A stretch of DNA of 64,000 bases from assembly GCA_003221005.1 (NCBI GenBank), contig QHTZ01000074.1:14864-78863 (forward strand), given 5' to 3'. The stretch comes from Gemmatimonadota bacterium. GTDB lineage: Bacteria; Gemmatimonadota; Gemmatimonadetes; Gemmatimonadales; GWC2-71-9. Both the position numbers and the translations under genes were made by a program. This document shows, piece by piece, positions 1-64,000 of this stretch (positions are counted from its first letter, which is position 1; each line of letters opens with the position of its first letter). A model generated the notes under the pieces. That model made no database searches. It had not been told where the DNA came from and saw nothing but the letters and a program-made list of their open reading frames with translations.

Positions 1-30
1 GGCCGCAATCTTTCCCTGGAGACCATTCGG

Positions 31-147
31 TTGAAGGTTCGCTCGAGCGTGAAGCCGATCTGCGAGCACTGCAAGGTGATCAAGCGCCGGGGCGTGATCC
101 GCGTCATCTGCAAGCGGAATCCCAAGCACCGGCAGCGGCAAGGGTAG
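31..147 (+). CDS. rpmJ: 50S ribosomal protein L36 (zinc-ribbon type), TTG start
   Basis: Manual translation [38 protein letters not shown]; lies directly upstream of rpsM; absent from the ORF track because it is short. Confidence 0.96.
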
Positions 148-150
148 GGG

Positions 151-534
151 ATGGCACGTATTGCGGGTGTGGACCTGCCGCGCGAAAAGAAAATCCTGTA
201 CGCCCTTCCGTACATCTACGGCATCGGCCCGAGTAACGCCCGCAAGATCCTCGCGGAGACGGGGGTCAACGCGGACGCGCGGGTACGCGATCTGCGCGAC
301 GCCGAAGTGGCCCGGTTGCGGCAGGTGATCGAGCGGGACTACAAGGTCGAGGGCGCGCTGCGCACCGAGGTCGCGATGAACATCAAGCGGTTGATGGACA
401 TCGGGACGTATCGTGGCTCGCGCCACCGCAAGAACCTCCCGGTGCGCGGCCAGCGCACGCATACCAACGCGCGCACCAAGAAGGGACCGCGGCGCGCGAT
501 CGCGGGCAAGAAGAAGCCCCTGCTCAAAAAGTAA
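151..534 (+). CDS. rpsM: 30S ribosomal protein S13
   Basis: [10 protein letters not shown]...YIYGIG...[14 protein letters not shown]. Confidence 0.98.
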
Positions 535-927
535 ATGGCCCAAGCGAAGCCGGCGGGCGCCAAGCGCGCCAAGAAGGTGGTCGAGGCGGAGGGGATCGCC
601 CACATCACCGCGACGTTCAACAACACGCTGATCACGATCACCGACATGCAGGGGAACGCCGTGACCTGGGGCTCCGCGGGCAAGGCCGGGTTCCAGGGCT
701 CGAAGAAGTCCACGCCGTTCGCAGCTACGGTGGCCGCCGAGCAGGCGGCGCGCGAAGCGATCAACCTTGGCGTGCGCCGGGTCCATGTGCGCGTGCAAGG
801 GCCGGGCTCAGGGCGCGAGTCGGCGATTCAAGCCCTCGCGACGGCCGGCCTCCAGATCCGGTCGATCCGCGACGTGACCCCGATCCCCCACAACGGCTGC
901 CGGCCGCCCAAGAAGCGGCGGGTCTAG
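535..927 (+). CDS. rpsK: 30S ribosomal protein S11
   Basis: [32 protein letters not shown]. Confidence 0.98.
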
Positions 928-930
928 GCG

Positions 931-1566
931 ATGGCGCGCTACACCGGTCCGGCGTGCAAGCTGTGCCGTCGTGAAGGGACGAAGCTGTTCCTCAAGGGGA
1001 CGCGGTGCCTGACGGAGAAGTGCGCGGTCGAGCGGCGCGCCTACGCGCCCGGCCAGCATGGCCAGTCCGCCGGACGCCGGCGCAAGGCCTCGGAATACGC
1101 AAAGCAGTTGCGCGAGAAGCAGAAGGTGAAGCGCATCTACGGGCTGTCGGAGCGCCAGTTCCGGAACATCTTCGATCGCGTGCTCAAAGAGCCCGGCGTG
1201 ACCGGCGAGGCGCTGCTCGTGGCGCTCGAAAGTCGGCTGGACAACCTGGTGTACCGCATGGGCTTCGCGGTGTCGCGCCGGCAGGCGCGCCAGCTCGTGC
1301 GGCACCGTCACATCTCCGTGAACGGGCGCACGGTGGACATCCCGTCGTACCGGGTCCGCCCTGGCGATGAGGTGAAGGTGGCGGACGCGAGCCGCGAGCT
1401 GACGCAGGTGCGTGCCGCGCTCGAGCAGTTCGGCCGGACCCAGCCGGTCACGTGGATTCAGGTGGATACCGAGAAGGCGCTCGGTCGGATGACCGAGCGG
1501 CCGAGCCGCGACGCGATTCCGATCGCGGCGCAAGAACAGTTAATCGTCGAGCTCTATTCCAAGTGA
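931..1566 (+). CDS. rpsD: 30S ribosomal protein S4
   Basis: MARYTGPACKLCRREG, LESRLDNLVYRMGF, IVELYSK. Confidence 0.98.
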   Translation: MARYTGPACKLCRREGTKLFLKGTRCLTEKCAVERRAYAPGQHGQSAGRRRKASEYAKQLREKQKVKRIYGLSERQFRNIFDRVLKEPGVTGEALLVALESRLDNLVYRMGFAVSRRQARQLVRHRHISVNGRTVDIPSYRVRPGDEVKVADASRELTQVRAALEQFGRTQPVTWIQVDTEKALGRMTERPSRDAIPIAAQEQLIVELYSK

Positions 1567-2624
1567 TGACGACTCTCGATTTTACGGGGCTGGTGCATCC
1601 GCATCTGGTCGAAATGACCAAGCGGGAAGACAACCCGAACGCCGCCGAGTTTCGGCTCCAGCCGTTGGAGCGCGGCTACGGCTATACGCTCGGGAATTCG
1701 CTGCGCCGCATGCTGCTCTCTTCGCTGCGCGGCGCGGCCGTGTGGGCGTTCCGGCTGGACGGCGTGGTGCACGAGCACCAGACGATCCCGGGCGTCGTCG
1801 AAGACGTCCACCAGATCATCCAGCGTCTCAAGCAGCTCACCCTCGTGCTCGCGCCCGACGCCGATGAAGCCGTGCTCCACGTCAAACGGGAGAAGGCGGG
1901 TCCGGTGCACGCGCGGGATATCGAGGCGCACGGCGCCGTGACTGTCGTCAGCCCGGACCTGCTGCTGTTCACGCTGCAGGACGACCGCGAGATCTCGGGC
2001 GAGCTGTACGTCAACAAGGGCCGCGGGTACGTCGAGGCCGAGCAGCATCCGCTCGACCGCACGATGCCGGTGGACGTGGTCCGCATCGATTCGATCTACA
2101 ACCCGGTGCGGCGGGCGAACTTCACCGTCGCCGAGACGCGCGTGGGACAGCGCACCGACTACGACCGGTTGACGCTCACGGTCGAGGCCAACGGGACGAT
2201 CTCGCCCGAGGACGCGGTCGCGTATGCCGCGGCCCTGGCGCAGGAGCATTTCCGCTTCTTCGTGGACTTCGGGAAGGTGCCCATGGTAGCCGCCGCGCCG
2301 GCGGGGAACGGCGGCGCCGCGGCGAACCAGCTGAAGGAAGCGCTCGGCCGTAGCATCGACGACGTGGGCCTCTCGGTCCGGTCGGTGAACTCGCTCAAGA
2401 ACTCGAACATCCGCACGCTCGCGGACCTGGTGCAGTACCGCGAGGAGGACCTGCTGAAGGTGAAGAACGTGGGGGAGAAGGCGCTGGGCGAGATCGCGGA
2501 GCTGCTGCGACGCGAGGGACTGAACTTCGGCATGAAGCTCGAAGAGGTGGAGGGCGAGCTGCGGGTGGTGGATCCCGGGACGCCGCCCCAGGCGCAGCCG
2601 ACCGAGGGCGAAGAGGAGGAGTAG
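1566..2624 (+). CDS. rpoA: RNA polymerase alpha subunit
   Basis: PLERGYGYTLGNSLRR, VGQRTDYDRL, alpha-CTD LSVRSVNSLK; ATG at 1566 overlaps the rpsD stop (TGATG). Confidence 0.97.
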   Translation: MTTLDFTGLVHPHLVEMTKREDNPNAAEFRLQPLERGYGYTLGNSLRRMLLSSLRGAAVWAFRLDGVVHEHQTIPGVVEDVHQIIQRLKQLTLVLAPDADEAVLHVKREKAGPVHARDIEAHGAVTVVSPDLLLFTLQDDREISGELYVNKGRGYVEAEQHPLDRTMPVDVVRIDSIYNPVRRANFTVAETRVGQRTDYDRLTLTVEANGTISPEDAVAYAAALAQEHFRFFVDFGKVPMVAAAPAGNGGAAANQLKEALGRSIDDVGLSVRSVNSLKNSNIRTLADLVQYREEDLLKVKNVGEKALGEIAELLRREGLNFGMKLEEVEGELRVVDPGTPPQAQPTEGEEEE

Positions 2625-2980
2625 TGCGCCACCGCGCGAAGAGCCGCCAGCTGTCGCGCACCGCGAGCCACCGCAAGGCGCTGCTCGCGAACCTCGCCAC
2701 CAGTCTGTTCCAGCATGACCGGATCGTCACGACCGAGGCGAAGGCAAAGGAGCTCCGGCCCTACGCCGAGCGACTGATCACCCTGGCGCGCCGCGGCGGG
2801 CTGCACGCGCGCCGCCTGGTGGAGTCGCGCCTCAAGGACCGGGACGTCACTCAGCGGTTGTTCAAAGACGTGGGGCCCCGCTTCGCGAAGCGTCCGGGAG
2901 GTTACACGCGGATCATCAAGCTGGGCCACCGGGCCGGAGACGGCGCGGAGATCGCCCGGATCGAACTGTTGAGTGAGTAA
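2624..2980 (+). CDS. rplQ: 50S ribosomal protein L17
   Basis: MRHR...LSRTASHRKAL, TTEAKAKELR, RPGGYTRIIK. Confidence 0.98.
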   Translation: MRHRAKSRQLSRTASHRKALLANLATSLFQHDRIVTTEAKAKELRPYAERLITLARRGGLHARRLVESRLKDRDVTQRLFKDVGPRFAKRPGGYTRIIKLGHRAGDGAEIARIELLSE

Positions 2981-3004
2981 CGGAGCGGCGGGGTACGCCA
3001 CCGG

Positions 3005-3033
3005 GAGGGGGACCCTGACGGGTCCCCTTCTTC
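3005..3033. terminator. GC-rich hairpin between convergent rplQ and rpmB, probable terminator
   Basis: GAGGGGGACCC-tgac-GGGTCCCCTTC stem followed by TTCATTT. Confidence 0.7.
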
Positions 3034-3035
3034 AT

Positions 3036-3227
3036 TTACGAGGCCTTCGCGACCCGATTCGACTTGAGGCAGCGGGTGCAGACACGCAGCCGCCGCGTCA
3101 CGCCTCCCACCTGGGCCCGCACCCGCTGCAGGTTGGGGTACCAGCGCCGGTTGGTCTTGTTGTTCGCGTGGCTGATGTTGTGGCCCGTGATCGGGCCCTT
3201 GCCGCAAATGTCACACACTCGAGCCAT
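3036..3227 (-). CDS. rpmB: 50S ribosomal protein L28
   Basis: [39 protein letters not shown]. Confidence 0.97.
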
Positions 3228-3229
3228 AA

Positions 3230-8404
<5,175 letters not shown>

Positions 8405-9339
8405 CCAAGCCGGCGGGCAAGCCGGCCCCGAAGCCGGGGCCGCCGCCCGCTCCGCCCCCGCCCAAGCTCAAGTTCCGGGGGAAGCTGCTCGAGAACGAGC
8501 TGCTCAGCCGCTCCACCACGTACCGTATCGGCGGGCCGGCGCGCTACTTGTTGAACCCCGCGGAAGTCGAGGACGTGGAGAAGGCCCTGCAGTTCGCCCA
8601 GGAGAAGGGCGTGCCGTGGCTCGTCCTCGGCCTGGGCTCGAACGTCCTCGTGAAGGACGGCGGCTTCCCCGGCCTCGTGATCCGCTTGGGGAAGGGCCTG
8701 GACAAGTTCGAGATGAAGGGCGCCACCGCGATCGTCGGCGCCGGCATGCCGACGCCGCTGCTCGCGCGACGCACCGCGGACGCGGGCTTCGCCGGGGTGG
8801 AGCGGTTCATCGGGATTCCGGGGACCGTGGGCGGCGGGGTGTACATGAACGCCGGCGCCCACGGCGCCGAGTTTGCCGAGGTCGTCACCGAAGTCACGGT
8901 GATGGACCCCAAGGGCAAGCTCAAGCAGCTCACCCGCAAGCAGATCCCCTTCAAGTACCGCGCGAGTGGGCTCGGTCAGGTGATCGTGCTCGAAGCGAAA
9001 CTGGGTTTGGGCGAGGAGGCGCCCGCCAAGCTCAAGGAAGTGCAGGGGCGGCTGTTCCGGTGGCGCAAGGCCGGCACGCCGTTCGATCAGCCGTGCTGCG
9101 GCTCGGTGTTCAAGAATCCGGGAGGGCCGAAGACTGCCGGGATGCTGATCGAGGAGGCGGGGCTCAAGGGCTTCCGCATCGGCGGCGCGCACGTCTCGAT
9201 CCTGCACGCTAACTACATCGTCAACACGGGGAACGCGACCGCGGCCGACGTCCTCAAAGTGATTGATCACGTCCGCAAGACCGTCGCCAAGAAGCTGCGG
9301 GTCGAGCTCGAGCTCGAAGTGAAGGTCATCGGCGTCTGA

Positions 9340-9930
9340 ATGGGTGATTACTTCGTGCACGAGTCGAGCTACGTCGACGAGGGCGCGCGCATCGGCAAGG
9401 GCACCAAGATCTGGCACTTCTGCCACATCATGCCGGGGGCCGTGATCGGCGCGCGCTGCAATCTCGGCCAGAACGTCGTCGTGATGCCGGGGACGCGCCT
9501 CGGCGACAACGTCAAGGTGCAGAACAACGTCTCGATCTACGAAGGTGTGGAGCTCGAGGACGACGTGTTTTGCGGCCCCTCGTGCGTGTTCACCAACGTG
9601 GTTAACCCCCGCAGCCACGTGTCGCGCAAGCATCAGTATCAGCGGACGCAAGTCAAGCGCGGCGCCTCCATCGGAGCGAACGCCACCATCCTGTGCGGCC
9701 TGACGCTCGGCGAATACGCGTTCATCGGCGCGGGCGCCGTCGTCACGTCCGACGTCCCCGCATTTGCTCTGATGGTCGGCGTGCCGGCCCGGCGCGTCGG
9801 GTGGATGTGCCAGTGCGGGGAGCGGCTGATACTCTCCGGGGGCAAGGCCGCGTGCGCCGCCTGCGGCGCGACGTACCAGGAATCGGAGGGGTTGCTGCGC
9901 GCGATTGCCCCGCCCAAGAGCGCCAGGTAA
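9340..9930 (+). CDS. Hexapeptide-repeat N-acetyltransferase, WbpD-like
   Basis: [37 protein letters not shown] and a C-terminal Cys motif. Confidence 0.88.
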
Positions 9931-9960
9931 ATTGTTGCGCCCTTTGCGGATACCGATCAC

Positions 9961-11082
9961 GTGAACGTGCCGCTCCTCGACCTCGTCGCGCAGTACCGCG
10001 CCATCAAGCACGAGGTTCTCCCCGCACTCCAGGCGGTCGTCGAGTCACAGCAGTTCATCATGGGTCCCGCCGTGGCGCAGCTCGAGGCGGCGGTGGCACA
10101 GCTGTCGCACGCCCGGCACGGCATCGCGTGCGCCAGCGGCACCGACGCGCTGCTCCTGCCGCTCAAGGCGCTCGACCTCCGGCCCGGGGACGAGGTGATC
10201 ACCACCCCGTTCACGTTCTTTGCGACCGCGGGGGCCATTCACAACGCCGGCGGTGCGCCCGTGTTCGTGGAGATCGAGCCCGACACGCTCAACCTCGACC
10301 CCCGAGCCGTGGAGGCAGCGGTGACGCCGCGCACCCGCGCGATCCTGCCGGTCCACCTGTACGGCCAGATGGCGGCGCTGGAGCGTCTCATAGCTATCGC
10401 GAATCGGGGGGGACGCGGCATCAGGGTGATCGAGGATGCCGCGCAGGCGATTGGCGCGCGGCGCTCGATCGACGGCGAATGGCGCATGGCCGGCGAGCTC
10501 GGCTGGGTGACGGGGTACTCGTTCTTCCCGAGCAAGAACCTCGGCGCCTGGGGCGACGGTGGGATGATCGTCACGTCGGACGACCGCGTGGCCGACCGGT
10601 TGCGGAAGCTGCGGTTGCACGGCGGCGGGAAGCAGTATCATCACGACGAAGTCGGGACGAACTCCCGGCTCGACACGCTCCAGGCCGCGGTGCTGCTCGC
10701 CAAGCTGCCGCACCTCGCCGACTGGTCGGCGCGCCGGCGCGAGCACGCCGCGTATTACTCCGCCGCGCTGGCCGGCGTGCCACAAGTCAAGCCTCCCGTC
10801 GTCGCGCCCGGCAACGAACACATCTTTCACCAGTACACGCTCCGCGTCGAGCGGCGCGACGAGCTGCAGGCGCACCTCAAGGCCAAGGGAATCGGCTGCG
10901 CGGTCTACTATCCCGTGCCGCTGCACCTCCAGGAGTGCTTTCGCCACCTTAGGTACCAGCAGGGTCGCTTCCCCGAATCCGAGCGCGCAGCGCTCGAGGT
11001 TATCTCGCTCCCGGTGTACCCCGAGTTGAGTCGCGAGCAGCTCGACTACGTCCTCGATGCGATCCGCGGGTTCTATCGGTGA
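9961..11082 (+). CDS. DegT/DnrJ/EryC1/StrS PLP-dependent sugar aminotransferase, WbpE-like
   Basis: SGTDAL, IEDAAQAIG, SFFPSKNLGAWGDGG, NSRLDTLQAA. Confidence 0.9.
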   Translation: MNVPLLDLVAQYRAIKHEVLPALQAVVESQQFIMGPAVAQLEAAVAQLSHARHGIACASGTDALLLPLKALDLRPGDEVITTPFTFFATAGAIHNAGGAPVFVEIEPDTLNLDPRAVEAAVTPRTRAILPVHLYGQMAALERLIAIANRGGRGIRVIEDAAQAIGARRSIDGEWRMAGELGWVTGYSFFPSKNLGAWGDGGMIVTSDDRVADRLRKLRLHGGGKQYHHDEVGTNSRLDTLQAAVLLAKLPHLADWSARRREHAAYYSAALAGVPQVKPPVVAPGNEHIFHQYTLRVERRDELQAHLKAKGIGCAVYYPVPLHLQECFRHLRYQQGRFPESERAALEVISLPVYPELSREQLDYVLDAIRGFYR

Positions 11083-12083
11083 GCCGCCTGCGGCTGGGCG
11101 TCATCGGCGCAGGTGCCTGGGGGAAGAACCACGTCCGCACCGCCGCGGCCACGCCGGAGGCTGAGCTCGCAGCCGTGTGCGATTCGGATCCCAAGGTGCG
11201 GGAGCGCGTCGCGCGCCAGCATCCGAGCGCGCACGTCACCGGCGATCCGGTCGAGCTGGTGGAATGCGCGGACGCGGTGATCATCGCCTCGCCGGCCGCC
11301 ACACACGCCCGGTTCGCACGGCAGTGCATCGACGCGGGCAAGCCCTGCCTGGTCGAGAAGCCGTTCGCCCTGAGCGTGCGCGACGCGGAAGGTGTGGCGC
11401 GTGCGGCGGCTGAGCGAGGCGTCCCCGTGATGGCCGGGCACCTGCTGCTGTTTCACCCGGCCGTCGAGCGGCTGCGCGCCCTGGTTCAAGGCGGCGAGCT
11501 CGGCAAGGTCTATTATCTGTACGGGCTGCGCGTCAACTTGGGGCAGGTGCGGGCCGACGAGAACGCGCTCTGGAGCTTCGGTCCCCACGACGTGTCGGTG
11601 GCACTCTACTTGCTCGGTGAGGTCCCGACACGCGTCGCGGCCCAGGGGCGGAGTTACCTCCAACCAAAAGTGGAAGACGTAGTGTTCCTTACGATGGAAT
11701 TCGCGAGCGGTGTACTCGCGCACGTGCAGCTGTCGTGGCTGGACCCGCACAAAGAGCGGAAGCTCACCGTCGTGGGCGCGAAGAAGATGGCGGTGTTCGA
11801 CGACATGGAGGCACGGGAGAAGCTGCGCATCTACGACAAAGGGGTGGACCGTCCACCGGAGTACGGCTCGTACGGCGAAAGCCTCGCCGTCCGCGAGGGG
11901 GACATCTTCATTCCGAAGATCCCCAACGTGGAGCCGCTTGCGGCCGAACTTGCGCACTTCGTGCGGGTCGCGCGGGGGACGGAGCCCCCCCGCGCCGGTC
12001 CCGAGGACGGCGTGCGAGTCGTCCAAGTGCTCGACGGAGCCAGCCGCTCGCTCGCCGCGGGCGGCGCGCCGGTGGCCTTGTGA
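11079..12083 (+). CDS. Gfo/Idh/MocA oxidoreductase (WbpB/GnnA-like)
   Basis: GVIGAGAWG, LVEKPF, WSFGPHD, SWLDPHKERK. Confidence 0.85.
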   Translation: MSRLRLGVIGAGAWGKNHVRTAAATPEAELAAVCDSDPKVRERVARQHPSAHVTGDPVELVECADAVIIASPAATHARFARQCIDAGKPCLVEKPFALSVRDAEGVARAAAERGVPVMAGHLLLFHPAVERLRALVQGGELGKVYYLYGLRVNLGQVRADENALWSFGPHDVSVALYLLGEVPTRVAAQGRSYLQPKVEDVVFLTMEFASGVLAHVQLSWLDPHKERKLTVVGAKKMAVFDDMEAREKLRIYDKGVDRPPEYGSYGESLAVREGDIFIPKIPNVEPLAAELAHFVRVARGTEPPRAGPEDGVRVVQVLDGASRSLAAGGAPVAL

Positions 12084-13405
12084 GCCGGCCGCGCACCGCG
12101 GGGACAGCCGCCGACCTGCTCCTCGCTAAAGCGCAGGACCGGTCCGCCCTCATCGGGATCGTCGGCCTCGGGTACGTGGGGCTGCCGCTCGCGATGGAAT
12201 TCGCGCGCGCCGGGTTCCGCGTACTCGGCTTCGACGTGAGCCGGGAGGTCGTGGACGGCTTGAACGCGTGCCGCTCGCACGTGCGCGATGTGCCGAGCGC
12301 CAGGGTCGCGGAGTACGCGCAGGCCGACCGGTTCGCCGTCACCGCCGACCTGGCGCGGCTCAAGGAGCCGGATGTGGTGTCGATCTGTGTGCCGACACCG
12401 CTCTCCAAGACCAAGGATCCCGACGTCAGCTATGTGATCGCTGCGACGAACTCCGTGAAACAGACGCTGCGGCGCGCGCAGCTCGTCGTCCTGGAATCGA
12501 CGACCTATCCGGGCACCACCCGGGAGCTGCTGCTCCCGGCCCTCGAGAGCACCGGGCTCAGAGTGGGCGAGGATTTCTTCCTGGCGTTCTCGCCGGAGCG
12601 CGTGGATCCCGGAAACCCCGAGTGGAACACGCGCAACACGCCGAAGATCGTGGGCGGCATCACCGAGACCTGCCGCCGCGTCACGATGGCCGTGTACGAG
12701 GGGGCGATCGATCGCCTCGTCCCCGTGTCGTCCCCCGAGGCGGCGGAACTAGTGAAGATCCTCGAGAACACGTTCCGCAGTGTGAATATCGGGCTCGTCA
12801 ACGAGATGGCGATCGTGTGTGACAAGCTCGGCGTGGACGTGTGGGAGGTGATCGAGGCGGCCGCGACGAAGCCATTCGGCTTCATGAAGTTCACGCCCGG
12901 CCCCGGAGTAGGGGGGCATTGCATCCCGCTCGACCCGCACTACCTGGCCTGGAAGATGCGGACGCTCAACTACCGCACGCGTTTCATCGAGCTGGCGGGC
13001 GAAATCAACGCCGCGATGCCCGAGTACTGGGTGGCGCGGGTGGTGGACCGCTTGAACGAGCGCGGGAAGCCGGCCCGCCAGAGCGTCGTCCTGGTCATCG
13101 GGGTCGCCTACAAGAAGGACAGCGACGACACGCGTGAGAGTCCGGCGCTCGATGTGATCCGGCTCCTGGCCGAGCGCGGAGCGGTCGTCCGCTACCACGA
13201 CCCGCTCGTGCCGGCACTGCAGGAGGACGGCATCGATCTGCAATCGGTGCCGCTCTCCGCCGAGACGCTCGCGGCTGCCGATTGCGCGATCATCGTGACG
13301 GACCACGGGTCCATCGATTACGCCCTCGTGACCAAGCATGCGCCCGCGGTCGTGGACACGCGGCACGCGCTGGCGCGCGTCCGGGGCGGGAAGGAGGCCA
13401 CGTGA
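12080..13405 (+). CDS. UDP-N-acetyl-D-glucosamine 6-dehydrogenase (WbpA/WecC family)
   Basis: GLGYVGLPLA, ICVPTP, LESTTYPGTT, GPGVGGHCIPLDP; GTGA overlap start. Confidence 0.9.
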   Translation: MSRPRTAGTAADLLLAKAQDRSALIGIVGLGYVGLPLAMEFARAGFRVLGFDVSREVVDGLNACRSHVRDVPSARVAEYAQADRFAVTADLARLKEPDVVSICVPTPLSKTKDPDVSYVIAATNSVKQTLRRAQLVVLESTTYPGTTRELLLPALESTGLRVGEDFFLAFSPERVDPGNPEWNTRNTPKIVGGITETCRRVTMAVYEGAIDRLVPVSSPEAAELVKILENTFRSVNIGLVNEMAIVCDKLGVDVWEVIEAAATKPFGFMKFTPGPGVGGHCIPLDPHYLAWKMRTLNYRTRFIELAGEINAAMPEYWVARVVDRLNERGKPARQSVVLVIGVAYKKDSDDTRESPALDVIRLLAERGAVVRYHDPLVPALQEDGIDLQSVPLSAETLAAADCAIIVTDHGSIDYALVTKHAPAVVDTRHALARVRGGKEAT

Positions 13406-14721
13406 AGGTCGCCGTCATCGGGACGGGCTACGTCGGGCTCGTCGTGGGCGCGTGCCTTGCGGAGGCGGGGAACGACGTCGTTGGCGCAGACGTGGACGAG
13501 GCCAAGATCGCGGGTCTGCGGGCCAACCGGCTCCCGATCTACGAGCCGGGCCTCGAGCCGCTGCTGGCCCGCAACCAGCGCGAGGGCCGCCTCCAGTTCA
13601 CGCCGGACGTGGGCGCTGCGATCGAGCGCTCCGACGTCGTCTTCATCGCCGTGGGGACGCCTCCAGACGAGGACGGCTCGGCCGACCTGAGGCACGTGCT
13701 CGCCGTCGCGCGCACGATCGGCCAGCGCATGAACTGTCCCAAGGTCGTGATCACGAAGAGCACGGTCCCCGTCGGTACGGCCGAGCGCGTGCGGGCCGAG
13801 ATCGCCGCACACACGCAGCTGCCGTTCCACGTGTGCTCCAACCCCGAATTTCTAAAGGAAGGGGCGGCGATCGAGGATTTCATGAAGCCGGACCGAGTCG
13901 TCGTGGGCGTGGATTCGCCCGAGGCGGCGCGTGTGCTCGAGGAGCTGTACGCGCCGTTCGTGCGCACCGGAAATCCGCTGATCTTCATGGACATCGCGTC
14001 CGCCGAGATGACCAAGTACGCGGCCAACGCGATGCTCGCCACCCGCATCTCGTTCATGAACCAGATCGCGCGGCTGTGCGAGGCGGTCGGAGCCGACGTG
14101 ACACTGGTGCGGCGGGGCATCGGGACCGATCGCCGCATCGGGTCCGCGTTTCTGTTCCCCGGCCCGGGCTACGGCGGGTCCTGCTTCCCGAAGGACGTGA
14201 AAGCGCTGATCCGGACCGGTGAGGAGCGCGGGGTGCCGCTCGACGTGATCGCGGCGGTGGATGCGGCGAACGAGCGCCAGAAGCGGATGTTGTTCGAGAA
14301 GCTCGCGCGCCACTTCGCCGGCGGGCTGCGCGACGTGGCCGTCGCCGTGTGGGGGCTCGCCTTCAAGGCCGAGACGGACGACGTTCGCGAGAGCCCCGCG
14401 CTGGTGCTGGTGGAGGCGCTGCTCCGGGCGGGCGCGACCGTCCGAGTGCACGACCCGGCGGCGCAAGAGACGGCGCGGCGGCTCCTGGGAGAGCGGGTCA
14501 GCTACGCGCCACACGCGTATGCGGCGCTGGAGGGCGCCGCCGCGCTCGCGATCGTCACCGAGTGGCTCGAGTACCGCAACCCGGACTTCGAGCGCATCAA
14601 GCGACTGCTCGCCCGCCCCCTGATTGTGGACGGCCGCAATCTGTACGCCCCTGAGCGCCTCGCGCGGCTCGGCTTCACGTACGATAGCATCGGCCGCCGC
14701 CTGACATGCGCGCCCTCGTAA
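13402..14721 (+). CDS. ugd: UDP-glucose 6-dehydrogenase
   Basis: [34 protein letters not shown]; AGGAGG SD before GTG at 13402. Confidence 0.92.
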
Positions 14722-15638
14722 CGGGGGCGGCGGGGTTTCTCGGCTCGCACCTGTGCGACCGGCTCCTCGCCCAGGGGTATCGGGTGGTCGGGATGGACAA
14801 CTACCTGACGGGCAACGCCGCGAACCTCGCGCACCTGCGGAGCAGCCCGAACTTCCAGTTCCTGCTCCATGACGTGACGAATTTCATCGAGGTGCAGGGC
14901 CCGCTCGACGGCGTGCTGCACTTCGCCAGCCCCGCGAGCCCGGTCGACTACCTGGAATTCCCGATCCAGACGCTCAAAGTCGGCTCGCTCGGCACGCACA
15001 AGGCGCTCGGCCTCTCGAAGGCGAAGACGGCGCGTTTTCTGCTCGCCTCCACGTCCGAGGTGTACGGCGATCCGCTGGTGCATCCGCAGCCCGAGAGCTA
15101 TTGGGGGAACGTGAATCCCGTCGGCCCGCGCGGCGTGTACGACGAAGCCAAGCGCTTCGCGGAGGCCATGACGATGGCCTACCACCGCTACCACAAGCTC
15201 GACACCCGAATCGTGCGGATCTTCAATACGTACGGCCCGCGGATGCGCCCGCGGGACGGGCGCGTCGTCTCCAACTTCATCGTCCAGGCGCTCAAGGGCG
15301 AGCCACTCACGGTGTACGGAGACGGCTCCCAGACGCGGTCGTTCTGCTACGTGGACGACTTGATCGAGGGGATCGTGCAGCTGTTCGAGCGCGGCGGACC
15401 GGAGCCGACCAACCTTGGCAACCCCCAGGAGTTCACGGTGCGCCATCTCGCGGAGGTCGTGCTGCGGCTCACGGGGAGCCGCAGCCCGATCGTCGAGCGC
15501 CCCCTCCCCACCGACGATCCCAAAGTGCGCCAGCCCGACATCCGCCGCGCCTGCGAGACGCTTGGCTGGGAGCCGCGGGTGTCGCTCGAGGACGGCCTGC
15601 GCCGTACGATCGAATACTTCCGCGGGATCGTGGGGTGA
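14706..15638 (+). CDS. UDP-glucuronate decarboxylase (UDP-xylose synthase family)
   Basis: [39 protein letters not shown]. Confidence 0.92.
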
Positions 15639-16597
15639 GTCCCCGGATCCTCGTCACCGGCGCGGCCGGGTTCATCGGATCCCATGTTTGCGAGGCCCTG
15701 ATCGCGAGGGGGGACGAAGTCGTCGGCCTCGACAACTTCGATCCGTTCTATCCGCGACAGCTGAAGGAGCAGAACATCGCCGCCCTGCGGGGGCGCGCCG
15801 AGTTCCGTCTCGTCGAGGCCGACATCACGCGCGACGCGCTGCCGCTCGCGGGCGTGACTGCGGTGGTGCATCTCGCAGCGAAGGCTGGGGTGCGAGCCTC
15901 TGTGGAAGACCCCGTCGCCTACACTGCCGTGAACGTCACCGGGACGGCCCGCGTGCTCGAGGCGGCGCGGGAGACGGGCGTGCGGCGCATCGTGGTGGGC
16001 TCGTCGTCGTCCGTGTACGGCGACGCTACCCCACGCCCCTTCGCCGAAGACGCTCCAGCCGTCGAGCCCGTGTCGCCCTACGCGGCCAGCAAGCGGGCGG
16101 CGGAGCTGTTGGCGCACGTGTTCGCGCATCTGCACGGGATGCGCATCCTGTGCCTGCGTCTCTTCACCGTGTACGGGCCGCGGCAGCGCCCCGACCTCGC
16201 CATTCACCGCTTCATCGACGCGATCGCGCGCGATCGGCCCGTGCCGATGCACGGCGACGGGTCCAGCGAGCGCGAGTACACCTATATTAGTGACGCCGTG
16301 GATGGCGTCTTGGCCGGACTCGACTGGACTGGTCGCCGCGGCCCCGGATGCGTCGCGATCAACCTCGGGGGCGGCGAGCGGGTGCGGTTGGACCGGCTGA
16401 TCGGTCTGCTCGCCCGCGCGTCGCATCGCGACGCGCGGATCGAGCGGTGCCCCGAGCCGCCGGGCGATGTGCGTCTCACGGCGGCCGATCTGGGGCGTGC
16501 GGAACGTGAGCTCGGCTACCGCCCGCGGGTAGGCATCGAGGAAGGGATCGGACACTTCGTCCGCTGGTACGAGGCGACCCATGGACGTCAGTCCTGA
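15635..16597 (+). CDS. NAD-dependent epimerase (UDP-glucuronate 4-epimerase-like)
   Basis: [44 protein letters not shown]. Confidence 0.85.
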
Positions 16598-17399
16598 GCA
16601 TCTCGTCGATCAGGCCCGCGAGCGCTTTCAGCTCCAGGACTACTACGGCGCGATCCATCTTCTGGAAGAAGTGCTGGCGACCGGCCGGGCATTCGCCGAC
16701 GCGCATCACCTGCTGGGACTCTCGTACTCGCTCGTGGGCCAGCCGGACAACGCGCTCGCCCAGTTCGATCGCGCGCTCCAGCTGAACCCGCGCTACGTCG
16801 AGGCGCTGATTCACCGCGCCATCGTCCTCAACGAGCTCGGGCGCGAGGACGAAGCCGACGCGATGTTTCGCCGCGCGGCACAGCTCGGCGGGGAGACCCG
16901 CGAGGGCTTCCCCGCCCACGTGGCGGCGAAGCTCGCCAATCAACACGCGGCGTTGGGCGACGCCTACGTCGAGTCGGGCGGCGTCACCCAGGCGATTGCG
17001 CAGTATCGCGAAGCGCTGGAGCTGGGACCCGGGTTCCACGACCTGCGGTATAAGCTGGGGCGGCTGCTGCTGCAGGCGGGGCGGGCGCTCGACGCGCGCG
17101 AGCAATTCGACATCATCGTACGGCATCGTCCCACCTACCTCGACGCTGCGGCGATGCTCGGCCTGGCGTCCTACCTGGCCGGCGATGGCCTCGCCGCCCG
17201 CGCCGTCTGGGAGGAATGCCGCGAGCGACGGCCGGAGGATCCGAGAGTGGAGGCCTATCTGGCGATGCTGTCCCGCAGCGACGTCGCGCCAAGCCCGACG
17301 GGAGCGACCGCGCCGCCCCCCGGCGCTGCCGACCGGGGAGAGGCCGAGGAGGGACGGGGAAGGGGAGGGTCCGGGGGAGGGGGAAGGAAACGGTCGTGA
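16581..17399 (+). CDS. Tetratricopeptide-repeat protein
   Basis: Repeated TPR patterns (HHLLGLSY..AL.LNPRY; YREALELGP); low-complexity C-terminal tail. Confidence 0.8.
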   Translation: MDVSPEHLVDQARERFQLQDYYGAIHLLEEVLATGRAFADAHHLLGLSYSLVGQPDNALAQFDRALQLNPRYVEALIHRAIVLNELGREDEADAMFRRAAQLGGETREGFPAHVAAKLANQHAALGDAYVESGGVTQAIAQYREALELGPGFHDLRYKLGRLLLQAGRALDAREQFDIIVRHRPTYLDAAAMLGLASYLAGDGLAARAVWEECRERRPEDPRVEAYLAMLSRSDVAPSPTGATAPPPGAADRGEAEEGRGRGGSGGGGRKRS

Positions 17400-18313
17400 A
17401 GCGAGGCGCTATCACGCTCCTGGTCCTGGCGATCGGTTGTAGCCGCAGCGCGGCGGACCACGAGGAGCTGGGCGACCGCGAATACGCCAAGGGCTCGTAC
17501 CGCGACGCCCTGGCGGAGTACCAGCTGGGGTTGAAAGCCCATGAGACCGCGGACCTCCACGCGAAAACGGCGGCGGCCGCGCTGCACACGCAGGACTACG
17601 CGCTGGCGGCAGCGGAGTATCGCGAGCTGGCGGACAAGGACCGATCGCGCGCCGGCGAGGCGGCCGTAGGGCTGGAGCGGGTGGTGCGCGCGGCGCTCGC
17701 GGCCAACGAGCGTGCCGCCCTGGTCGCTGCCCTCCGGGCGCTCCAGGTCGTGACCCCCACCCGCCCGCTCGGCAGGTACGCGCGCATCGCGGCGCTGGAC
17801 GCTGCGGACCGCGGGGACACGGCGGGAGCGCTCGGACTGTTGCCCAGCGCGGTGGCGGCCGCGCCAGACGGCCGCAGCGCGGACTCGCTACTGTTCCTGT
17901 ACGGCATGGCTGCGGCGCGCGCCCGGGACTGCGCCACGGCTGTTCCGGTGTTCGAAGGCGTGATCCGCCGCCAGCGGGAGCCGGCGGTGAGCGACGGCGC
18001 GCGGGAGGGGCTGAGCCTGTGCACCTTACTGGAGGGCCAGGCGCGGCTCGAGCACGGGAAGCCGGCTGAGGCGGAGGCCTGGTTCAGACGGGCGACCGCG
18101 CCCGGCGCACCGGCGGATGTAGCGCGGGCGGCGTATCTCGGGCTGGGCGACGTGCGGCTCGCGCAGGGTGACGTCCCGGGCGCGCTCGAGAGCTACCAGC
18201 AGGCGCTCTCGGGCGGGAATCCGGGAGACAGCATCGCGGTGCGCGCGCAGCAGAAGATCAACGCGCTGGGGAAGGCGGATGCGCCCAGTCTCGCTCCGCC
18301 CCAGCAACTGTGA
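17396..18313 (+). CDS. TPR-containing lipoprotein
   Basis: GTG start giving MKRGAITLLVLAIGC (lipobox); TPR-like helices. Confidence 0.72.
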   Translation: MKRGAITLLVLAIGCSRSAADHEELGDREYAKGSYRDALAEYQLGLKAHETADLHAKTAAAALHTQDYALAAAEYRELADKDRSRAGEAAVGLERVVRAALAANERAALVAALRALQVVTPTRPLGRYARIAALDAADRGDTAGALGLLPSAVAAAPDGRSADSLLFLYGMAAARARDCATAVPVFEGVIRRQREPAVSDGAREGLSLCTLLEGQARLEHGKPAEAEAWFRRATAPGAPADVARAAYLGLGDVRLAQGDVPGALESYQQALSGGNPGDSIAVRAQQKINALGKADAPSLAPPQQL

Positions 18314-19083
18314 GGGTTATGCGTGTCTGGTGCCTGATCGGCGGTCTCTGGCTAGCGGCGTGCGCTCACGGGCCGCAGCGCATCGAGACGCGGGTCCAAG
18401 ACCCCAAGGCGGACCTGTCCGAAGCTCTTGCCCTGTTCCGGCGGGGCGATTTCAACCGCGCCCTCATCGGCTTCCGCCGCGTCCAGTTCGAGCTCGCTCC
18501 CACACAGCCGGAGGTGGCCGAAGCCCGGTATTTCATCGCGGAATGCGACTTCCAGCTCGGGGATCGGGCCACGGCGGCGCTCGAGTTCCGCAAGGTGGCA
18601 GACGATTTTCCGGACAGCGAATATGCGCCGCTCGCGCTGTTGCGCGCGGGCGACGCTAACCTGCGTCTGTGGCGCCGGCCCGAGCTCGACCCCGAGCCCG
18701 GGCAGACGGCGCTGGCAACGTATCAGGAGCTCCAGGGGCGCTACCCTGGAACGGATGCGGCGGCCCGCGCACAGCTGCACGTCAGCCAGCTCAACGAGTG
18801 GTTCGCGGAGAAGAACTACAAGAACGGCATGTTCTATTTCCGGCGTCGCGCGTACGACTCCGCGATCATCTACTTCAAGGACGTCATCGCCAACTATCCG
18901 GGCACCCGGCTCGTCCCCGACGCGCTGCTGCGACTAGTGGACAGCTACCGCGCCATCCGCTACATCGAGGAGCTCAAGGAAGCCTGCGCCAACCTGCGGC
19001 AGTATTATCCCAAGACCGACGGGCTCGCTGCGCGCTGCCCCGCCGAGACGGGCAACCCAGCCCGGTCCTCCGGCACGCCGTAA
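18310..19083 (+). CDS. bamD: Outer-membrane protein assembly factor BamD
   Basis: Lipobox LAAC, RPELD, FYFRRRAYDSAIIYFKDVIANYP; the start could instead be ATG at 18319. Confidence 0.85.
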   Translation: MRVMRVWCLIGGLWLAACAHGPQRIETRVQDPKADLSEALALFRRGDFNRALIGFRRVQFELAPTQPEVAEARYFIAECDFQLGDRATAALEFRKVADDFPDSEYAPLALLRAGDANLRLWRRPELDPEPGQTALATYQELQGRYPGTDAAARAQLHVSQLNEWFAEKNYKNGMFYFRRRAYDSAIIYFKDVIANYPGTRLVPDALLRLVDSYRAIRYIEELKEACANLRQYYPKTDGLAARCPAETGNPARSSGTP

Positions 19084-19084
19084 G

Positions 19085-19645
19085 GTGGAGGCGCTGTTCG
19101 GCGGCTCATTCGACCCGGTGCACCTCGGCCATCTGGTCGTGGCGGAGACGCTGGCGGACGTCCTGGGTGTCACGGTGCGATTCCTCCCGGCTCGCGAACA
19201 GCCCTTCAAGCACGCCGCCCACGCGGCGTCGCCCGAGCAACGGGCGGAGATGCTTGCGCTCGCCGTGGCCGGGAACCCGCGGTTCCGCGTGGAGCGGGTC
19301 GAGCTCGAGCTGCCGACGCCCTCCTACACGGTCCGGACGTTGCGGGCCCTGGCGGGGCGCGAGCCAGGAAACCGGTTTGTGTTACTCCTAGGGGCGGATG
19401 CGGCGGGAGACCTGCCCAATTGGTACGAGGTGGAGGCGCTGCCGCACCTGGCCGACGTCGTGGCGTTCGCGCGCCCGGGGTCCGAGCTGCGGGCGCACGG
19501 CCTGATCGGCCGCGTGGTGACGGTGCCCGCGCTCGACATTTCGGCCACCGCGGTGCGAGAGCGCGTGGCCCAGGGCCGGTCGATCCGCTATCTCGTGTCC
19601 GACCCGGTGCGCGAGTACATCGGGGCGCACCGGCTGTACCGGTAG
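19085..19645 (+). CDS. nadD: Nicotinate-nucleotide adenylyltransferase
   Basis: FGGSFDPVHLGH, SYTVRTL, LLGAD, ISATAVR. Confidence 0.93.
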   Translation: MEALFGGSFDPVHLGHLVVAETLADVLGVTVRFLPAREQPFKHAAHAASPEQRAEMLALAVAGNPRFRVERVELELPTPSYTVRTLRALAGREPGNRFVLLLGADAAGDLPNWYEVEALPHLADVVAFARPGSELRAHGLIGRVVTVPALDISATAVRERVAQGRSIRYLVSDPVREYIGAHRLYR

Positions 19646-19665
19646 AGTTTCAGGGGGCGGGAGAG

Positions 19666-22950
<3,285 letters not shown>

Positions 22951-22953
22951 CAG

Positions 22954-23022
22954 TGCGGAATGGGGAATACGGAATGCGGACTTGACGCCCGCCCTTCAGT
23001 TCCGCATTCCGCGTTCCGCATT
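22954..23022. repeat. Inverted pair of heptamer tandem arrays, (TGCGGAA-like)4 ... (TTCCGCA-like)3
   Basis: TGCGGAA TGGGGAA TACGGAA TGCGGAC, 18-nt spacer, then TTCCGCA TTCCGCG TTCCGCA. Confidence 0.9.
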
Positions 23023-23066
23023 GTTCCGGTACCGAAGCCCCGCCGACCTCACTCTACGTTCTCCCT

Positions 23067-23750
23067 ATGGTTCTCCGTCTCTCCGAGCACGCGGAACGCG
23101 ATCGGCCGCGCGAGCGTTTGTGGGCAGTCGGGCCTGGCGCGTTGACTGGGCAGGAGCTCTTGGCCATAGTCTTGGGAACGGGGTGTGCGGGGCGGGATGC
23201 ACTGGCGGTGGCCGGCGAGCTGCTGGGCCGCGGGGAGGGGTCGTTGCGACGCCTCGCGGGGCGCCCGGCGGCGGAGCTAGCGGGTGTGCCTGGAGTGGGG
23301 CGGGGCAAGGCAGCGCGCGTGGCGGCGGCGCTCGAGCTGGGGCGCCGGGTAGGCGCGGAGGTGGAGCCACCTCCTGAGCGGATCCGCACTCCCGCGGACG
23401 TGCACCGCTACTACGCGCCGCGGCTGCGCGATCTCGCGGTCGAGGAATTCCACGTGCTCGCGCTCGGTAGCCAGAGCCAGGTCCGGGGGGACCTGTTGAT
23501 CACGCGGGGGATCCTAAACAGCTCGCTGGTGCATCCGCGGGAGGTGTTCCGCGCCGCCATCGCCGAGGCGGCGGCGGGCATCATCGTCGTCCACAACCAT
23601 CCGAGCGGTGACCCCACACCCTCGGGGGACGACCGGGCGGTGACGCGGCAGCTTGTGGATGCCGGACGGCTGCTCGACCTGCCGGTGCACGACCATGTGA
23701 TCGTTGGAGGCGATCGCTACATGAGTTTTGCGGAGGCCGGTCTCCTGTGA
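23067..23750 (+). CDS. radC: RadC family JAB-domain protein
   Basis: RPRERL, ELLAIVLGTG, VHPREVF, HNHPSGDPTPS, DHVIVG. Confidence 0.93.
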   Translation: MVLRLSEHAERDRPRERLWAVGPGALTGQELLAIVLGTGCAGRDALAVAGELLGRGEGSLRRLAGRPAAELAGVPGVGRGKAARVAAALELGRRVGAEVEPPPERIRTPADVHRYYAPRLRDLAVEEFHVLALGSQSQVRGDLLITRGILNSSLVHPREVFRAAIAEAAAGIIVVHNHPSGDPTPSGDDRAVTRQLVDAGRLLDLPVHDHVIVGGDRYMSFAEAGLL

Positions 23751-25912
23751 CGAGCGCGGTGCCGATCCTGGCGCCGGAGCTGGCCCGAGCCGTGGCCGCG
23801 CAGCGGGAGCGGCTCGACCTGGACCTGCTGGCGCGCGCCTACCAGGTGAGTGCCCAGGCGCACCGCGGCCAGAAGCGCCAGTCGGGGGACGACTTCCTGT
23901 CCCACAGCGTCGCGGTGGCCACGATTCTCGCCGAGCAGCAGATGGACTCGACCACCATCGCCGCCGCCCTGCTGCACGACGTGGTCGAGGACTCGGACGT
24001 GTCGTTGGACCAGATCCGCCAGGATTTCGGCGCCGAAGTGGGCACGCTGGTGGACGGGCTGACCAAGCTGTCCTCGCTCACGTTCCGTTCCAGCGCCGAG
24101 GAGCAGGCGGAGAACTACCGCAAGCTGCTGCTCTCGGTGGCCAAAGACGCCCGCGTCATCATCATCAAGCTCGCGGACCGGTTGCACAACATGCGGACGC
24201 TCGAGCACCTCGACGCGGAGAAGCAGCGCCGCATCGCGCTCGAGACCCGGGAGATCTACGCCCCGCTGGCGCACCGCTTCGGAATGGCAGGCGTGAAGGC
24301 GGAGCTCGAGGACCTCGCGTTCAAGTTTCTGGAGGCGGACGACTATCGCGCGCTCTCCCGCCAGGTGCGGGCCAAGAAGACGGAGCGCGAGCGCACCATC
24401 GAGCGCGTGCGCGCACCGCTCGCGGAGGAGCTGACGCGCGCCGGCCTCACCGGGATCGAGATCACCGGCCGGCCGAAGAACCTGTGGTCGATCTACAAGA
24501 AGATGAAGAAGCGCGCCAAGCCGTTCGAGGAGATCTACGATCTCCTCGCGGTGCGTGTCCTGGTCGGGTCGATCCCGGAGTGCTACCACGTGCTGGGCGC
24601 GATTCACCACAAGTGGACGCCGCTCCAGGAGCGCATCAAGGACTACATCGCAAGCCCCAAGTCGAACGGCTACCAATCGCTGCACACCACGGTGTTCGGG
24701 CCGGGCGGCCAGCTGTACGAGATCCAGATCCGCACCCGGGAGATGCACCGCACGGCGGAGTACGGCATCGCGGCGCACTGGCTGTATCACGAGCGCAAAG
24801 GTCCCGACGAGCTGGATCGCCACCTCGCCTGGTTCCGCCAGCTCATCGAGCTGCAGCAGGATGCGCACACGCCGGAGGAATTCCTCGAGTTCCTGCGGAT
24901 CGACCTGTATCAGGACGAGATCTTCGTCTTTACGCCGCGGGGGGACGTGAAGCGGCTCCCCAAGGGCGCCACGCCGCTCGATTTCGCCTTCACCGTGCAC
25001 ACCGAGGTGGGCCAGCACTGTCAGGGCGCGCGCATCAACGGGCGCATCGCGCCGCTGCACCGGCCGCTCAACAACGGGGATACGGTCGAAATCCTCACGA
25101 GCCCGCAGGCCCGGCCGTCGCGCGACTGGTTGGCCCACGTCCAGACGGCGCGGGCGCGCCACAAGATCCGCCAGTGGGTGAAGCAAGAAGAGCACGAGCG
25201 CAGCCTGGCGCTGGGGTGCGAGATCCTGGAGCGCGAGGTGCAGCGCCGCCGGCTTGAGCCGCCGGATGAGGCGCGGCTGGCGCAGGCGGCGGCGACGCTG
25301 TCGGTGGGGAACGGCGAGCAGCTCCAGGTCGCCCTCGGGCGCGGCGACCTGCCCGTCGGCCAGGTGATGCGCGCCCTGTACCCCAACCTGTCCGCCGACG
25401 AGCTGCAGCCGCCGCGGCCGACGGCGTTCGGCCGCATGATGGAGCGGCTGCGCCTCGGCCGCGGCATCAAGATCCAGGGGGTAGACGGCCTGATGGTCCG
25501 CTACGCCCAGTGTTGTCAGCCGGTGCCGGGCGACGCCGTCGTCGGCTATGTCACCCAGGGCCGCGGCATCTCCATCCACCGCTCCGACTGTCCCAACCTG
25601 CTCGTGCTCTCCACGGAAGCGGAGCGTCGCGTGGAGATCGACTGGCAGGAGTCGGAAGGGGAAACGTTCGTGGTGCGGCTCACCGTGAGCGGCGAAGACC
25701 GGCGGGGCCTCTACGCCGACATCTGCGAGGCGATCAGCGAGTCGGGCACCAACATCCGTTCCGCGGAGCTCGCCAGCCGGGATGGCGCGGTGTTCGGCAC
25801 GCTGCTGGTCGAGGTCGAAAACCAGAACCACCTGAACAAGGTGATCAAGGCGATCCGCCGGCTGAAGGGCGTGACGGACGTGGCGCGGCACGACGCCGGC
25901 GCGCCGGCGTAG
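23747..25912 (+). CDS. rel: Bifunctional (p)ppGpp synthetase/hydrolase (long RSH)
   Basis: ALLHDVVED, KLADRLHNMRT, KSNGYQSLHT, TGS domain VFTPRG, CCQPVPGD, C-terminal ACT domain. Confidence 0.95.
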   Translation: MTSAVPILAPELARAVAAQRERLDLDLLARAYQVSAQAHRGQKRQSGDDFLSHSVAVATILAEQQMDSTTIAAALLHDVVEDSDVSLDQIRQDFGAEVGTLVDGLTKLSSLTFRSSAEEQAENYRKLLLSVAKDARVIIIKLADRLHNMRTLEHLDAEKQRRIALETREIYAPLAHRFGMAGVKAELEDLAFKFLEADDYRALSRQVRAKKTERERTIERVRAPLAEELTRAGLTGIEITGRPKNLWSIYKKMKKRAKPFEEIYDLLAVRVLVGSIPECYHVLGAIHHKWTPLQERIKDYIASPKSNGYQSLHTTVFGPGGQLYEIQIRTREMHRTAEYGIAAHWLYHERKGPDELDRHLAWFRQLIELQQDAHTPEEFLEFLRIDLYQDEIFVFTPRGDVKRLPKGATPLDFAFTVHTEVGQHCQGARINGRIAPLHRPLNNGDTVEILTSPQARPSRDWLAHVQTARARHKIRQWVKQEEHERSLALGCEILEREVQRRRLEPPDEARLAQAAATLSVGNGEQLQVALGRGDLPVGQVMRALYPNLSADELQPPRPTAFGRMMERLRLGRGIKIQGVDGLMVRYAQCCQPVPGDAVVGYVTQGRGISIHRSDCPNLLVLSTEAERRVEIDWQESEGETFVVRLTVSGEDRRGLYADICEAISESGTNIRSAELASRDGAVFGTLLVEVENQNHLNKVIKAIRRLKGVTDVARHDAGAPA

Positions 25913-27937
<2,025 letters not shown>

Positions 27938-28323
27938 GGAGTTGGGGCGCGGCCTGTCCGCCCCCGCCGTGATCGGTCTCTCGGGAGAGCTCGGCACGGG
28001 AAAGACGACTCTGGTGCAGGCGATCTGCCGCGGCCTCGGCGCTCGCGCGTTCGCCACGAGCCCGACGTACGCTCTCGTCCATCACTACGAAACGGCCGAC
28101 CGGCCTGTCTACCATGTGGACTGCTACCGCTTGCGATCTCCCGACGAGGCCCGTGACCTGGGCTTCGACGACATGGTGCGCGAGCGCGCGATCGTGCTGA
28201 TCGAATGGCCCGAGCGCGCGGGAGCGTGGGCGCCGCAGGCAGACCGACGGTTCCGGCTGAGCTACACCGATTCCCCAGACATTCGCGAGCTGGAGGAGAT
28301 CCGGTGACGCATTCGGAGACGGG

Positions 28324-29058
28324 ATGAGCGGGGTCTGGCTCGCCATCGACACCGCCACGGACATCGCTAGCGTGGCGGCAGGGCGGGCGCCCGCTCCCGA
28401 GGCTGGAGCGCACGTCCAGGGCGCGCGGCGTCACGCGGCCGAGATCATCCGGCTGGTCGATTTCACGCTCGGTCGCCTCGGGCTGGCGCCCCGGGACTTG
28501 GAGGGGATCGTCGTGGGGGACGGACCCGGGAGCTTCACCGGGCTGCGGATCGGTTGGGCGGCGGCGAAGGGCCTGGCGCAGGAGGCGGGCCTCGACCTCG
28601 TGGCCATCCCGTCGCTCATGGCAGCGGCAGCCGGCGCGGCGGTCAAGCTCGGTCAAGCGCCAGTCGCCGCGTGGTTCGACGCGTTGCGGGGACAGGTCTA
28701 CGCGGCTGTGTACGTCTTCCACGCCGACCGAGTCGAGACCGTGCTGGCGCCGGCGGTAATGACGCCGGACGAGTTCGCCGACCTCGCGACCCTCCGCCCG
28801 CAAGTAGTCGCCGGCGATGGAGCCGCGCGCTACGCCGACGCGGCGCGCCGCTGGTCCGGCGCCCCTCCGGTGGCGCCGGACGCGCTCGCGCCGGCGGCCA
28901 CGATGCTGCTCTCCCTGCTGGGACGGGAAGGGACCGCTCGCGCGATCGACGATCTCACTACCGCCGAGCCGGTGTATGGGCGGCCCGCGGAGGCTCAGGC
29001 AAGGTGGGAGGCGCGCCACGGACGCTCGCTTCCTGATCCGACCCGCCCGTCTCGCTGA
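28324..29058 (+). CDS. tsaB: t6A biosynthesis protein TsaB
   Basis: LAIDTAT, GPGSFTGLRIG, DALRGQVY. Confidence 0.92.
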   Translation: MSGVWLAIDTATDIASVAAGRAPAPEAGAHVQGARRHAAEIIRLVDFTLGRLGLAPRDLEGIVVGDGPGSFTGLRIGWAAAKGLAQEAGLDLVAIPSLMAAAAGAAVKLGQAPVAAWFDALRGQVYAAVYVFHADRVETVLAPAVMTPDEFADLATLRPQVVAGDGAARYADAARRWSGAPPVAPDALAPAATMLLSLLGREGTARAIDDLTTAEPVYGRPAEAQARWEARHGRSLPDPTRPSR

Positions 29059-29461
29059 CGTCGCGCCGGTCGCGGCGATCGAGCGGGCCAGCTTCTCGGA
29101 TCCCTGGTCGGAGCGCGACTTCCGCGACTGCGTCGCGTCGGGCGTGCCGTTCCTCGTCGCGGTGGAGGATGCGAGTGTGGCGGGGTACGTCATCGCCCGA
29201 CACGCGGTCGACGAGGCGGAGATACAAAATCTCGGAGTTGACCCGGCGCGGCGCCGTCATGGCGCTGGGCGAGTGCTCGTCACGGCCATGCTCGCCACGC
29301 TGCGCGAGCGTGGCGTGGCAGCGGTGTTCCTCGAGGTGCGGGAATCCAACACTGTCGCGCAGCATCTCTACGCCGGGCTGGGCTTCACTCGCGTCGGCCG
29401 ACGACGTCACTACTATCGCTTCCCCACCGAGGACGCAGTGATCCTCCGGGCTCCTATTTGA
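29018..29461 (+). CDS. rimI: Ribosomal-protein-alanine N-acetyltransferase; start uncertain (ACG at 29018 or ATG at 28976)
   Basis: IERASFSDPWS, FLEVRESN, RRHYYRFPTEDA; tsaE-tsaB-rimI gene order. Confidence 0.85.
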   Translation, partial: TDARFLIRPARLADVAPVAAIERASFSDPWSERDFRDCVASGVPFLVAVEDASVAGYVIARHAVDEAEIQNLGVDPARRRHGAGRVLVTAMLATLRERGVAAVFLEVRESNTVAQHLYAGLGFTRVGRRRHYYRFPTEDAVILRAPI

Positions 29462-29508
29462 GCCGGCGCGGGTCGCGCGCGAATTCGGTCCAAGTGGCGT
29501 ATCTTTGA

Positions 29509-29537
29509 TTGACAGAATGACTTGCGAGTCATATACT
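29509..29537 (+). promoter_or_regulatory. Near-consensus sigma70 promoter for ssb, with a palindrome in the spacer
   Basis: TTGACA-17 nt-TATACT; the spacer carries ATGACT-tgcg-AGTCAT. Confidence 0.8.
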
Positions 29538-29583
29538 GTGAGGCACCCTTGGTGCCCCGCCCGCTTTTCGCTGGGAGGTCGCT

Positions 29584-30066
29584 GTGAGCCGTAGCCTGAA
29601 CAAAGTCATGCTGATCGGGAACTTGGGGGCCGACCCGGAGGTGCGCAGCACGAACAATGGATCGCGGGTCGCCACGCTGTCGCTCGCGACCAGTCGGCAA
29701 TGGACGGGGCAGGGTGGGGAGAAGCAGGAAAAGACCGAGTGGCACCGCGTGATCTGCTGGAACAACAAGGGCGCCCAGCTCGCCGATCTCGCCGAGAAGT
29801 ACATGAAGAAGGGGGATCGCATCTACGTCGAGGGGCGGGTCGAGTATCGCACCTGGGAAGATCGCGAGAAGCAGACCCGCTACGTCACCGAGGTCATCGC
29901 CCGGGAAGTGATCTTGCTGTCGTCCCGGGGTGGGGGCGGTGGCGAAGGCGGCGCCGATTACTCGCGCGCCAAGGCGACGGCCAAGGTGACCCCGGAAGGC
30001 AAGGCGGAGTCGCTTGATGCGGTCCCGGAGGCCCTAGATGAGGAGGACGACGATCTGCCGTTTTAA
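29584..30066 (+). CDS. ssb: Single-stranded DNA-binding protein
   Basis: LNKVMLIGNLGADPE, TEWHR, C-terminal DDDLPF; GGAGG SD. Confidence 0.97.
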   Translation: MSRSLNKVMLIGNLGADPEVRSTNNGSRVATLSLATSRQWTGQGGEKQEKTEWHRVICWNNKGAQLADLAEKYMKKGDRIYVEGRVEYRTWEDREKQTRYVTEVIAREVILLSSRGGGGGEGGADYSRAKATAKVTPEGKAESLDAVPEALDEEDDDLPF

Positions 30067-31276
30067 CCGAGCGGCACTGCTCGCCCTTGTGGTAGTGCCG
30101 CTCGCGTGCTGGAGCTTGCGCGCACAGGACACGACCAGGGCGGCGCCGGAGACGACACAGGCGGCGCCGCTCGGGGGAGGTCCACTCCCCGCCACTCACA
30201 CGGTCGCGCGCGGCGAGACCCTGTGGTCGATCGCCCAGCTCTATTTCAGCGATCCCCTCCTCTGGCCCGAGATCTACCGCCTGAACACGTCGCTCATCGA
30301 GGATCCTCACTGGATCTATCCCGGTGAGGTCCTCAACGTTTCCGGGCCGGTCGGCGTGGCGCAGGCCCCCGAGACGACCGCGGTCCAGGTGACGCCCGGC
30401 GGCGACACCGTGCGGGCGGTCCCCGTAGACACGCTGGCGGTCGCGCCGGTCGACACGGCGCTGCGAGACACGACCCAGGCGCTCTTCATGGAGCCGCCCC
30501 CGGCCGCGGAGGAGTCCTACCGCACGATTTTCGATCGGCCCCGTTCGCGCACGACGGAGGTGCAGGACATCCTCCGGGCCTACGCGAACCAGCCGTATCA
30601 CCCGGTGCGCCGCGGTGAGTTCTACGCCGCCGGCTTCCTCACGGAGCGGGAGAACCTTCCCTGGGGCCGCGTGCTCGGGACGATCGCCAAGCCGGCGATC
30701 CCCCGCCTGACGGAGCGCTCCACGGCCTACCAGTTCGAGCAAATCGTGATCGATCCGCCGTCGCGGGTGTCCTACCACGTAAACGATTCGGTATTGATCG
30801 CGCGCATCGACCGCGACGAGGGGGATTGGGGAGACGTTGTCGTTCCGGTGGGCATCGCCCGCGTCACGGAAGTGGCGCGCAAGCAGCTGCTGGCTGAGGT
30901 GGTGCTCCAGTTTGGGCGGATTCACGACGGCCACCTGGTCCTGCCGCTCGAGCCCTTCAAGGACCCGGGGGAGATGCGGCCCACGCCGATCGAGCAAGGG
31001 TTGGGCGCGCAGGTGATCAACCAGCGCGACCTGCACACGATCACGATTTCGCAGCAGGTGGTTTTCCTTAACCGGGGCCGCGCCGACGGCGTTGTCCCGG
31101 GGGATGTGTTCCAAGTGTACACCGGGCAGGCGGGCACGCCGTCGCAGGAGCTGCGCGCCGTGGTCGAGGTCGTACACACGCGTGAACACTCGTGTTCGGG
31201 CCTCGTGCTCACCCTCGGCAACCCGAAGATCGTGCCCCAGCTCCCGGCGCGACTCATCCGGAAGATGCCCTCGTAG
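30038..31276 (+). CDS. Secreted LysM peptidoglycan-binding protein, TsaP-like architecture
   Basis: Signal peptide (SLRA|Q), LysM motif HTVARGETLWSIA..WPEIY..PHWIYPG, C-terminal VFLNRGRADGVVPGDVF. Confidence 0.75.
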   Translation: MRRTTICRFNRAALLALVVVPLACWSLRAQDTTRAAPETTQAAPLGGGPLPATHTVARGETLWSIAQLYFSDPLLWPEIYRLNTSLIEDPHWIYPGEVLNVSGPVGVAQAPETTAVQVTPGGDTVRAVPVDTLAVAPVDTALRDTTQALFMEPPPAAEESYRTIFDRPRSRTTEVQDILRAYANQPYHPVRRGEFYAAGFLTERENLPWGRVLGTIAKPAIPRLTERSTAYQFEQIVIDPPSRVSYHVNDSVLIARIDRDEGDWGDVVVPVGIARVTEVARKQLLAEVVLQFGRIHDGHLVLPLEPFKDPGEMRPTPIEQGLGAQVINQRDLHTITISQQVVFLNRGRADGVVPGDVFQVYTGQAGTPSQELRAVVEVVHTREHSCSGLVLTLGNPKIVPQLPARLIRKMPS

Positions 31277-31318
31277 TCGGGCGCCGGCCCGACCTCGGGT
31301 CCGGCACGCCGTCCGCGC

Positions 31319-32113
31319 ATGCTCGTTTACCTCCATCTCGCCGCGCTGGGCCTGTACGGGCTCTCCGCGGCGCTCGCCCTGGCGCCATTCGCCGGATTCC
31401 CCGTCGCGTCGCGTCGCTGGACGCTGTGGGTCGCCGGTGTCGGGGCGGGGATCCACACGGTCGGCGTGGCCCAGCTGTCGCTTGTGGGCACCGGACCGGC
31501 GCTGTCGGTGCTGGCCTGGTGTCTCGTCCTGCTGCAGATCGGGAGCGAGCTGCTGCTGCGGGCGGCCGCCGTGGCGCTGTTCACGGCCCCGCTCGCCGGG
31601 GGTTTGGTAGGCCTGGCGCTGCTGCTCGGGCTCGCCCCCGGGGCGCAGCCCTCCGCCGGGCGAAACATGTGGTTTATCTTGCACGTGACCTTGAGCGTGC
31701 TGGGGCTCGCCTTGCTGGCGCTCGCGTTCATCTCCGCGGCGCTCTACCTGCTGCAGTTCCGCGAGCTCAAAGCAAAACGGTTCGGCCAGGTATTTCAGCT
31801 GTTTCCCCCGCTCGAGCGGCTCGACCGGCTGAATCACGTGGCGTTGGTCGCGGGGTTTCCGGCGCTCACCGTCGGCGTGCTGCTCGCCGTCGGTTACGCG
31901 GTGCGCTACGCCGGGGGGATGCACGTGGATCCGGCACAGCTCGTGTGGGGTTCGTTCACGTGGGGAGTGCTGGGGTGGACGGTGTGGGTCCGCGTGGCGC
32001 GGCACTGGGCGGGCCGGCGGGCGGCGTTCGCCAGCATCGTCGGCTTCGCGGCCGTGGTGCTCGTCTACGTCGCACTGAAGCTCGCCCAACCGGGCACGGA
32101 GCGCTTTCTCTGA
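31319..32113 (+). CDS. CcsA/HemX-like cytochrome c assembly family membrane protein
   Basis: About 8 hydrophobic segments, WFILHV, FPPLERLDRL; lies directly upstream of hemA. Confidence 0.75.
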   Translation: MLVYLHLAALGLYGLSAALALAPFAGFPVASRRWTLWVAGVGAGIHTVGVAQLSLVGTGPALSVLAWCLVLLQIGSELLLRAAAVALFTAPLAGGLVGLALLLGLAPGAQPSAGRNMWFILHVTLSVLGLALLALAFISAALYLLQFRELKAKRFGQVFQLFPPLERLDRLNHVALVAGFPALTVGVLLAVGYAVRYAGGMHVDPAQLVWGSFTWGVLGWTVWVRVARHWAGRRAAFASIVGFAAVVLVYVALKLAQPGTERFL

Positions 32114-32123
32114 TGATCCGAGC

Positions 32124-33401
32124 ATGAGCATCGCTGTCCTGGGAGTGAACCACCGCACGGCGCCGCTCGAGGTACGCGAGCGCTTCGCCCACGCCCTCCA
32201 CGAGGTGCCGGGAGCGCTCGCGCGCGTGCTCGAGGCCGGTGCCGCGGGCGGCGTGCTGCTCTCCACCTGCAACCGCACCGAGTTCTACCTCGCCGAGCCC
32301 CAGGAGGCGGTGCCGGAGGCCGTGTGGACCCTGCTGGGCGAACGCCTGAGCGGGAGGGGGGATAGGGGCGAGCGCAGCGCCCAGCCCTACGGCTACGCCG
32401 AGCGCGACCGCGACGCGGTGCGGCACCTGTACCGCGTGTCGGCGGGCCTCGATTCCATGGTGCTGGGCGAGTCGCAGATCCAGGGTCAGGTGCGCGACGC
32501 GTGGGAGACGTCGCGGCCACAGGCGGGTCCCGTGCTGCACCGGCTGTTCCAGTCGGCGCTGCTCGTGGGAGCGCGGGTGCGGACCGAGACCAAGCTCGGG
32601 ACCGGAACGGCCTCGGTGCCCTCGGCCGCGGTTGCAGTCGCGAGCAAGATCTTCGGTGAGCTCGCGGGACGCTCGGCGCTGATCCTCGGCGCGGGCGACA
32701 TGGCCGAGCTCGCCGCGAGCTGTCTCGTGGCGGAGGGTGCCCGGGTGACGCTGGTGGCGAATCGCACCTACGAGCGCGCCCGCGCGATCGCCGAGCAGCT
32801 CGGGGCGCGCGCCCTCACCCTCGATGAGGCGTGGTCGCACTTCGCCGACACCGACATCGCCCTCTGCTCCACCGCCGCTCCACACGCCGTGGTCACGTGG
32901 GAGCGGGTCGCGCCGGCGATTGCCGGGCGCGGCGGACGGCCGCTGTGCATCCTCGATCTCGCCGTGCCGCGCGACGTCGAGCCCGCCGTCGGGCAGCTGG
33001 AGAACGTGTTCCTGTACGACGTGGACGACCTCCAGGCCGTCGCGGGCCAGGCCGCTGCCCAGCGCCGCGGCGAGATTCCCGCCGCCGAGCACATCGTGAA
33101 CGAGGAGGTCGAGCGCTTCTGGGCCTGGTACGGCGGGCTGGCGGTCGTGCCCGCGCTCAAGGAGTTCCGCGAGCGCCTCGACGCGGTGCGAGCGGTCGAG
33201 GTGGACCGCGCGCTGCGGCGGTTCAAGCACCTGCCCCCGGAGGACCGCGAGCAGCTGGACCAGTTCAGCAAGGCGCTCCTCAACAAATTCCTCCATGAGC
33301 CTACGGTGGCCCTGAAGGCGGCGGCGGATCGCGGGCGCGGCTACGCGCTCCTCGAAGCGTTGAAGGAGCTGTTCGGCCTGGAACGCGGCGATGGGCCGTA
33401 A
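32124..33401 (+). CDS. hemA: Glutamyl-tRNA reductase
   Basis: GVNHRTAPLEVRE, LSTCNRTE, GLDSMVLGESQI, GAGDM, DLAVPRD. Confidence 0.96.
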   Translation: MSIAVLGVNHRTAPLEVRERFAHALHEVPGALARVLEAGAAGGVLLSTCNRTEFYLAEPQEAVPEAVWTLLGERLSGRGDRGERSAQPYGYAERDRDAVRHLYRVSAGLDSMVLGESQIQGQVRDAWETSRPQAGPVLHRLFQSALLVGARVRTETKLGTGTASVPSAAVAVASKIFGELAGRSALILGAGDMAELAASCLVAEGARVTLVANRTYERARAIAEQLGARALTLDEAWSHFADTDIALCSTAAPHAVVTWERVAPAIAGRGGRPLCILDLAVPRDVEPAVGQLENVFLYDVDDLQAVAGQAAAQRRGEIPAAEHIVNEEVERFWAWYGGLAVVPALKEFRERLDAVRAVEVDRALRRFKHLPPEDREQLDQFSKALLNKFLHEPTVALKAAADRGRGYALLEALKELFGLERGDGP

Positions 33402-34335
33402 GGTTCTCATTACCGGCGGCGCGGGCTTCGTGGGCTCGCACGTCGTCGACGCCCACCTCGCCGCCGGCGATGACGTGACGGTGCTCGACGACCTTTCAAC
33501 CGGCCGGCGGGAGAACATTCCCGCCGGCGTCCGCTTTGTGCACGCCGACGTTCGCTCCCCGGAGGCGCGGGAGCTCGTCGCCCGGGGTGGGTTCGTGCTC
33601 TTGAACCATCACGCCGCCCAGATGGACGTGCGGCGCTCCGTGGCGGACCCGCTGTTCGACGCGGGCGTCAACCTCGTTGGCCTCCTGAATTTGCTCGAGG
33701 GCGCCCGCGCCGGCGGCCTGCGGCGCGTCGTGTTTGCCTCGTCGGGCGGCGTCGTGTACGGCGAGCGCGGCCCGTTTCCGCTGCTCGAGACGGCCGCCAA
33801 GCTCCCCGTCTCTCCCTACGGTGCCGCCAAGCTCGCTTCGGAGTACTACCTCGCGACCTACGCCCATCTGTTCGGACTGGAGACTGTCGCCCTGCGCTAC
33901 AGCAACGTGTATGGGCCCCGCCAGCGGGGCGACGGGGAGGCGGGCGTCGTGGCGATCTTCGGGCGACGCCTCCTCAAGGGGGAGGCCCTGACCATTTTCG
34001 GTGACGGCGAGCAGACGCGCGACCTCGTGTACGTGACAGACGTGGCGGAGGCGAACGTCGCCGCGAGCCGGAGACCGCTCGCGCCGCTCGACGGCATCGA
34101 CGCGCACGCCTTCAACGTCGGCACCGCCGTGGAGACCTCGGTGAACCGCTTGGCGGAGCTGATGGGCGCGGCGGCGGGACGAGCGCCGCAGGTGGCGCAC
34201 GCAGCCGCGCGCGCCGGCGAGCTCCCACGCAGCGTGCTCACCGTGGACAAGGCGGCGCGCGAGCTCGGCTGGCGGCCTCGTACCGCGCTCGCCGATGGCT
34301 TGCGCGCCACGCTGCGCTTTCTTGCAGAGGATTGA
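33391..34335 (+). CDS. NAD-dependent epimerase (UDP-glucose 4-epimerase-like)
   Basis: TGGAGFVG, AAQMDVRRSV, SPYGAAK, NVYGPRQ..GEAGVV. Confidence 0.85.
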   Translation: MGRKVLITGGAGFVGSHVVDAHLAAGDDVTVLDDLSTGRRENIPAGVRFVHADVRSPEARELVARGGFVLLNHHAAQMDVRRSVADPLFDAGVNLVGLLNLLEGARAGGLRRVVFASSGGVVYGERGPFPLLETAAKLPVSPYGAAKLASEYYLATYAHLFGLETVALRYSNVYGPRQRGDGEAGVVAIFGRRLLKGEALTIFGDGEQTRDLVYVTDVAEANVAASRRPLAPLDGIDAHAFNVGTAVETSVNRLAELMGAAAGRAPQVAHAAARAGELPRSVLTVDKAARELGWRPRTALADGLRATLRFLAED

Positions 34336-35055
34336 GTGTTCCTCCAGGTAGGCCGTGCGGTTCCGACCACCCCATGGGACCTGGTGCTGACCTCGAGCCG
34401 CGAGACCAAGTTCGTGCTCGCGATCCTGGTCGCGTTCTCGCTCGTTTCGTGGTACCTGATCTTTCTCAAGTGGTGGCAATTCCGCCGCCTGCGGCGTCAG
34501 GCTGATCGCTTCTTGACGGAGATCGAGAAGGCGGCCCGGCTTGACGACGCCTACCATGCCGCCATGCGGCTCCCTGCGTCCCCCTACAACCGGTTGCTGC
34601 GCGAAGGGATTCACTTCTTCTCCGAGCTCAAACCGGGCGGCCTGAAGAGTGACGGGCCCGTGGGCGTGGCGCAGGGCACGCTCACCGCGACCCAGCTCGA
34701 GGCGTTGCGGATGGTCCTCGCCAAGGATGTGGCGGCCGAGCGCGACGCCGCGGCGCGGTTCATCCCGTGGCTCGCGACGTTCGGGTCGGTCAGCCCGCTG
34801 CTCGGCCTGCTGGGAACGGTGCTGGGCGTGATGGACGCATTCATCGGGATCGCCGTCGGGGGTTCGGGGAACATCGCGGCTGTCGCGCCCGGGGTCGCGG
34901 AGGCGCTCGTGACGACGGTCATGGGTCTCGCGGTCGCCGTCCCGTCGGTGATGGCGTATAACCTGTTCGTGAGCCGGTTGGGACTGTTCGCCGGAGAGCT
35001 GGAGGGGTTCGCGCAGGAGATCATCGGCACCATGGCGCGCGAAGGGTGGCTCTGA
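34336..35055 (+). CDS. tolQ: TolQ (MotA/TolQ/ExbB family)
   Basis: SPLLGLLGTVLG, VAPGVAEALVTT; first gene of the tol-pal cluster. Confidence 0.88.
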   Translation: MFLQVGRAVPTTPWDLVLTSSRETKFVLAILVAFSLVSWYLIFLKWWQFRRLRRQADRFLTEIEKAARLDDAYHAAMRLPASPYNRLLREGIHFFSELKPGGLKSDGPVGVAQGTLTATQLEALRMVLAKDVAAERDAAARFIPWLATFGSVSPLLGLLGTVLGVMDAFIGIAVGGSGNIAAVAPGVAEALVTTVMGLAVAVPSVMAYNLFVSRLGLFAGELEGFAQEIIGTMAREGWL

Positions 35056-35493
35056 GTGGCCGGGCTGCTCGGTGGTGGAGGGGGACTGCGTGGGCACGGC
35101 GAGCTGCCCCTCAACGCCGATATCAACGTCACGTCGCTCGTGGACGTCGCGTTCGTCCTCCTCATCATCTTCATGATCACGGCGCCCATCATGCAGGGAG
35201 GCGTGGACGTGCGCCTCCCGCGCGCCGAGGCCCGCCCGCTCGAGCCGAAGCAGGGCCTCGTCATCACGCTCGACCGGGACGGCAAGATCTACCTCGACCA
35301 ATCGCCGCTCTCCTACGAGGACTTCCGGGCCACATTTCCCGCGTTTGTGCGAACCAAACACCCGACCGGGGTGTACCTCCGGGCCGATGGTCGCGTTCCG
35401 TATGTCGATGTCGTTCAGGTGCTGGCCGTGATTCGCACGGCGGGCGTCGCGGACGTGGGCCTCGTGGCCGAACCGGAGACGATCGAGCGGTGA
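35056..35493 (+). CDS. tolR: TolR/ExbD family protein
   Basis: INVTSLVDVAFVLLIIFMITAP, YLRADG. Confidence 0.88.
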   Translation: MAGLLGGGGGLRGHGELPLNADINVTSLVDVAFVLLIIFMITAPIMQGGVDVRLPRAEARPLEPKQGLVITLDRDGKIYLDQSPLSYEDFRATFPAFVRTKHPTGVYLRADGRVPYVDVVQVLAVIRTAGVADVGLVAEPETIER

Positions 35494-36176
35494 GAGGGCG
35501 CCGCCCGCTGCCGGGGAACACGGGCCTGGGACTGGCGGGGACCGCGGTGGTGCATGGGCTCGCCGGCATCATCCTGTTCGGTAGCACCGCGCGTCACCGG
35601 CCGCCGCCACCGGTGTATAAGGTCCAACTGATCGCAGCCCCGGAGCCGGGCGCGGAGACGCGGAAAGCGCCGGAGGCGGTGGAGCGGCCGGCCGCGGAGC
35701 AGCCGGCGCCGGCGCTCAAACCCAAGCCGCAGCCGAAGAGCACGGTGTCCAAGGCGGCGCCGCCCCCGGCCCCTGACGCGGCGCACCGCGAAGCGGCGCC
35801 GCGCACCACTCCCAAGACGGCTCCGCTCCCCGGCGAGAAACCTTCGACGGGGAGCGACGTCGCCACGGTGAGCACGGAGGGCGTGGAGTTCCCCTACCCC
35901 GAGTATCTGCAGAACATCGTGACGCAGATCCTGCGGCGCTGGCAACGGCCGTTCCAGAGCACACCTCTGGAATCGGAAGTCTCCTTCTTCATTCACCGCG
36001 ACGGCGCGATCACCGACCTGCAGTTCGTCAAGCGCTCCGGCAACTTCGCCTTCGATCTCGAAGCCGAGGGCGCCGTCGAAGAAGCGGGCCGGTTCAAGGC
36101 GTTCGGCGCCCTGCCAGCGGGGTGGCAGCCGGACGTGCTGTACGTGCGGTTCTACTTCAGCGGACGAAGGCAATAA
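35490..36176 (+). CDS. TolA/TonB-like energy transducer
   Basis: N-terminal TM segment with a His residue, Pro/Lys-rich linker, TonB_C-like SGNFAFD; lies between tolR and tolB. Confidence 0.78.
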   Translation: MRGRRPLPGNTGLGLAGTAVVHGLAGIILFGSTARHRPPPPVYKVQLIAAPEPGAETRKAPEAVERPAAEQPAPALKPKPQPKSTVSKAAPPPAPDAAHREAAPRTTPKTAPLPGEKPSTGSDVATVSTEGVEFPYPEYLQNIVTQILRRWQRPFQSTPLESEVSFFIHRDGAITDLQFVKRSGNFAFDLEAEGAVEEAGRFKAFGALPAGWQPDVLYVRFYFSGRRQ

Positions 36177-37598
36177 ATGCGACGGAAAGACGGAAGGACG
36201 GAAGGACGGAAGTTGTGCTGGGCGGCGGTCGGCTGCTTGCTCACTCTTTCCGTCCTTCCGTCGTTCCGTCTTTCCGCCCAGGATACCTCCGCCATCGACC
36301 GCGGCGTCCGCATCGGGATCGTCTATCGGCCCGGTGTCAGACCCGGCGTCGTCCTGCTTCCCGATCGATCCACGGCGCTCGATTCGGTGCGCGCCATCCT
36401 GGCGCGTGACCTCGACTACAGCGACCGCTTCGAGCTCATCACGCTGCCTGGTGGCGACTCGATCCGCGTGAGCGCGCCAGCCGCCGCCCGCGCGCCGGGC
36501 GCGCGCACGACGGCGGGTGCGCGGGCCCACACGGGCGGTGAGGCGGCGGGGCTCAATTACCCGTTGTACCAGGCGCTAGGCGCCGATTTCGCTATCGCGC
36601 TCGCCGCCGTGCGCGATACCACCCAGGTGACGATCCACGATGTGACGGCCGGCGCGGTGCGGCGACTCCTGAAGGCCCGTCTCCCCACGGCGACGTCGTC
36701 CCAGTTCCGAATGGCAGTGCACCGGCTCGCCGACAAGATTGTCGAAGCGACGCTCGGCACCGCGGGGACCGCGGCCACCCGCGTCCTCTTCGTGATGGAC
36801 GGCAAGCTGTACCAGATCGACTCGGATGGCGCGGGCTTCAAGGAGATTCTCTCGACGAAAGGCCGCGCGATCCTGTCCCCCGTCTGGGACCGCGACGGGC
36901 GGCGCATTGCGTACATGGAGTTCTGGTCCGGACACGGTCAGCTCTTCGTCCAGGATGCCGCTACCGGCCGTCGCCGCGCCGTTACCGACGGCGCTACGCT
37001 GGACTTCACGCCGGTCTTCTCGCCCGACGGCAAGGGCCTGACGTTCAGCCGCGCCATCGAAGAAGGCACCGACGTGTACACGTTCAACCTCCGGGACAAC
37101 TGCTGTTTACAGCGCTTGACCGTCGGGAGGTTTTCTGACAACTTGTCTCCGGCCTACAGTCCAGACGGGCAGCGCATCGCGTTCGTGTCGACCCGGCCGG
37201 GCTTGCCGCAGATCTACGTGATGGCGGCGGACGGGACCGACGAGCAGTTGTTCGCGCCGTTTGACTACGGGGTGACCGGCTCATCCAACGCGCCCGACTG
37301 GTCGCCCGATGGGCAGTCGGTAGCATTTCATCGCGACGTGGCCGGGACGCTGCAGGTGTTCGTGCTGGATGTGCGGACGCGCACGGTCCGTCAGCTCACC
37401 TCCTTGGGGCGGAATGAAGACCCCACTTGGGCGCCCGACAGCCGGCACGTGGCGTTTGTCTCCGATCGCTCGGGGTATCGGCAGCTCTGGGTGATCGACA
37501 TGGAAACGGGTCGCATCCGGCCGCTGCTGCAGCAGAGCGGCGTCCGTTTGCCGGCATGGTCTCCGCGGCTTCCGGAGACCGAACAGTCCACCCCTTGA
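36177..37598 (+). CDS. tolB: TolB beta-propeller protein
   Basis: RDLDYSDRF, PD40 repeats (FSPDG, YSPDG, WSPDG); upstream of pal. Confidence 0.9.
   Translation: MRRKDGRTEGRKLCWAAVGCLLTLSVLPSFRLSAQDTSAIDRGVRIGIVYRPGVRPGVVLLPDRSTALDSVRAILARDLDYSDRFELITLPGGDSIRVSAPAAARAPGARTTAGARAHTGGEAAGLNYPLYQALGADFAIALAAVRDTTQVTIHDVTAGAVRRLLKARLPTATSSQFRMAVHRLADKIVEATLGTAGTAATRVLFVMDGKLYQIDSDGAGFKEILSTKGRAILSPVWDRDGRRIAYMEFWSGHGQLFVQDAATGRRRAVTDGATLDFTPVFSPDGKGLTFSRAIEEGTDVYTFNLRDNCCLQRLTVGRFSDNLSPAYSPDGQRIAFVSTRPGLPQIYVMAADGTDEQLFAPFDYGVTGSSNAPDWSPDGQSVAFHRDVAGTLQVFVLDVRTRTVRQLTSLGRNEDPTWAPDSRHVAFVSDRSGYRQLWVIDMETGRIRPLLQQSGVRLPAWSPRLPETEQSTP
36181..36278. repeat. Inverted octamer tandem arrays inside the tolB 5' end
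   Basis: GACGGAAA (GACGGAAG)3 at 36181-36212 and TTTCCGTC CTTCCGTC GTTCCGTC TTTCCGCC at 36247-36278. Confidence 0.9.
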
Positions 37599-37615
37599 CC
37601 TGGAGAGCGCCTCAC

Positions 37616-38230
37616 ATGACACGCCCACTGCTGCTTGTGCTGGCCGGCCTCGTCACCGCGGGCGTGGTTGCCTGCGGGGGCAATCCGCAGCCTGCGACGC
37701 CCGCGCCGCAGGCCAATGCGGATTCGATCGCGGCCGCAGAGAAGGCACGGCAGGACTCCATCGCGGCGGCGGAGGCCGCGGCGCGGGCCCGTGAAGAGGC
37801 CGAGCGGGTCGCCCGGCAGCGCACCGCCGATTCACTGGCGGCGCTCGGCCGCGGCACCGAAGCGGTCCGCACGATGCTCGCCACGATGATTCACTTCGAC
37901 TTCGACAAGTCGAACATCCGCTCGGACGACGCCGGGACGCTCGACCAGAAGGTCGGGATCCTTCAGGCGAATTCCAATGCGCACATCCGCATCGCGGGGC
38001 ATTGTGACGAGCGCGGCTCCGACGAGTACAACCTGGCCCTGGGCAACCGCCGCGCGACCGCGGCCAAGCAATACCTGGTGAGTCACGGCATCGACGGGGG
38101 CCGCATCGAGACACAGTCGTTCGGCAAGGAGCGGCCGCTCGACCCGGGGCACAACGAAGAAGCGTGGTCGAAGAACCGCCGCGACGAGTTCGACATCACC
38201 AGCGGCGGCGACGCGCTGAGACAGCCGTAA
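37616..38230 (+). CDS. pal: Peptidoglycan-associated lipoprotein Pal
   Basis: Lipobox VVAC, IHFDFDKS, GHCDERGSDEYNLALGNRRA, KNRRDEF. Confidence 0.94.
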   Translation: MTRPLLLVLAGLVTAGVVACGGNPQPATPAPQANADSIAAAEKARQDSIAAAEAAARAREEAERVARQRTADSLAALGRGTEAVRTMLATMIHFDFDKSNIRSDDAGTLDQKVGILQANSNAHIRIAGHCDERGSDEYNLALGNRRATAAKQYLVSHGIDGGRIETQSFGKERPLDPGHNEEAWSKNRRDEFDITSGGDALRQP

Positions 38231-38241
38231 GGACCCTTCGG

Positions 38242-39027
38242 TTGCTGCGAAAACTGTCGTTGATGCTCGGTGTCGCACTGCTCGGCGGATGCGCCCTCAA
38301 GGGGGACGTCCGCCGAGTTGAGTTGCAGGTCGCGGCGTTGAAGGCGGACTTGAGCGATGCGGACGCGGCGCGCAAGGCGCAGATCGATTCGCTGCTGGCC
38401 CTCGTCGCCGCCGTGCAGCAGGCGCTCGGCGCGCAGCAGCAGTATCTCGTTCGAATGCGCGGTGACGTCCGGACCGATCTCCTGTCCGTACAGCAGCAGC
38501 TGGTCGCGGTCCAGGAGCTCACCGGGCAGAGCCAGCAACGTCTGACCGAGCTGCGCGGCCGTCTCGAGGAGCAGGCGCGACAGCCGGTGCCCCCGGTCGA
38601 CAACCCCAATCCCACCGGGGCACCGGTCGGGCCGTCGGGCACCGTGGCAGGTCCGGGCCCCGACCGGATGTACGAACTCTCGCTCCAGCAGTACCGGCGT
38701 GGCAGCCTCGCCACCGCGCGCGTCGCCTTCCGCGAGTTCCTGCGGCTCTACCCCACTCATGACCGGGCGCCCGACGCGCTGTTCTACATCGGCGAGACGT
38801 TCGGCGGCGAGAACGCCGATTCGGCCGCCGCCGTGTATCAACAGGTCGTGAAGACCTATCCCAACTCCACACGGGCTCCCTCGGCCCTGTACAAGCTGGG
38901 CCTCCTCGCCGAGACCCGGGGCGACAAGGCGACCGCTCGGACCTACTACCAACGGGTCGTGGCGGGATATCCCCGCTCGGACGAAGCCAACCTCGCCCGC
39001 GACAAGCTTCAGCGACTGGGGCGTTAG
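38242..39027 (+). CDS. cpoB: Tol-pal system protein CpoB/YbgF (lipoprotein form)
   Basis: TTG start after AAGGA, lipobox LGGC, coiled coil then TPR (APDALFYIG, APSALYKLG); follows pal. Confidence 0.85.
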   Translation: MLRKLSLMLGVALLGGCALKGDVRRVELQVAALKADLSDADAARKAQIDSLLALVAAVQQALGAQQQYLVRMRGDVRTDLLSVQQQLVAVQELTGQSQQRLTELRGRLEEQARQPVPPVDNPNPTGAPVGPSGTVAGPGPDRMYELSLQQYRRGSLATARVAFREFLRLYPTHDRAPDALFYIGETFGGENADSAAAVYQQVVKTYPNSTRAPSALYKLGLLAETRGDKATARTYYQRVVAGYPRSDEANLARDKLQRLGR

Positions 39028-39051
39028 TCCTCCCCGCCCCCGGCGGCGCAC

Positions 39052-42000
39052 GTGCCTGACGAACCCACGCGGGGCGAGATGCCCTTCCTCGATCACCTCG
39101 AGGAACTGCGCTGGCGCATCCTGTACAGTCTGCTCGCCGTGCTCGTCGGAACGCTTGTCGGGTGGGTCATCGTCGAGCGGATCGACGTCATCGGGCTGCT
39201 GATCCGCCCGATCGCGCCGCTCATTCCCGGCGGCCGTCTCAAGTTCACGAGCCCCACCGAGCCGTTCTTCATCACGCTGAAGTTCGCCTTCGCTGTGGGG
39301 GTGCTGCTCGCTTCGCCCGTCGTCATCTACCAGATCTGGGCGTTCCTCGCCCCAGCGCTGTACGAGCGGGAGAAGCGCGTGATCGTTCCAGCCCTCTCGA
39401 TCGGGGTGCTGTTGTTTCTCGCCGGGGCAGCAGCGGCGTACCTCTGGGTGCTGCCCCGGGCCCTGATCGTGCTGCTCAGTTTCCAGCGCGAAATTCTCGA
39501 GCCGATCATCACGGCGGACAAGTACTTCGGTTTCGCGGCTCAGATCATCATCGCCTTCGGTCTCGTGACCGAGCTGCCGCTCGTCATCGTGATCCTCGCG
39601 GCGCTCGGCCTGGTGACGCCGCAGTTCCTGGTGCGCCACCGCCGCTATGCCATCGTGCTGTCGGCCCTCGCCGCGGCGCTCCTCTCCCCGCCTGACGCGG
39701 TCTCGATGGTGCTCATGATGGTCCCGCTGTGGCTGCTGTACGAGGTGAGCATCTTCTGCGCCTGGGTCGTGACCAAGCGCCGCGCCCGCCGCGAGCAGGC
39801 GGCCCACCGCGCCGCGCTGGTGCTGCTCCTGTTGAGCGGCGTGGCGGCGGGCCGCGTCGGGGCTCAGGGCGTCCCACCACGCGCCGATACGAGCGCCGGG
39901 CGGCCGGGGACGCCCGTGCGCGGCCAGACCATCGACACCGCGGCCGCGCGCAAGCTCGGCCTTCCCACGGGGCCGACCCGCAGCTTTCCCGCGAGCGACC
40001 AGGTGATGGACTCGCTGCTCCGGCTCAAGGGATACCGTGTCACCCAGTACCTGGCCGACACGCTGATCGTCGCCGGCGACAGCCAGACCATCTTCCTCCG
40101 TGGGGAGGCGTTCGTCGACCGCCAGGGCACCAAGCTCGAGGCCGACTCGGTGCGCTACCGCGAGGCGAGCTGCCGGCTGGACGCCACCGGGGACCCGCGG
40201 CTCTTTGACCAGGGCACCGTGATGGTGGGCGAGGGCATGCGCTACGACACGTGCGTCCGGCGCGGCACGGTGCGGCAGGCTTTCACGGATTTCCGGCAGG
40301 GGGCGGCGACCTGGTATGTGCGCGGCGACCTGGCGGTCGATTCGGGCTCGACCCGGGTGTACGGAGCCTCGAGCGAGATCACGTCCGACGACCACCCCGT
40401 GCCGGACTACCACTTCGCCACCGGACAGGTGAAGTGGCTCAACAAGAGCGTAATGATCGCCCGCCCCGCGGTCCTCTACGTCCGCGACGTGCCGATTCTG
40501 TGGCTGCCGTTCATTTTCCAGGACATCCGACCGGGCCGCCGCAGTGGTGTCCTGGTGCCGCGCTTCGGCCTGAACGACCTGATCCGGCAGACGCGCAGCT
40601 ACCAGCGGCACTTTTCCAACCTGGGTTACTACTGGGTCGTGAACGACTACCTGGACCTGCTCGCGTCGGCCGATTGGTACGCCGGCCGGAACGTGACGCT
40701 GCGGGGCCAGTCACGCTACCGCTGGCTGGACCGCTTCGTCACTGGCAGCTTCACGTTCGCACGGGTGGATCAGCTCGACAGCCCGGCGTCCTCGATGCAG
40801 CTCAGCTGGCAGCACCAGCAGAGCTTCGACAGCCGCACCAGCTTCAACGCCAGCATCAATTACGCGACGAGTGGCACGGTGCTGCAGCAGAATTCGGTCG
40901 ACCCCTATCTCGCGACCGCGCAGCTGTCGTCGCAGTTGAACTTCAGCAAGCGATTCGACTGGGGGGCGCTGAACGTCGGCGGGAGCCGCTCCCAGGATCT
41001 TTCGAGCGGCGCGGTGACCCAAAGCTTCCCCGGGGTAACCCTCACCCCCTCGCCGGTCAACATCACGCCCGACATCACCTGGTCGCCCGGGTTCTCGTTC
41101 ACGAACCAGCAGTCGTTCCACTCGGGGCCTCCAACGCTGCTCCCGTTCCCCGGCACGGGCGCGGCGCTGGACACGGTCGCCCTGTTCAGCGCCAGCCGCC
41201 AGTCCGCCATCAGCCTGCAGACGCCGCTCCGCGTCGGCCGGTGGAACTGGGCCAACAGCATCACCATCAATGACGCCACAAGCGACCAGCGCCGGGAGTT
41301 CGCCATCCCGGATTCCACGGTACCTGGGGGCCGGCGCCGCAGGCTGTATGCGTCCACCTTTGCCACCCAGATCGATTGGCAAACGGGCATCAACCTCCCC
41401 CAGGTCCTGTCGGGTACATGGAAGGTCCAGCCGGGCCTCTCGATCGTGAACACGACGTCCGCCGGGCCGTTCATGCTGCGCAACCAGTTCACCAACGGGC
41501 AGTTCGTCGAGCAGGGGAAGCGCCTGCAATTCAGTGCGGGCATGCGCCCCACGTTGTTCGGCTTCTTCCCTGGATTCGGGCCGCTCGCGCGGATCCGGCA
41601 TTCGATTTCACCGATCATCGACTGGCGCTACGCTCAGGGTAAGGACGTGGATAGCCTGTTCGCGTACGCGCTCGATCCGACGCGCACCACGCTCAACGCG
41701 CGTAGCGACGCGCAGCAGACGATCAGCATCGGACTGTCGCAGAACTTCGAAGGAAAGCTCCGCCCCCCGCCGCACGACACCGGCCAGCAGCAGGCACGCA
41801 AGCTGCGGTTACTGAGCATCAACACCGACCCGATCTCGTACAACTTCGAGCAGGCCAAGCAACCGGGGCAGACCGGGTGGCAGACGCAGACCGTCGGGAA
41901 CACGTTCGCGTCGGACCTGCTCCCGAATTTCAGCCTGCGGCTGGTGCACGATCTCTGGGACGGGCCGGTGGGGCGCGATTCCTCCAAATTCGCGCCGTTC

Positions 42001-42576
42001 CTCACGAGCGTGAACGCGAGCTTCTCCATCTCACCGGCAACGGTGCGTGGCTTCGCACACCTCCTGGGGTTTCACACGGGAGCGGGCCCGGCGGCGGCGC
42101 CCGCACCCGCCCCAGCCGCCCCCGTCCCGCCCGTCGGGTCGATGCCACTTCCGACGCCCCCTCTGTTCAGCGGCCCGACCAGCAGTCTCGGCGCCGGCGC
42201 GGGAGGTGCGGGTGCCGGGCAGGGCTTCGCGCTCTCCGTTACCTACACCAGCACCCGCGTCCGGCCCGGGAAGGACAGCACCGGCGCGCCGATTCCGGTG
42301 CCCGCGGTGGCCGGGCAACAGGTGCTCAGTCTCAACCTGAGCTTCAAGCCGACTGCGAAGTGGCAGGCAAACTGGACGACCACGTACGACAGGGCGACGC
42401 ATACGTTCGGAGAGCACTTCCTGCGATTGGAGCGGGACCTGCACCGCTGGCACGCGAGCTTCGCGTTCGTGAAGAGTCCCAACGGCAACTTCGCCTTCAC
42501 GTTCTTCGTGTCGTTGCTCGATCAGCCCGACATCAAGTTCAACTACGAGCAGCAGACACTGCAGAACGTTCCGTAA
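39052..42576 (+). CDS. tatC: Fusion ORF: complete TatC (aa about 1-240), signal-peptide-like linker, then a putative LPS-assembly protein LptD-like outer-membrane protein
   Basis: TatC motifs MPFLDHLEELR, YQIWAFLAPAL, SPPD, LYEVSI; LptD-like motifs PDYHF, VPILWLPF, RRSGVLVPRFG, NLGYYW, RDLHRW; no stop codon between the two. Confidence 0.85.
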   Translation: MPDEPTRGEMPFLDHLEELRWRILYSLLAVLVGTLVGWVIVERIDVIGLLIRPIAPLIPGGRLKFTSPTEPFFITLKFAFAVGVLLASPVVIYQIWAFLAPALYEREKRVIVPALSIGVLLFLAGAAAAYLWVLPRALIVLLSFQREILEPIITADKYFGFAAQIIIAFGLVTELPLVIVILAALGLVTPQFLVRHRRYAIVLSALAAALLSPPDAVSMVLMMVPLWLLYEVSIFCAWVVTKRRARREQAAHRAALVLLLLSGVAAGRVGAQGVPPRADTSAGRPGTPVRGQTIDTAAARKLGLPTGPTRSFPASDQVMDSLLRLKGYRVTQYLADTLIVAGDSQTIFLRGEAFVDRQGTKLEADSVRYREASCRLDATGDPRLFDQGTVMVGEGMRYDTCVRRGTVRQAFTDFRQGAATWYVRGDLAVDSGSTRVYGASSEITSDDHPVPDYHFATGQVKWLNKSVMIARPAVLYVRDVPILWLPFIFQDIRPGRRSGVLVPRFGLNDLIRQTRSYQRHFSNLGYYWVVNDYLDLLASADWYAGRNVTLRGQSRYRWLDRFVTGSFTFARVDQLDSPASSMQLSWQHQQSFDSRTSFNASINYATSGTVLQQNSVDPYLATAQLSSQLNFSKRFDWGALNVGGSRSQDLSSGAVTQSFPGVTLTPSPVNITPDITWSPGFSFTNQQSFHSGPPTLLPFPGTGAALDTVALFSASRQSAISLQTPLRVGRWNWANSITINDATSDQRREFAIPDSTVPGGRRRRLYASTFATQIDWQTGINLPQVLSGTWKVQPGLSIVNTTSAGPFMLRNQFTNGQFVEQGKRLQFSAGMRPTLFGFFPGFGPLARIRHSISPIIDWRYAQGKDVDSLFAYALDPTRTTLNARSDAQQTISIGLSQNFEGKLRPPPHDTGQQQARKLRLLSINTDPISYNFEQAKQPGQTGWQTQTVGNTFASDLLPNFSLRLVHDLWDGPVGRDSSKFAPFLTSVNASFSISPATVRGFAHLLGFHTGAGPAAAPAPAPAAPVPPVGSMPLPTPPLFSGPTSSLGAGAGGAGAGQGFALSVTYTSTRVRPGKDSTGAPIPVPAVAGQQVLSLNLSFKPTAKWQANWTTTYDRATHTFGEHFLRLERDLHRWHASFAFVKSPNGNFAFTFFVSLLDQPDIKFNYEQQTLQNVP

Positions 42577-42709
42577 GCCGGCGGTTCGCCTGTCCCCTGG
42601 TGAGGACAGCCGAAATCCAGGTTTCGCGGGTAACACGAAGCGGGCACGTCACTTCGTATCGGGCATGCCGCCTGCGGAGACGAACGCCAACCTTCGTCAA
42701 AAGGAACCT

Positions 42710-43585
42710 ATGCGCACGCCGTTTGCGACCCTCCTAGCTGCCGCGGGGCTCGTCGCCCTCGGGTGCAACAACACGAACTCAGTCGGGGCGCCTCTCCCTG
42801 CGCCCCAGGACGTGGCATCGGTCTCCTTGAACCAGGCGATTGACCTGTATTGGGCGGACAACTCGTACGCCAGCGCGCCCTCCCGGTTCTTGTGGTATCG
42901 CATCTTCAGCACCAGCTACGATAACGTTCGCTGTGGCGCCACGTGGCAACTCGAAGGGACGACGATCGCCCCCGAATTCCTCGTGGGGGCACTCACGAAC
43001 GGCGTGCCGCGCTGCTACACGGTCACGGCTGTCGCCATCGACGGGGCTGAGAGCGACCAGTCCCTCCCGTGGCAGGACACGCCTCGCCCCGATGCGCGCA
43101 ACGTGGTGCTCTACGCGTCCGCCACCAAGGCCGATTCCTCGGGGTTCCTGTTCTGGGACGACGCCAACAACGACGGCGTCGGCGATCCCAACGAACTGGG
43201 GCTCGTCGAGAATCCCAGCGGGGGCATCGTCGACTTCAAGATCGACCGCAACAACGCCGATTCGACTCTCTGGCTCGTGCCGGTCTACTCCGGGACCACG
43301 ATGTTGGAGTACGGCACGGTTGACGATCTCACGTCCATCGACTACGCGCCCGCCACCGGGTATAGCCGCGACTCGCTGCAAGCGTTCCCGGGGGACGGCT
43401 ACGTCTTCAAGATCGTGGACCCCTCTGGTCTCCACTACGGCGCGGTGCGCGTGACGCATGTCGGTCGGCGGTATCTCATCCTCGACTGGAGCGTGCAGAC
43501 CGATCCCGGCAACCCCGAGCTCGTGGTGCGGGGCGGCTTGCTCACCGCGAAGCCGACGGGCTCGATGGTCGCCACGCCGCGCTAA
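42710..43585 (+). CDS. Lipoprotein of unknown function with an FN3-like N-terminal domain
   Basis: AAGGA SD, MRTPFATLLAAAGLVALGC lipobox, LYW..YRI..LTNG..YTVTAV...ES pattern. Confidence 0.72.
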   Translation: MRTPFATLLAAAGLVALGCNNTNSVGAPLPAPQDVASVSLNQAIDLYWADNSYASAPSRFLWYRIFSTSYDNVRCGATWQLEGTTIAPEFLVGALTNGVPRCYTVTAVAIDGAESDQSLPWQDTPRPDARNVVLYASATKADSSGFLFWDDANNDGVGDPNELGLVENPSGGIVDFKIDRNNADSTLWLVPVYSGTTMLEYGTVDDLTSIDYAPATGYSRDSLQAFPGDGYVFKIVDPSGLHYGAVRVTHVGRRYLILDWSVQTDPGNPELVVRGGLLTAKPTGSMVATPR

Positions 43586-43599
43586 AGGGTGATTTCACG

Positions 43600-43638
43600 A
43601 GGCGCCAGGCTGCCGGCGGTTGCGGCGGCCTGGCGCCT
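43600..43638. terminator. Hairpin after the lipoprotein gene
   Basis: AGGCGCCAGGCTGCCG...CGGCGGCCTGGCGCCT inverted repeat. Confidence 0.55.
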
Positions 43639-43655
43639 TCGTAGTTTCCCCCCGT

Positions 43656-45146
43656 ATGCCCGCTGAGGTCACCATCGACGGCCGCTCGTTGTCGATTGCG
43701 GACGTCGTAGCGGTGGCGCGCCACGAGGCGACGGTGGCGATCTCCTCTCCCGCGTTGCGCGAGGTCGGGCGGTGTCGCGAGGTGGTCGAAGCGGCCCTGG
43801 CGGGAGGCGCGACGATGTACGGCGTCACGACCGGGTTCGGCAAGCTCGCCCACGTCCGCATTCCCTCCGAGCGGATCCGCCAGCTCCAGCTCAACCTGAT
43901 TCGCAGCCATGCCTCCGGCGTGGGCGAGCCGCTGGCCACTGAGGCGGTGCGCGCAATGATGCTGCTGCGTGCCAACGTGCTCGTGCGGGGCACGAGCGGC
44001 GTGCGGCCCCGCCTGCCGGAGCTCCTCGTCGCGATGCTCAACGCCCGCGTGCATCCGCGCGTGCCTTCCCAGGGCAGCGTGGGAGCGTCGGGCGACCTGG
44101 CGCCGCTGGCGCATCTCGCGCTCGCGCTGGTCGGCGAGGGGGATGACGGCGCCGCGCTCCGGACCGCGGGCCTGCAACCGATCGAGTTGGAAGCGAAAGA
44201 GGGGTTGGCGTTCGTGAACGGCACCCAGGCGCAGGCCGGCCTCGCGGCGCTGCTGGTGCACGACGCCTGGGTGCTGTGGCGCACGGCACACGCGGCCGCG
44301 GCGATGAGCCTGGAGGCGGTGCGCGGCACGCCGGAGCCGTTCGATGCTCGCATCCACGCGGCACGGCCGCATCCGTTCCAGGAGCAGTCAGCCGCGCTGC
44401 TGCGCGAGCTGCTCGCCGACAGCGAGATCCGGGAGTCCCACCGCGAGCACGATCCCAGAGTGCAGGACGCCTACTCGCTGCGCTGCACCCCGCAGATCCT
44501 GGGCGCGGTCGGCGAGGGGCTCGCGTTCGCCGAGCGCCTGGTGGCGGTCGAGCTCAACGCGGCGACGGATAACCCGCTGGTGTTCGGCGAGGACATCGTG
44601 TCGGGCGGCAACTTCCACGGCCAGCCGCTGGCCCTGGCGCTCGACGTGCTCGGCATCGGGCTCGCCACGCTCGCGGGGCTGGCCGAGCGGCGGATCGAGC
44701 GGATCGTCAATCCCGATCTCTCCTCCGGGCTGCCGGCGTTTCTCGCGCGCGAGCCGGGCTTGGAATCGGGGTTCATGACGCCGCAGATCGCGGCCGCCGC
44801 GCTCGCGGCGGAATGCCGGGTGCTCGCCACGCCCGCGAGCGTGCAGTCGCTACCCACGGAAGGGAATCAGGAGGACGTGGTGCCGATGGGGATGAGCGCC
44901 GCCTGGAAGGCTGGGCGCATCTTCGCCAACGCGGTGCGCGTCGTGGCGATTGAGCTGCTGGCCGGCGCGCAGGGACTCGAGTTCCTGAAGCCGCTCAAGC
45001 CGGGGCGTGGCGTGGCGCGCGCACACGGCGTAGTGCGACGGGATGTGCCGCCCCTCGCCGGCGATCGCCCGCTCACCGGAGACATCGAGCGGGTGGCGGC
45101 GGGGATCCGGGCGGGAGAGTTCGATCCAGAAGGGGGAGGGGCGTGA
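43656..45146 (+). CDS. hutH: Histidine ammonia-lyase
   Basis: [11 protein letters not shown] motif [33 protein letters not shown]. Confidence 0.96.
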
Positions 45147-45192
45147 CGCAGCGATTTTCCCAGGCGAGCCCACCCTTCAGGGTGGGAATCCC

Positions 45193-46857
45193 GTGACCGG
45201 CGCTCGCACCGTGCGCGCGCCGCGGGGACCGGAGAAGTCGTGCCGCGGCTGGATTCAGGAAGCCGCCCTGCGCATGCTGATGAACAACCTCGATCCCGAC
45301 GTAGCCGAGCGCCCGGAGGACCTCGTCGTGTACGGGGGGACAGGAAAAGCGGCGCGGGATTGGGCATCGTTCGACGCAATCTGCCGCACTCTGACAAGAC
45401 TGGGCGACGAGGAGACGCTGCTCGTGCAGTCGGGCAAGCCGGTGGGCGTGTTCGCCACCCATCCCGACGCGCCGCGCGTGCTGATCGCCAACTCCAACCT
45501 GGTCGGTCGCTGGGCTACCTGGGAGGTGTTCCACGAGCTCGAGCGGCGCGGTCTGATCATGTTCGGGCAAATGACCGCGGGCTCGTGGATTTACATCGGG
45601 ACTCAGGGCATCCTCCAGGGCACCTACGAGACGTTCGGCGCCGTGGCACGGCGACACTTCGGCGGCACGCTGCGCGGGCGGATCGTCCTCACGGGCGGGC
45701 TCGGCGGCATGGGCGGGGCGCAACCACTCGCCGCCACCATGAATGAGGGGATCTGTCTCGCGATTGAGGTCGATCCCGCGCGGGTCGAGCGGCGGCTCTC
45801 CACCCGCTACCTGGACCGGTCCACCAGCTCGATCGAGGAGGCGCTGCGCTGGTGTGACGAGGCGAGACGCAATGGTGCCGCGCTTTCGGTCGGACTCGTG
45901 GGGAATTGCGCGACCGTGCTGCCGGAGCTCGCGCGCCGGGGGTTCGCGCCCGACGTCGTCACCGACCAGACCTCGGCGCACGACCCGCTGCACGGCTACA
46001 TCCCGGCGGAGCTGACGGTGGCGCAGGCCGCCGAGCTCAGGCGGCGCGACCCGCAAGACTACCTGCGCCGCTCGATCGCCAGCATCGCCGCCCATGTGCA
46101 GGCGCTGCTCCAGCTCCAGCGCGGTGGTGCGGTGGCGTTCGACTACGGCAACAACATTCGCGCGACGGCCCGCGACGCCGGCGTGGCGAACGCGTTCGCG
46201 ATTCCGGGCTTCGTACCGGAGTACATCCGACCACTCTTCTGCGAGGGCAAGGGGCCATTCCGGTGGGTGACGCTCTCGGGCGAGCCGAAGGACCTGCACC
46301 GCACCGATCGCCTCGTCCTCGAGCTGTTCCCCGAGAACGAGCACGTCGGGCGCTGGATCCGGCTCGCGCAGCAGCGCGTCGCGTTTCAAGGCCTCCCCGC
46401 GCGCATCTGCTGGCTGGGGCAGGGCGAGCGCGCCCGGTTCGGGTGCGCCCTGAACGACCTCGTGAAGAGCGGGGACATCAGCGCACCTGTGGTCATCGGG
46501 CGCGACCACCTCGACGCCGGCTCGGTCGCGTCGCCGTTCCGCGAGACCGAGGGCATGGCGGACGGCTCGGATGCCATCGCCGACTGGCCGATCTTGAACG
46601 CGCTCCTGAACGCTGCCTCCGGGGCGGCATGGGTCTCGTTCCACCACGGCGGGGGTGTGGGGATCGGGAACTCGCTGCACGCCGGTCAGGTGAGCGTCGC
46701 CGACGGCTCTGCCGGCGCCGGACGGCGACTCGAGCGCGTGCTTACGAACGATCCGGGAATCGGCGTCGCGCGTCACGCGGACGCCGGGTATCCCGCGGCG
46801 CTCGCGGCGGCGCGGCGTCACGGCATCCAGCTCCCCATGCATCAGAGCGACGACTGA
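45193..46857 (+). CDS. hutU: Urocanate hydratase
   Basis: [43 protein letters not shown]. Confidence 0.97.
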
Positions 46858-48152
46858 ACAGTCTGCTAGTGGGGGCGCGCCAGGTCGTCACGTGCCGGGG
46901 CCCGGCGCGGGCGCGCCGGGGCCGCGAGATGGGCGACCTCGAGGTGCTCACCAACGCGGCTGTGCTGGTGGAGGGCGGCCGCATCGCTCGGGTTGGTCCG
47001 TACGCCGAGCTGCGACGGGCAATGGGCGGCGAGCGAGGGGGTGGAGGAGAAGTCGAGCTAGTGGAGGTTTCCGGCGTGCTGTTCCCGGGCTTCGTGGACT
47101 GCCATACGCACGCGGTATTCGGTGGCCCGCGGCTCGACGACCACGAGCGCCGCGCGCTGGGTGCGGATTACCGGAGCATCGCGGCGGCAGGCGGCGGGAT
47201 TCTCGAGTCCGTGCGCGACGTCCGAGGCCGGTCCGAGGCGGACCTGCTAGCGCTCGCCCGGACGCGGCTCGACGCGCTACTGCGTCACGGGAGCACGACG
47301 ATCGAGGTGAAGTCCGGGTACGGCCTCGACGTCGAGACCGAGCTCAAGCAGCTGCGCATCGTTCGCGCACTCGGGCAAGCGCAAAGAGCGACGCTCGTCC
47401 CCACCTTTCTCGGCGCTCACGAAATCCCGTCCGAATACCGCGAACGCCGCGCCGAGTACGTGCGACGGGTGTGCGAGGAAGTTATTCCCGCCGTCGCGCG
47501 GGAGGGGCTGGCCGCCTGCTGCGATGTGTTCTGCGAGCCCGGCGTGTTCACGATACTTGAGGCTCGCGCCATCCTGACGGCCGCCCGGCAGCACGGCCTG
47601 GCGCTCAAGCTCCACGCCGACGAGCTCGAGGGATCGGGGGGCGCGGAGCTCGCCGTCGAACTCGGCGCGCTCTCCGCCGACCACCTGGCGGCCGTGTCGG
47701 AGACGGGGATCAAGGCGCTGGGAGCGAGCTCGACCGTGGCCGTGCTGTTGCCGGCGACGATGCTATTCCTCGGCCGCACGCGCCAGGCGCCGGCGCGACG
47801 GCTGCTCGACGCCGGGGCGGCGCTCGCGCTCGCCACCGACTTCAATCCCGGATCGTCGCCGACCGTCAGTCTCCCTCTCGTGATGGCGCTCGGTGTAGCG
47901 CAACTGGGTCTGCGTTACACGGAAGCGGTGCTCGCGGTCACAGTGAACGCTGCGGGGGCGCTGGGCCTCGCGGGAGAACGGGGGCAGATCGCTCCAGGCT
48001 TCGTCGCCGACCTCGTACTGTGCGACGTGTCAGACTGGCGTGAGGTGGCGTACTGGCTCGGCGCCAATCTCGTAACCGCCGTGTGGACAGCAGGTTCGGC
48101 TTGTTTAGGGTGCAGTGCCCCGGTATCTTTAGGCCTCCATGTCCAAGCTTGA
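46854..48152 (+). CDS. hutI: Imidazolonepropionase; start uncertain (CTG at 46854 or GTG at 46869)
   Basis: [35 protein letters not shown]. Confidence 0.92.
48101..48129 (+). promoter_or_regulatory. Putative sigma70-type promoter inside the hutI 3' end, serving the downstream TPR gene
   Basis: TTGTTT-17 nt-TATCTT, 9 nt before ATG at 48139. Confidence 0.55.
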
Positions 48153-50670
48153 GAAGCTCAAAGACAAGGCGAAGGGCCTTGAGGCGAAGGATCCGAAGGG
48201 CGCAATCGAGGCCTGGCTCGAGGTTCTGCAGGCCCAGGAAGAGGAAGGCGAGCCCAACCCGGACCTGTCCGTCTTCAACAGGATCGGCGACCTCTACCTC
48301 AAGGTGAAGGACCCCGGCCAGGCCGCCGACTACTACGAACGCGCGGTCGATCGCTACGCGGAGCTTGGATTTCACAACAACGCGATCGCGATGTGCAATA
48401 AGGTTCTCCGTAACGCGCCGGCGCGGCAGACCACCTACCTGAAGCTGGCCAAGCTCTACGCCTCGAAGGGCTTCCTCGCCGAGGCGAAGCAGAACTTTGT
48501 GGAATACGCCGAGCGGATGGAGCGGGTGGGGAAGATCCAGCACGCCTTCGCCGCGCTCAAGGAATTCACCGACCTGTCGCCGGAGAGTGCGGGACTGCGT
48601 GAGATGCTGGAGGAGCACCTCCAGATGTACGGCACGCCGGAGCGTCGCGGGTCGGAACGGGTGAGCATGCCCGCGGCGCCCAAGGGGCCGCCTGAGTCGA
48701 AGGATGACCTGAGCAAGTCGGAGAAGCGGAAGACCTCGAGCCTCGTGTTCCTGGACCTCGACGAGCCCTCACCCAAGTCCAAACGGCCGACGGGACCCTC
48801 CCGGCCGCCGGAGCGGGTGGCGAGCCTGCTGACCGAAGTGACGCCGGACCCGGACACTTCGCTCGAGATCGAGACCACGAGTCTCGCCGGTGAGTCTGCG
48901 CACCCCGCGGCGGATGGCATGATCGAGGGCTTCGAGCGGACCGTCGACTTCGGGGAAGTGCAAGCGTCGGCGCCGTCGGCGCCGTCCCTGCGCGACGAAC
49001 TCTCCACTGGGGACATCGAGCACCTGGCGGGCCTCGAGCCGACGATGGAGACCGACATCGAGCCTGTTGACGTAGAGCCGGTCGAGGTCGAGCCCGAGCC
49101 GCTCGCCGAGCTCGACATCGAGGACGCCCCGCCCCCGCCTCCGAAGGGCCGGGTTACGGCGCCGAAGGTCGCACCGCCGAAGTTCACGCCTCCCCCCGCG
49201 CAGGGCGCACCGCCGCGGGTGGCGCCGGTCGTGCCGAAGCGGCCGGGTGCCCCGCCACCGCGCGGGACGGCGCCCCCGATGCCCAAGCCGCCCGAGTCTC
49301 CAAGGGTGAAACCGGTGGTTCCGAAGCGCCCCATCCCGCCTCCCCCGGCAGGGCAGCCACCGAAACGCAAGATGGTGGTCGAGGTGCCGCCGCTCGAGCT
49401 CGAGCCCGACTTCGAGACGGAGATGACGGCCGCGGAGCACGACGCGGACGATCCCGAAACCAACTTCATCCGGACCGAGGACGACACCTCGATCGCCCCG
49501 GGGCGCACGTCGCAGTTCGTGGATCTCGGCGTCGACGAGGTCGTCAAGCCTGGGGGTCAGGGCGGCGCGCTCGACTTTGCGAACGTCGAGGAGGCGCCTG
49601 CCGCGGGGACGATCGAAGAGCTCGAGTCGCGGGTGGCCGACGATCCCGACGATCCGGACGCGCACCGTGCGCTGGGCGAGGCATTGATCGAGGCGGGCGA
49701 GCGCGAGCGCGGCGTTCAGGAGCTGGACCATGCGACCGGGGGCTTCGAGAACCGGGGTGACCTGGACCAGGCGCGGGGCCTGGTGGAGGAGATCCTGCGC
49801 CTCGACCCGAACAGCGTGCGGCACCGCCAGAAGCAGGTGGAGTACGCGTTCAAGTCGGGCGACAAGGCGAGCCTGGTGGACGCGTATCTGGAGCTCGCGG
49901 ACACGCTGCTACGGAGCGACCTCCCGGACAAGGCGCGGGCGGTGTACCAGCGCGTTGCCGAGCACGATCGCTCGAACGAGCGCGCCCAGGCCGCGCTCGC
50001 GATGCTCGCGCCGGCGGGGTCCCGGGCACCCGCCCCGAAGCCCAAGGACAAGGTCAAGGAGACCCGGACCGCGCCGCGGGACGCGAAGCTGACGGTGCGC
50101 GACGAGGCGGCCGAGCTGACGAGCGCTGAGGTGGCCGAGGGCGATTTCGTCGACCTCGGCGCCATCATCCTGGAAGACGACCAGCCCACGCGCGACACGC
50201 GCATGAAGGTCGCCGACGAAGAGCCCACCGGCGACGAGGAGAAGGACTTCCACGACATGCTCGCGCGCTTCAAGCAGGGGATCGACGAGAACATCGACGA
50301 GGCCGATTTCCAGTCGCATTACGACCTGGGTGTGGCGTTCAAGGAGATGGGTCTCCTCGACGAAGCGATCACCGAGTTTCAGAAGGCGCTGCGGGCACCC
50401 GAGGGCAAGCTCAAGACGTCGGAAGCCCTGGGGGCGTGCTTTCTGGAGAAGGGAGCGCTCGTGGTGGCGGAGTCCATCCTGCGGCGCGGCCTCGACCTCC
50501 CGGCGTCGGGCGACCAGGACCGCCTCGGCGTCCTGTACTGGCTGGGGCGTGCGCTGGAAGGCCAGGGCAAGAAAGTCGAGGCGCGAGAGCTGTACGGGCG
50601 CGTGTTCGCCGTCGAAATCCGCTTCAGGGATGTGGGCGAGCGCGTGAAGGCGCTCGCCAAGGCGAAGTAG
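48139..50670 (+). CDS. Large TPR protein with N- and C-terminal TPR blocks and an acidic/Pro-rich linker (SgmX-like architecture)
   Basis: RIGDLYLK..GFHNNAIAMCNKVLR; C-terminal SHYDLGVAFKEMGLLDEAITEF..YWLGRALE..FRDVGER. Confidence 0.75.
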   Translation: MSKLEKLKDKAKGLEAKDPKGAIEAWLEVLQAQEEEGEPNPDLSVFNRIGDLYLKVKDPGQAADYYERAVDRYAELGFHNNAIAMCNKVLRNAPARQTTYLKLAKLYASKGFLAEAKQNFVEYAERMERVGKIQHAFAALKEFTDLSPESAGLREMLEEHLQMYGTPERRGSERVSMPAAPKGPPESKDDLSKSEKRKTSSLVFLDLDEPSPKSKRPTGPSRPPERVASLLTEVTPDPDTSLEIETTSLAGESAHPAADGMIEGFERTVDFGEVQASAPSAPSLRDELSTGDIEHLAGLEPTMETDIEPVDVEPVEVEPEPLAELDIEDAPPPPPKGRVTAPKVAPPKFTPPPAQGAPPRVAPVVPKRPGAPPPRGTAPPMPKPPESPRVKPVVPKRPIPPPPAGQPPKRKMVVEVPPLELEPDFETEMTAAEHDADDPETNFIRTEDDTSIAPGRTSQFVDLGVDEVVKPGGQGGALDFANVEEAPAAGTIEELESRVADDPDDPDAHRALGEALIEAGERERGVQELDHATGGFENRGDLDQARGLVEEILRLDPNSVRHRQKQVEYAFKSGDKASLVDAYLELADTLLRSDLPDKARAVYQRVAEHDRSNERAQAALAMLAPAGSRAPAPKPKDKVKETRTAPRDAKLTVRDEAAELTSAEVAEGDFVDLGAIILEDDQPTRDTRMKVADEEPTGDEEKDFHDMLARFKQGIDENIDEADFQSHYDLGVAFKEMGLLDEAITEFQKALRAPEGKLKTSEALGACFLEKGALVVAESILRRGLDLPASGDQDRLGVLYWLGRALEGQGKKVEARELYGRVFAVEIRFRDVGERVKALAKAK

Positions 50671-50675
50671 TGGTG

Positions 50676-51665
50676 ATGCAGGAGCAGGTCGCGCGCGTCT
50701 CGCTCGGGGAGATCCAGCGCCCCATCGCCGTCGAGCTTGAGGAGATCGTGGCTGAGCTGCGGCGCATCATCGTGGGGGACTTCCCGATCATCGCGGCCGC
50801 GAACGAGCACCTGCTCCGCATGAAGGGGAAGTTGTTCCGCCCGACGCTGCTCCTCCTCAGCCAACGGGCCGCCCAGGTCGCCGAGCCGCGGGCCACGACG
50901 CTGGCGGCGGTGGTCGAGCTGATCCACCTCGCGACCCTTGTGCACGACGACTCCGTGGATCACTCGGTGCTGCGGCGCGGCATGCCGACGATCAACGCCC
51001 TGTTCTCGCACCAGGTCGCCGTCATCATGGGCGACTACCTCTACTCGCGAGCGATCATCGAGCTCGTTAACCTCGGCGACCTGGAGCCGTTGCGCGTGTT
51101 CGGCCGCGTCACGAATGAGATGACGGTGGGGGAGATGCGCCAGCTCGAGGCGCACGATCGGCTGGCCTACAGCGAGGAGCAGTACGACCAGCTGATCCGT
51201 GCGAAGACCGCCTCGCTCGTGTCGGGCGCGTGCGAGGTCGGGGCGCTGCGGGCCGCGCCCGACCACCGGGCGGCGCTGGCACGCTTCGGCCTTCACCTCG
51301 GCATGGCGTTCCAGATCACCGATGACCTGCTCGATTACACGCAGACCGAAGCGGTCACGGGCAAACCCTCCGGACTCGACCTGAAGGAGCACAAGGTCAC
51401 GTTGCCGCTGATCGCGGCGCTGGGCCGGATGACGCCGGCGAAGCGCCAGCTCGTGGTGCGGCTCATGGAAACCCCCGAGCCGTCGGACGAGATCGTCGCC
51501 GCGGTGATCCGGGCGGTCGAGGCGGCGGGCGGGCTCGAGTACGCGCGGCGCCGCGCGCAGGGGCGCGCCCAGCAGGCCGAGGCGGAGCTCGACCTCCTGC
51601 CCCCGTCGCCGGCGCGGGACGCGCTCCGCGACAGCATCGCCTATGCCGTGGACCGGCGCAGCTAG
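50676..51665 (+). CDS. Polyprenyl diphosphate synthase (IspB-like)
   Basis: GKLFRP, LVHDDSVD..RRG, FQITDDLLD, GKPSGLDLKE. Confidence 0.92.
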   Translation: MQEQVARVSLGEIQRPIAVELEEIVAELRRIIVGDFPIIAAANEHLLRMKGKLFRPTLLLLSQRAAQVAEPRATTLAAVVELIHLATLVHDDSVDHSVLRRGMPTINALFSHQVAVIMGDYLYSRAIIELVNLGDLEPLRVFGRVTNEMTVGEMRQLEAHDRLAYSEEQYDQLIRAKTASLVSGACEVGALRAAPDHRAALARFGLHLGMAFQITDDLLDYTQTEAVTGKPSGLDLKEHKVTLPLIAALGRMTPAKRQLVVRLMETPEPSDEIVAAVIRAVEAAGGLEYARRRAQGRAQQAEAELDLLPPSPARDALRDSIAYAVDRRS

Positions 51666-51668
51666 GCC

Positions 51669-51941
51669 GTGGCGCAAGGCCCGCGGCGCCCGCTATTTTA
51701 CTTTGGAGTGCTGGCGACCGGCTTCGTGCTGGGCGGGTTTCTCCATGCGTTGCTGCGGCATTACCTGCCGCAGGGCGCCGCTCGGGAGTTCTTCACGACA
51801 GCGGTGACGCCGACCCTGGGGCCGGTGCACCTCGATCTCCTGGTGGTGTCGATTACGCTCGGGCCGATCGGGTTCGACGTGTCGCTGCTGGCCCTGGTAG
51901 GCGTCGCCATCGCCTACTTCGTCGCCCGCTCGCTCTTCTGA
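51669..51941 (+). CDS. Small membrane protein (DUF4321-like)
   Basis: Two hydrophobic segments with the pattern LDLLVVSITLG; operonic spacing. Confidence 0.6.
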   Translation: MAQGPRRPLFYFGVLATGFVLGGFLHALLRHYLPQGAAREFFTTAVTPTLGPVHLDLLVVSITLGPIGFDVSLLALVGVAIAYFVARSLF

Positions 51942-51953
51942 AACGAGGCGTCT

Positions 51954-52196
51954 ATGTTCGGGGACCTGTCGTTCAGCCACATCCTGATCCTGCTGCTCAT
52001 CGTGGTCCTGGTGTTCGGCGCGAAGCGCATTCCGGAGATCGGGTCGTCGCTGGGTCAGGGCATCCGCGAGTTCACCCGCAGCCTGAAAGGTGCGGTCGAC
52101 GACCGCCCGGAATCACGCGGCGTGCAGCCTCCTGCCTCCCCTCCAGCATCCTCCTCGGTCCCCTCCAGCGGCGAGCCGAAGCGGCTCAACCAGTAG
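51954..52196 (+). CDS. tatA: Twin-arginine translocase subunit TatA
   Basis: ILLLIVVLVFGAKRIPEIGSSLGQGIREF. Confidence 0.92.
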   Translation: MFGDLSFSHILILLLIVVLVFGAKRIPEIGSSLGQGIREFTRSLKGAVDDRPESRGVQPPASPPASSSVPSSGEPKRLNQ

Positions 52197-52200
52197 CGGT

Positions 52201-52404
52201 GTGAGCGGCGGCGAGCTCTTTCTCCTCCTCGTCATCGCGCTGCTGGTCCTGGGCGCGCACCGCCTTCCCGAAGCGGGTCGCCTCGTCGGGAAGGGGTTGC
52301 GCGACTTTCAGCGCGCGCTCAACGAGGCGCGCCATGCGGTCGAGGAGGGGCAGGAGCAGCCGCGCACGTCAGAAGGTGCGCGCCCGCGACGGCTGATCGA
52401 CTGA
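52201..52404 (+). CDS. Second TatA/TatB-family subunit
   Basis: MSGGELFLLLVIALLVLGAHRLPEAGRLVGKGLRDF; E in the TM segment and LG in place of FG are TatB-like. Confidence 0.8.
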   Translation: MSGGELFLLLVIALLVLGAHRLPEAGRLVGKGLRDFQRALNEARHAVEEGQEQPRTSEGARPRRLID

Positions 52405-52406
52405 GC

Positions 52407-54230
52407 CTAGCTACCGGCCGAGCGGGCCGCGAAGACCTCCTTGCGGCGATCCACGATCTTTGCCCGCGTCTTGAGCGCGGCCAGAAACGCCTGAATCCGC
52501 GCCTGGCGCGTGGGCGCCAACACATTCTCCCGCTGCGCATCCCTCTGCTTCAGCCACGCAGTCGAGTCGGCCGTCGTTCGACGGAGGCATTGTAGCAACG
52601 CGTACCCCGTCGCCCCCCGGATCAGGCTGGAGCGCGCACCGGGCCGTAGCCCGAATGCGGCGCCGACCGCGAGTGGGTTGTCCTGCAGGATCGCGGGCGG
52701 GGCGAGACGGGTGAACGGTCCCACCTTCTGCACCGTCAGGCCGTGCGCGGCGGCCAGCTGCGTCAGGTCGCGCGCGCTGCCCAGCTCATGCGCGATCTGC
52801 TCGGCCCGGCGCGCGGCGACCTCCCGCTTCTTCACCAGGCGAGCGGCGTCCAGCACCTGCGCGCGGATCTCGGAGAGCGGCGGGGTCCCGGCGGGCACGA
52901 GCGAGTCCAGGCGGAACACGTAGTACGCCGGGCGGGCCTCGATCACGGGACTCGTCTCGCCGACACGCGCCTCGAACGCCCACACACTCACGTCCGGAAT
53001 CATGTACTGCCCGAGCAGCATCCGCTCCCCCCCGACGAGCGGGGGAGCGTGGCCGAGCGGCAGTCTCAGCGCGCGCGCCAGCGTATCGAGCACACTCCCG
53101 TCCGGCCGCTCTGCCGCGAGTTTGTCCAGCGTGTCGGCGCGCGACTCCACGTACTCGAGATGCTTACCCTGAGGCTCGAGGGGAATCAGGATGTGGCGCA
53201 CGTGCAGCGAGTCGCCCCGCGCCGCGTCCACGCGGATGATGTGGTATCCGAAGCTCGACAGAGCGGGCTGGCTCAGCTCCCCCGGGTGGAGCGTCCGGAG
53301 CGCCGCGAGGAACGCGGGGTCGAACCCCCGCTCGTCTCGCCTGATCCATCCGAGGTCACCCCCGCGGGAGCCGCTTGCGGTGTCCGCCGACTCGTGCTTT
53401 GCGACGTCCTCGAACTTGCTCACCCCGCCCCCCGCGACCTCCTGGCGCACGCGGCGCGCATGCGCCAGCGCCGCGGCAGAGTCAGCGGCGTCGGGCAGCC
53501 GCGGCTGCGCGATGAAGCTCAGGAACGCCACCGCTGGCCGCTTGAAGTCTGTCTTGTGTGCCTCGTAGTACTGCTCGAGCTCCGCGTCCGTAACGGGTGC
53601 GTCCTGATCCGGGATCTGCTCGGGCCGGATCGCCAGCAGAGCGACGGTCACGGACTCGTGTTGATCGCGATACATGCGCCACAGCTTGGCGTCGGGCACG
53701 TAGACGTCCGCGGTCAGATACTGCGCCAGCTTCACCTGGGGGATCTGCTCGCGGTATCGTGCCTCGAGCGAGCGCAGGAACTGGGGGTCCGAAGCACTCG
53801 CGAGGTAGCGCTGCCACTTCGAGATGTCGAACTGGCCGTTGGTTTGGAACTCGGGGCTCTGCATCACTTCGGGGGGTGGAGCGCTCTGCGCGGCTCGGAT
53901 CAGCTCCTGGTCAGACACCGTGATCCCGAGCTTGCGGTACTGCTGCTCGAGCAGCAGGGTCTGGGTCAGCTCGTCCACAACTTGATTCTCGACCTGCTGC
54001 TCCTCCTCGCGGGTGAGTCTGCCACCCGCCTGGCGCCGGACCTGCTCGAATGCGGCTTGCCGCGCCGCATCGTACTCCTGCAGGCGCACCTCGCGGCCGT
54101 TCACTTTGAGAACCGTGTCCCGGCTGCCGCCCAGGATCTCCGTAACCTGTCCGTAGGCGAGCCAGCCAACGAAGGTCACTGCGACGATCCAGAAGACGGG
54201 CTTCGTGATCGCCCGCATCGAGCGCATCAT
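52407..54230 (-). CDS. SurA/PpiD-like membrane-anchored parvulin PPIase chaperone
   Basis: N-terminal MMRSMR..FWIV anchor, SurA_N region, rotamase motif SADTASGSRGGDLGW..SSFGYHII. Confidence 0.88.
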   Translation of the reverse strand: MMRSMRAITKPVFWIVAVTFVGWLAYGQVTEILGGSRDTVLKVNGREVRLQEYDAARQAAFEQVRRQAGGRLTREEEQQVENQVVDELTQTLLLEQQYRKLGITVSDQELIRAAQSAPPPEVMQSPEFQTNGQFDISKWQRYLASASDPQFLRSLEARYREQIPQVKLAQYLTADVYVPDAKLWRMYRDQHESVTVALLAIRPEQIPDQDAPVTDAELEQYYEAHKTDFKRPAVAFLSFIAQPRLPDAADSAAALAHARRVRQEVAGGGVSKFEDVAKHESADTASGSRGGDLGWIRRDERGFDPAFLAALRTLHPGELSQPALSSFGYHIIRVDAARGDSLHVRHILIPLEPQGKHLEYVESRADTLDKLAAERPDGSVLDTLARALRLPLGHAPPLVGGERMLLGQYMIPDVSVWAFEARVGETSPVIEARPAYYVFRLDSLVPAGTPPLSEIRAQVLDAARLVKKREVAARRAEQIAHELGSARDLTQLAAAHGLTVQKVGPFTRLAPPAILQDNPLAVGAAFGLRPGARSSLIRGATGYALLQCLRRTTADSTAWLKQRDAQRENVLAPTRQARIQAFLAALKTRAKIVDRRKEVFAARSAGS

Positions 54231-54321
54231 GGCACTGCAACTCCCGCGTCGTGAGGGTGGAAAGGGGCCATAAGTGTAAAGACCACAACAAGCAAACTCA
54301 AGCAACGACGCGCGTTTCCGA

Positions 54322-54351
54322 TTGACAGCAAACCCGGGCGATCACTATCTT
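54322..54351 (+). promoter_or_regulatory. Putative sigma70 promoter for the TPR-aroQ operon
   Basis: TTGACA-18 nt-TATCTT in the divergent intergenic region. Confidence 0.6.
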
Positions 54352-54378
54352 CGTCCAATTCCCACAAAGACTTAGGCT

Positions 54379-56055
54379 GTGCCGTACACCAGCGAGATCG
54401 AAAAGCTCGAGCGGCGCTACGCCGAGAACCCCAAAGGGCGCAATTTCGCGCCCCTGGCGGACGCCTATCGCAAAGCAGGACAAGTAGATCAGGCCATTGA
54501 GCTGTGCAAGAGCGGGCTGGAACGGCATCCCGACTATGTCAGCGCCCATATCGTGTACGGCCGCTGCCTCATCGACCAGAAGAACGCGGTGGCTGCGGAC
54601 CAGGTCTTCCGCAAGGTGCTGGAGCTCGATCCCGAAAACGTTATCGCCTTCAAGGTCTTGGCTGACCTCGCCGAGCGTAGCGGGCGGTTCAGCGACGCAG
54701 TCATCTGGCTGACCAAGCTGCTCGCGGCGGATCCCATGAACGGAGATGCCGCCGAGGCGCTCGCGGTCGCGAAGGGGAAGGCCGCTCAAAGTCCGCCGGT
54801 GGCAAAACCCACCGCTCCCGCCCCGGCGGTGCCCGGGTTGAGCGAGGCAGCGACGGCCGCGATCCCGAAGCCGGATTTCGTCGTGGAGCACACGTCGGTT
54901 CAGCCCGTGACACCCGCCGCCCCGGCGCCGGCGCCCGCCGGCGATCTCGAGACCTTCGACGGCACGTTGGACTTCAACGCCGTGGCGCACGACGCCGCCA
55001 AGGCCGAGGGACTCGAGGTGCAGGAAGAGGTGGTGCTGAAGCCGTCCGACGTGGTGGTGGAGGGGTTGGCGCGTACGCAGTACGAGGGGAGTGGGATCTT
55101 CAAGCTCGACCCGTCGGCCTCGCCCGGCAGGGCCGCCCCGCCGCCCCCGCGCCGGCCTCCCAGGCCCGAGCCTGAAGAAGACGAGCTGCCGACCGTGGAT
55201 CTCCCGCTCATCCTGCCGGAGGATGTGGCCCCGCGTCCTGCGCCGGCGCGCCGGCCGACGCCCCCGCCAGTGCCGGCGCCCCCGCCCGCGCCCCCGCGCG
55301 CTTCGACGCCCGTCGCGGCGGCGGTGACGCTGTCGGATGACGACGGAGCGGTCGACACCGCCGCTCTGTCCCGAGCCGAACCGGTACTGACCGAGACCAT
55401 GGCTGAGCTCTACCTGAAGCAGGGCCACCAAGAGGAGGCGCTCCGCGTCTACCAGGCGCTCCTCGCCCGGCGCCCCGCGGATGCGCGGCTGCGAGCCCGG
55501 GTGGACGCGTTGTCCGGACGGGGGAAGAGGGAAGAGGGAAGGGGGAAGGGGGTTGCTCCCACCGGGCCTACCGTGCAGGCGTTTCTGCGAGCGATCCTCG
55601 CGGCCCGGCCCGGCGGCGCTGCCCCGACCGCAGGGGCGTCGCCCTTCGACTCCGCTTTCGGCGTGCCGTCGGCGGAAGCCGAGCCTGGGGGTGGCCAGCC
55701 GACGTACGCTGCGGCGGACAATATTTCGCTCGATCAGGTGTTCGGTGACGACAGTGGCCGTTCCTCGTCCGTCCCTGACGCCCCCGCGATGTCCGCGTCG
55801 CTCCCACCCGCGCCCGCACCCCCGTCCCCCGCGGCGTCGGTGACACAGACGGGGGGCTTTTCCTTCGACGAGTTCTTCGCCACTGGGGGCGGAAGTGGAA
55901 GCGGGGCCGAGGGCGCCACGGGGGCGGGCGCGCCGCCAGCCGCGAGCCGGTCCCCCTCCTCGGTAAGCGCCTCGGGTCGGCGCCCCAAGCTGCCGGTCGA
56001 AGAGCACGGTGACCTCGACCAGTTCCAGGCGTGGCTCAAGGGCCTAAAGGGCTAG
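54379..56055 (+). CDS. TPR protein with a long low-complexity linker
   Basis: N-terminal FAPLADAYRKAG..HPDYVSAHIVYGR; internal TETMAELYLKQGH; C-terminal FQAWLKGL. Confidence 0.8.
   Translation: MPYTSEIEKLERRYAENPKGRNFAPLADAYRKAGQVDQAIELCKSGLERHPDYVSAHIVYGRCLIDQKNAVAADQVFRKVLELDPENVIAFKVLADLAERSGRFSDAVIWLTKLLAADPMNGDAAEALAVAKGKAAQSPPVAKPTAPAPAVPGLSEAATAAIPKPDFVVEHTSVQPVTPAAPAPAPAGDLETFDGTLDFNAVAHDAAKAEGLEVQEEVVLKPSDVVVEGLARTQYEGSGIFKLDPSASPGRAAPPPPRRPPRPEPEEDELPTVDLPLILPEDVAPRPAPARRPTPPPVPAPPPAPPRASTPVAAAVTLSDDDGAVDTAALSRAEPVLTETMAELYLKQGHQEEALRVYQALLARRPADARLRARVDALSGRGKREEGRGKGVAPTGPTVQAFLRAILAARPGGAAPTAGASPFDSAFGVPSAEAEPGGGQPTYAAADNISLDQVFGDDSGRSSSVPDAPAMSASLPPAPAPPSPAASVTQTGGFSFDEFFATGGGSGSGAEGATGAGAPPAASRSPSSVSASGRRPKLPVEEHGDLDQFQAWLKGLKG
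55521..55548 (+). repeat. In-frame heptamer tandem repeat
   Basis: GGGGAAG AGGGAAG AGGGAAG GGGGAAG, encoding GKREEGRGK. Confidence 0.8.
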
Positions 56056-56501
56056 TGCACATCGCCGTCCTGAACGGCCCGAACTTGAATCTGCTGGGGG
56101 AGCGCGAGCCGGACGTGTACGGGCGCGCCACGCTGCGCGAGGTCGAAACGGCGACCCGCGAGCGGGCGCGCGCGCTCGGCGTCGAATGCAGCTGGACGCA
56201 GACCAATCACGAGGGCGAGCTGGTCGAAGCGATCCAGGGGCTCCGCGGTCGGGCCGACGGGGCGGTCATCAACGCGGCCGCCTTCACCCACACGAGTCTC
56301 GCCGTCCGCGACGCGCTGCTCGCCGTGCGGGTGCCGTTCGTCGAGGTACATCTGTCGAACATCTTCGCCCGCGAGCCCGAACGGCGTCACTCGCTGCTCG
56401 CCGACCTTGCCGTGGGCGTCGTGACCGGGTTCGGCGCGGAGAGCTACCGGCTAGGACTTGAGGGGCTGGTCAAGCATCTCGCGTCCCGCGATGGCCGCTG
56501 A
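56055..56501 (+). CDS. aroQ: Type II 3-dehydroquinate dehydratase
   Basis: LNGPNLNLLGEREPDVYG, NHEGEL, EVHLSNIFARE. Confidence 0.96.
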   Translation: MHIAVLNGPNLNLLGEREPDVYGRATLREVETATRERARALGVECSWTQTNHEGELVEAIQGLRGRADGAVINAAAFTHTSLAVRDALLAVRVPFVEVHLSNIFAREPERRHSLLADLAVGVVTGFGAESYRLGLEGLVKHLASRDGR

Positions 56502-57585
56502 GCCGCGGCACGCGCGTCACGCCGCGTTGGTGCGCGCGCTCGAGGCCGAGGAGCTGGATGCGCTCCTGGTCACGTCGCGGGCGAACATCCGCTACCTGAC
56601 TGGGTTCAGTGGCTCGGCGGCGCTCGCCGTCGCGACGCGCGCCGATCTGCTACTGGTGACGGATTTCCGCTACGACGAGCAGGCGCGTGCCGAGGCGGGC
56701 GCCGTGGCGCGGGTCGAGGTGGACGGCGCGAGCGTCTGGGACCGGCTGTTCCGCGAGCTGCCGTCGCTCGGGCCACTCGCCTGGATCGGCTACGAAGCGC
56801 ACGCGCTCGCGGTGAAGGACGCGGAGCGGCTGGCGCAGGCGGGGAAGGCCTGGCGCTGGAAGGCGACGGGCGACCTGGTGGAGCGGTTGCGCGCGAGCAA
56901 GGACCCAGGCGAGGTCGCAGCGATCCGCAGCGCGGCCGCTCTGGCAGGCGAGGCGCTCACGACGACGCTCACTCAGGTGCGCGTCGGGATGAGTGAGCTC
57001 GAGATCACGGGGTTGCTCGAGGGGGAGCTGCGGCGCCGGGGGAGCGAGGGCCATCCGTTTCCCACTATCGTGGCGTCGGGTCCCCGCACCGCGTTGCCGC
57101 ACGCACGCTCCAGCCAGCGCACGGTGGCGGCGGGGGAGTGGCTGCTGCTAGACTTCGGCGCTCAAGTGGACGGCTATTGCGCGGACGTTACCCGCACCGT
57201 CGTGGTCGGGGGTCGCGCGAGCGAGCGGCAGCGCGCACAATACGAGCTGGTACGCGGTGCACAGCTGCGAGCGCGCGAGGGCGTTCGAGCGGGCATGACG
57301 GGCCGCGACGCCGACGCGCTCGCCCGGGAGCTGATCGAGGCCCGGGGGTTCGGCGATGCCTTCGGGCATTCCCTGGGGCATGGGCTGGGGCTCGAAGTGC
57401 ACGAGGCGCCGCGGCTGTCGAAAACCAGCGCCGAACCTCTGCCCGCACACGCGGTCGTCACAATCGAGCCGGGAGTGTACCTGGCGGGCGAGGGAGGCGT
57501 GCGGATCGAGGACGACGTGCACCTCTCCAGCGAGGGGCCCGTGCTGCTCACGGACGGGCGCACGGATCTGGCGGAACTGGTGTAG
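56491..57585 (+). CDS. Xaa-Pro aminopeptidase (M24B)
   Basis: [38 protein letters not shown]. Confidence 0.92.
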
Positions 57586-57614
57586 GGGGGCTTTCCCGGA
57601 TACTGTATGGTGCA

Positions 57615-58118
57615 ATGAACCTCGACATCATCGCGCGTCTGGTGCAGATCCTCAAGGACTCGCCGGAGCTCGGCGCGATCGAGGTGCGGCGGGGGTGGCT
57701 CGGGGCGTGGACGGCCGTCCGCGTCTCCCGGGCGGGGCATCCGACGAACACCGGTGGGGAGCACGTGGTAGTGGCGGAGCGGGCGGTTGTCCCCCTGGCG
57801 GGCCCGTCTTCCAGCGCGACGGCAGAGGCAGCAGGCGGGAGAAGGGAGGGGGGCGGCGCGCCCGCGGGCGTGGCCCTGCTCGAGATCAAGTCCCCTATGG
57901 TGGGGACGTTCTACTCCGCCCCCGAGCCGGGCGCGGAGCCCTACGTGAAAGTCGGCACGCGGGTGTCCCCCGGGCAGATGGTGTGCATCATTGAAGCGAT
58001 GAAGATCATGAACGAGATCGAGTCCGAGGTCCCAGGGGTGATCAGGGAGGTGCTCGTGGAGAACGCCCAACCCGTGGAATTCGGACAGACCCTCTTCCGA
58101 GTCGATCCCCATGGCTGA
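57615..58118 (+). CDS. accB: Acetyl-CoA carboxylase biotin carboxyl carrier protein
   Basis: KSPMVGTFY, biotinylation motif [14 protein letters not shown]. Confidence 0.94.
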
Positions 58119-59270
58119 CGCCCCGCACGGTGCTGCGTTCAACTTCAAGCAGGCGATCACGCACATGGTCCAGCGCAACGGCTCGGACCTGCTGCTCAAG
58201 GTCGGCCGGCCGGCCACGATCCGGGTCAACGGCGAGCTCGTGGCCCTCGAGACGCAGCCGCTCAAGCCTGAGGAGCTGAAGTCGCTCGCCGAGCAGATCA
58301 TGACGCCACGCCAGGTCAAGGAGTTCGCCGAGCACAAGGAGGCGGACTTCGCCATCGGCGTACCGGGGGTCGGCCGGTTCCGGACCAATGTGTACCAGCA
58401 GCGGGGCACGGTGGCGTTCGCGTTCCGCTCGATCCCCTACGAGGTCAAGACGCTGCGGGAGCTCAACCTGCCGCCGGTGCTCGAGGAGATCGCGGCGCGG
58501 CCACGCGGTCTCGTGCTCGTGACGGGGGTCACCGGCTCCGGCAAATCAACGGCGCTCGCGGCACTGATCAACCACATCAACCTGAACCGGCGCGTCAACA
58601 TCATCACCATCGAAGACCCGATCGAGTTCCTCCACCGCGACAACCTGGCGAACATCTCGCAGCGCGAGGTCGGGAACGACACGCTGTCGTTCAACTCGGC
58701 GCTGCGCCACGTGCTGCGGCAGGACCCGGACGTGATCCTGATCGGCGAGATCCGCGACATGGAGACGCTGGACACGGCCCTCAAGGCGGCCGACACGGGC
58801 CACCTGGTGTTCTCGACGCTCCACACGACCGACGCCACGCAGACGATCAACCGGGTGATCTCGTTCTTCCCGCCACACCAGCACGATGAGATCCGGCACC
58901 TCCTCTCGACGGCGCTCCAGGCGGTGGTATCGCTGCGGCTGGTGCCGCGCCGGGACGGGCGGGGCCGCGTCCCGGGGGCGGAGGTGCTCATCAACACCGC
59001 GGCGGTGCAGGACAACATCCGGGACCTCTCCAAGCAGCTCAGCATCCCCGATCTGATCGCCGACGGCTCGATCCAGTACGGCATGCAGAGCTTCGATCAG
59101 TCGCTGTTCCACTGGTACCAGACGGGCGTGATCAGTTACGAGAGCGCTGTCTTCTACGCCACCAACCCCAGCGAATTCGCCTTGAAGGTCTCGGGAGTCG
59201 ACTCCGCGGCGAGCAAGGCGTTCGGCGGCTCGGCGGGAGCGACCGCGGGCAGCATCGATCTGACGCCCTG

Positions 59271-59271
<1 letters not shown>
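58111..59271 (+). CDS. PilT/PilU family type IV pilus retraction ATPase
   Basis: [50 protein letters not shown]; AVQDNIRD in place of AIRNLIRE. Confidence 0.92.
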
Positions 59272-60625
<1,354 letters not shown>

Positions 60626-60629
<4 letters not shown>

Positions 60630-61345
60630 GAATCGACGTCTACTTCACCCCACTCGGCTTCAACGCGGGAGACGTGAGCGGCCGGGGCGTCGTCGTCATC
60701 GACGTGCTCCGGGCTACGACGTCCGTGGTGACCGCCCTCGCCAACGGGGCCAAGGCAGTAATCCCCGCCGCCACGTCGGAAGAAGCGGTCCGGCTGGCCT
60801 CCAACCTCGAAAAGGACGGCGTGCTGCTCGCGGGCGAGCGCAAGAGCGTCAAGATCGAGGGCTTCGCGCTCGGCAACTCGCCGCGGGAGATGACGCCGGA
60901 GGTGGTGGCGGGCAAGACCATCGTGCTCGCCACCACCAACGGCACTCCGGCCCTGGTCGCGGCCCAGGGCGGCGACCCGGTGCTCCTGGGGGCGCCCGTC
61001 AACTTCAAAGCCCTGGTCGAGCGCGCACGCCAGGCTCTCGTGGAGCGGGGCGACCTGGTCATCGTGTGCGCCGGGCGCGAGCGCCAGTTCGCCCTCGAGG
61101 ATGCCTACATGGCGGGACGCCTCGTCAAGGCCGTGAAGAAGGGGATCCGAAAGCTCGACCTCAACGAGGCGACCACCGCGGCGCTGGCGCTCACGCCCCT
61201 GTACCGCACCTGGGCGGAGGCGCTCGAGGACACAGCCGCGGCGCGCCAGCTGGTGGAGGCGAACCTGGGCGAGGACGTCGCCTTCGCCGCGAAACAGGAT
61301 CGCTTCGGCGTCGTCCCCCAGTACGCGGAGCGGCGTATCACATGA
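60626..61345 (+). CDS. comB: 2-phosphosulfolactate phosphatase family protein
   Basis: [29 protein letters not shown]. Confidence 0.88.
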
Positions 61346-63570
61346 ACCCGCGGGGGCGCCAGGAGTTGATCGGGATCGGGGCGCTCGCGGTCGGCGTCTT
61401 CCTCGGCCTGACCCTCCTGGGCACTCCGGTGACGGGCAGCTGGGGGAGTAGGCTCGGACTCGGGCTCTGGAAGTTCTTGGGCGTTGGGGCCGTGCTGCTG
61501 CCGGCGCTGGGCGTCGCCTGGGCGCTCGCCGCCTTCGGCCGGCTCGGCAACCTGTCGGCGCTGCGCACCGCGGCGCTGGGGTTTGGTCTCGTCGTGTTGC
61601 TGCCGTATGGCATCGGCACGGGCACGGGCATCAGGGTAGCGGACCTCGCCGCCGAATACGCGGGATGGAGCCGGACGGAACGGCTCGTGGGGCTGTTCCC
61701 CGGGTACCTGGCCGCCCTGGTGCATGGCGCGCTGGGCACGGCCGGGGGTGCGCTGGTGGGGTTGTTCGCCCTGTCAGCGCTCGGGATCCTCACGGTCGGA
61801 TGGCATCCGCTCATCGCCTTAAGAACCCGGGAGACGGGAGACGGGAGGCGGGAGGCGAGGGCGGGCACGCGAGGTCCTCCGAAGCCGGACCAGCCCGCCC
61901 GCGCGCCCGAGTCCAGCGAGACCGGGCGGGACCGCACCGTCGCGGCGTTGAAGGCGGCGAAGGCCCGCGGCACCAAACCCATGCCTCCCCCCTCCCGTCT
62001 CCCGCCTCCCGTTCCTGCCGGCGCGCTCATTCCTCCGATCGACCTCCTCACAGCCGGTTCGGTGGATGAGGCAGACGCGGGCGCGGCGCAGATCGAGCAG
62101 ATGGGGCACAAGCTGATCGAGACGCTGCAGACGTTCCGCGTCGAGGGCGCGATCGCCGGGCGCACGGTCGGCCCCGTGGTCACGCAGTACGAAGTGGCGC
62201 CGGGGCCCGGGGTGAAGGTGGGGCGCATCGCGGCGCTGGCCGACGACCTGGCGCTCGCGATGCGGGCGGCGAGCCTGCGGATCGTGGCCCCGATCCCCGG
62301 AAAAGCGGCCGTCGGGATCGAAGTGCCGAACCCGACTCCGCGGATGGTGACGATCCGGGAGCTGATCGAGAGCCCGGAATATCAGCGGCGACAGCGCACG
62401 CTCCCCGCGGCCCTGGGCCGAAATCTGGAGGGCGATGCGGTGGTCGACGACCTCGCCAAGATGCCGCACCTCCTCATTGCCGGCGTGACCGGGTCCGGGA
62501 AGTCGGTTTGCATCAACACCATCATCACGAGCCTGATCTACACGCATCCGCCCGAGACGCTGCGGCTCCTGATGATCGATCCCAAGATGGTCGAGCTCTC
62601 CATGTACGCGTCGCTGCCACACCTCGGGCATCCGGTGGTGACCAACAACCACAAGGCTGCGACCGTGCTGAAGTGGGCCGTGGGAGAGATGGAGCGCCGC
62701 TATCGCTTGCTGCACGCGAATCACGCGAGGAACGTCGCGGACTTCAATCGCAAGGTCGAGCAGAAGAGGCCGCTCAAGGGTCCGCGGGAAACCTTGGCCA
62801 CCCGAGCTGGTCTGCAGCGTGAGCTGCCGTTCGACGCAGAGTACACCGGGGGCGTCCTTCCCTACATCGTGCTGATCGTGGACGAGCTGGCCGACCTCAT
62901 GCTCACGGTCCAGGGAGAGATCGAGACGCCGCTCGCGACGCTGGCCCAGAAAGCCCGGGCCATCGGGATTCACCTGCTCCTCGCCACCCAGCGCCCATCG
63001 GTCAATGTGATCACCGGCTTGATCAAGGCGAACTTCCCCTGCCGCATCGCCTTCCGCGTGTCGGCCAAGGTGGACAGTCGCACGATCCTGGACCAGAACG
63101 GAGCGGAGACACTGCTTGGCAACGGCGACATGCTGTTCCTGCCGCCGGGCAAGAGCGAGCCGGTTCGCATCCAGGGGGCGTTCATCTCGACCGAGGAGAC
63201 CGAGCGGCTGATGGAGTGGTACCGGGGACGCGCGGCCGCCGGAGCGGCAGACCAGGCGAGACGGCAGATCGTCGAGCAGATCGCCGCGATCGAGGAGGCC
63301 GAGGCGCGCGACGAGGGACGGGGGACGGGCGAGGAGGGAGCCGCGGGGGAGCGCGACACGCTGTTCCGCCAGGCTGCCGAGGTCTGCATCCAGAACCAGC
63401 TGGGCTCGACGTCCCTGTTGCAGCGCCGCATGAGCATCGGGTACGGTCGCGCGGCGCGCATCATTGACCAGCTGGAGCAGGCGGGTATCCTTGGCCCGGC
63501 GAACGGCTCCAAACCGCGGGATGTGCTGGTGGGGCTCGAGGAGCTGGATGAGATTTGCGGGAGCACCTAA
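61342..63570 (+). CDS. ftsK: DNA translocase FtsK
   Basis: N-terminal TM region, MPHLLIAG.TGSGKS, MIDPKMVEL, ATQRPSV, gamma domain STSLLQRR..GYGRAARIID. Confidence 0.96.
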   Translation: MNPRGRQELIGIGALAVGVFLGLTLLGTPVTGSWGSRLGLGLWKFLGVGAVLLPALGVAWALAAFGRLGNLSALRTAALGFGLVVLLPYGIGTGTGIRVADLAAEYAGWSRTERLVGLFPGYLAALVHGALGTAGGALVGLFALSALGILTVGWHPLIALRTRETGDGRREARAGTRGPPKPDQPARAPESSETGRDRTVAALKAAKARGTKPMPPPSRLPPPVPAGALIPPIDLLTAGSVDEADAGAAQIEQMGHKLIETLQTFRVEGAIAGRTVGPVVTQYEVAPGPGVKVGRIAALADDLALAMRAASLRIVAPIPGKAAVGIEVPNPTPRMVTIRELIESPEYQRRQRTLPAALGRNLEGDAVVDDLAKMPHLLIAGVTGSGKSVCINTIITSLIYTHPPETLRLLMIDPKMVELSMYASLPHLGHPVVTNNHKAATVLKWAVGEMERRYRLLHANHARNVADFNRKVEQKRPLKGPRETLATRAGLQRELPFDAEYTGGVLPYIVLIVDELADLMLTVQGEIETPLATLAQKARAIGIHLLLATQRPSVNVITGLIKANFPCRIAFRVSAKVDSRTILDQNGAETLLGNGDMLFLPPGKSEPVRIQGAFISTEETERLMEWYRGRAAAGAADQARRQIVEQIAAIEEAEARDEGRGTGEEGAAGERDTLFRQAAEVCIQNQLGSTSLLQRRMSIGYGRAARIIDQLEQAGILGPANGSKPRDVLVGLEELDEICGST
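61828..62011. repeat. Inverted heptamer arrays in the FtsK linker coding region
   Basis: (CGGGAGA)2(CGGGAGG)2 at 61828-61855; CCTCCCC CCTCCCG TCTCCCG CCTCCCG at 61984-62011. Confidence 0.85.
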
Positions 63571-63657
63571 TGCGGAATTCGGAATGCGGAACGGGGAATG
63601 TAAACCTGAGCGTCGCTCAGCGAACGATCCTCCATTGCAACTCTGCATTCCGCATTC
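63571..63657. repeat. Second copy of the TGCGGAA-type inverted heptamer element
   Basis: TGCGGAA TTCGGAA TGCGGAA CGGGGAA ... CTCTGCA TTCCGCA TTC, immediately after the ftsK stop. Confidence 0.85.
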
Positions 63658-63719
63658 TTAGGGCACCGTCGGCAGAGATTTGGCTACGTCGCCCCTGGGC
63701 GCCCCGCTAGGTTGCCTGC

Positions 63720-64000
63720 GTGAAAAGCGGCCTCCGCAGCGACCCGACGCAGTGGACGGATGAGCGGCAGAAGCGGGGGCTCGCAGGCGAGGAGCGAGCG
63801 ATTCATTACCTGCTGTCCCGCGGCTGGTCGGTCGTAGCGCACCGGTTTCGCGCGGGTCGCGCCGAGATCGACCTCGTCGTGCGGCGAGGGGACTTGGTGG
63901 CGTTCGTGGAAGTGAAGACCCGGCGCGGTGACGTGTTCGGGAGCCCGCTCGAAGCGGTGACTGGAGCCAAGCGGCGCGAGCTCGTGAAGGCGGCACGGGT
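63720..64000 (+). CDS. YraN (UPF0102) family protein, truncated by the window end
   Basis: Manual translation ...RGLAGEERAIHYLLSRGW..EIDLVVRRGDLVAFVEVKTR..GSPLEAV; not in the ORF track. Confidence 0.88.
   Translation, partial: MKSGLRSDPTQWTDERQKRGLAGEERAIHYLLSRGWSVVAHRFRAGRAEIDLVVRRGDLVAFVEVKTRRGDVFGSPLEAVTGAKRRELVKAAR

What the first reader, a model, noticed from the sequence alone, without database searches (positions are those of the whole stretch)
39052..42576. TatC fused in-frame to an LptD-like outer-membrane protein: a candidate processed polyprotein
Seen: one uninterrupted 1174-codon ORF with a full TatC followed by about 900 aa bearing LptD-like motifs and a beta-strand-rich C-terminus. 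Established: TatC is an inner-membrane protein with six TM helices and a cytoplasmic C-terminus, whereas LptD is a BAM-inserted outer-membrane barrel, so an intact fusion poses a topological problem. Inference: the chain is either cleaved by signal peptidase into two envelope machines made 1:1, or it remains a trans-envelope tether coupling Tat to LPS assembly. It directly follows tol-pal-cpoB. I do not know of a characterised example.
Basis: partly seen in the sequence, partly recalled or inferred. Interest (0 to 1): 0.85.

Follow-up and report, generated by a model that had tools for sequence, protein, structure and literature searches.

The report
Conserved TatC–LptD fusion gene in Gemmatimonadales
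One gene in an uncultured family of soil bacteria encodes both an inner-membrane export protein (TatC) and the outer-membrane lipopolysaccharide inserter (LptD), joined by a retained signal peptide that most likely lets signal peptidase cut them apart after synthesis.

Summary
Window 39052-42576 (+) is one open 1174-codon frame: a complete TatC (aa 14-225) followed by an LptD_2-family protein. A predicted model matches solved LptD and TatC structures.

It is not an assembly artefact:
- Contigs from four soil-metagenome studies cover the junction without indels.
- All 120 listed database clusters carry both domains.
- About 110 of 125 sampled genomes of the same family are fused.

It is the only TatC and the only LptD-like gene found in this 94%-complete genome.

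Across the phylum the usual state is tatC immediately upstream of lptD. Fusion and fission changed at least 9-12 times on the LptD tree.

Every fused junction inspected keeps LptD's signal peptide. In 71 fused proteins Q272 is invariant, position -1 is A or G in all 71, -3 is L/A/V/S, and -2 varies. This is a signal peptidase I site.

Best reading (about 0.7): the product is inserted cotranslationally and cut at A271/Q272. That gives a 7-helix TatC and a free LptD precursor. Cleavage itself is untested. No description was found in print.

The parts
39052..42576 (+). Whole fused tatC-lptD ORF, 1174 codons plus stop. Alternative start ATG at 39079 (M10).
   Evidence: P0002 is 1165 aa, which corresponds to the M10 start.
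39091..39726 (+). TatC domain (aa 14-225), with six transmembrane helices. TM6 runs to about aa 240.
   Evidence: PF00902 E 1.9e-62. TIGR00945 above its cut-off. Foldseek to TatC 4b4a: TM 0.81, 40% identity. Only TatC match in the genome.
39775..39864 (+). Internal signal peptide, which would form a 7th helix. n-region K242-R253 (Arg-rich), h-region A254-G267, c-region R268-A271.
   Evidence: Translation. Aligned with the N-terminal signal peptides of LptD in split relatives. Position statistics.
39862..39867 (+). Predicted signal peptidase I cleavage site, A271 / Q272.
   Evidence: 71 fused proteins: +1 is Q in 71/71; -1 is A in 66 and G in 5; -3 is L 51, A 11, V 7, S 2; -2 is variable; -5 is G in 53. 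TolB of the same operon has the motif LSA followed by Q after its h-region.
39865..40041 (+). Pro/Arg/Thr-rich, poorly conserved linker at the start of mature LptD (aa 272-330).
   Evidence: pLDDT below 50 for aa 249-295. Low column identity. A comparable stretch is present in split relatives.
40042..40521 (+). Periplasmic beta-jellyroll domain of the LptD-like part (aa 331-490).
   Evidence: Strands 331-490 in the model. Foldseek alignments to full-length LptD span 870-983 columns. Weak NCBIfam LptD matches at aa 342-509 and 475-599.
40609..42516 (+). Outer-membrane beta-barrel of the LptD-like part (aa 520-1155).
   Evidence: PF19838 LptD_2. Model strands. The top 15 Foldseek PDB hits are all LptD, mostly chains of solved LptDE complexes, one (rank 6) a deposited model of E. 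coli LptD; best E 5.1e-25.
42073..42222 (+). Pro/Ala/Gly-rich low-complexity insert within the barrel region (aa 1008-1057).
   Evidence: pLDDT below 50 for aa 1008-1057. Translation.
35046..39027 (+). Upstream genes on the same strand: tolA-like, tolB, pal and a cpoB-like TPR gene. They end 24 nt before the fused ORF.
   Evidence: Pfam TonB_2, PD40, OmpA, TPR_6/YfiO. ORF list.
51966..52335 (+). Two TatA/B-family genes, the partner subunits of TatC, about 9.4 kb downstream.
   Evidence: PF02416 matches at C88:66829-66966 and 67064-67198, converted to window coordinates.

Best explanation
This is a genuine, evolutionarily maintained fusion of tatC with the downstream lptD gene (LptD_2 family). 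It is typical of one uncultured Gemmatimonadales family.

The fusion arose when the stop codon, or the reading frame, between two anciently adjacent genes was lost. LptD's own Sec-type signal peptide was kept and now lies directly after TatC helix 6, whose end is cytoplasmic.

Inferred mechanism:
1. The chain is targeted and inserted cotranslationally as a polytopic membrane protein.
2. The former signal peptide inserts N-in/C-out as a 7th helix. This starts export of the roughly 900-residue LptD part through SecYEG.
3. Signal peptidase I cuts between A271 and Q272.

The products would be (a) a TatC carrying an extra C-terminal helix that ends in the periplasm, and (b) a normal periplasmic LptD precursor. 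BAM would then assemble that precursor with LptE in the outer membrane.

The fusion itself is probably near-neutral. It is tolerated because processing separates the two proteins and because both are needed at low, similar levels.

Shown here: the fusion, its conservation, the identity of both parts, and conservation of the cleavage motif. Inferred: insertion topology, cleavage and the fate of the products.
For: The fusion is real and conserved:
- All 120 listed clusters (63-100% identity, 1036-1233 aa) carry PF00902 and PF19838.
- By my tally of the table plus junction checks, 110 of 125 sampled genomes of family f1 are fused across the junction. Two of the 110, G200 and G082, are unpublished genomes.
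- Independent contigs cover the junction without indels.

Both functions must come from this gene. It is the sole TatC and the sole LptD_2. PF04453 was not found. The genome is 93.9% complete and also has LptF/G, LptE, LpxC, TatA/B and two S26 signal peptidases.

The fold matches LptD (E 5e-25, TM 0.42-0.56 normalised to target) and TatC (TM 0.81).

The cleavage site is conserved:
- Q272 is the only invariant column between L229 and D295.
- Positions -1 and -3 are constrained while -2 is free.
- By my reading of the printed junctions, all 34 fused junctions inspected keep an h-region followed by A or G and then Q.
- Nearly all split relatives inspected show the same site at LptD's true N-terminus; the exceptions are listed under evidence against.
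- In this genome Q is enriched 1.68-fold after a -3/-1 motif in signal-peptide regions, against 0.89-fold in a control region. That is 150 versus 70 of 622 ORFs.

Fused, split and unlinked states changed at least 12 times on the LptD tree, with at least 9 changes forced by supported branches. This fits functional equivalence of the states.

Precedent: S. aureus signal peptidase SpsB cleaves the polytopic LtaS (PMC12260438, abstract seen).
Against: - No proteomic, RNA or biochemical data bear on cleavage. No RNA run was listed.
- The residue at -3 is mostly Leu (51 of 71), which is allowed but not the classical Ala/Val.
- The h+c length is 17-30 residues with a median of 22. That is also long enough for a stable membrane anchor, so length does not discriminate.
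- The AlphaFold model places TM6 and the signal peptide in one long low-confidence helix and gives no information on topology.
- The site is not uniform in split relatives: G016 has Cys and G040 Ser at -1, and no site could be read from the frame printed for G032.
- No PF05096 glutaminyl cyclase was found, so a pyroglutamate rationale for the invariant Q is unsupported.
- The genome-wide signal-peptide scan is a crude heuristic of my own.
- Some 'split' singletons (G007, G133, G167) could be frameshift errors in metagenome-assembled genomes.
- The rows for the tree were chosen partly by the trait being counted.
Confidence: 0.7

Rival explanations
1. The chain stays uncleaved, wholly or in part, and forms a covalent tether between inner and outer membrane. 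TatC with helix 7 would sit in the inner membrane, the roughly 60-residue flexible linker would cross the periplasm, and the LptD barrel would sit in the outer membrane. This would place Tat next to the LPS insertion site and to Tol-Pal.
For: There is no stop and no conserved internal start, so the full chain must be synthesised. The linker at aa 272-330 is disordered and, by my own estimate, could span much of a periplasm if extended. The uncharged stretch is long enough (median 22 residues) to anchor in a membrane. The gene follows tol-pal.
Against: The -3/-1/+1 pattern of a peptidase site is kept in 71 of 71 fused proteins while its surroundings drift, which an anchor would not need. The linker and the site are the same in split relatives, so nothing appears adapted to tethering. 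Repeated fission and even unlinking within the fused family argue against an obligatory covalent link.
Confidence: 0.1
2. LptD is made mainly as a separate protein from an internal in-frame start codon upstream of the signal peptide (for example GTG at 39769, V240). On this view the fused chain is a minor by-product.
For: In the window, in-frame GTGs lie 40, 32 and 15 codons before Q272. Starting at V240 would give a normal-looking signal peptide.
Against: None of the three GTGs has a Shine-Dalgarno-like motif within 18 nt upstream. Two fused relatives (L003/G005 and L018/G012) have no in-frame ATG, GTG or TTG at all from -45 to -14. Without a stop codon, ribosomes translating tatC continue into lptD in any case, so the fused chain is still produced and still has to be handled.
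Confidence: 0.07
3. The C-terminal part is an LptD-fold barrel with some function other than LPS insertion.
For: Canonical LptD models score far below their cut-offs: NF002997 scores 20.6 bits against 683. PF04453 was not found and PF03968 was not found. Sequence identity to solved LptD is only 8-12%.
Against: It is the only LptD-like gene in a genome that has LptF/G, LptE and LpxC. PF19838 is also the only LptD family that rings in the Bacteroides thetaiotaomicron control. Atlas clusters in other phyla carry PF04453 and PF19838 together. The jellyroll plus barrel aligns over 870-983 columns to LptD.
Confidence: 0.07
4. The fusion is an assembly or sequencing artefact, such as a lost stop codon or a frameshift.
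For: The genome is a metagenome-assembled genome in 141 contigs. One relative (G001) shows frameshifts inside the gene.
Against: The fused frame occurs in more than 100 independent assemblies, including closed or near-closed genomes such as G148 and G161. Junction contigs from four studies show no indels.
Confidence: 0.01

Closest known systems
Separate, adjacent tatC and lptD (LptD_2) genes of other Gemmatimonadota, including the family with large closed genomes (f2)
   Same: The two proteins, their gene order and strand are the same, and so is the LptD signal peptide with an A/G-Q site. Three genomes (G040, G206, G289) have only a single in-frame stop directly followed by the LptD start codon.
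   Different: Here the stop is gone, and TatC's acidic C-terminal tail is shortened to an Arg-rich loop of about 12 residues that doubles as the signal peptide's n-region.
Staphylococcus aureus LtaS, a polytopic membrane protein processed by type I signal peptidase SpsB
   Same: A signal peptidase cuts after the last membrane helix of a multi-helix protein and releases a large extracytoplasmic part (PMC12260438, abstract; PMC10865820, title and abstract only).
   Different: LtaS is one enzyme whose own domain is released, in a bacterium with a single membrane. Here two unrelated machines, destined for two different membranes, would be separated.
Bradyrhizobium FbcH cytochrome b-c1 precursor (recalled from memory, not retrieved)
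   Same: As I recall it, a polytopic inner-membrane protein and a periplasm-facing protein are made as one chain and split at an internal signal peptide.
   Different: Both FbcH products stay in one inner-membrane complex. My search did not find a paper on it, so this comparison rests on recall alone.
Other non-standard TatC architectures and internal signal peptides: haloarchaeal TatC2 (two fused TatC) and the Streptomyces Rieske protein
   Same: They show that TatC tolerates extra helices and fusions, and that signal peptides can work after membrane helices (PMC13186574, passages seen).
   Different: TatC2 is a TatC-TatC fusion. The Rieske internal signal is a Tat signal and is not a junction between two machines.
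Canonical proteobacterial LptD of solved LptDE complexes (e.g. 8h1s, 4q35, 5iv9)
   Same: An N-terminal jellyroll plus a large barrel. The top 15 Foldseek hits are LptD, E down to 5e-25. An LptE gene is present in the genome.
   Different: Sequence identity is only 8-12%. The protein belongs to Pfam LptD_2 rather than PF04453. It has a long disordered N-terminal linker and a Pro/Ala/Gly insert, and it is synthesised behind TatC.

Membership tests
TatC (PF00902 / TIGR00945) | Full-length match to the family models above the curated cut-offs | tested here: met
   PF00902 scores 211.2 bits against 25.1, covering model positions 1-208 of 208. TIGR00945 equivalog scores 199.3 against 132.7.
TatC (PF00902 / TIGR00945) | Six-helix TatC fold | tested here: met
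   Foldseek to 4b4a, 4hts and 9e01: TM 0.80-0.82 normalised to target, rmsd 3.1-3.5, 35-40% identity.
TatC (PF00902 / TIGR00945) | Cytoplasmic C-terminus after helix 6, with no further membrane span | tested here: not met
   Helix 6 is followed by an Arg-rich loop and a further hydrophobic segment, A254-G267. If the inferred topology holds, the C-terminus of the TatC product is periplasmic. The topology itself was not tested.
TatC (PF00902 / TIGR00945) | Partner TatA/B subunits present | tested here: met
   Two PF02416 genes at window 51966-52335.
LptD (LPS-assembly outer-membrane protein) | Match to an LptD family model | tested here: met
   PF19838 LptD_2 scores 136.7 bits against 22.5. Atlas neighbours are LptD-family clusters, some carrying both PF04453 and PF19838.
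LptD (LPS-assembly outer-membrane protein) | Match to the canonical proteobacterial LptD models (PF04453, NF002997, NF003358) | tested here: not met
   PF04453 gave no match. The NCBIfam equivalogs score 20.6 and 19.6 bits against cut-offs of 683 and 944.
LptD (LPS-assembly outer-membrane protein) | N-terminal periplasmic jellyroll plus a large C-terminal beta-barrel | tested here: met
   Model strands at 331-490 and 520-1155. Alignments of 870-983 columns to full-length LptD, probability 1.00. The strand number of the barrel was not counted from coordinates.
LptD (LPS-assembly outer-membrane protein) | Rest of the Lpt and LPS pathway present (LptE plug, LptF/G, lipid A synthesis) | tested here: met
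   LptE PF04390, LptF/G PF03739, LpxC PF03331. LptA/LptD_N PF03968 was not found.
LptD (LPS-assembly outer-membrane protein) | LPS insertion activity and a complex with LptE | not testable with these tools
   Needs genetics or biochemistry.
Signal peptidase I substrate (cleavable Sec signal peptide) | n/h/c regions with small or aliphatic residues at -1 and -3 and a free -2 | tested here: met
   -1 is A 66 / G 5; -3 is L 51 / A 11 / V 7 / S 2; -2 takes at least 8 residue types; -5 is G in 53 of 71; Arg-rich n-region (R243, R244 and R246 in at least 90% of rows).
Signal peptidase I substrate (cleavable Sec signal peptide) | N-terminal position in the precursor | tested here: not met
   The signal peptide lies at aa 242-271, behind six membrane helices.
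Signal peptidase I substrate (cleavable Sec signal peptide) | Actual cleavage | not testable with these tools
   No proteomic data. Two S26 peptidase genes exist in the genome.

The most novel reading that the evidence does not exclude
A substantial fraction of the chain escapes cleavage. One polypeptide would then have seven helices in the inner membrane and a roughly 26-strand barrel in the outer membrane. That would make it a covalent trans-envelope protein that pins the Tat translocon to sites of LPS insertion next to Tol-Pal.

Even in the cleaved case there are unusual consequences. LptD would be an outer-membrane barrel whose export is obligatorily cotranslational and SRP-routed. The family's TatC would be a 7-helix variant whose extra helix lies beside helix 6, the region where TatA/TatB helices dock. 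That docking detail is recalled, not tested here.
Probability: 0.1. Interest if true: 0.9.

Novelty: new variant of a known kind. Interest (0 to 1): 0.6.

Why it matters
Both halves are well-known, mostly essential envelope machines. A single reading frame that joins a polytopic inner-membrane protein to a BAM-dependent outer-membrane barrel is not something the field describes.

If it is processed, it is:
- a natural bacterial polyprotein resolved by signal peptidase I;
- a natural test of whether a very large outer-membrane protein precursor can be exported cotranslationally behind membrane helices;
- evidence that TatC can function with a 7th helix and a periplasmic C-terminus.

If it is not processed, it would be a single protein spanning both membranes.

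There is also a practical point. Databases name these 1150-1190-residue proteins only 'TatC'. LptD therefore looks absent from this abundant soil family, which affects surveys of outer-membrane gene content.

The repeated fusion, fission and unlinking gives a clean comparative system of fused and split sister genomes.

Tried and rejected
Artefact. Rejected on the basis.

Internal start. Examined. No conserved start and no SD-like motif were found. The script's 'fused'/'split' labels in that call were unreliable because they looked only for stops in the LptD frame, and its motif finder picked the wrong Q in several rows (for example L021, L033, L039, L041, L046, L056). I therefore use only the rows named in the report.

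Genome-wide signal-peptide scans. The first two versions were too noisy because they placed cleavage sites inside membrane helices. With those, Q at +1 was 22 of 454 and 21 of 328. Only the motif-enrichment version is used, and only as weak support.

Glutaminyl cyclase PF05096. No match in the own genome. The Bacteroides control does not ring either, so this says nothing about the Q-rule.

LptA/LptD_N PF03968. No match at E <= 0.001.

RNA evidence. No RNA holder was listed, so nothing can be said about expression or internal transcripts.

A Tat-type internal signal. Considered because of the Arg-rich n-region. Rejected as unlikely because split relatives have ordinary signal peptides, some without RR (for example G027), and because a barrel precursor must cross unfolded. 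The second reason is reasoning, not a test.

Literature. No paper describing the fusion was found:
- TatC + LptD + fusion gave 9 papers, none on point by title or abstract.
- Gemmatimonadetes + LptD gave 2 papers. Passages of PMC8871954 were read.
- Gemmatimonad + TatC gave 31 papers, of which 10 were listed. PMC3827258 has zero occurrences of 'fusion' or 'fused'.
- PF19838, TatC-LptD and LptD-TatC each had zero occurrences.
- One search failed to retrieve the FbcH precedent.
- The Q-rule paper (PMC5837995; abstract and passages) does not mention Gemmatimonadetes in its main text. Its supplementary tables, which I did not open, may list the phylum.

Full report
OBSERVATION

Window 39052-42576 (+) is a single open frame of 1174 codons.
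- Pfam finds a complete TatC (PF00902, aa 14-225, E 1.9e-62) and LptD_2 (PF19838, from aa 469, E 1.2e-39).
- The NCBIfam tatC equivalog passes its cut-off (199.3 against 132.7 bits). The proteobacterial LptD equivalogs give only faint matches (about 20 bits against cut-offs of 683 and 944).
- The upstream genes on the same strand are TolA-like, TolB, Pal and a CpoB-like TPR protein. They end 24 nt before the ORF.

IS IT REAL?

Contigs assembled independently from four soil-metagenome runs of four studies cover 39400-40400 with no insertion or deletion. X1 record 1 and X2 record 9 bridge the junction. X2 may be the source sample, and X3 leaves 39801-38 uncovered. The few substitutions near the junction are synonymous or conservative by my reading of the codons.

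More decisively, a search of the 5.8-billion-protein collection returned 1104 hits. All 120 listed hits (63-100% identity, 1036-1233 aa) carry both Pfam domains in one protein. NCBI and JGI name them only 'TatC'.

A scan of GTDB species genomes returned 80 loci. All come from uncultured Gemmatimonadales or Gemmatimonadota MAGs, and nearly all match the query from about residue 1-9 to about residue 1170.

WHAT THE PARTS ARE

An AlphaFold2 model built on 71 fused homologues (alignment A1; model, mean pLDDT 73.9) shows:
- a helical N-terminal part, aa 12-260;
- a low-confidence stretch, aa 249-295;
- a strand domain, aa 331-490;
- a long strand-rich region, aa 520-1155, interrupted by a low-confidence Pro/Ala/Gly insert at aa 1008-1057.

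In a Foldseek search against the PDB, the top 15 matches are all LptD, mostly chains of solved LptDE complexes; rank 6 is a deposited model of E. coli LptD. The best E is 5.1e-25, with 870-983 aligned columns and TM 0.42-0.56 normalised to target. These are followed by TatC structures at TM 0.80-0.82.

In the window's own genome (93.9% complete), this ORF is the only TatC match and the only LptD_2 match. PF04453 has no match. The genome also has:
- LptF/G, LptE and LpxC;
- two TatA/B genes at window 51966-52335;
- two S26 signal peptidases.

Both Tat and Lpt therefore appear to depend on this one gene.

THE JUNCTION

After TatC helix 6 comes the stretch KRRARREQAAHRAALVLLLLSGVAAGRVGAQG (aa 242-273). 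It consists of an Arg-rich segment, a 14-residue uncharged core (A254-G267), a short polar end, and then Q272.

In relatives whose genes are separate, the LptD-like protein begins with an ordinary signal peptide that nearly always ends in the same way, with A or G followed by Q. The exceptions are G016 with Cys and G040 with Ser at that position; for G032 no site could be read from the printed frame. By my reading of the printed junctions, all 34 fused junctions I inspected keep the hydrophobic core and that ending.

Across the 71 fused proteins of A1:
- +1 is Q in 71 of 71;
- -1 is A in 66 and G in 5;
- -3 is L 51, A 11, V 7, S 2;
- -5 is G in 53;
- -2 takes at least eight different residues.

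Q272 is the only invariant column between L229 and D295. Constraint at -1 and -3 with freedom at -2 is the classical signature of a signal peptidase I site.

TolB, encoded in the same operon, has L-S-A followed by Q after its own hydrophobic core.

A crude scan of my own suggests that Q, and C (as expected for lipoproteins), are the clearly enriched residues after a -3/-1 motif in N-terminal signal regions of this genome. Q is enriched 1.68-fold against 0.89-fold in a control region, or 150 versus 70 of 622 ORFs. This resembles the Bacteroidetes 'Q-rule' (PMC5837995, abstract and passages). That paper does not mention Gemmatimonadetes in its main text.

DISTRIBUTION AND HISTORY

The first survey covered 41 related genomes. 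The second covered 301 genomes drawn across the phylum.

My tally for the window's family (f1) comes from the table, plus junction checks:

| State in f1 | Genomes (of 125) |
|---|---|
| Fused across the junction | 110 |
| tatC and lptD adjacent but separate (G016, G076, G133, G167) | 4 |
| lptD with no tatC within about 1.3 kb upstream (G018, G013, G253, G190, G244, G090) | 6 |
| Undecidable | 5 |

The 110 fused genomes break down as follows:
- 84 are full-length with no stop.
- 11 are cut by contig ends but span the junction.
- 14 were flagged with a stop that proved to lie outside the junction.
- G067 makes up the remaining one.

Two of the 110 (G200, G082) are unpublished genomes.

Outside f1:
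- At least four fused genomes were seen: G035 and G245 in one genus of f2, G114 in another genus of f2, and G198 in family f4.
- Three genomes (G040, G206, G289) have the two genes in frame, separated by one stop codon that is immediately followed by the LptD start codon.
- tatC lies directly upstream of lptD in 5 of 5 deep-branching families tested.

Only the top 150 match rows were listed, so these counts outside f1 are lower bounds.

A maximum-likelihood tree of the LptD part (59 rows) needs at least 12 changes between fused and non-fused states, with at least 9 forced by well-supported branches. The pattern reads as one fusion at the base of f1, several later fissions, and at least three independent fusions elsewhere.

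Caveats on the tree:
- I picked rows partly because of their state.
- Singleton splits may be MAG errors.
- The number gives a minimum of events, not a rate.

The Atlas search found fused clusters only in Gemmatimonadota.

MECHANISM (INFERRED)

TatC's C-terminus is cytoplasmic in solved structures. A following hydrophobic segment preceded by arginines should therefore insert N-in/C-out and carry the downstream chain into the periplasm. This is the same geometry as a normal signal peptide.

I infer three steps: cotranslational insertion, export of the LptD part through Sec, and cleavage at A271/Q272 by one of the two S26 peptidases. This would leave a TatC with a 7th helix and a periplasmic C-terminus, and would release a standard LptD precursor for BAM and LptE.

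Type I signal peptidase is known to process a polytopic protein after its last helix in S. aureus LtaS (PMC12260438, abstract). I recall a similar case, the Bradyrhizobium cytochrome b-c1 precursor, but could not retrieve it.

The easy interconversion of fused, split and unlinked states suggests that the fusion brings little or no functional change. That is what cleavage would predict.

RIVALS

Uncleaved tether. It cannot be excluded, because the chain must be made as one piece, and the linker is disordered and possibly long enough. However, it does not explain conservation of a peptidase site or the repeated fissions.

Internal initiation. It is not conserved. Two fused relatives have no in-frame start codon in the relevant 32 codons, and the window's three GTGs lack SD-like motifs. 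It also would not stop read-through from tatC.

A non-LPS role for the barrel. This is possible in principle, but it is the only LptD-like gene in a genome with the rest of the pathway.

Artefact. Excluded.

COMPARISON AND NOVELTY

Each half is a member of a known family: TatC clearly, and LptD through the LptD_2 branch and its fold, though not the proteobacterial equivalogs.

What is unusual is the architecture, and with it a TatC that fails one family feature, the cytoplasmic C-terminus after six helices.

Four literature searches and a dedicated TatC diversity paper (PMC3827258; no occurrence of 'fusion' or 'fused') gave no description of the fusion. The sequences themselves are plentiful in databases under the name TatC.

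I rate it a new variant of a known kind, with interest 0.6. It is a surprising and well-conserved architecture with a clear, testable processing hypothesis, but probably without a new biochemical principle if cleavage is confirmed.

LIMITS

- No experiment, proteome or transcriptome bears on cleavage.
- No dedicated signal-peptide predictor was available.
- The family has no cultured member among the loci seen.
- Supplementary files of papers were not consulted.

Noticed in passing
whole genome G000 (scan); window 36177-37598 (TolB N-terminus): Signal-peptide regions of this Gemmatimonadales genome show a preference for Gln right after the -3/-1 motif: 1.68-fold against 0.89-fold in a control region. 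TolB ends its signal peptide with LSA followed by Q. This looks like a partial 'Q-rule', so far described for Bacteroidetes. No PF05096 glutaminyl cyclase was found.
   Followed up: partly
window 42073-42222 (aa 1008-1057 of the ORF): A Pro/Ala/Gly-rich low-complexity insert of about 50 residues sits inside the barrel region. It has very low model confidence and is poorly conserved in the 71-sequence alignment. It is presumably a long loop.
   Followed up: no
window 42665-43585 (+): A 306-aa ORF directly downstream has no Pfam match. It has a lipoprotein-like N-terminus, a hydrophobic stretch ending in G-C. It might be an unrecognised envelope partner.
   Followed up: no
L019 (G040), L041 (G206), L042 (G289): In these genomes tatC and lptD are in the same frame, separated by a single stop codon that directly abuts the lptD start codon (stop-start arrangement). 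These are one-mutation neighbours of the fusion and suggest translational coupling in the split state.
   Followed up: partly
L037 (G001:C2:20100-24300): This same-genus relative is fused at the junction but shows two frame changes inside the LptD part, near aa 401 and near aa 970-983. It is either a decaying gene or assembly errors in an 83%-complete MAG.
   Followed up: no
G000:C40:25546-26246: The LpxC match is split into two pieces lying in different open frames, model positions 2-70 and 106-266. This could be a frameshift or an assembly error in the lipid A deacetylase gene.
   Followed up: no
L056 (G067) and L057 (G196) junctions: Some fused relatives carry long Gly/Asp/Pro-rich inserts in the cytoplasmic loop between TatC helix 6 and the signal-peptide core. 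The loop length is therefore not constrained.
   Followed up: no
window 43620-45146 (+): A histidine/aromatic amino acid ammonia-lyase gene (PF00221, E 5.5e-180). It is ordinary and unrelated to the finding.
   Followed up: no
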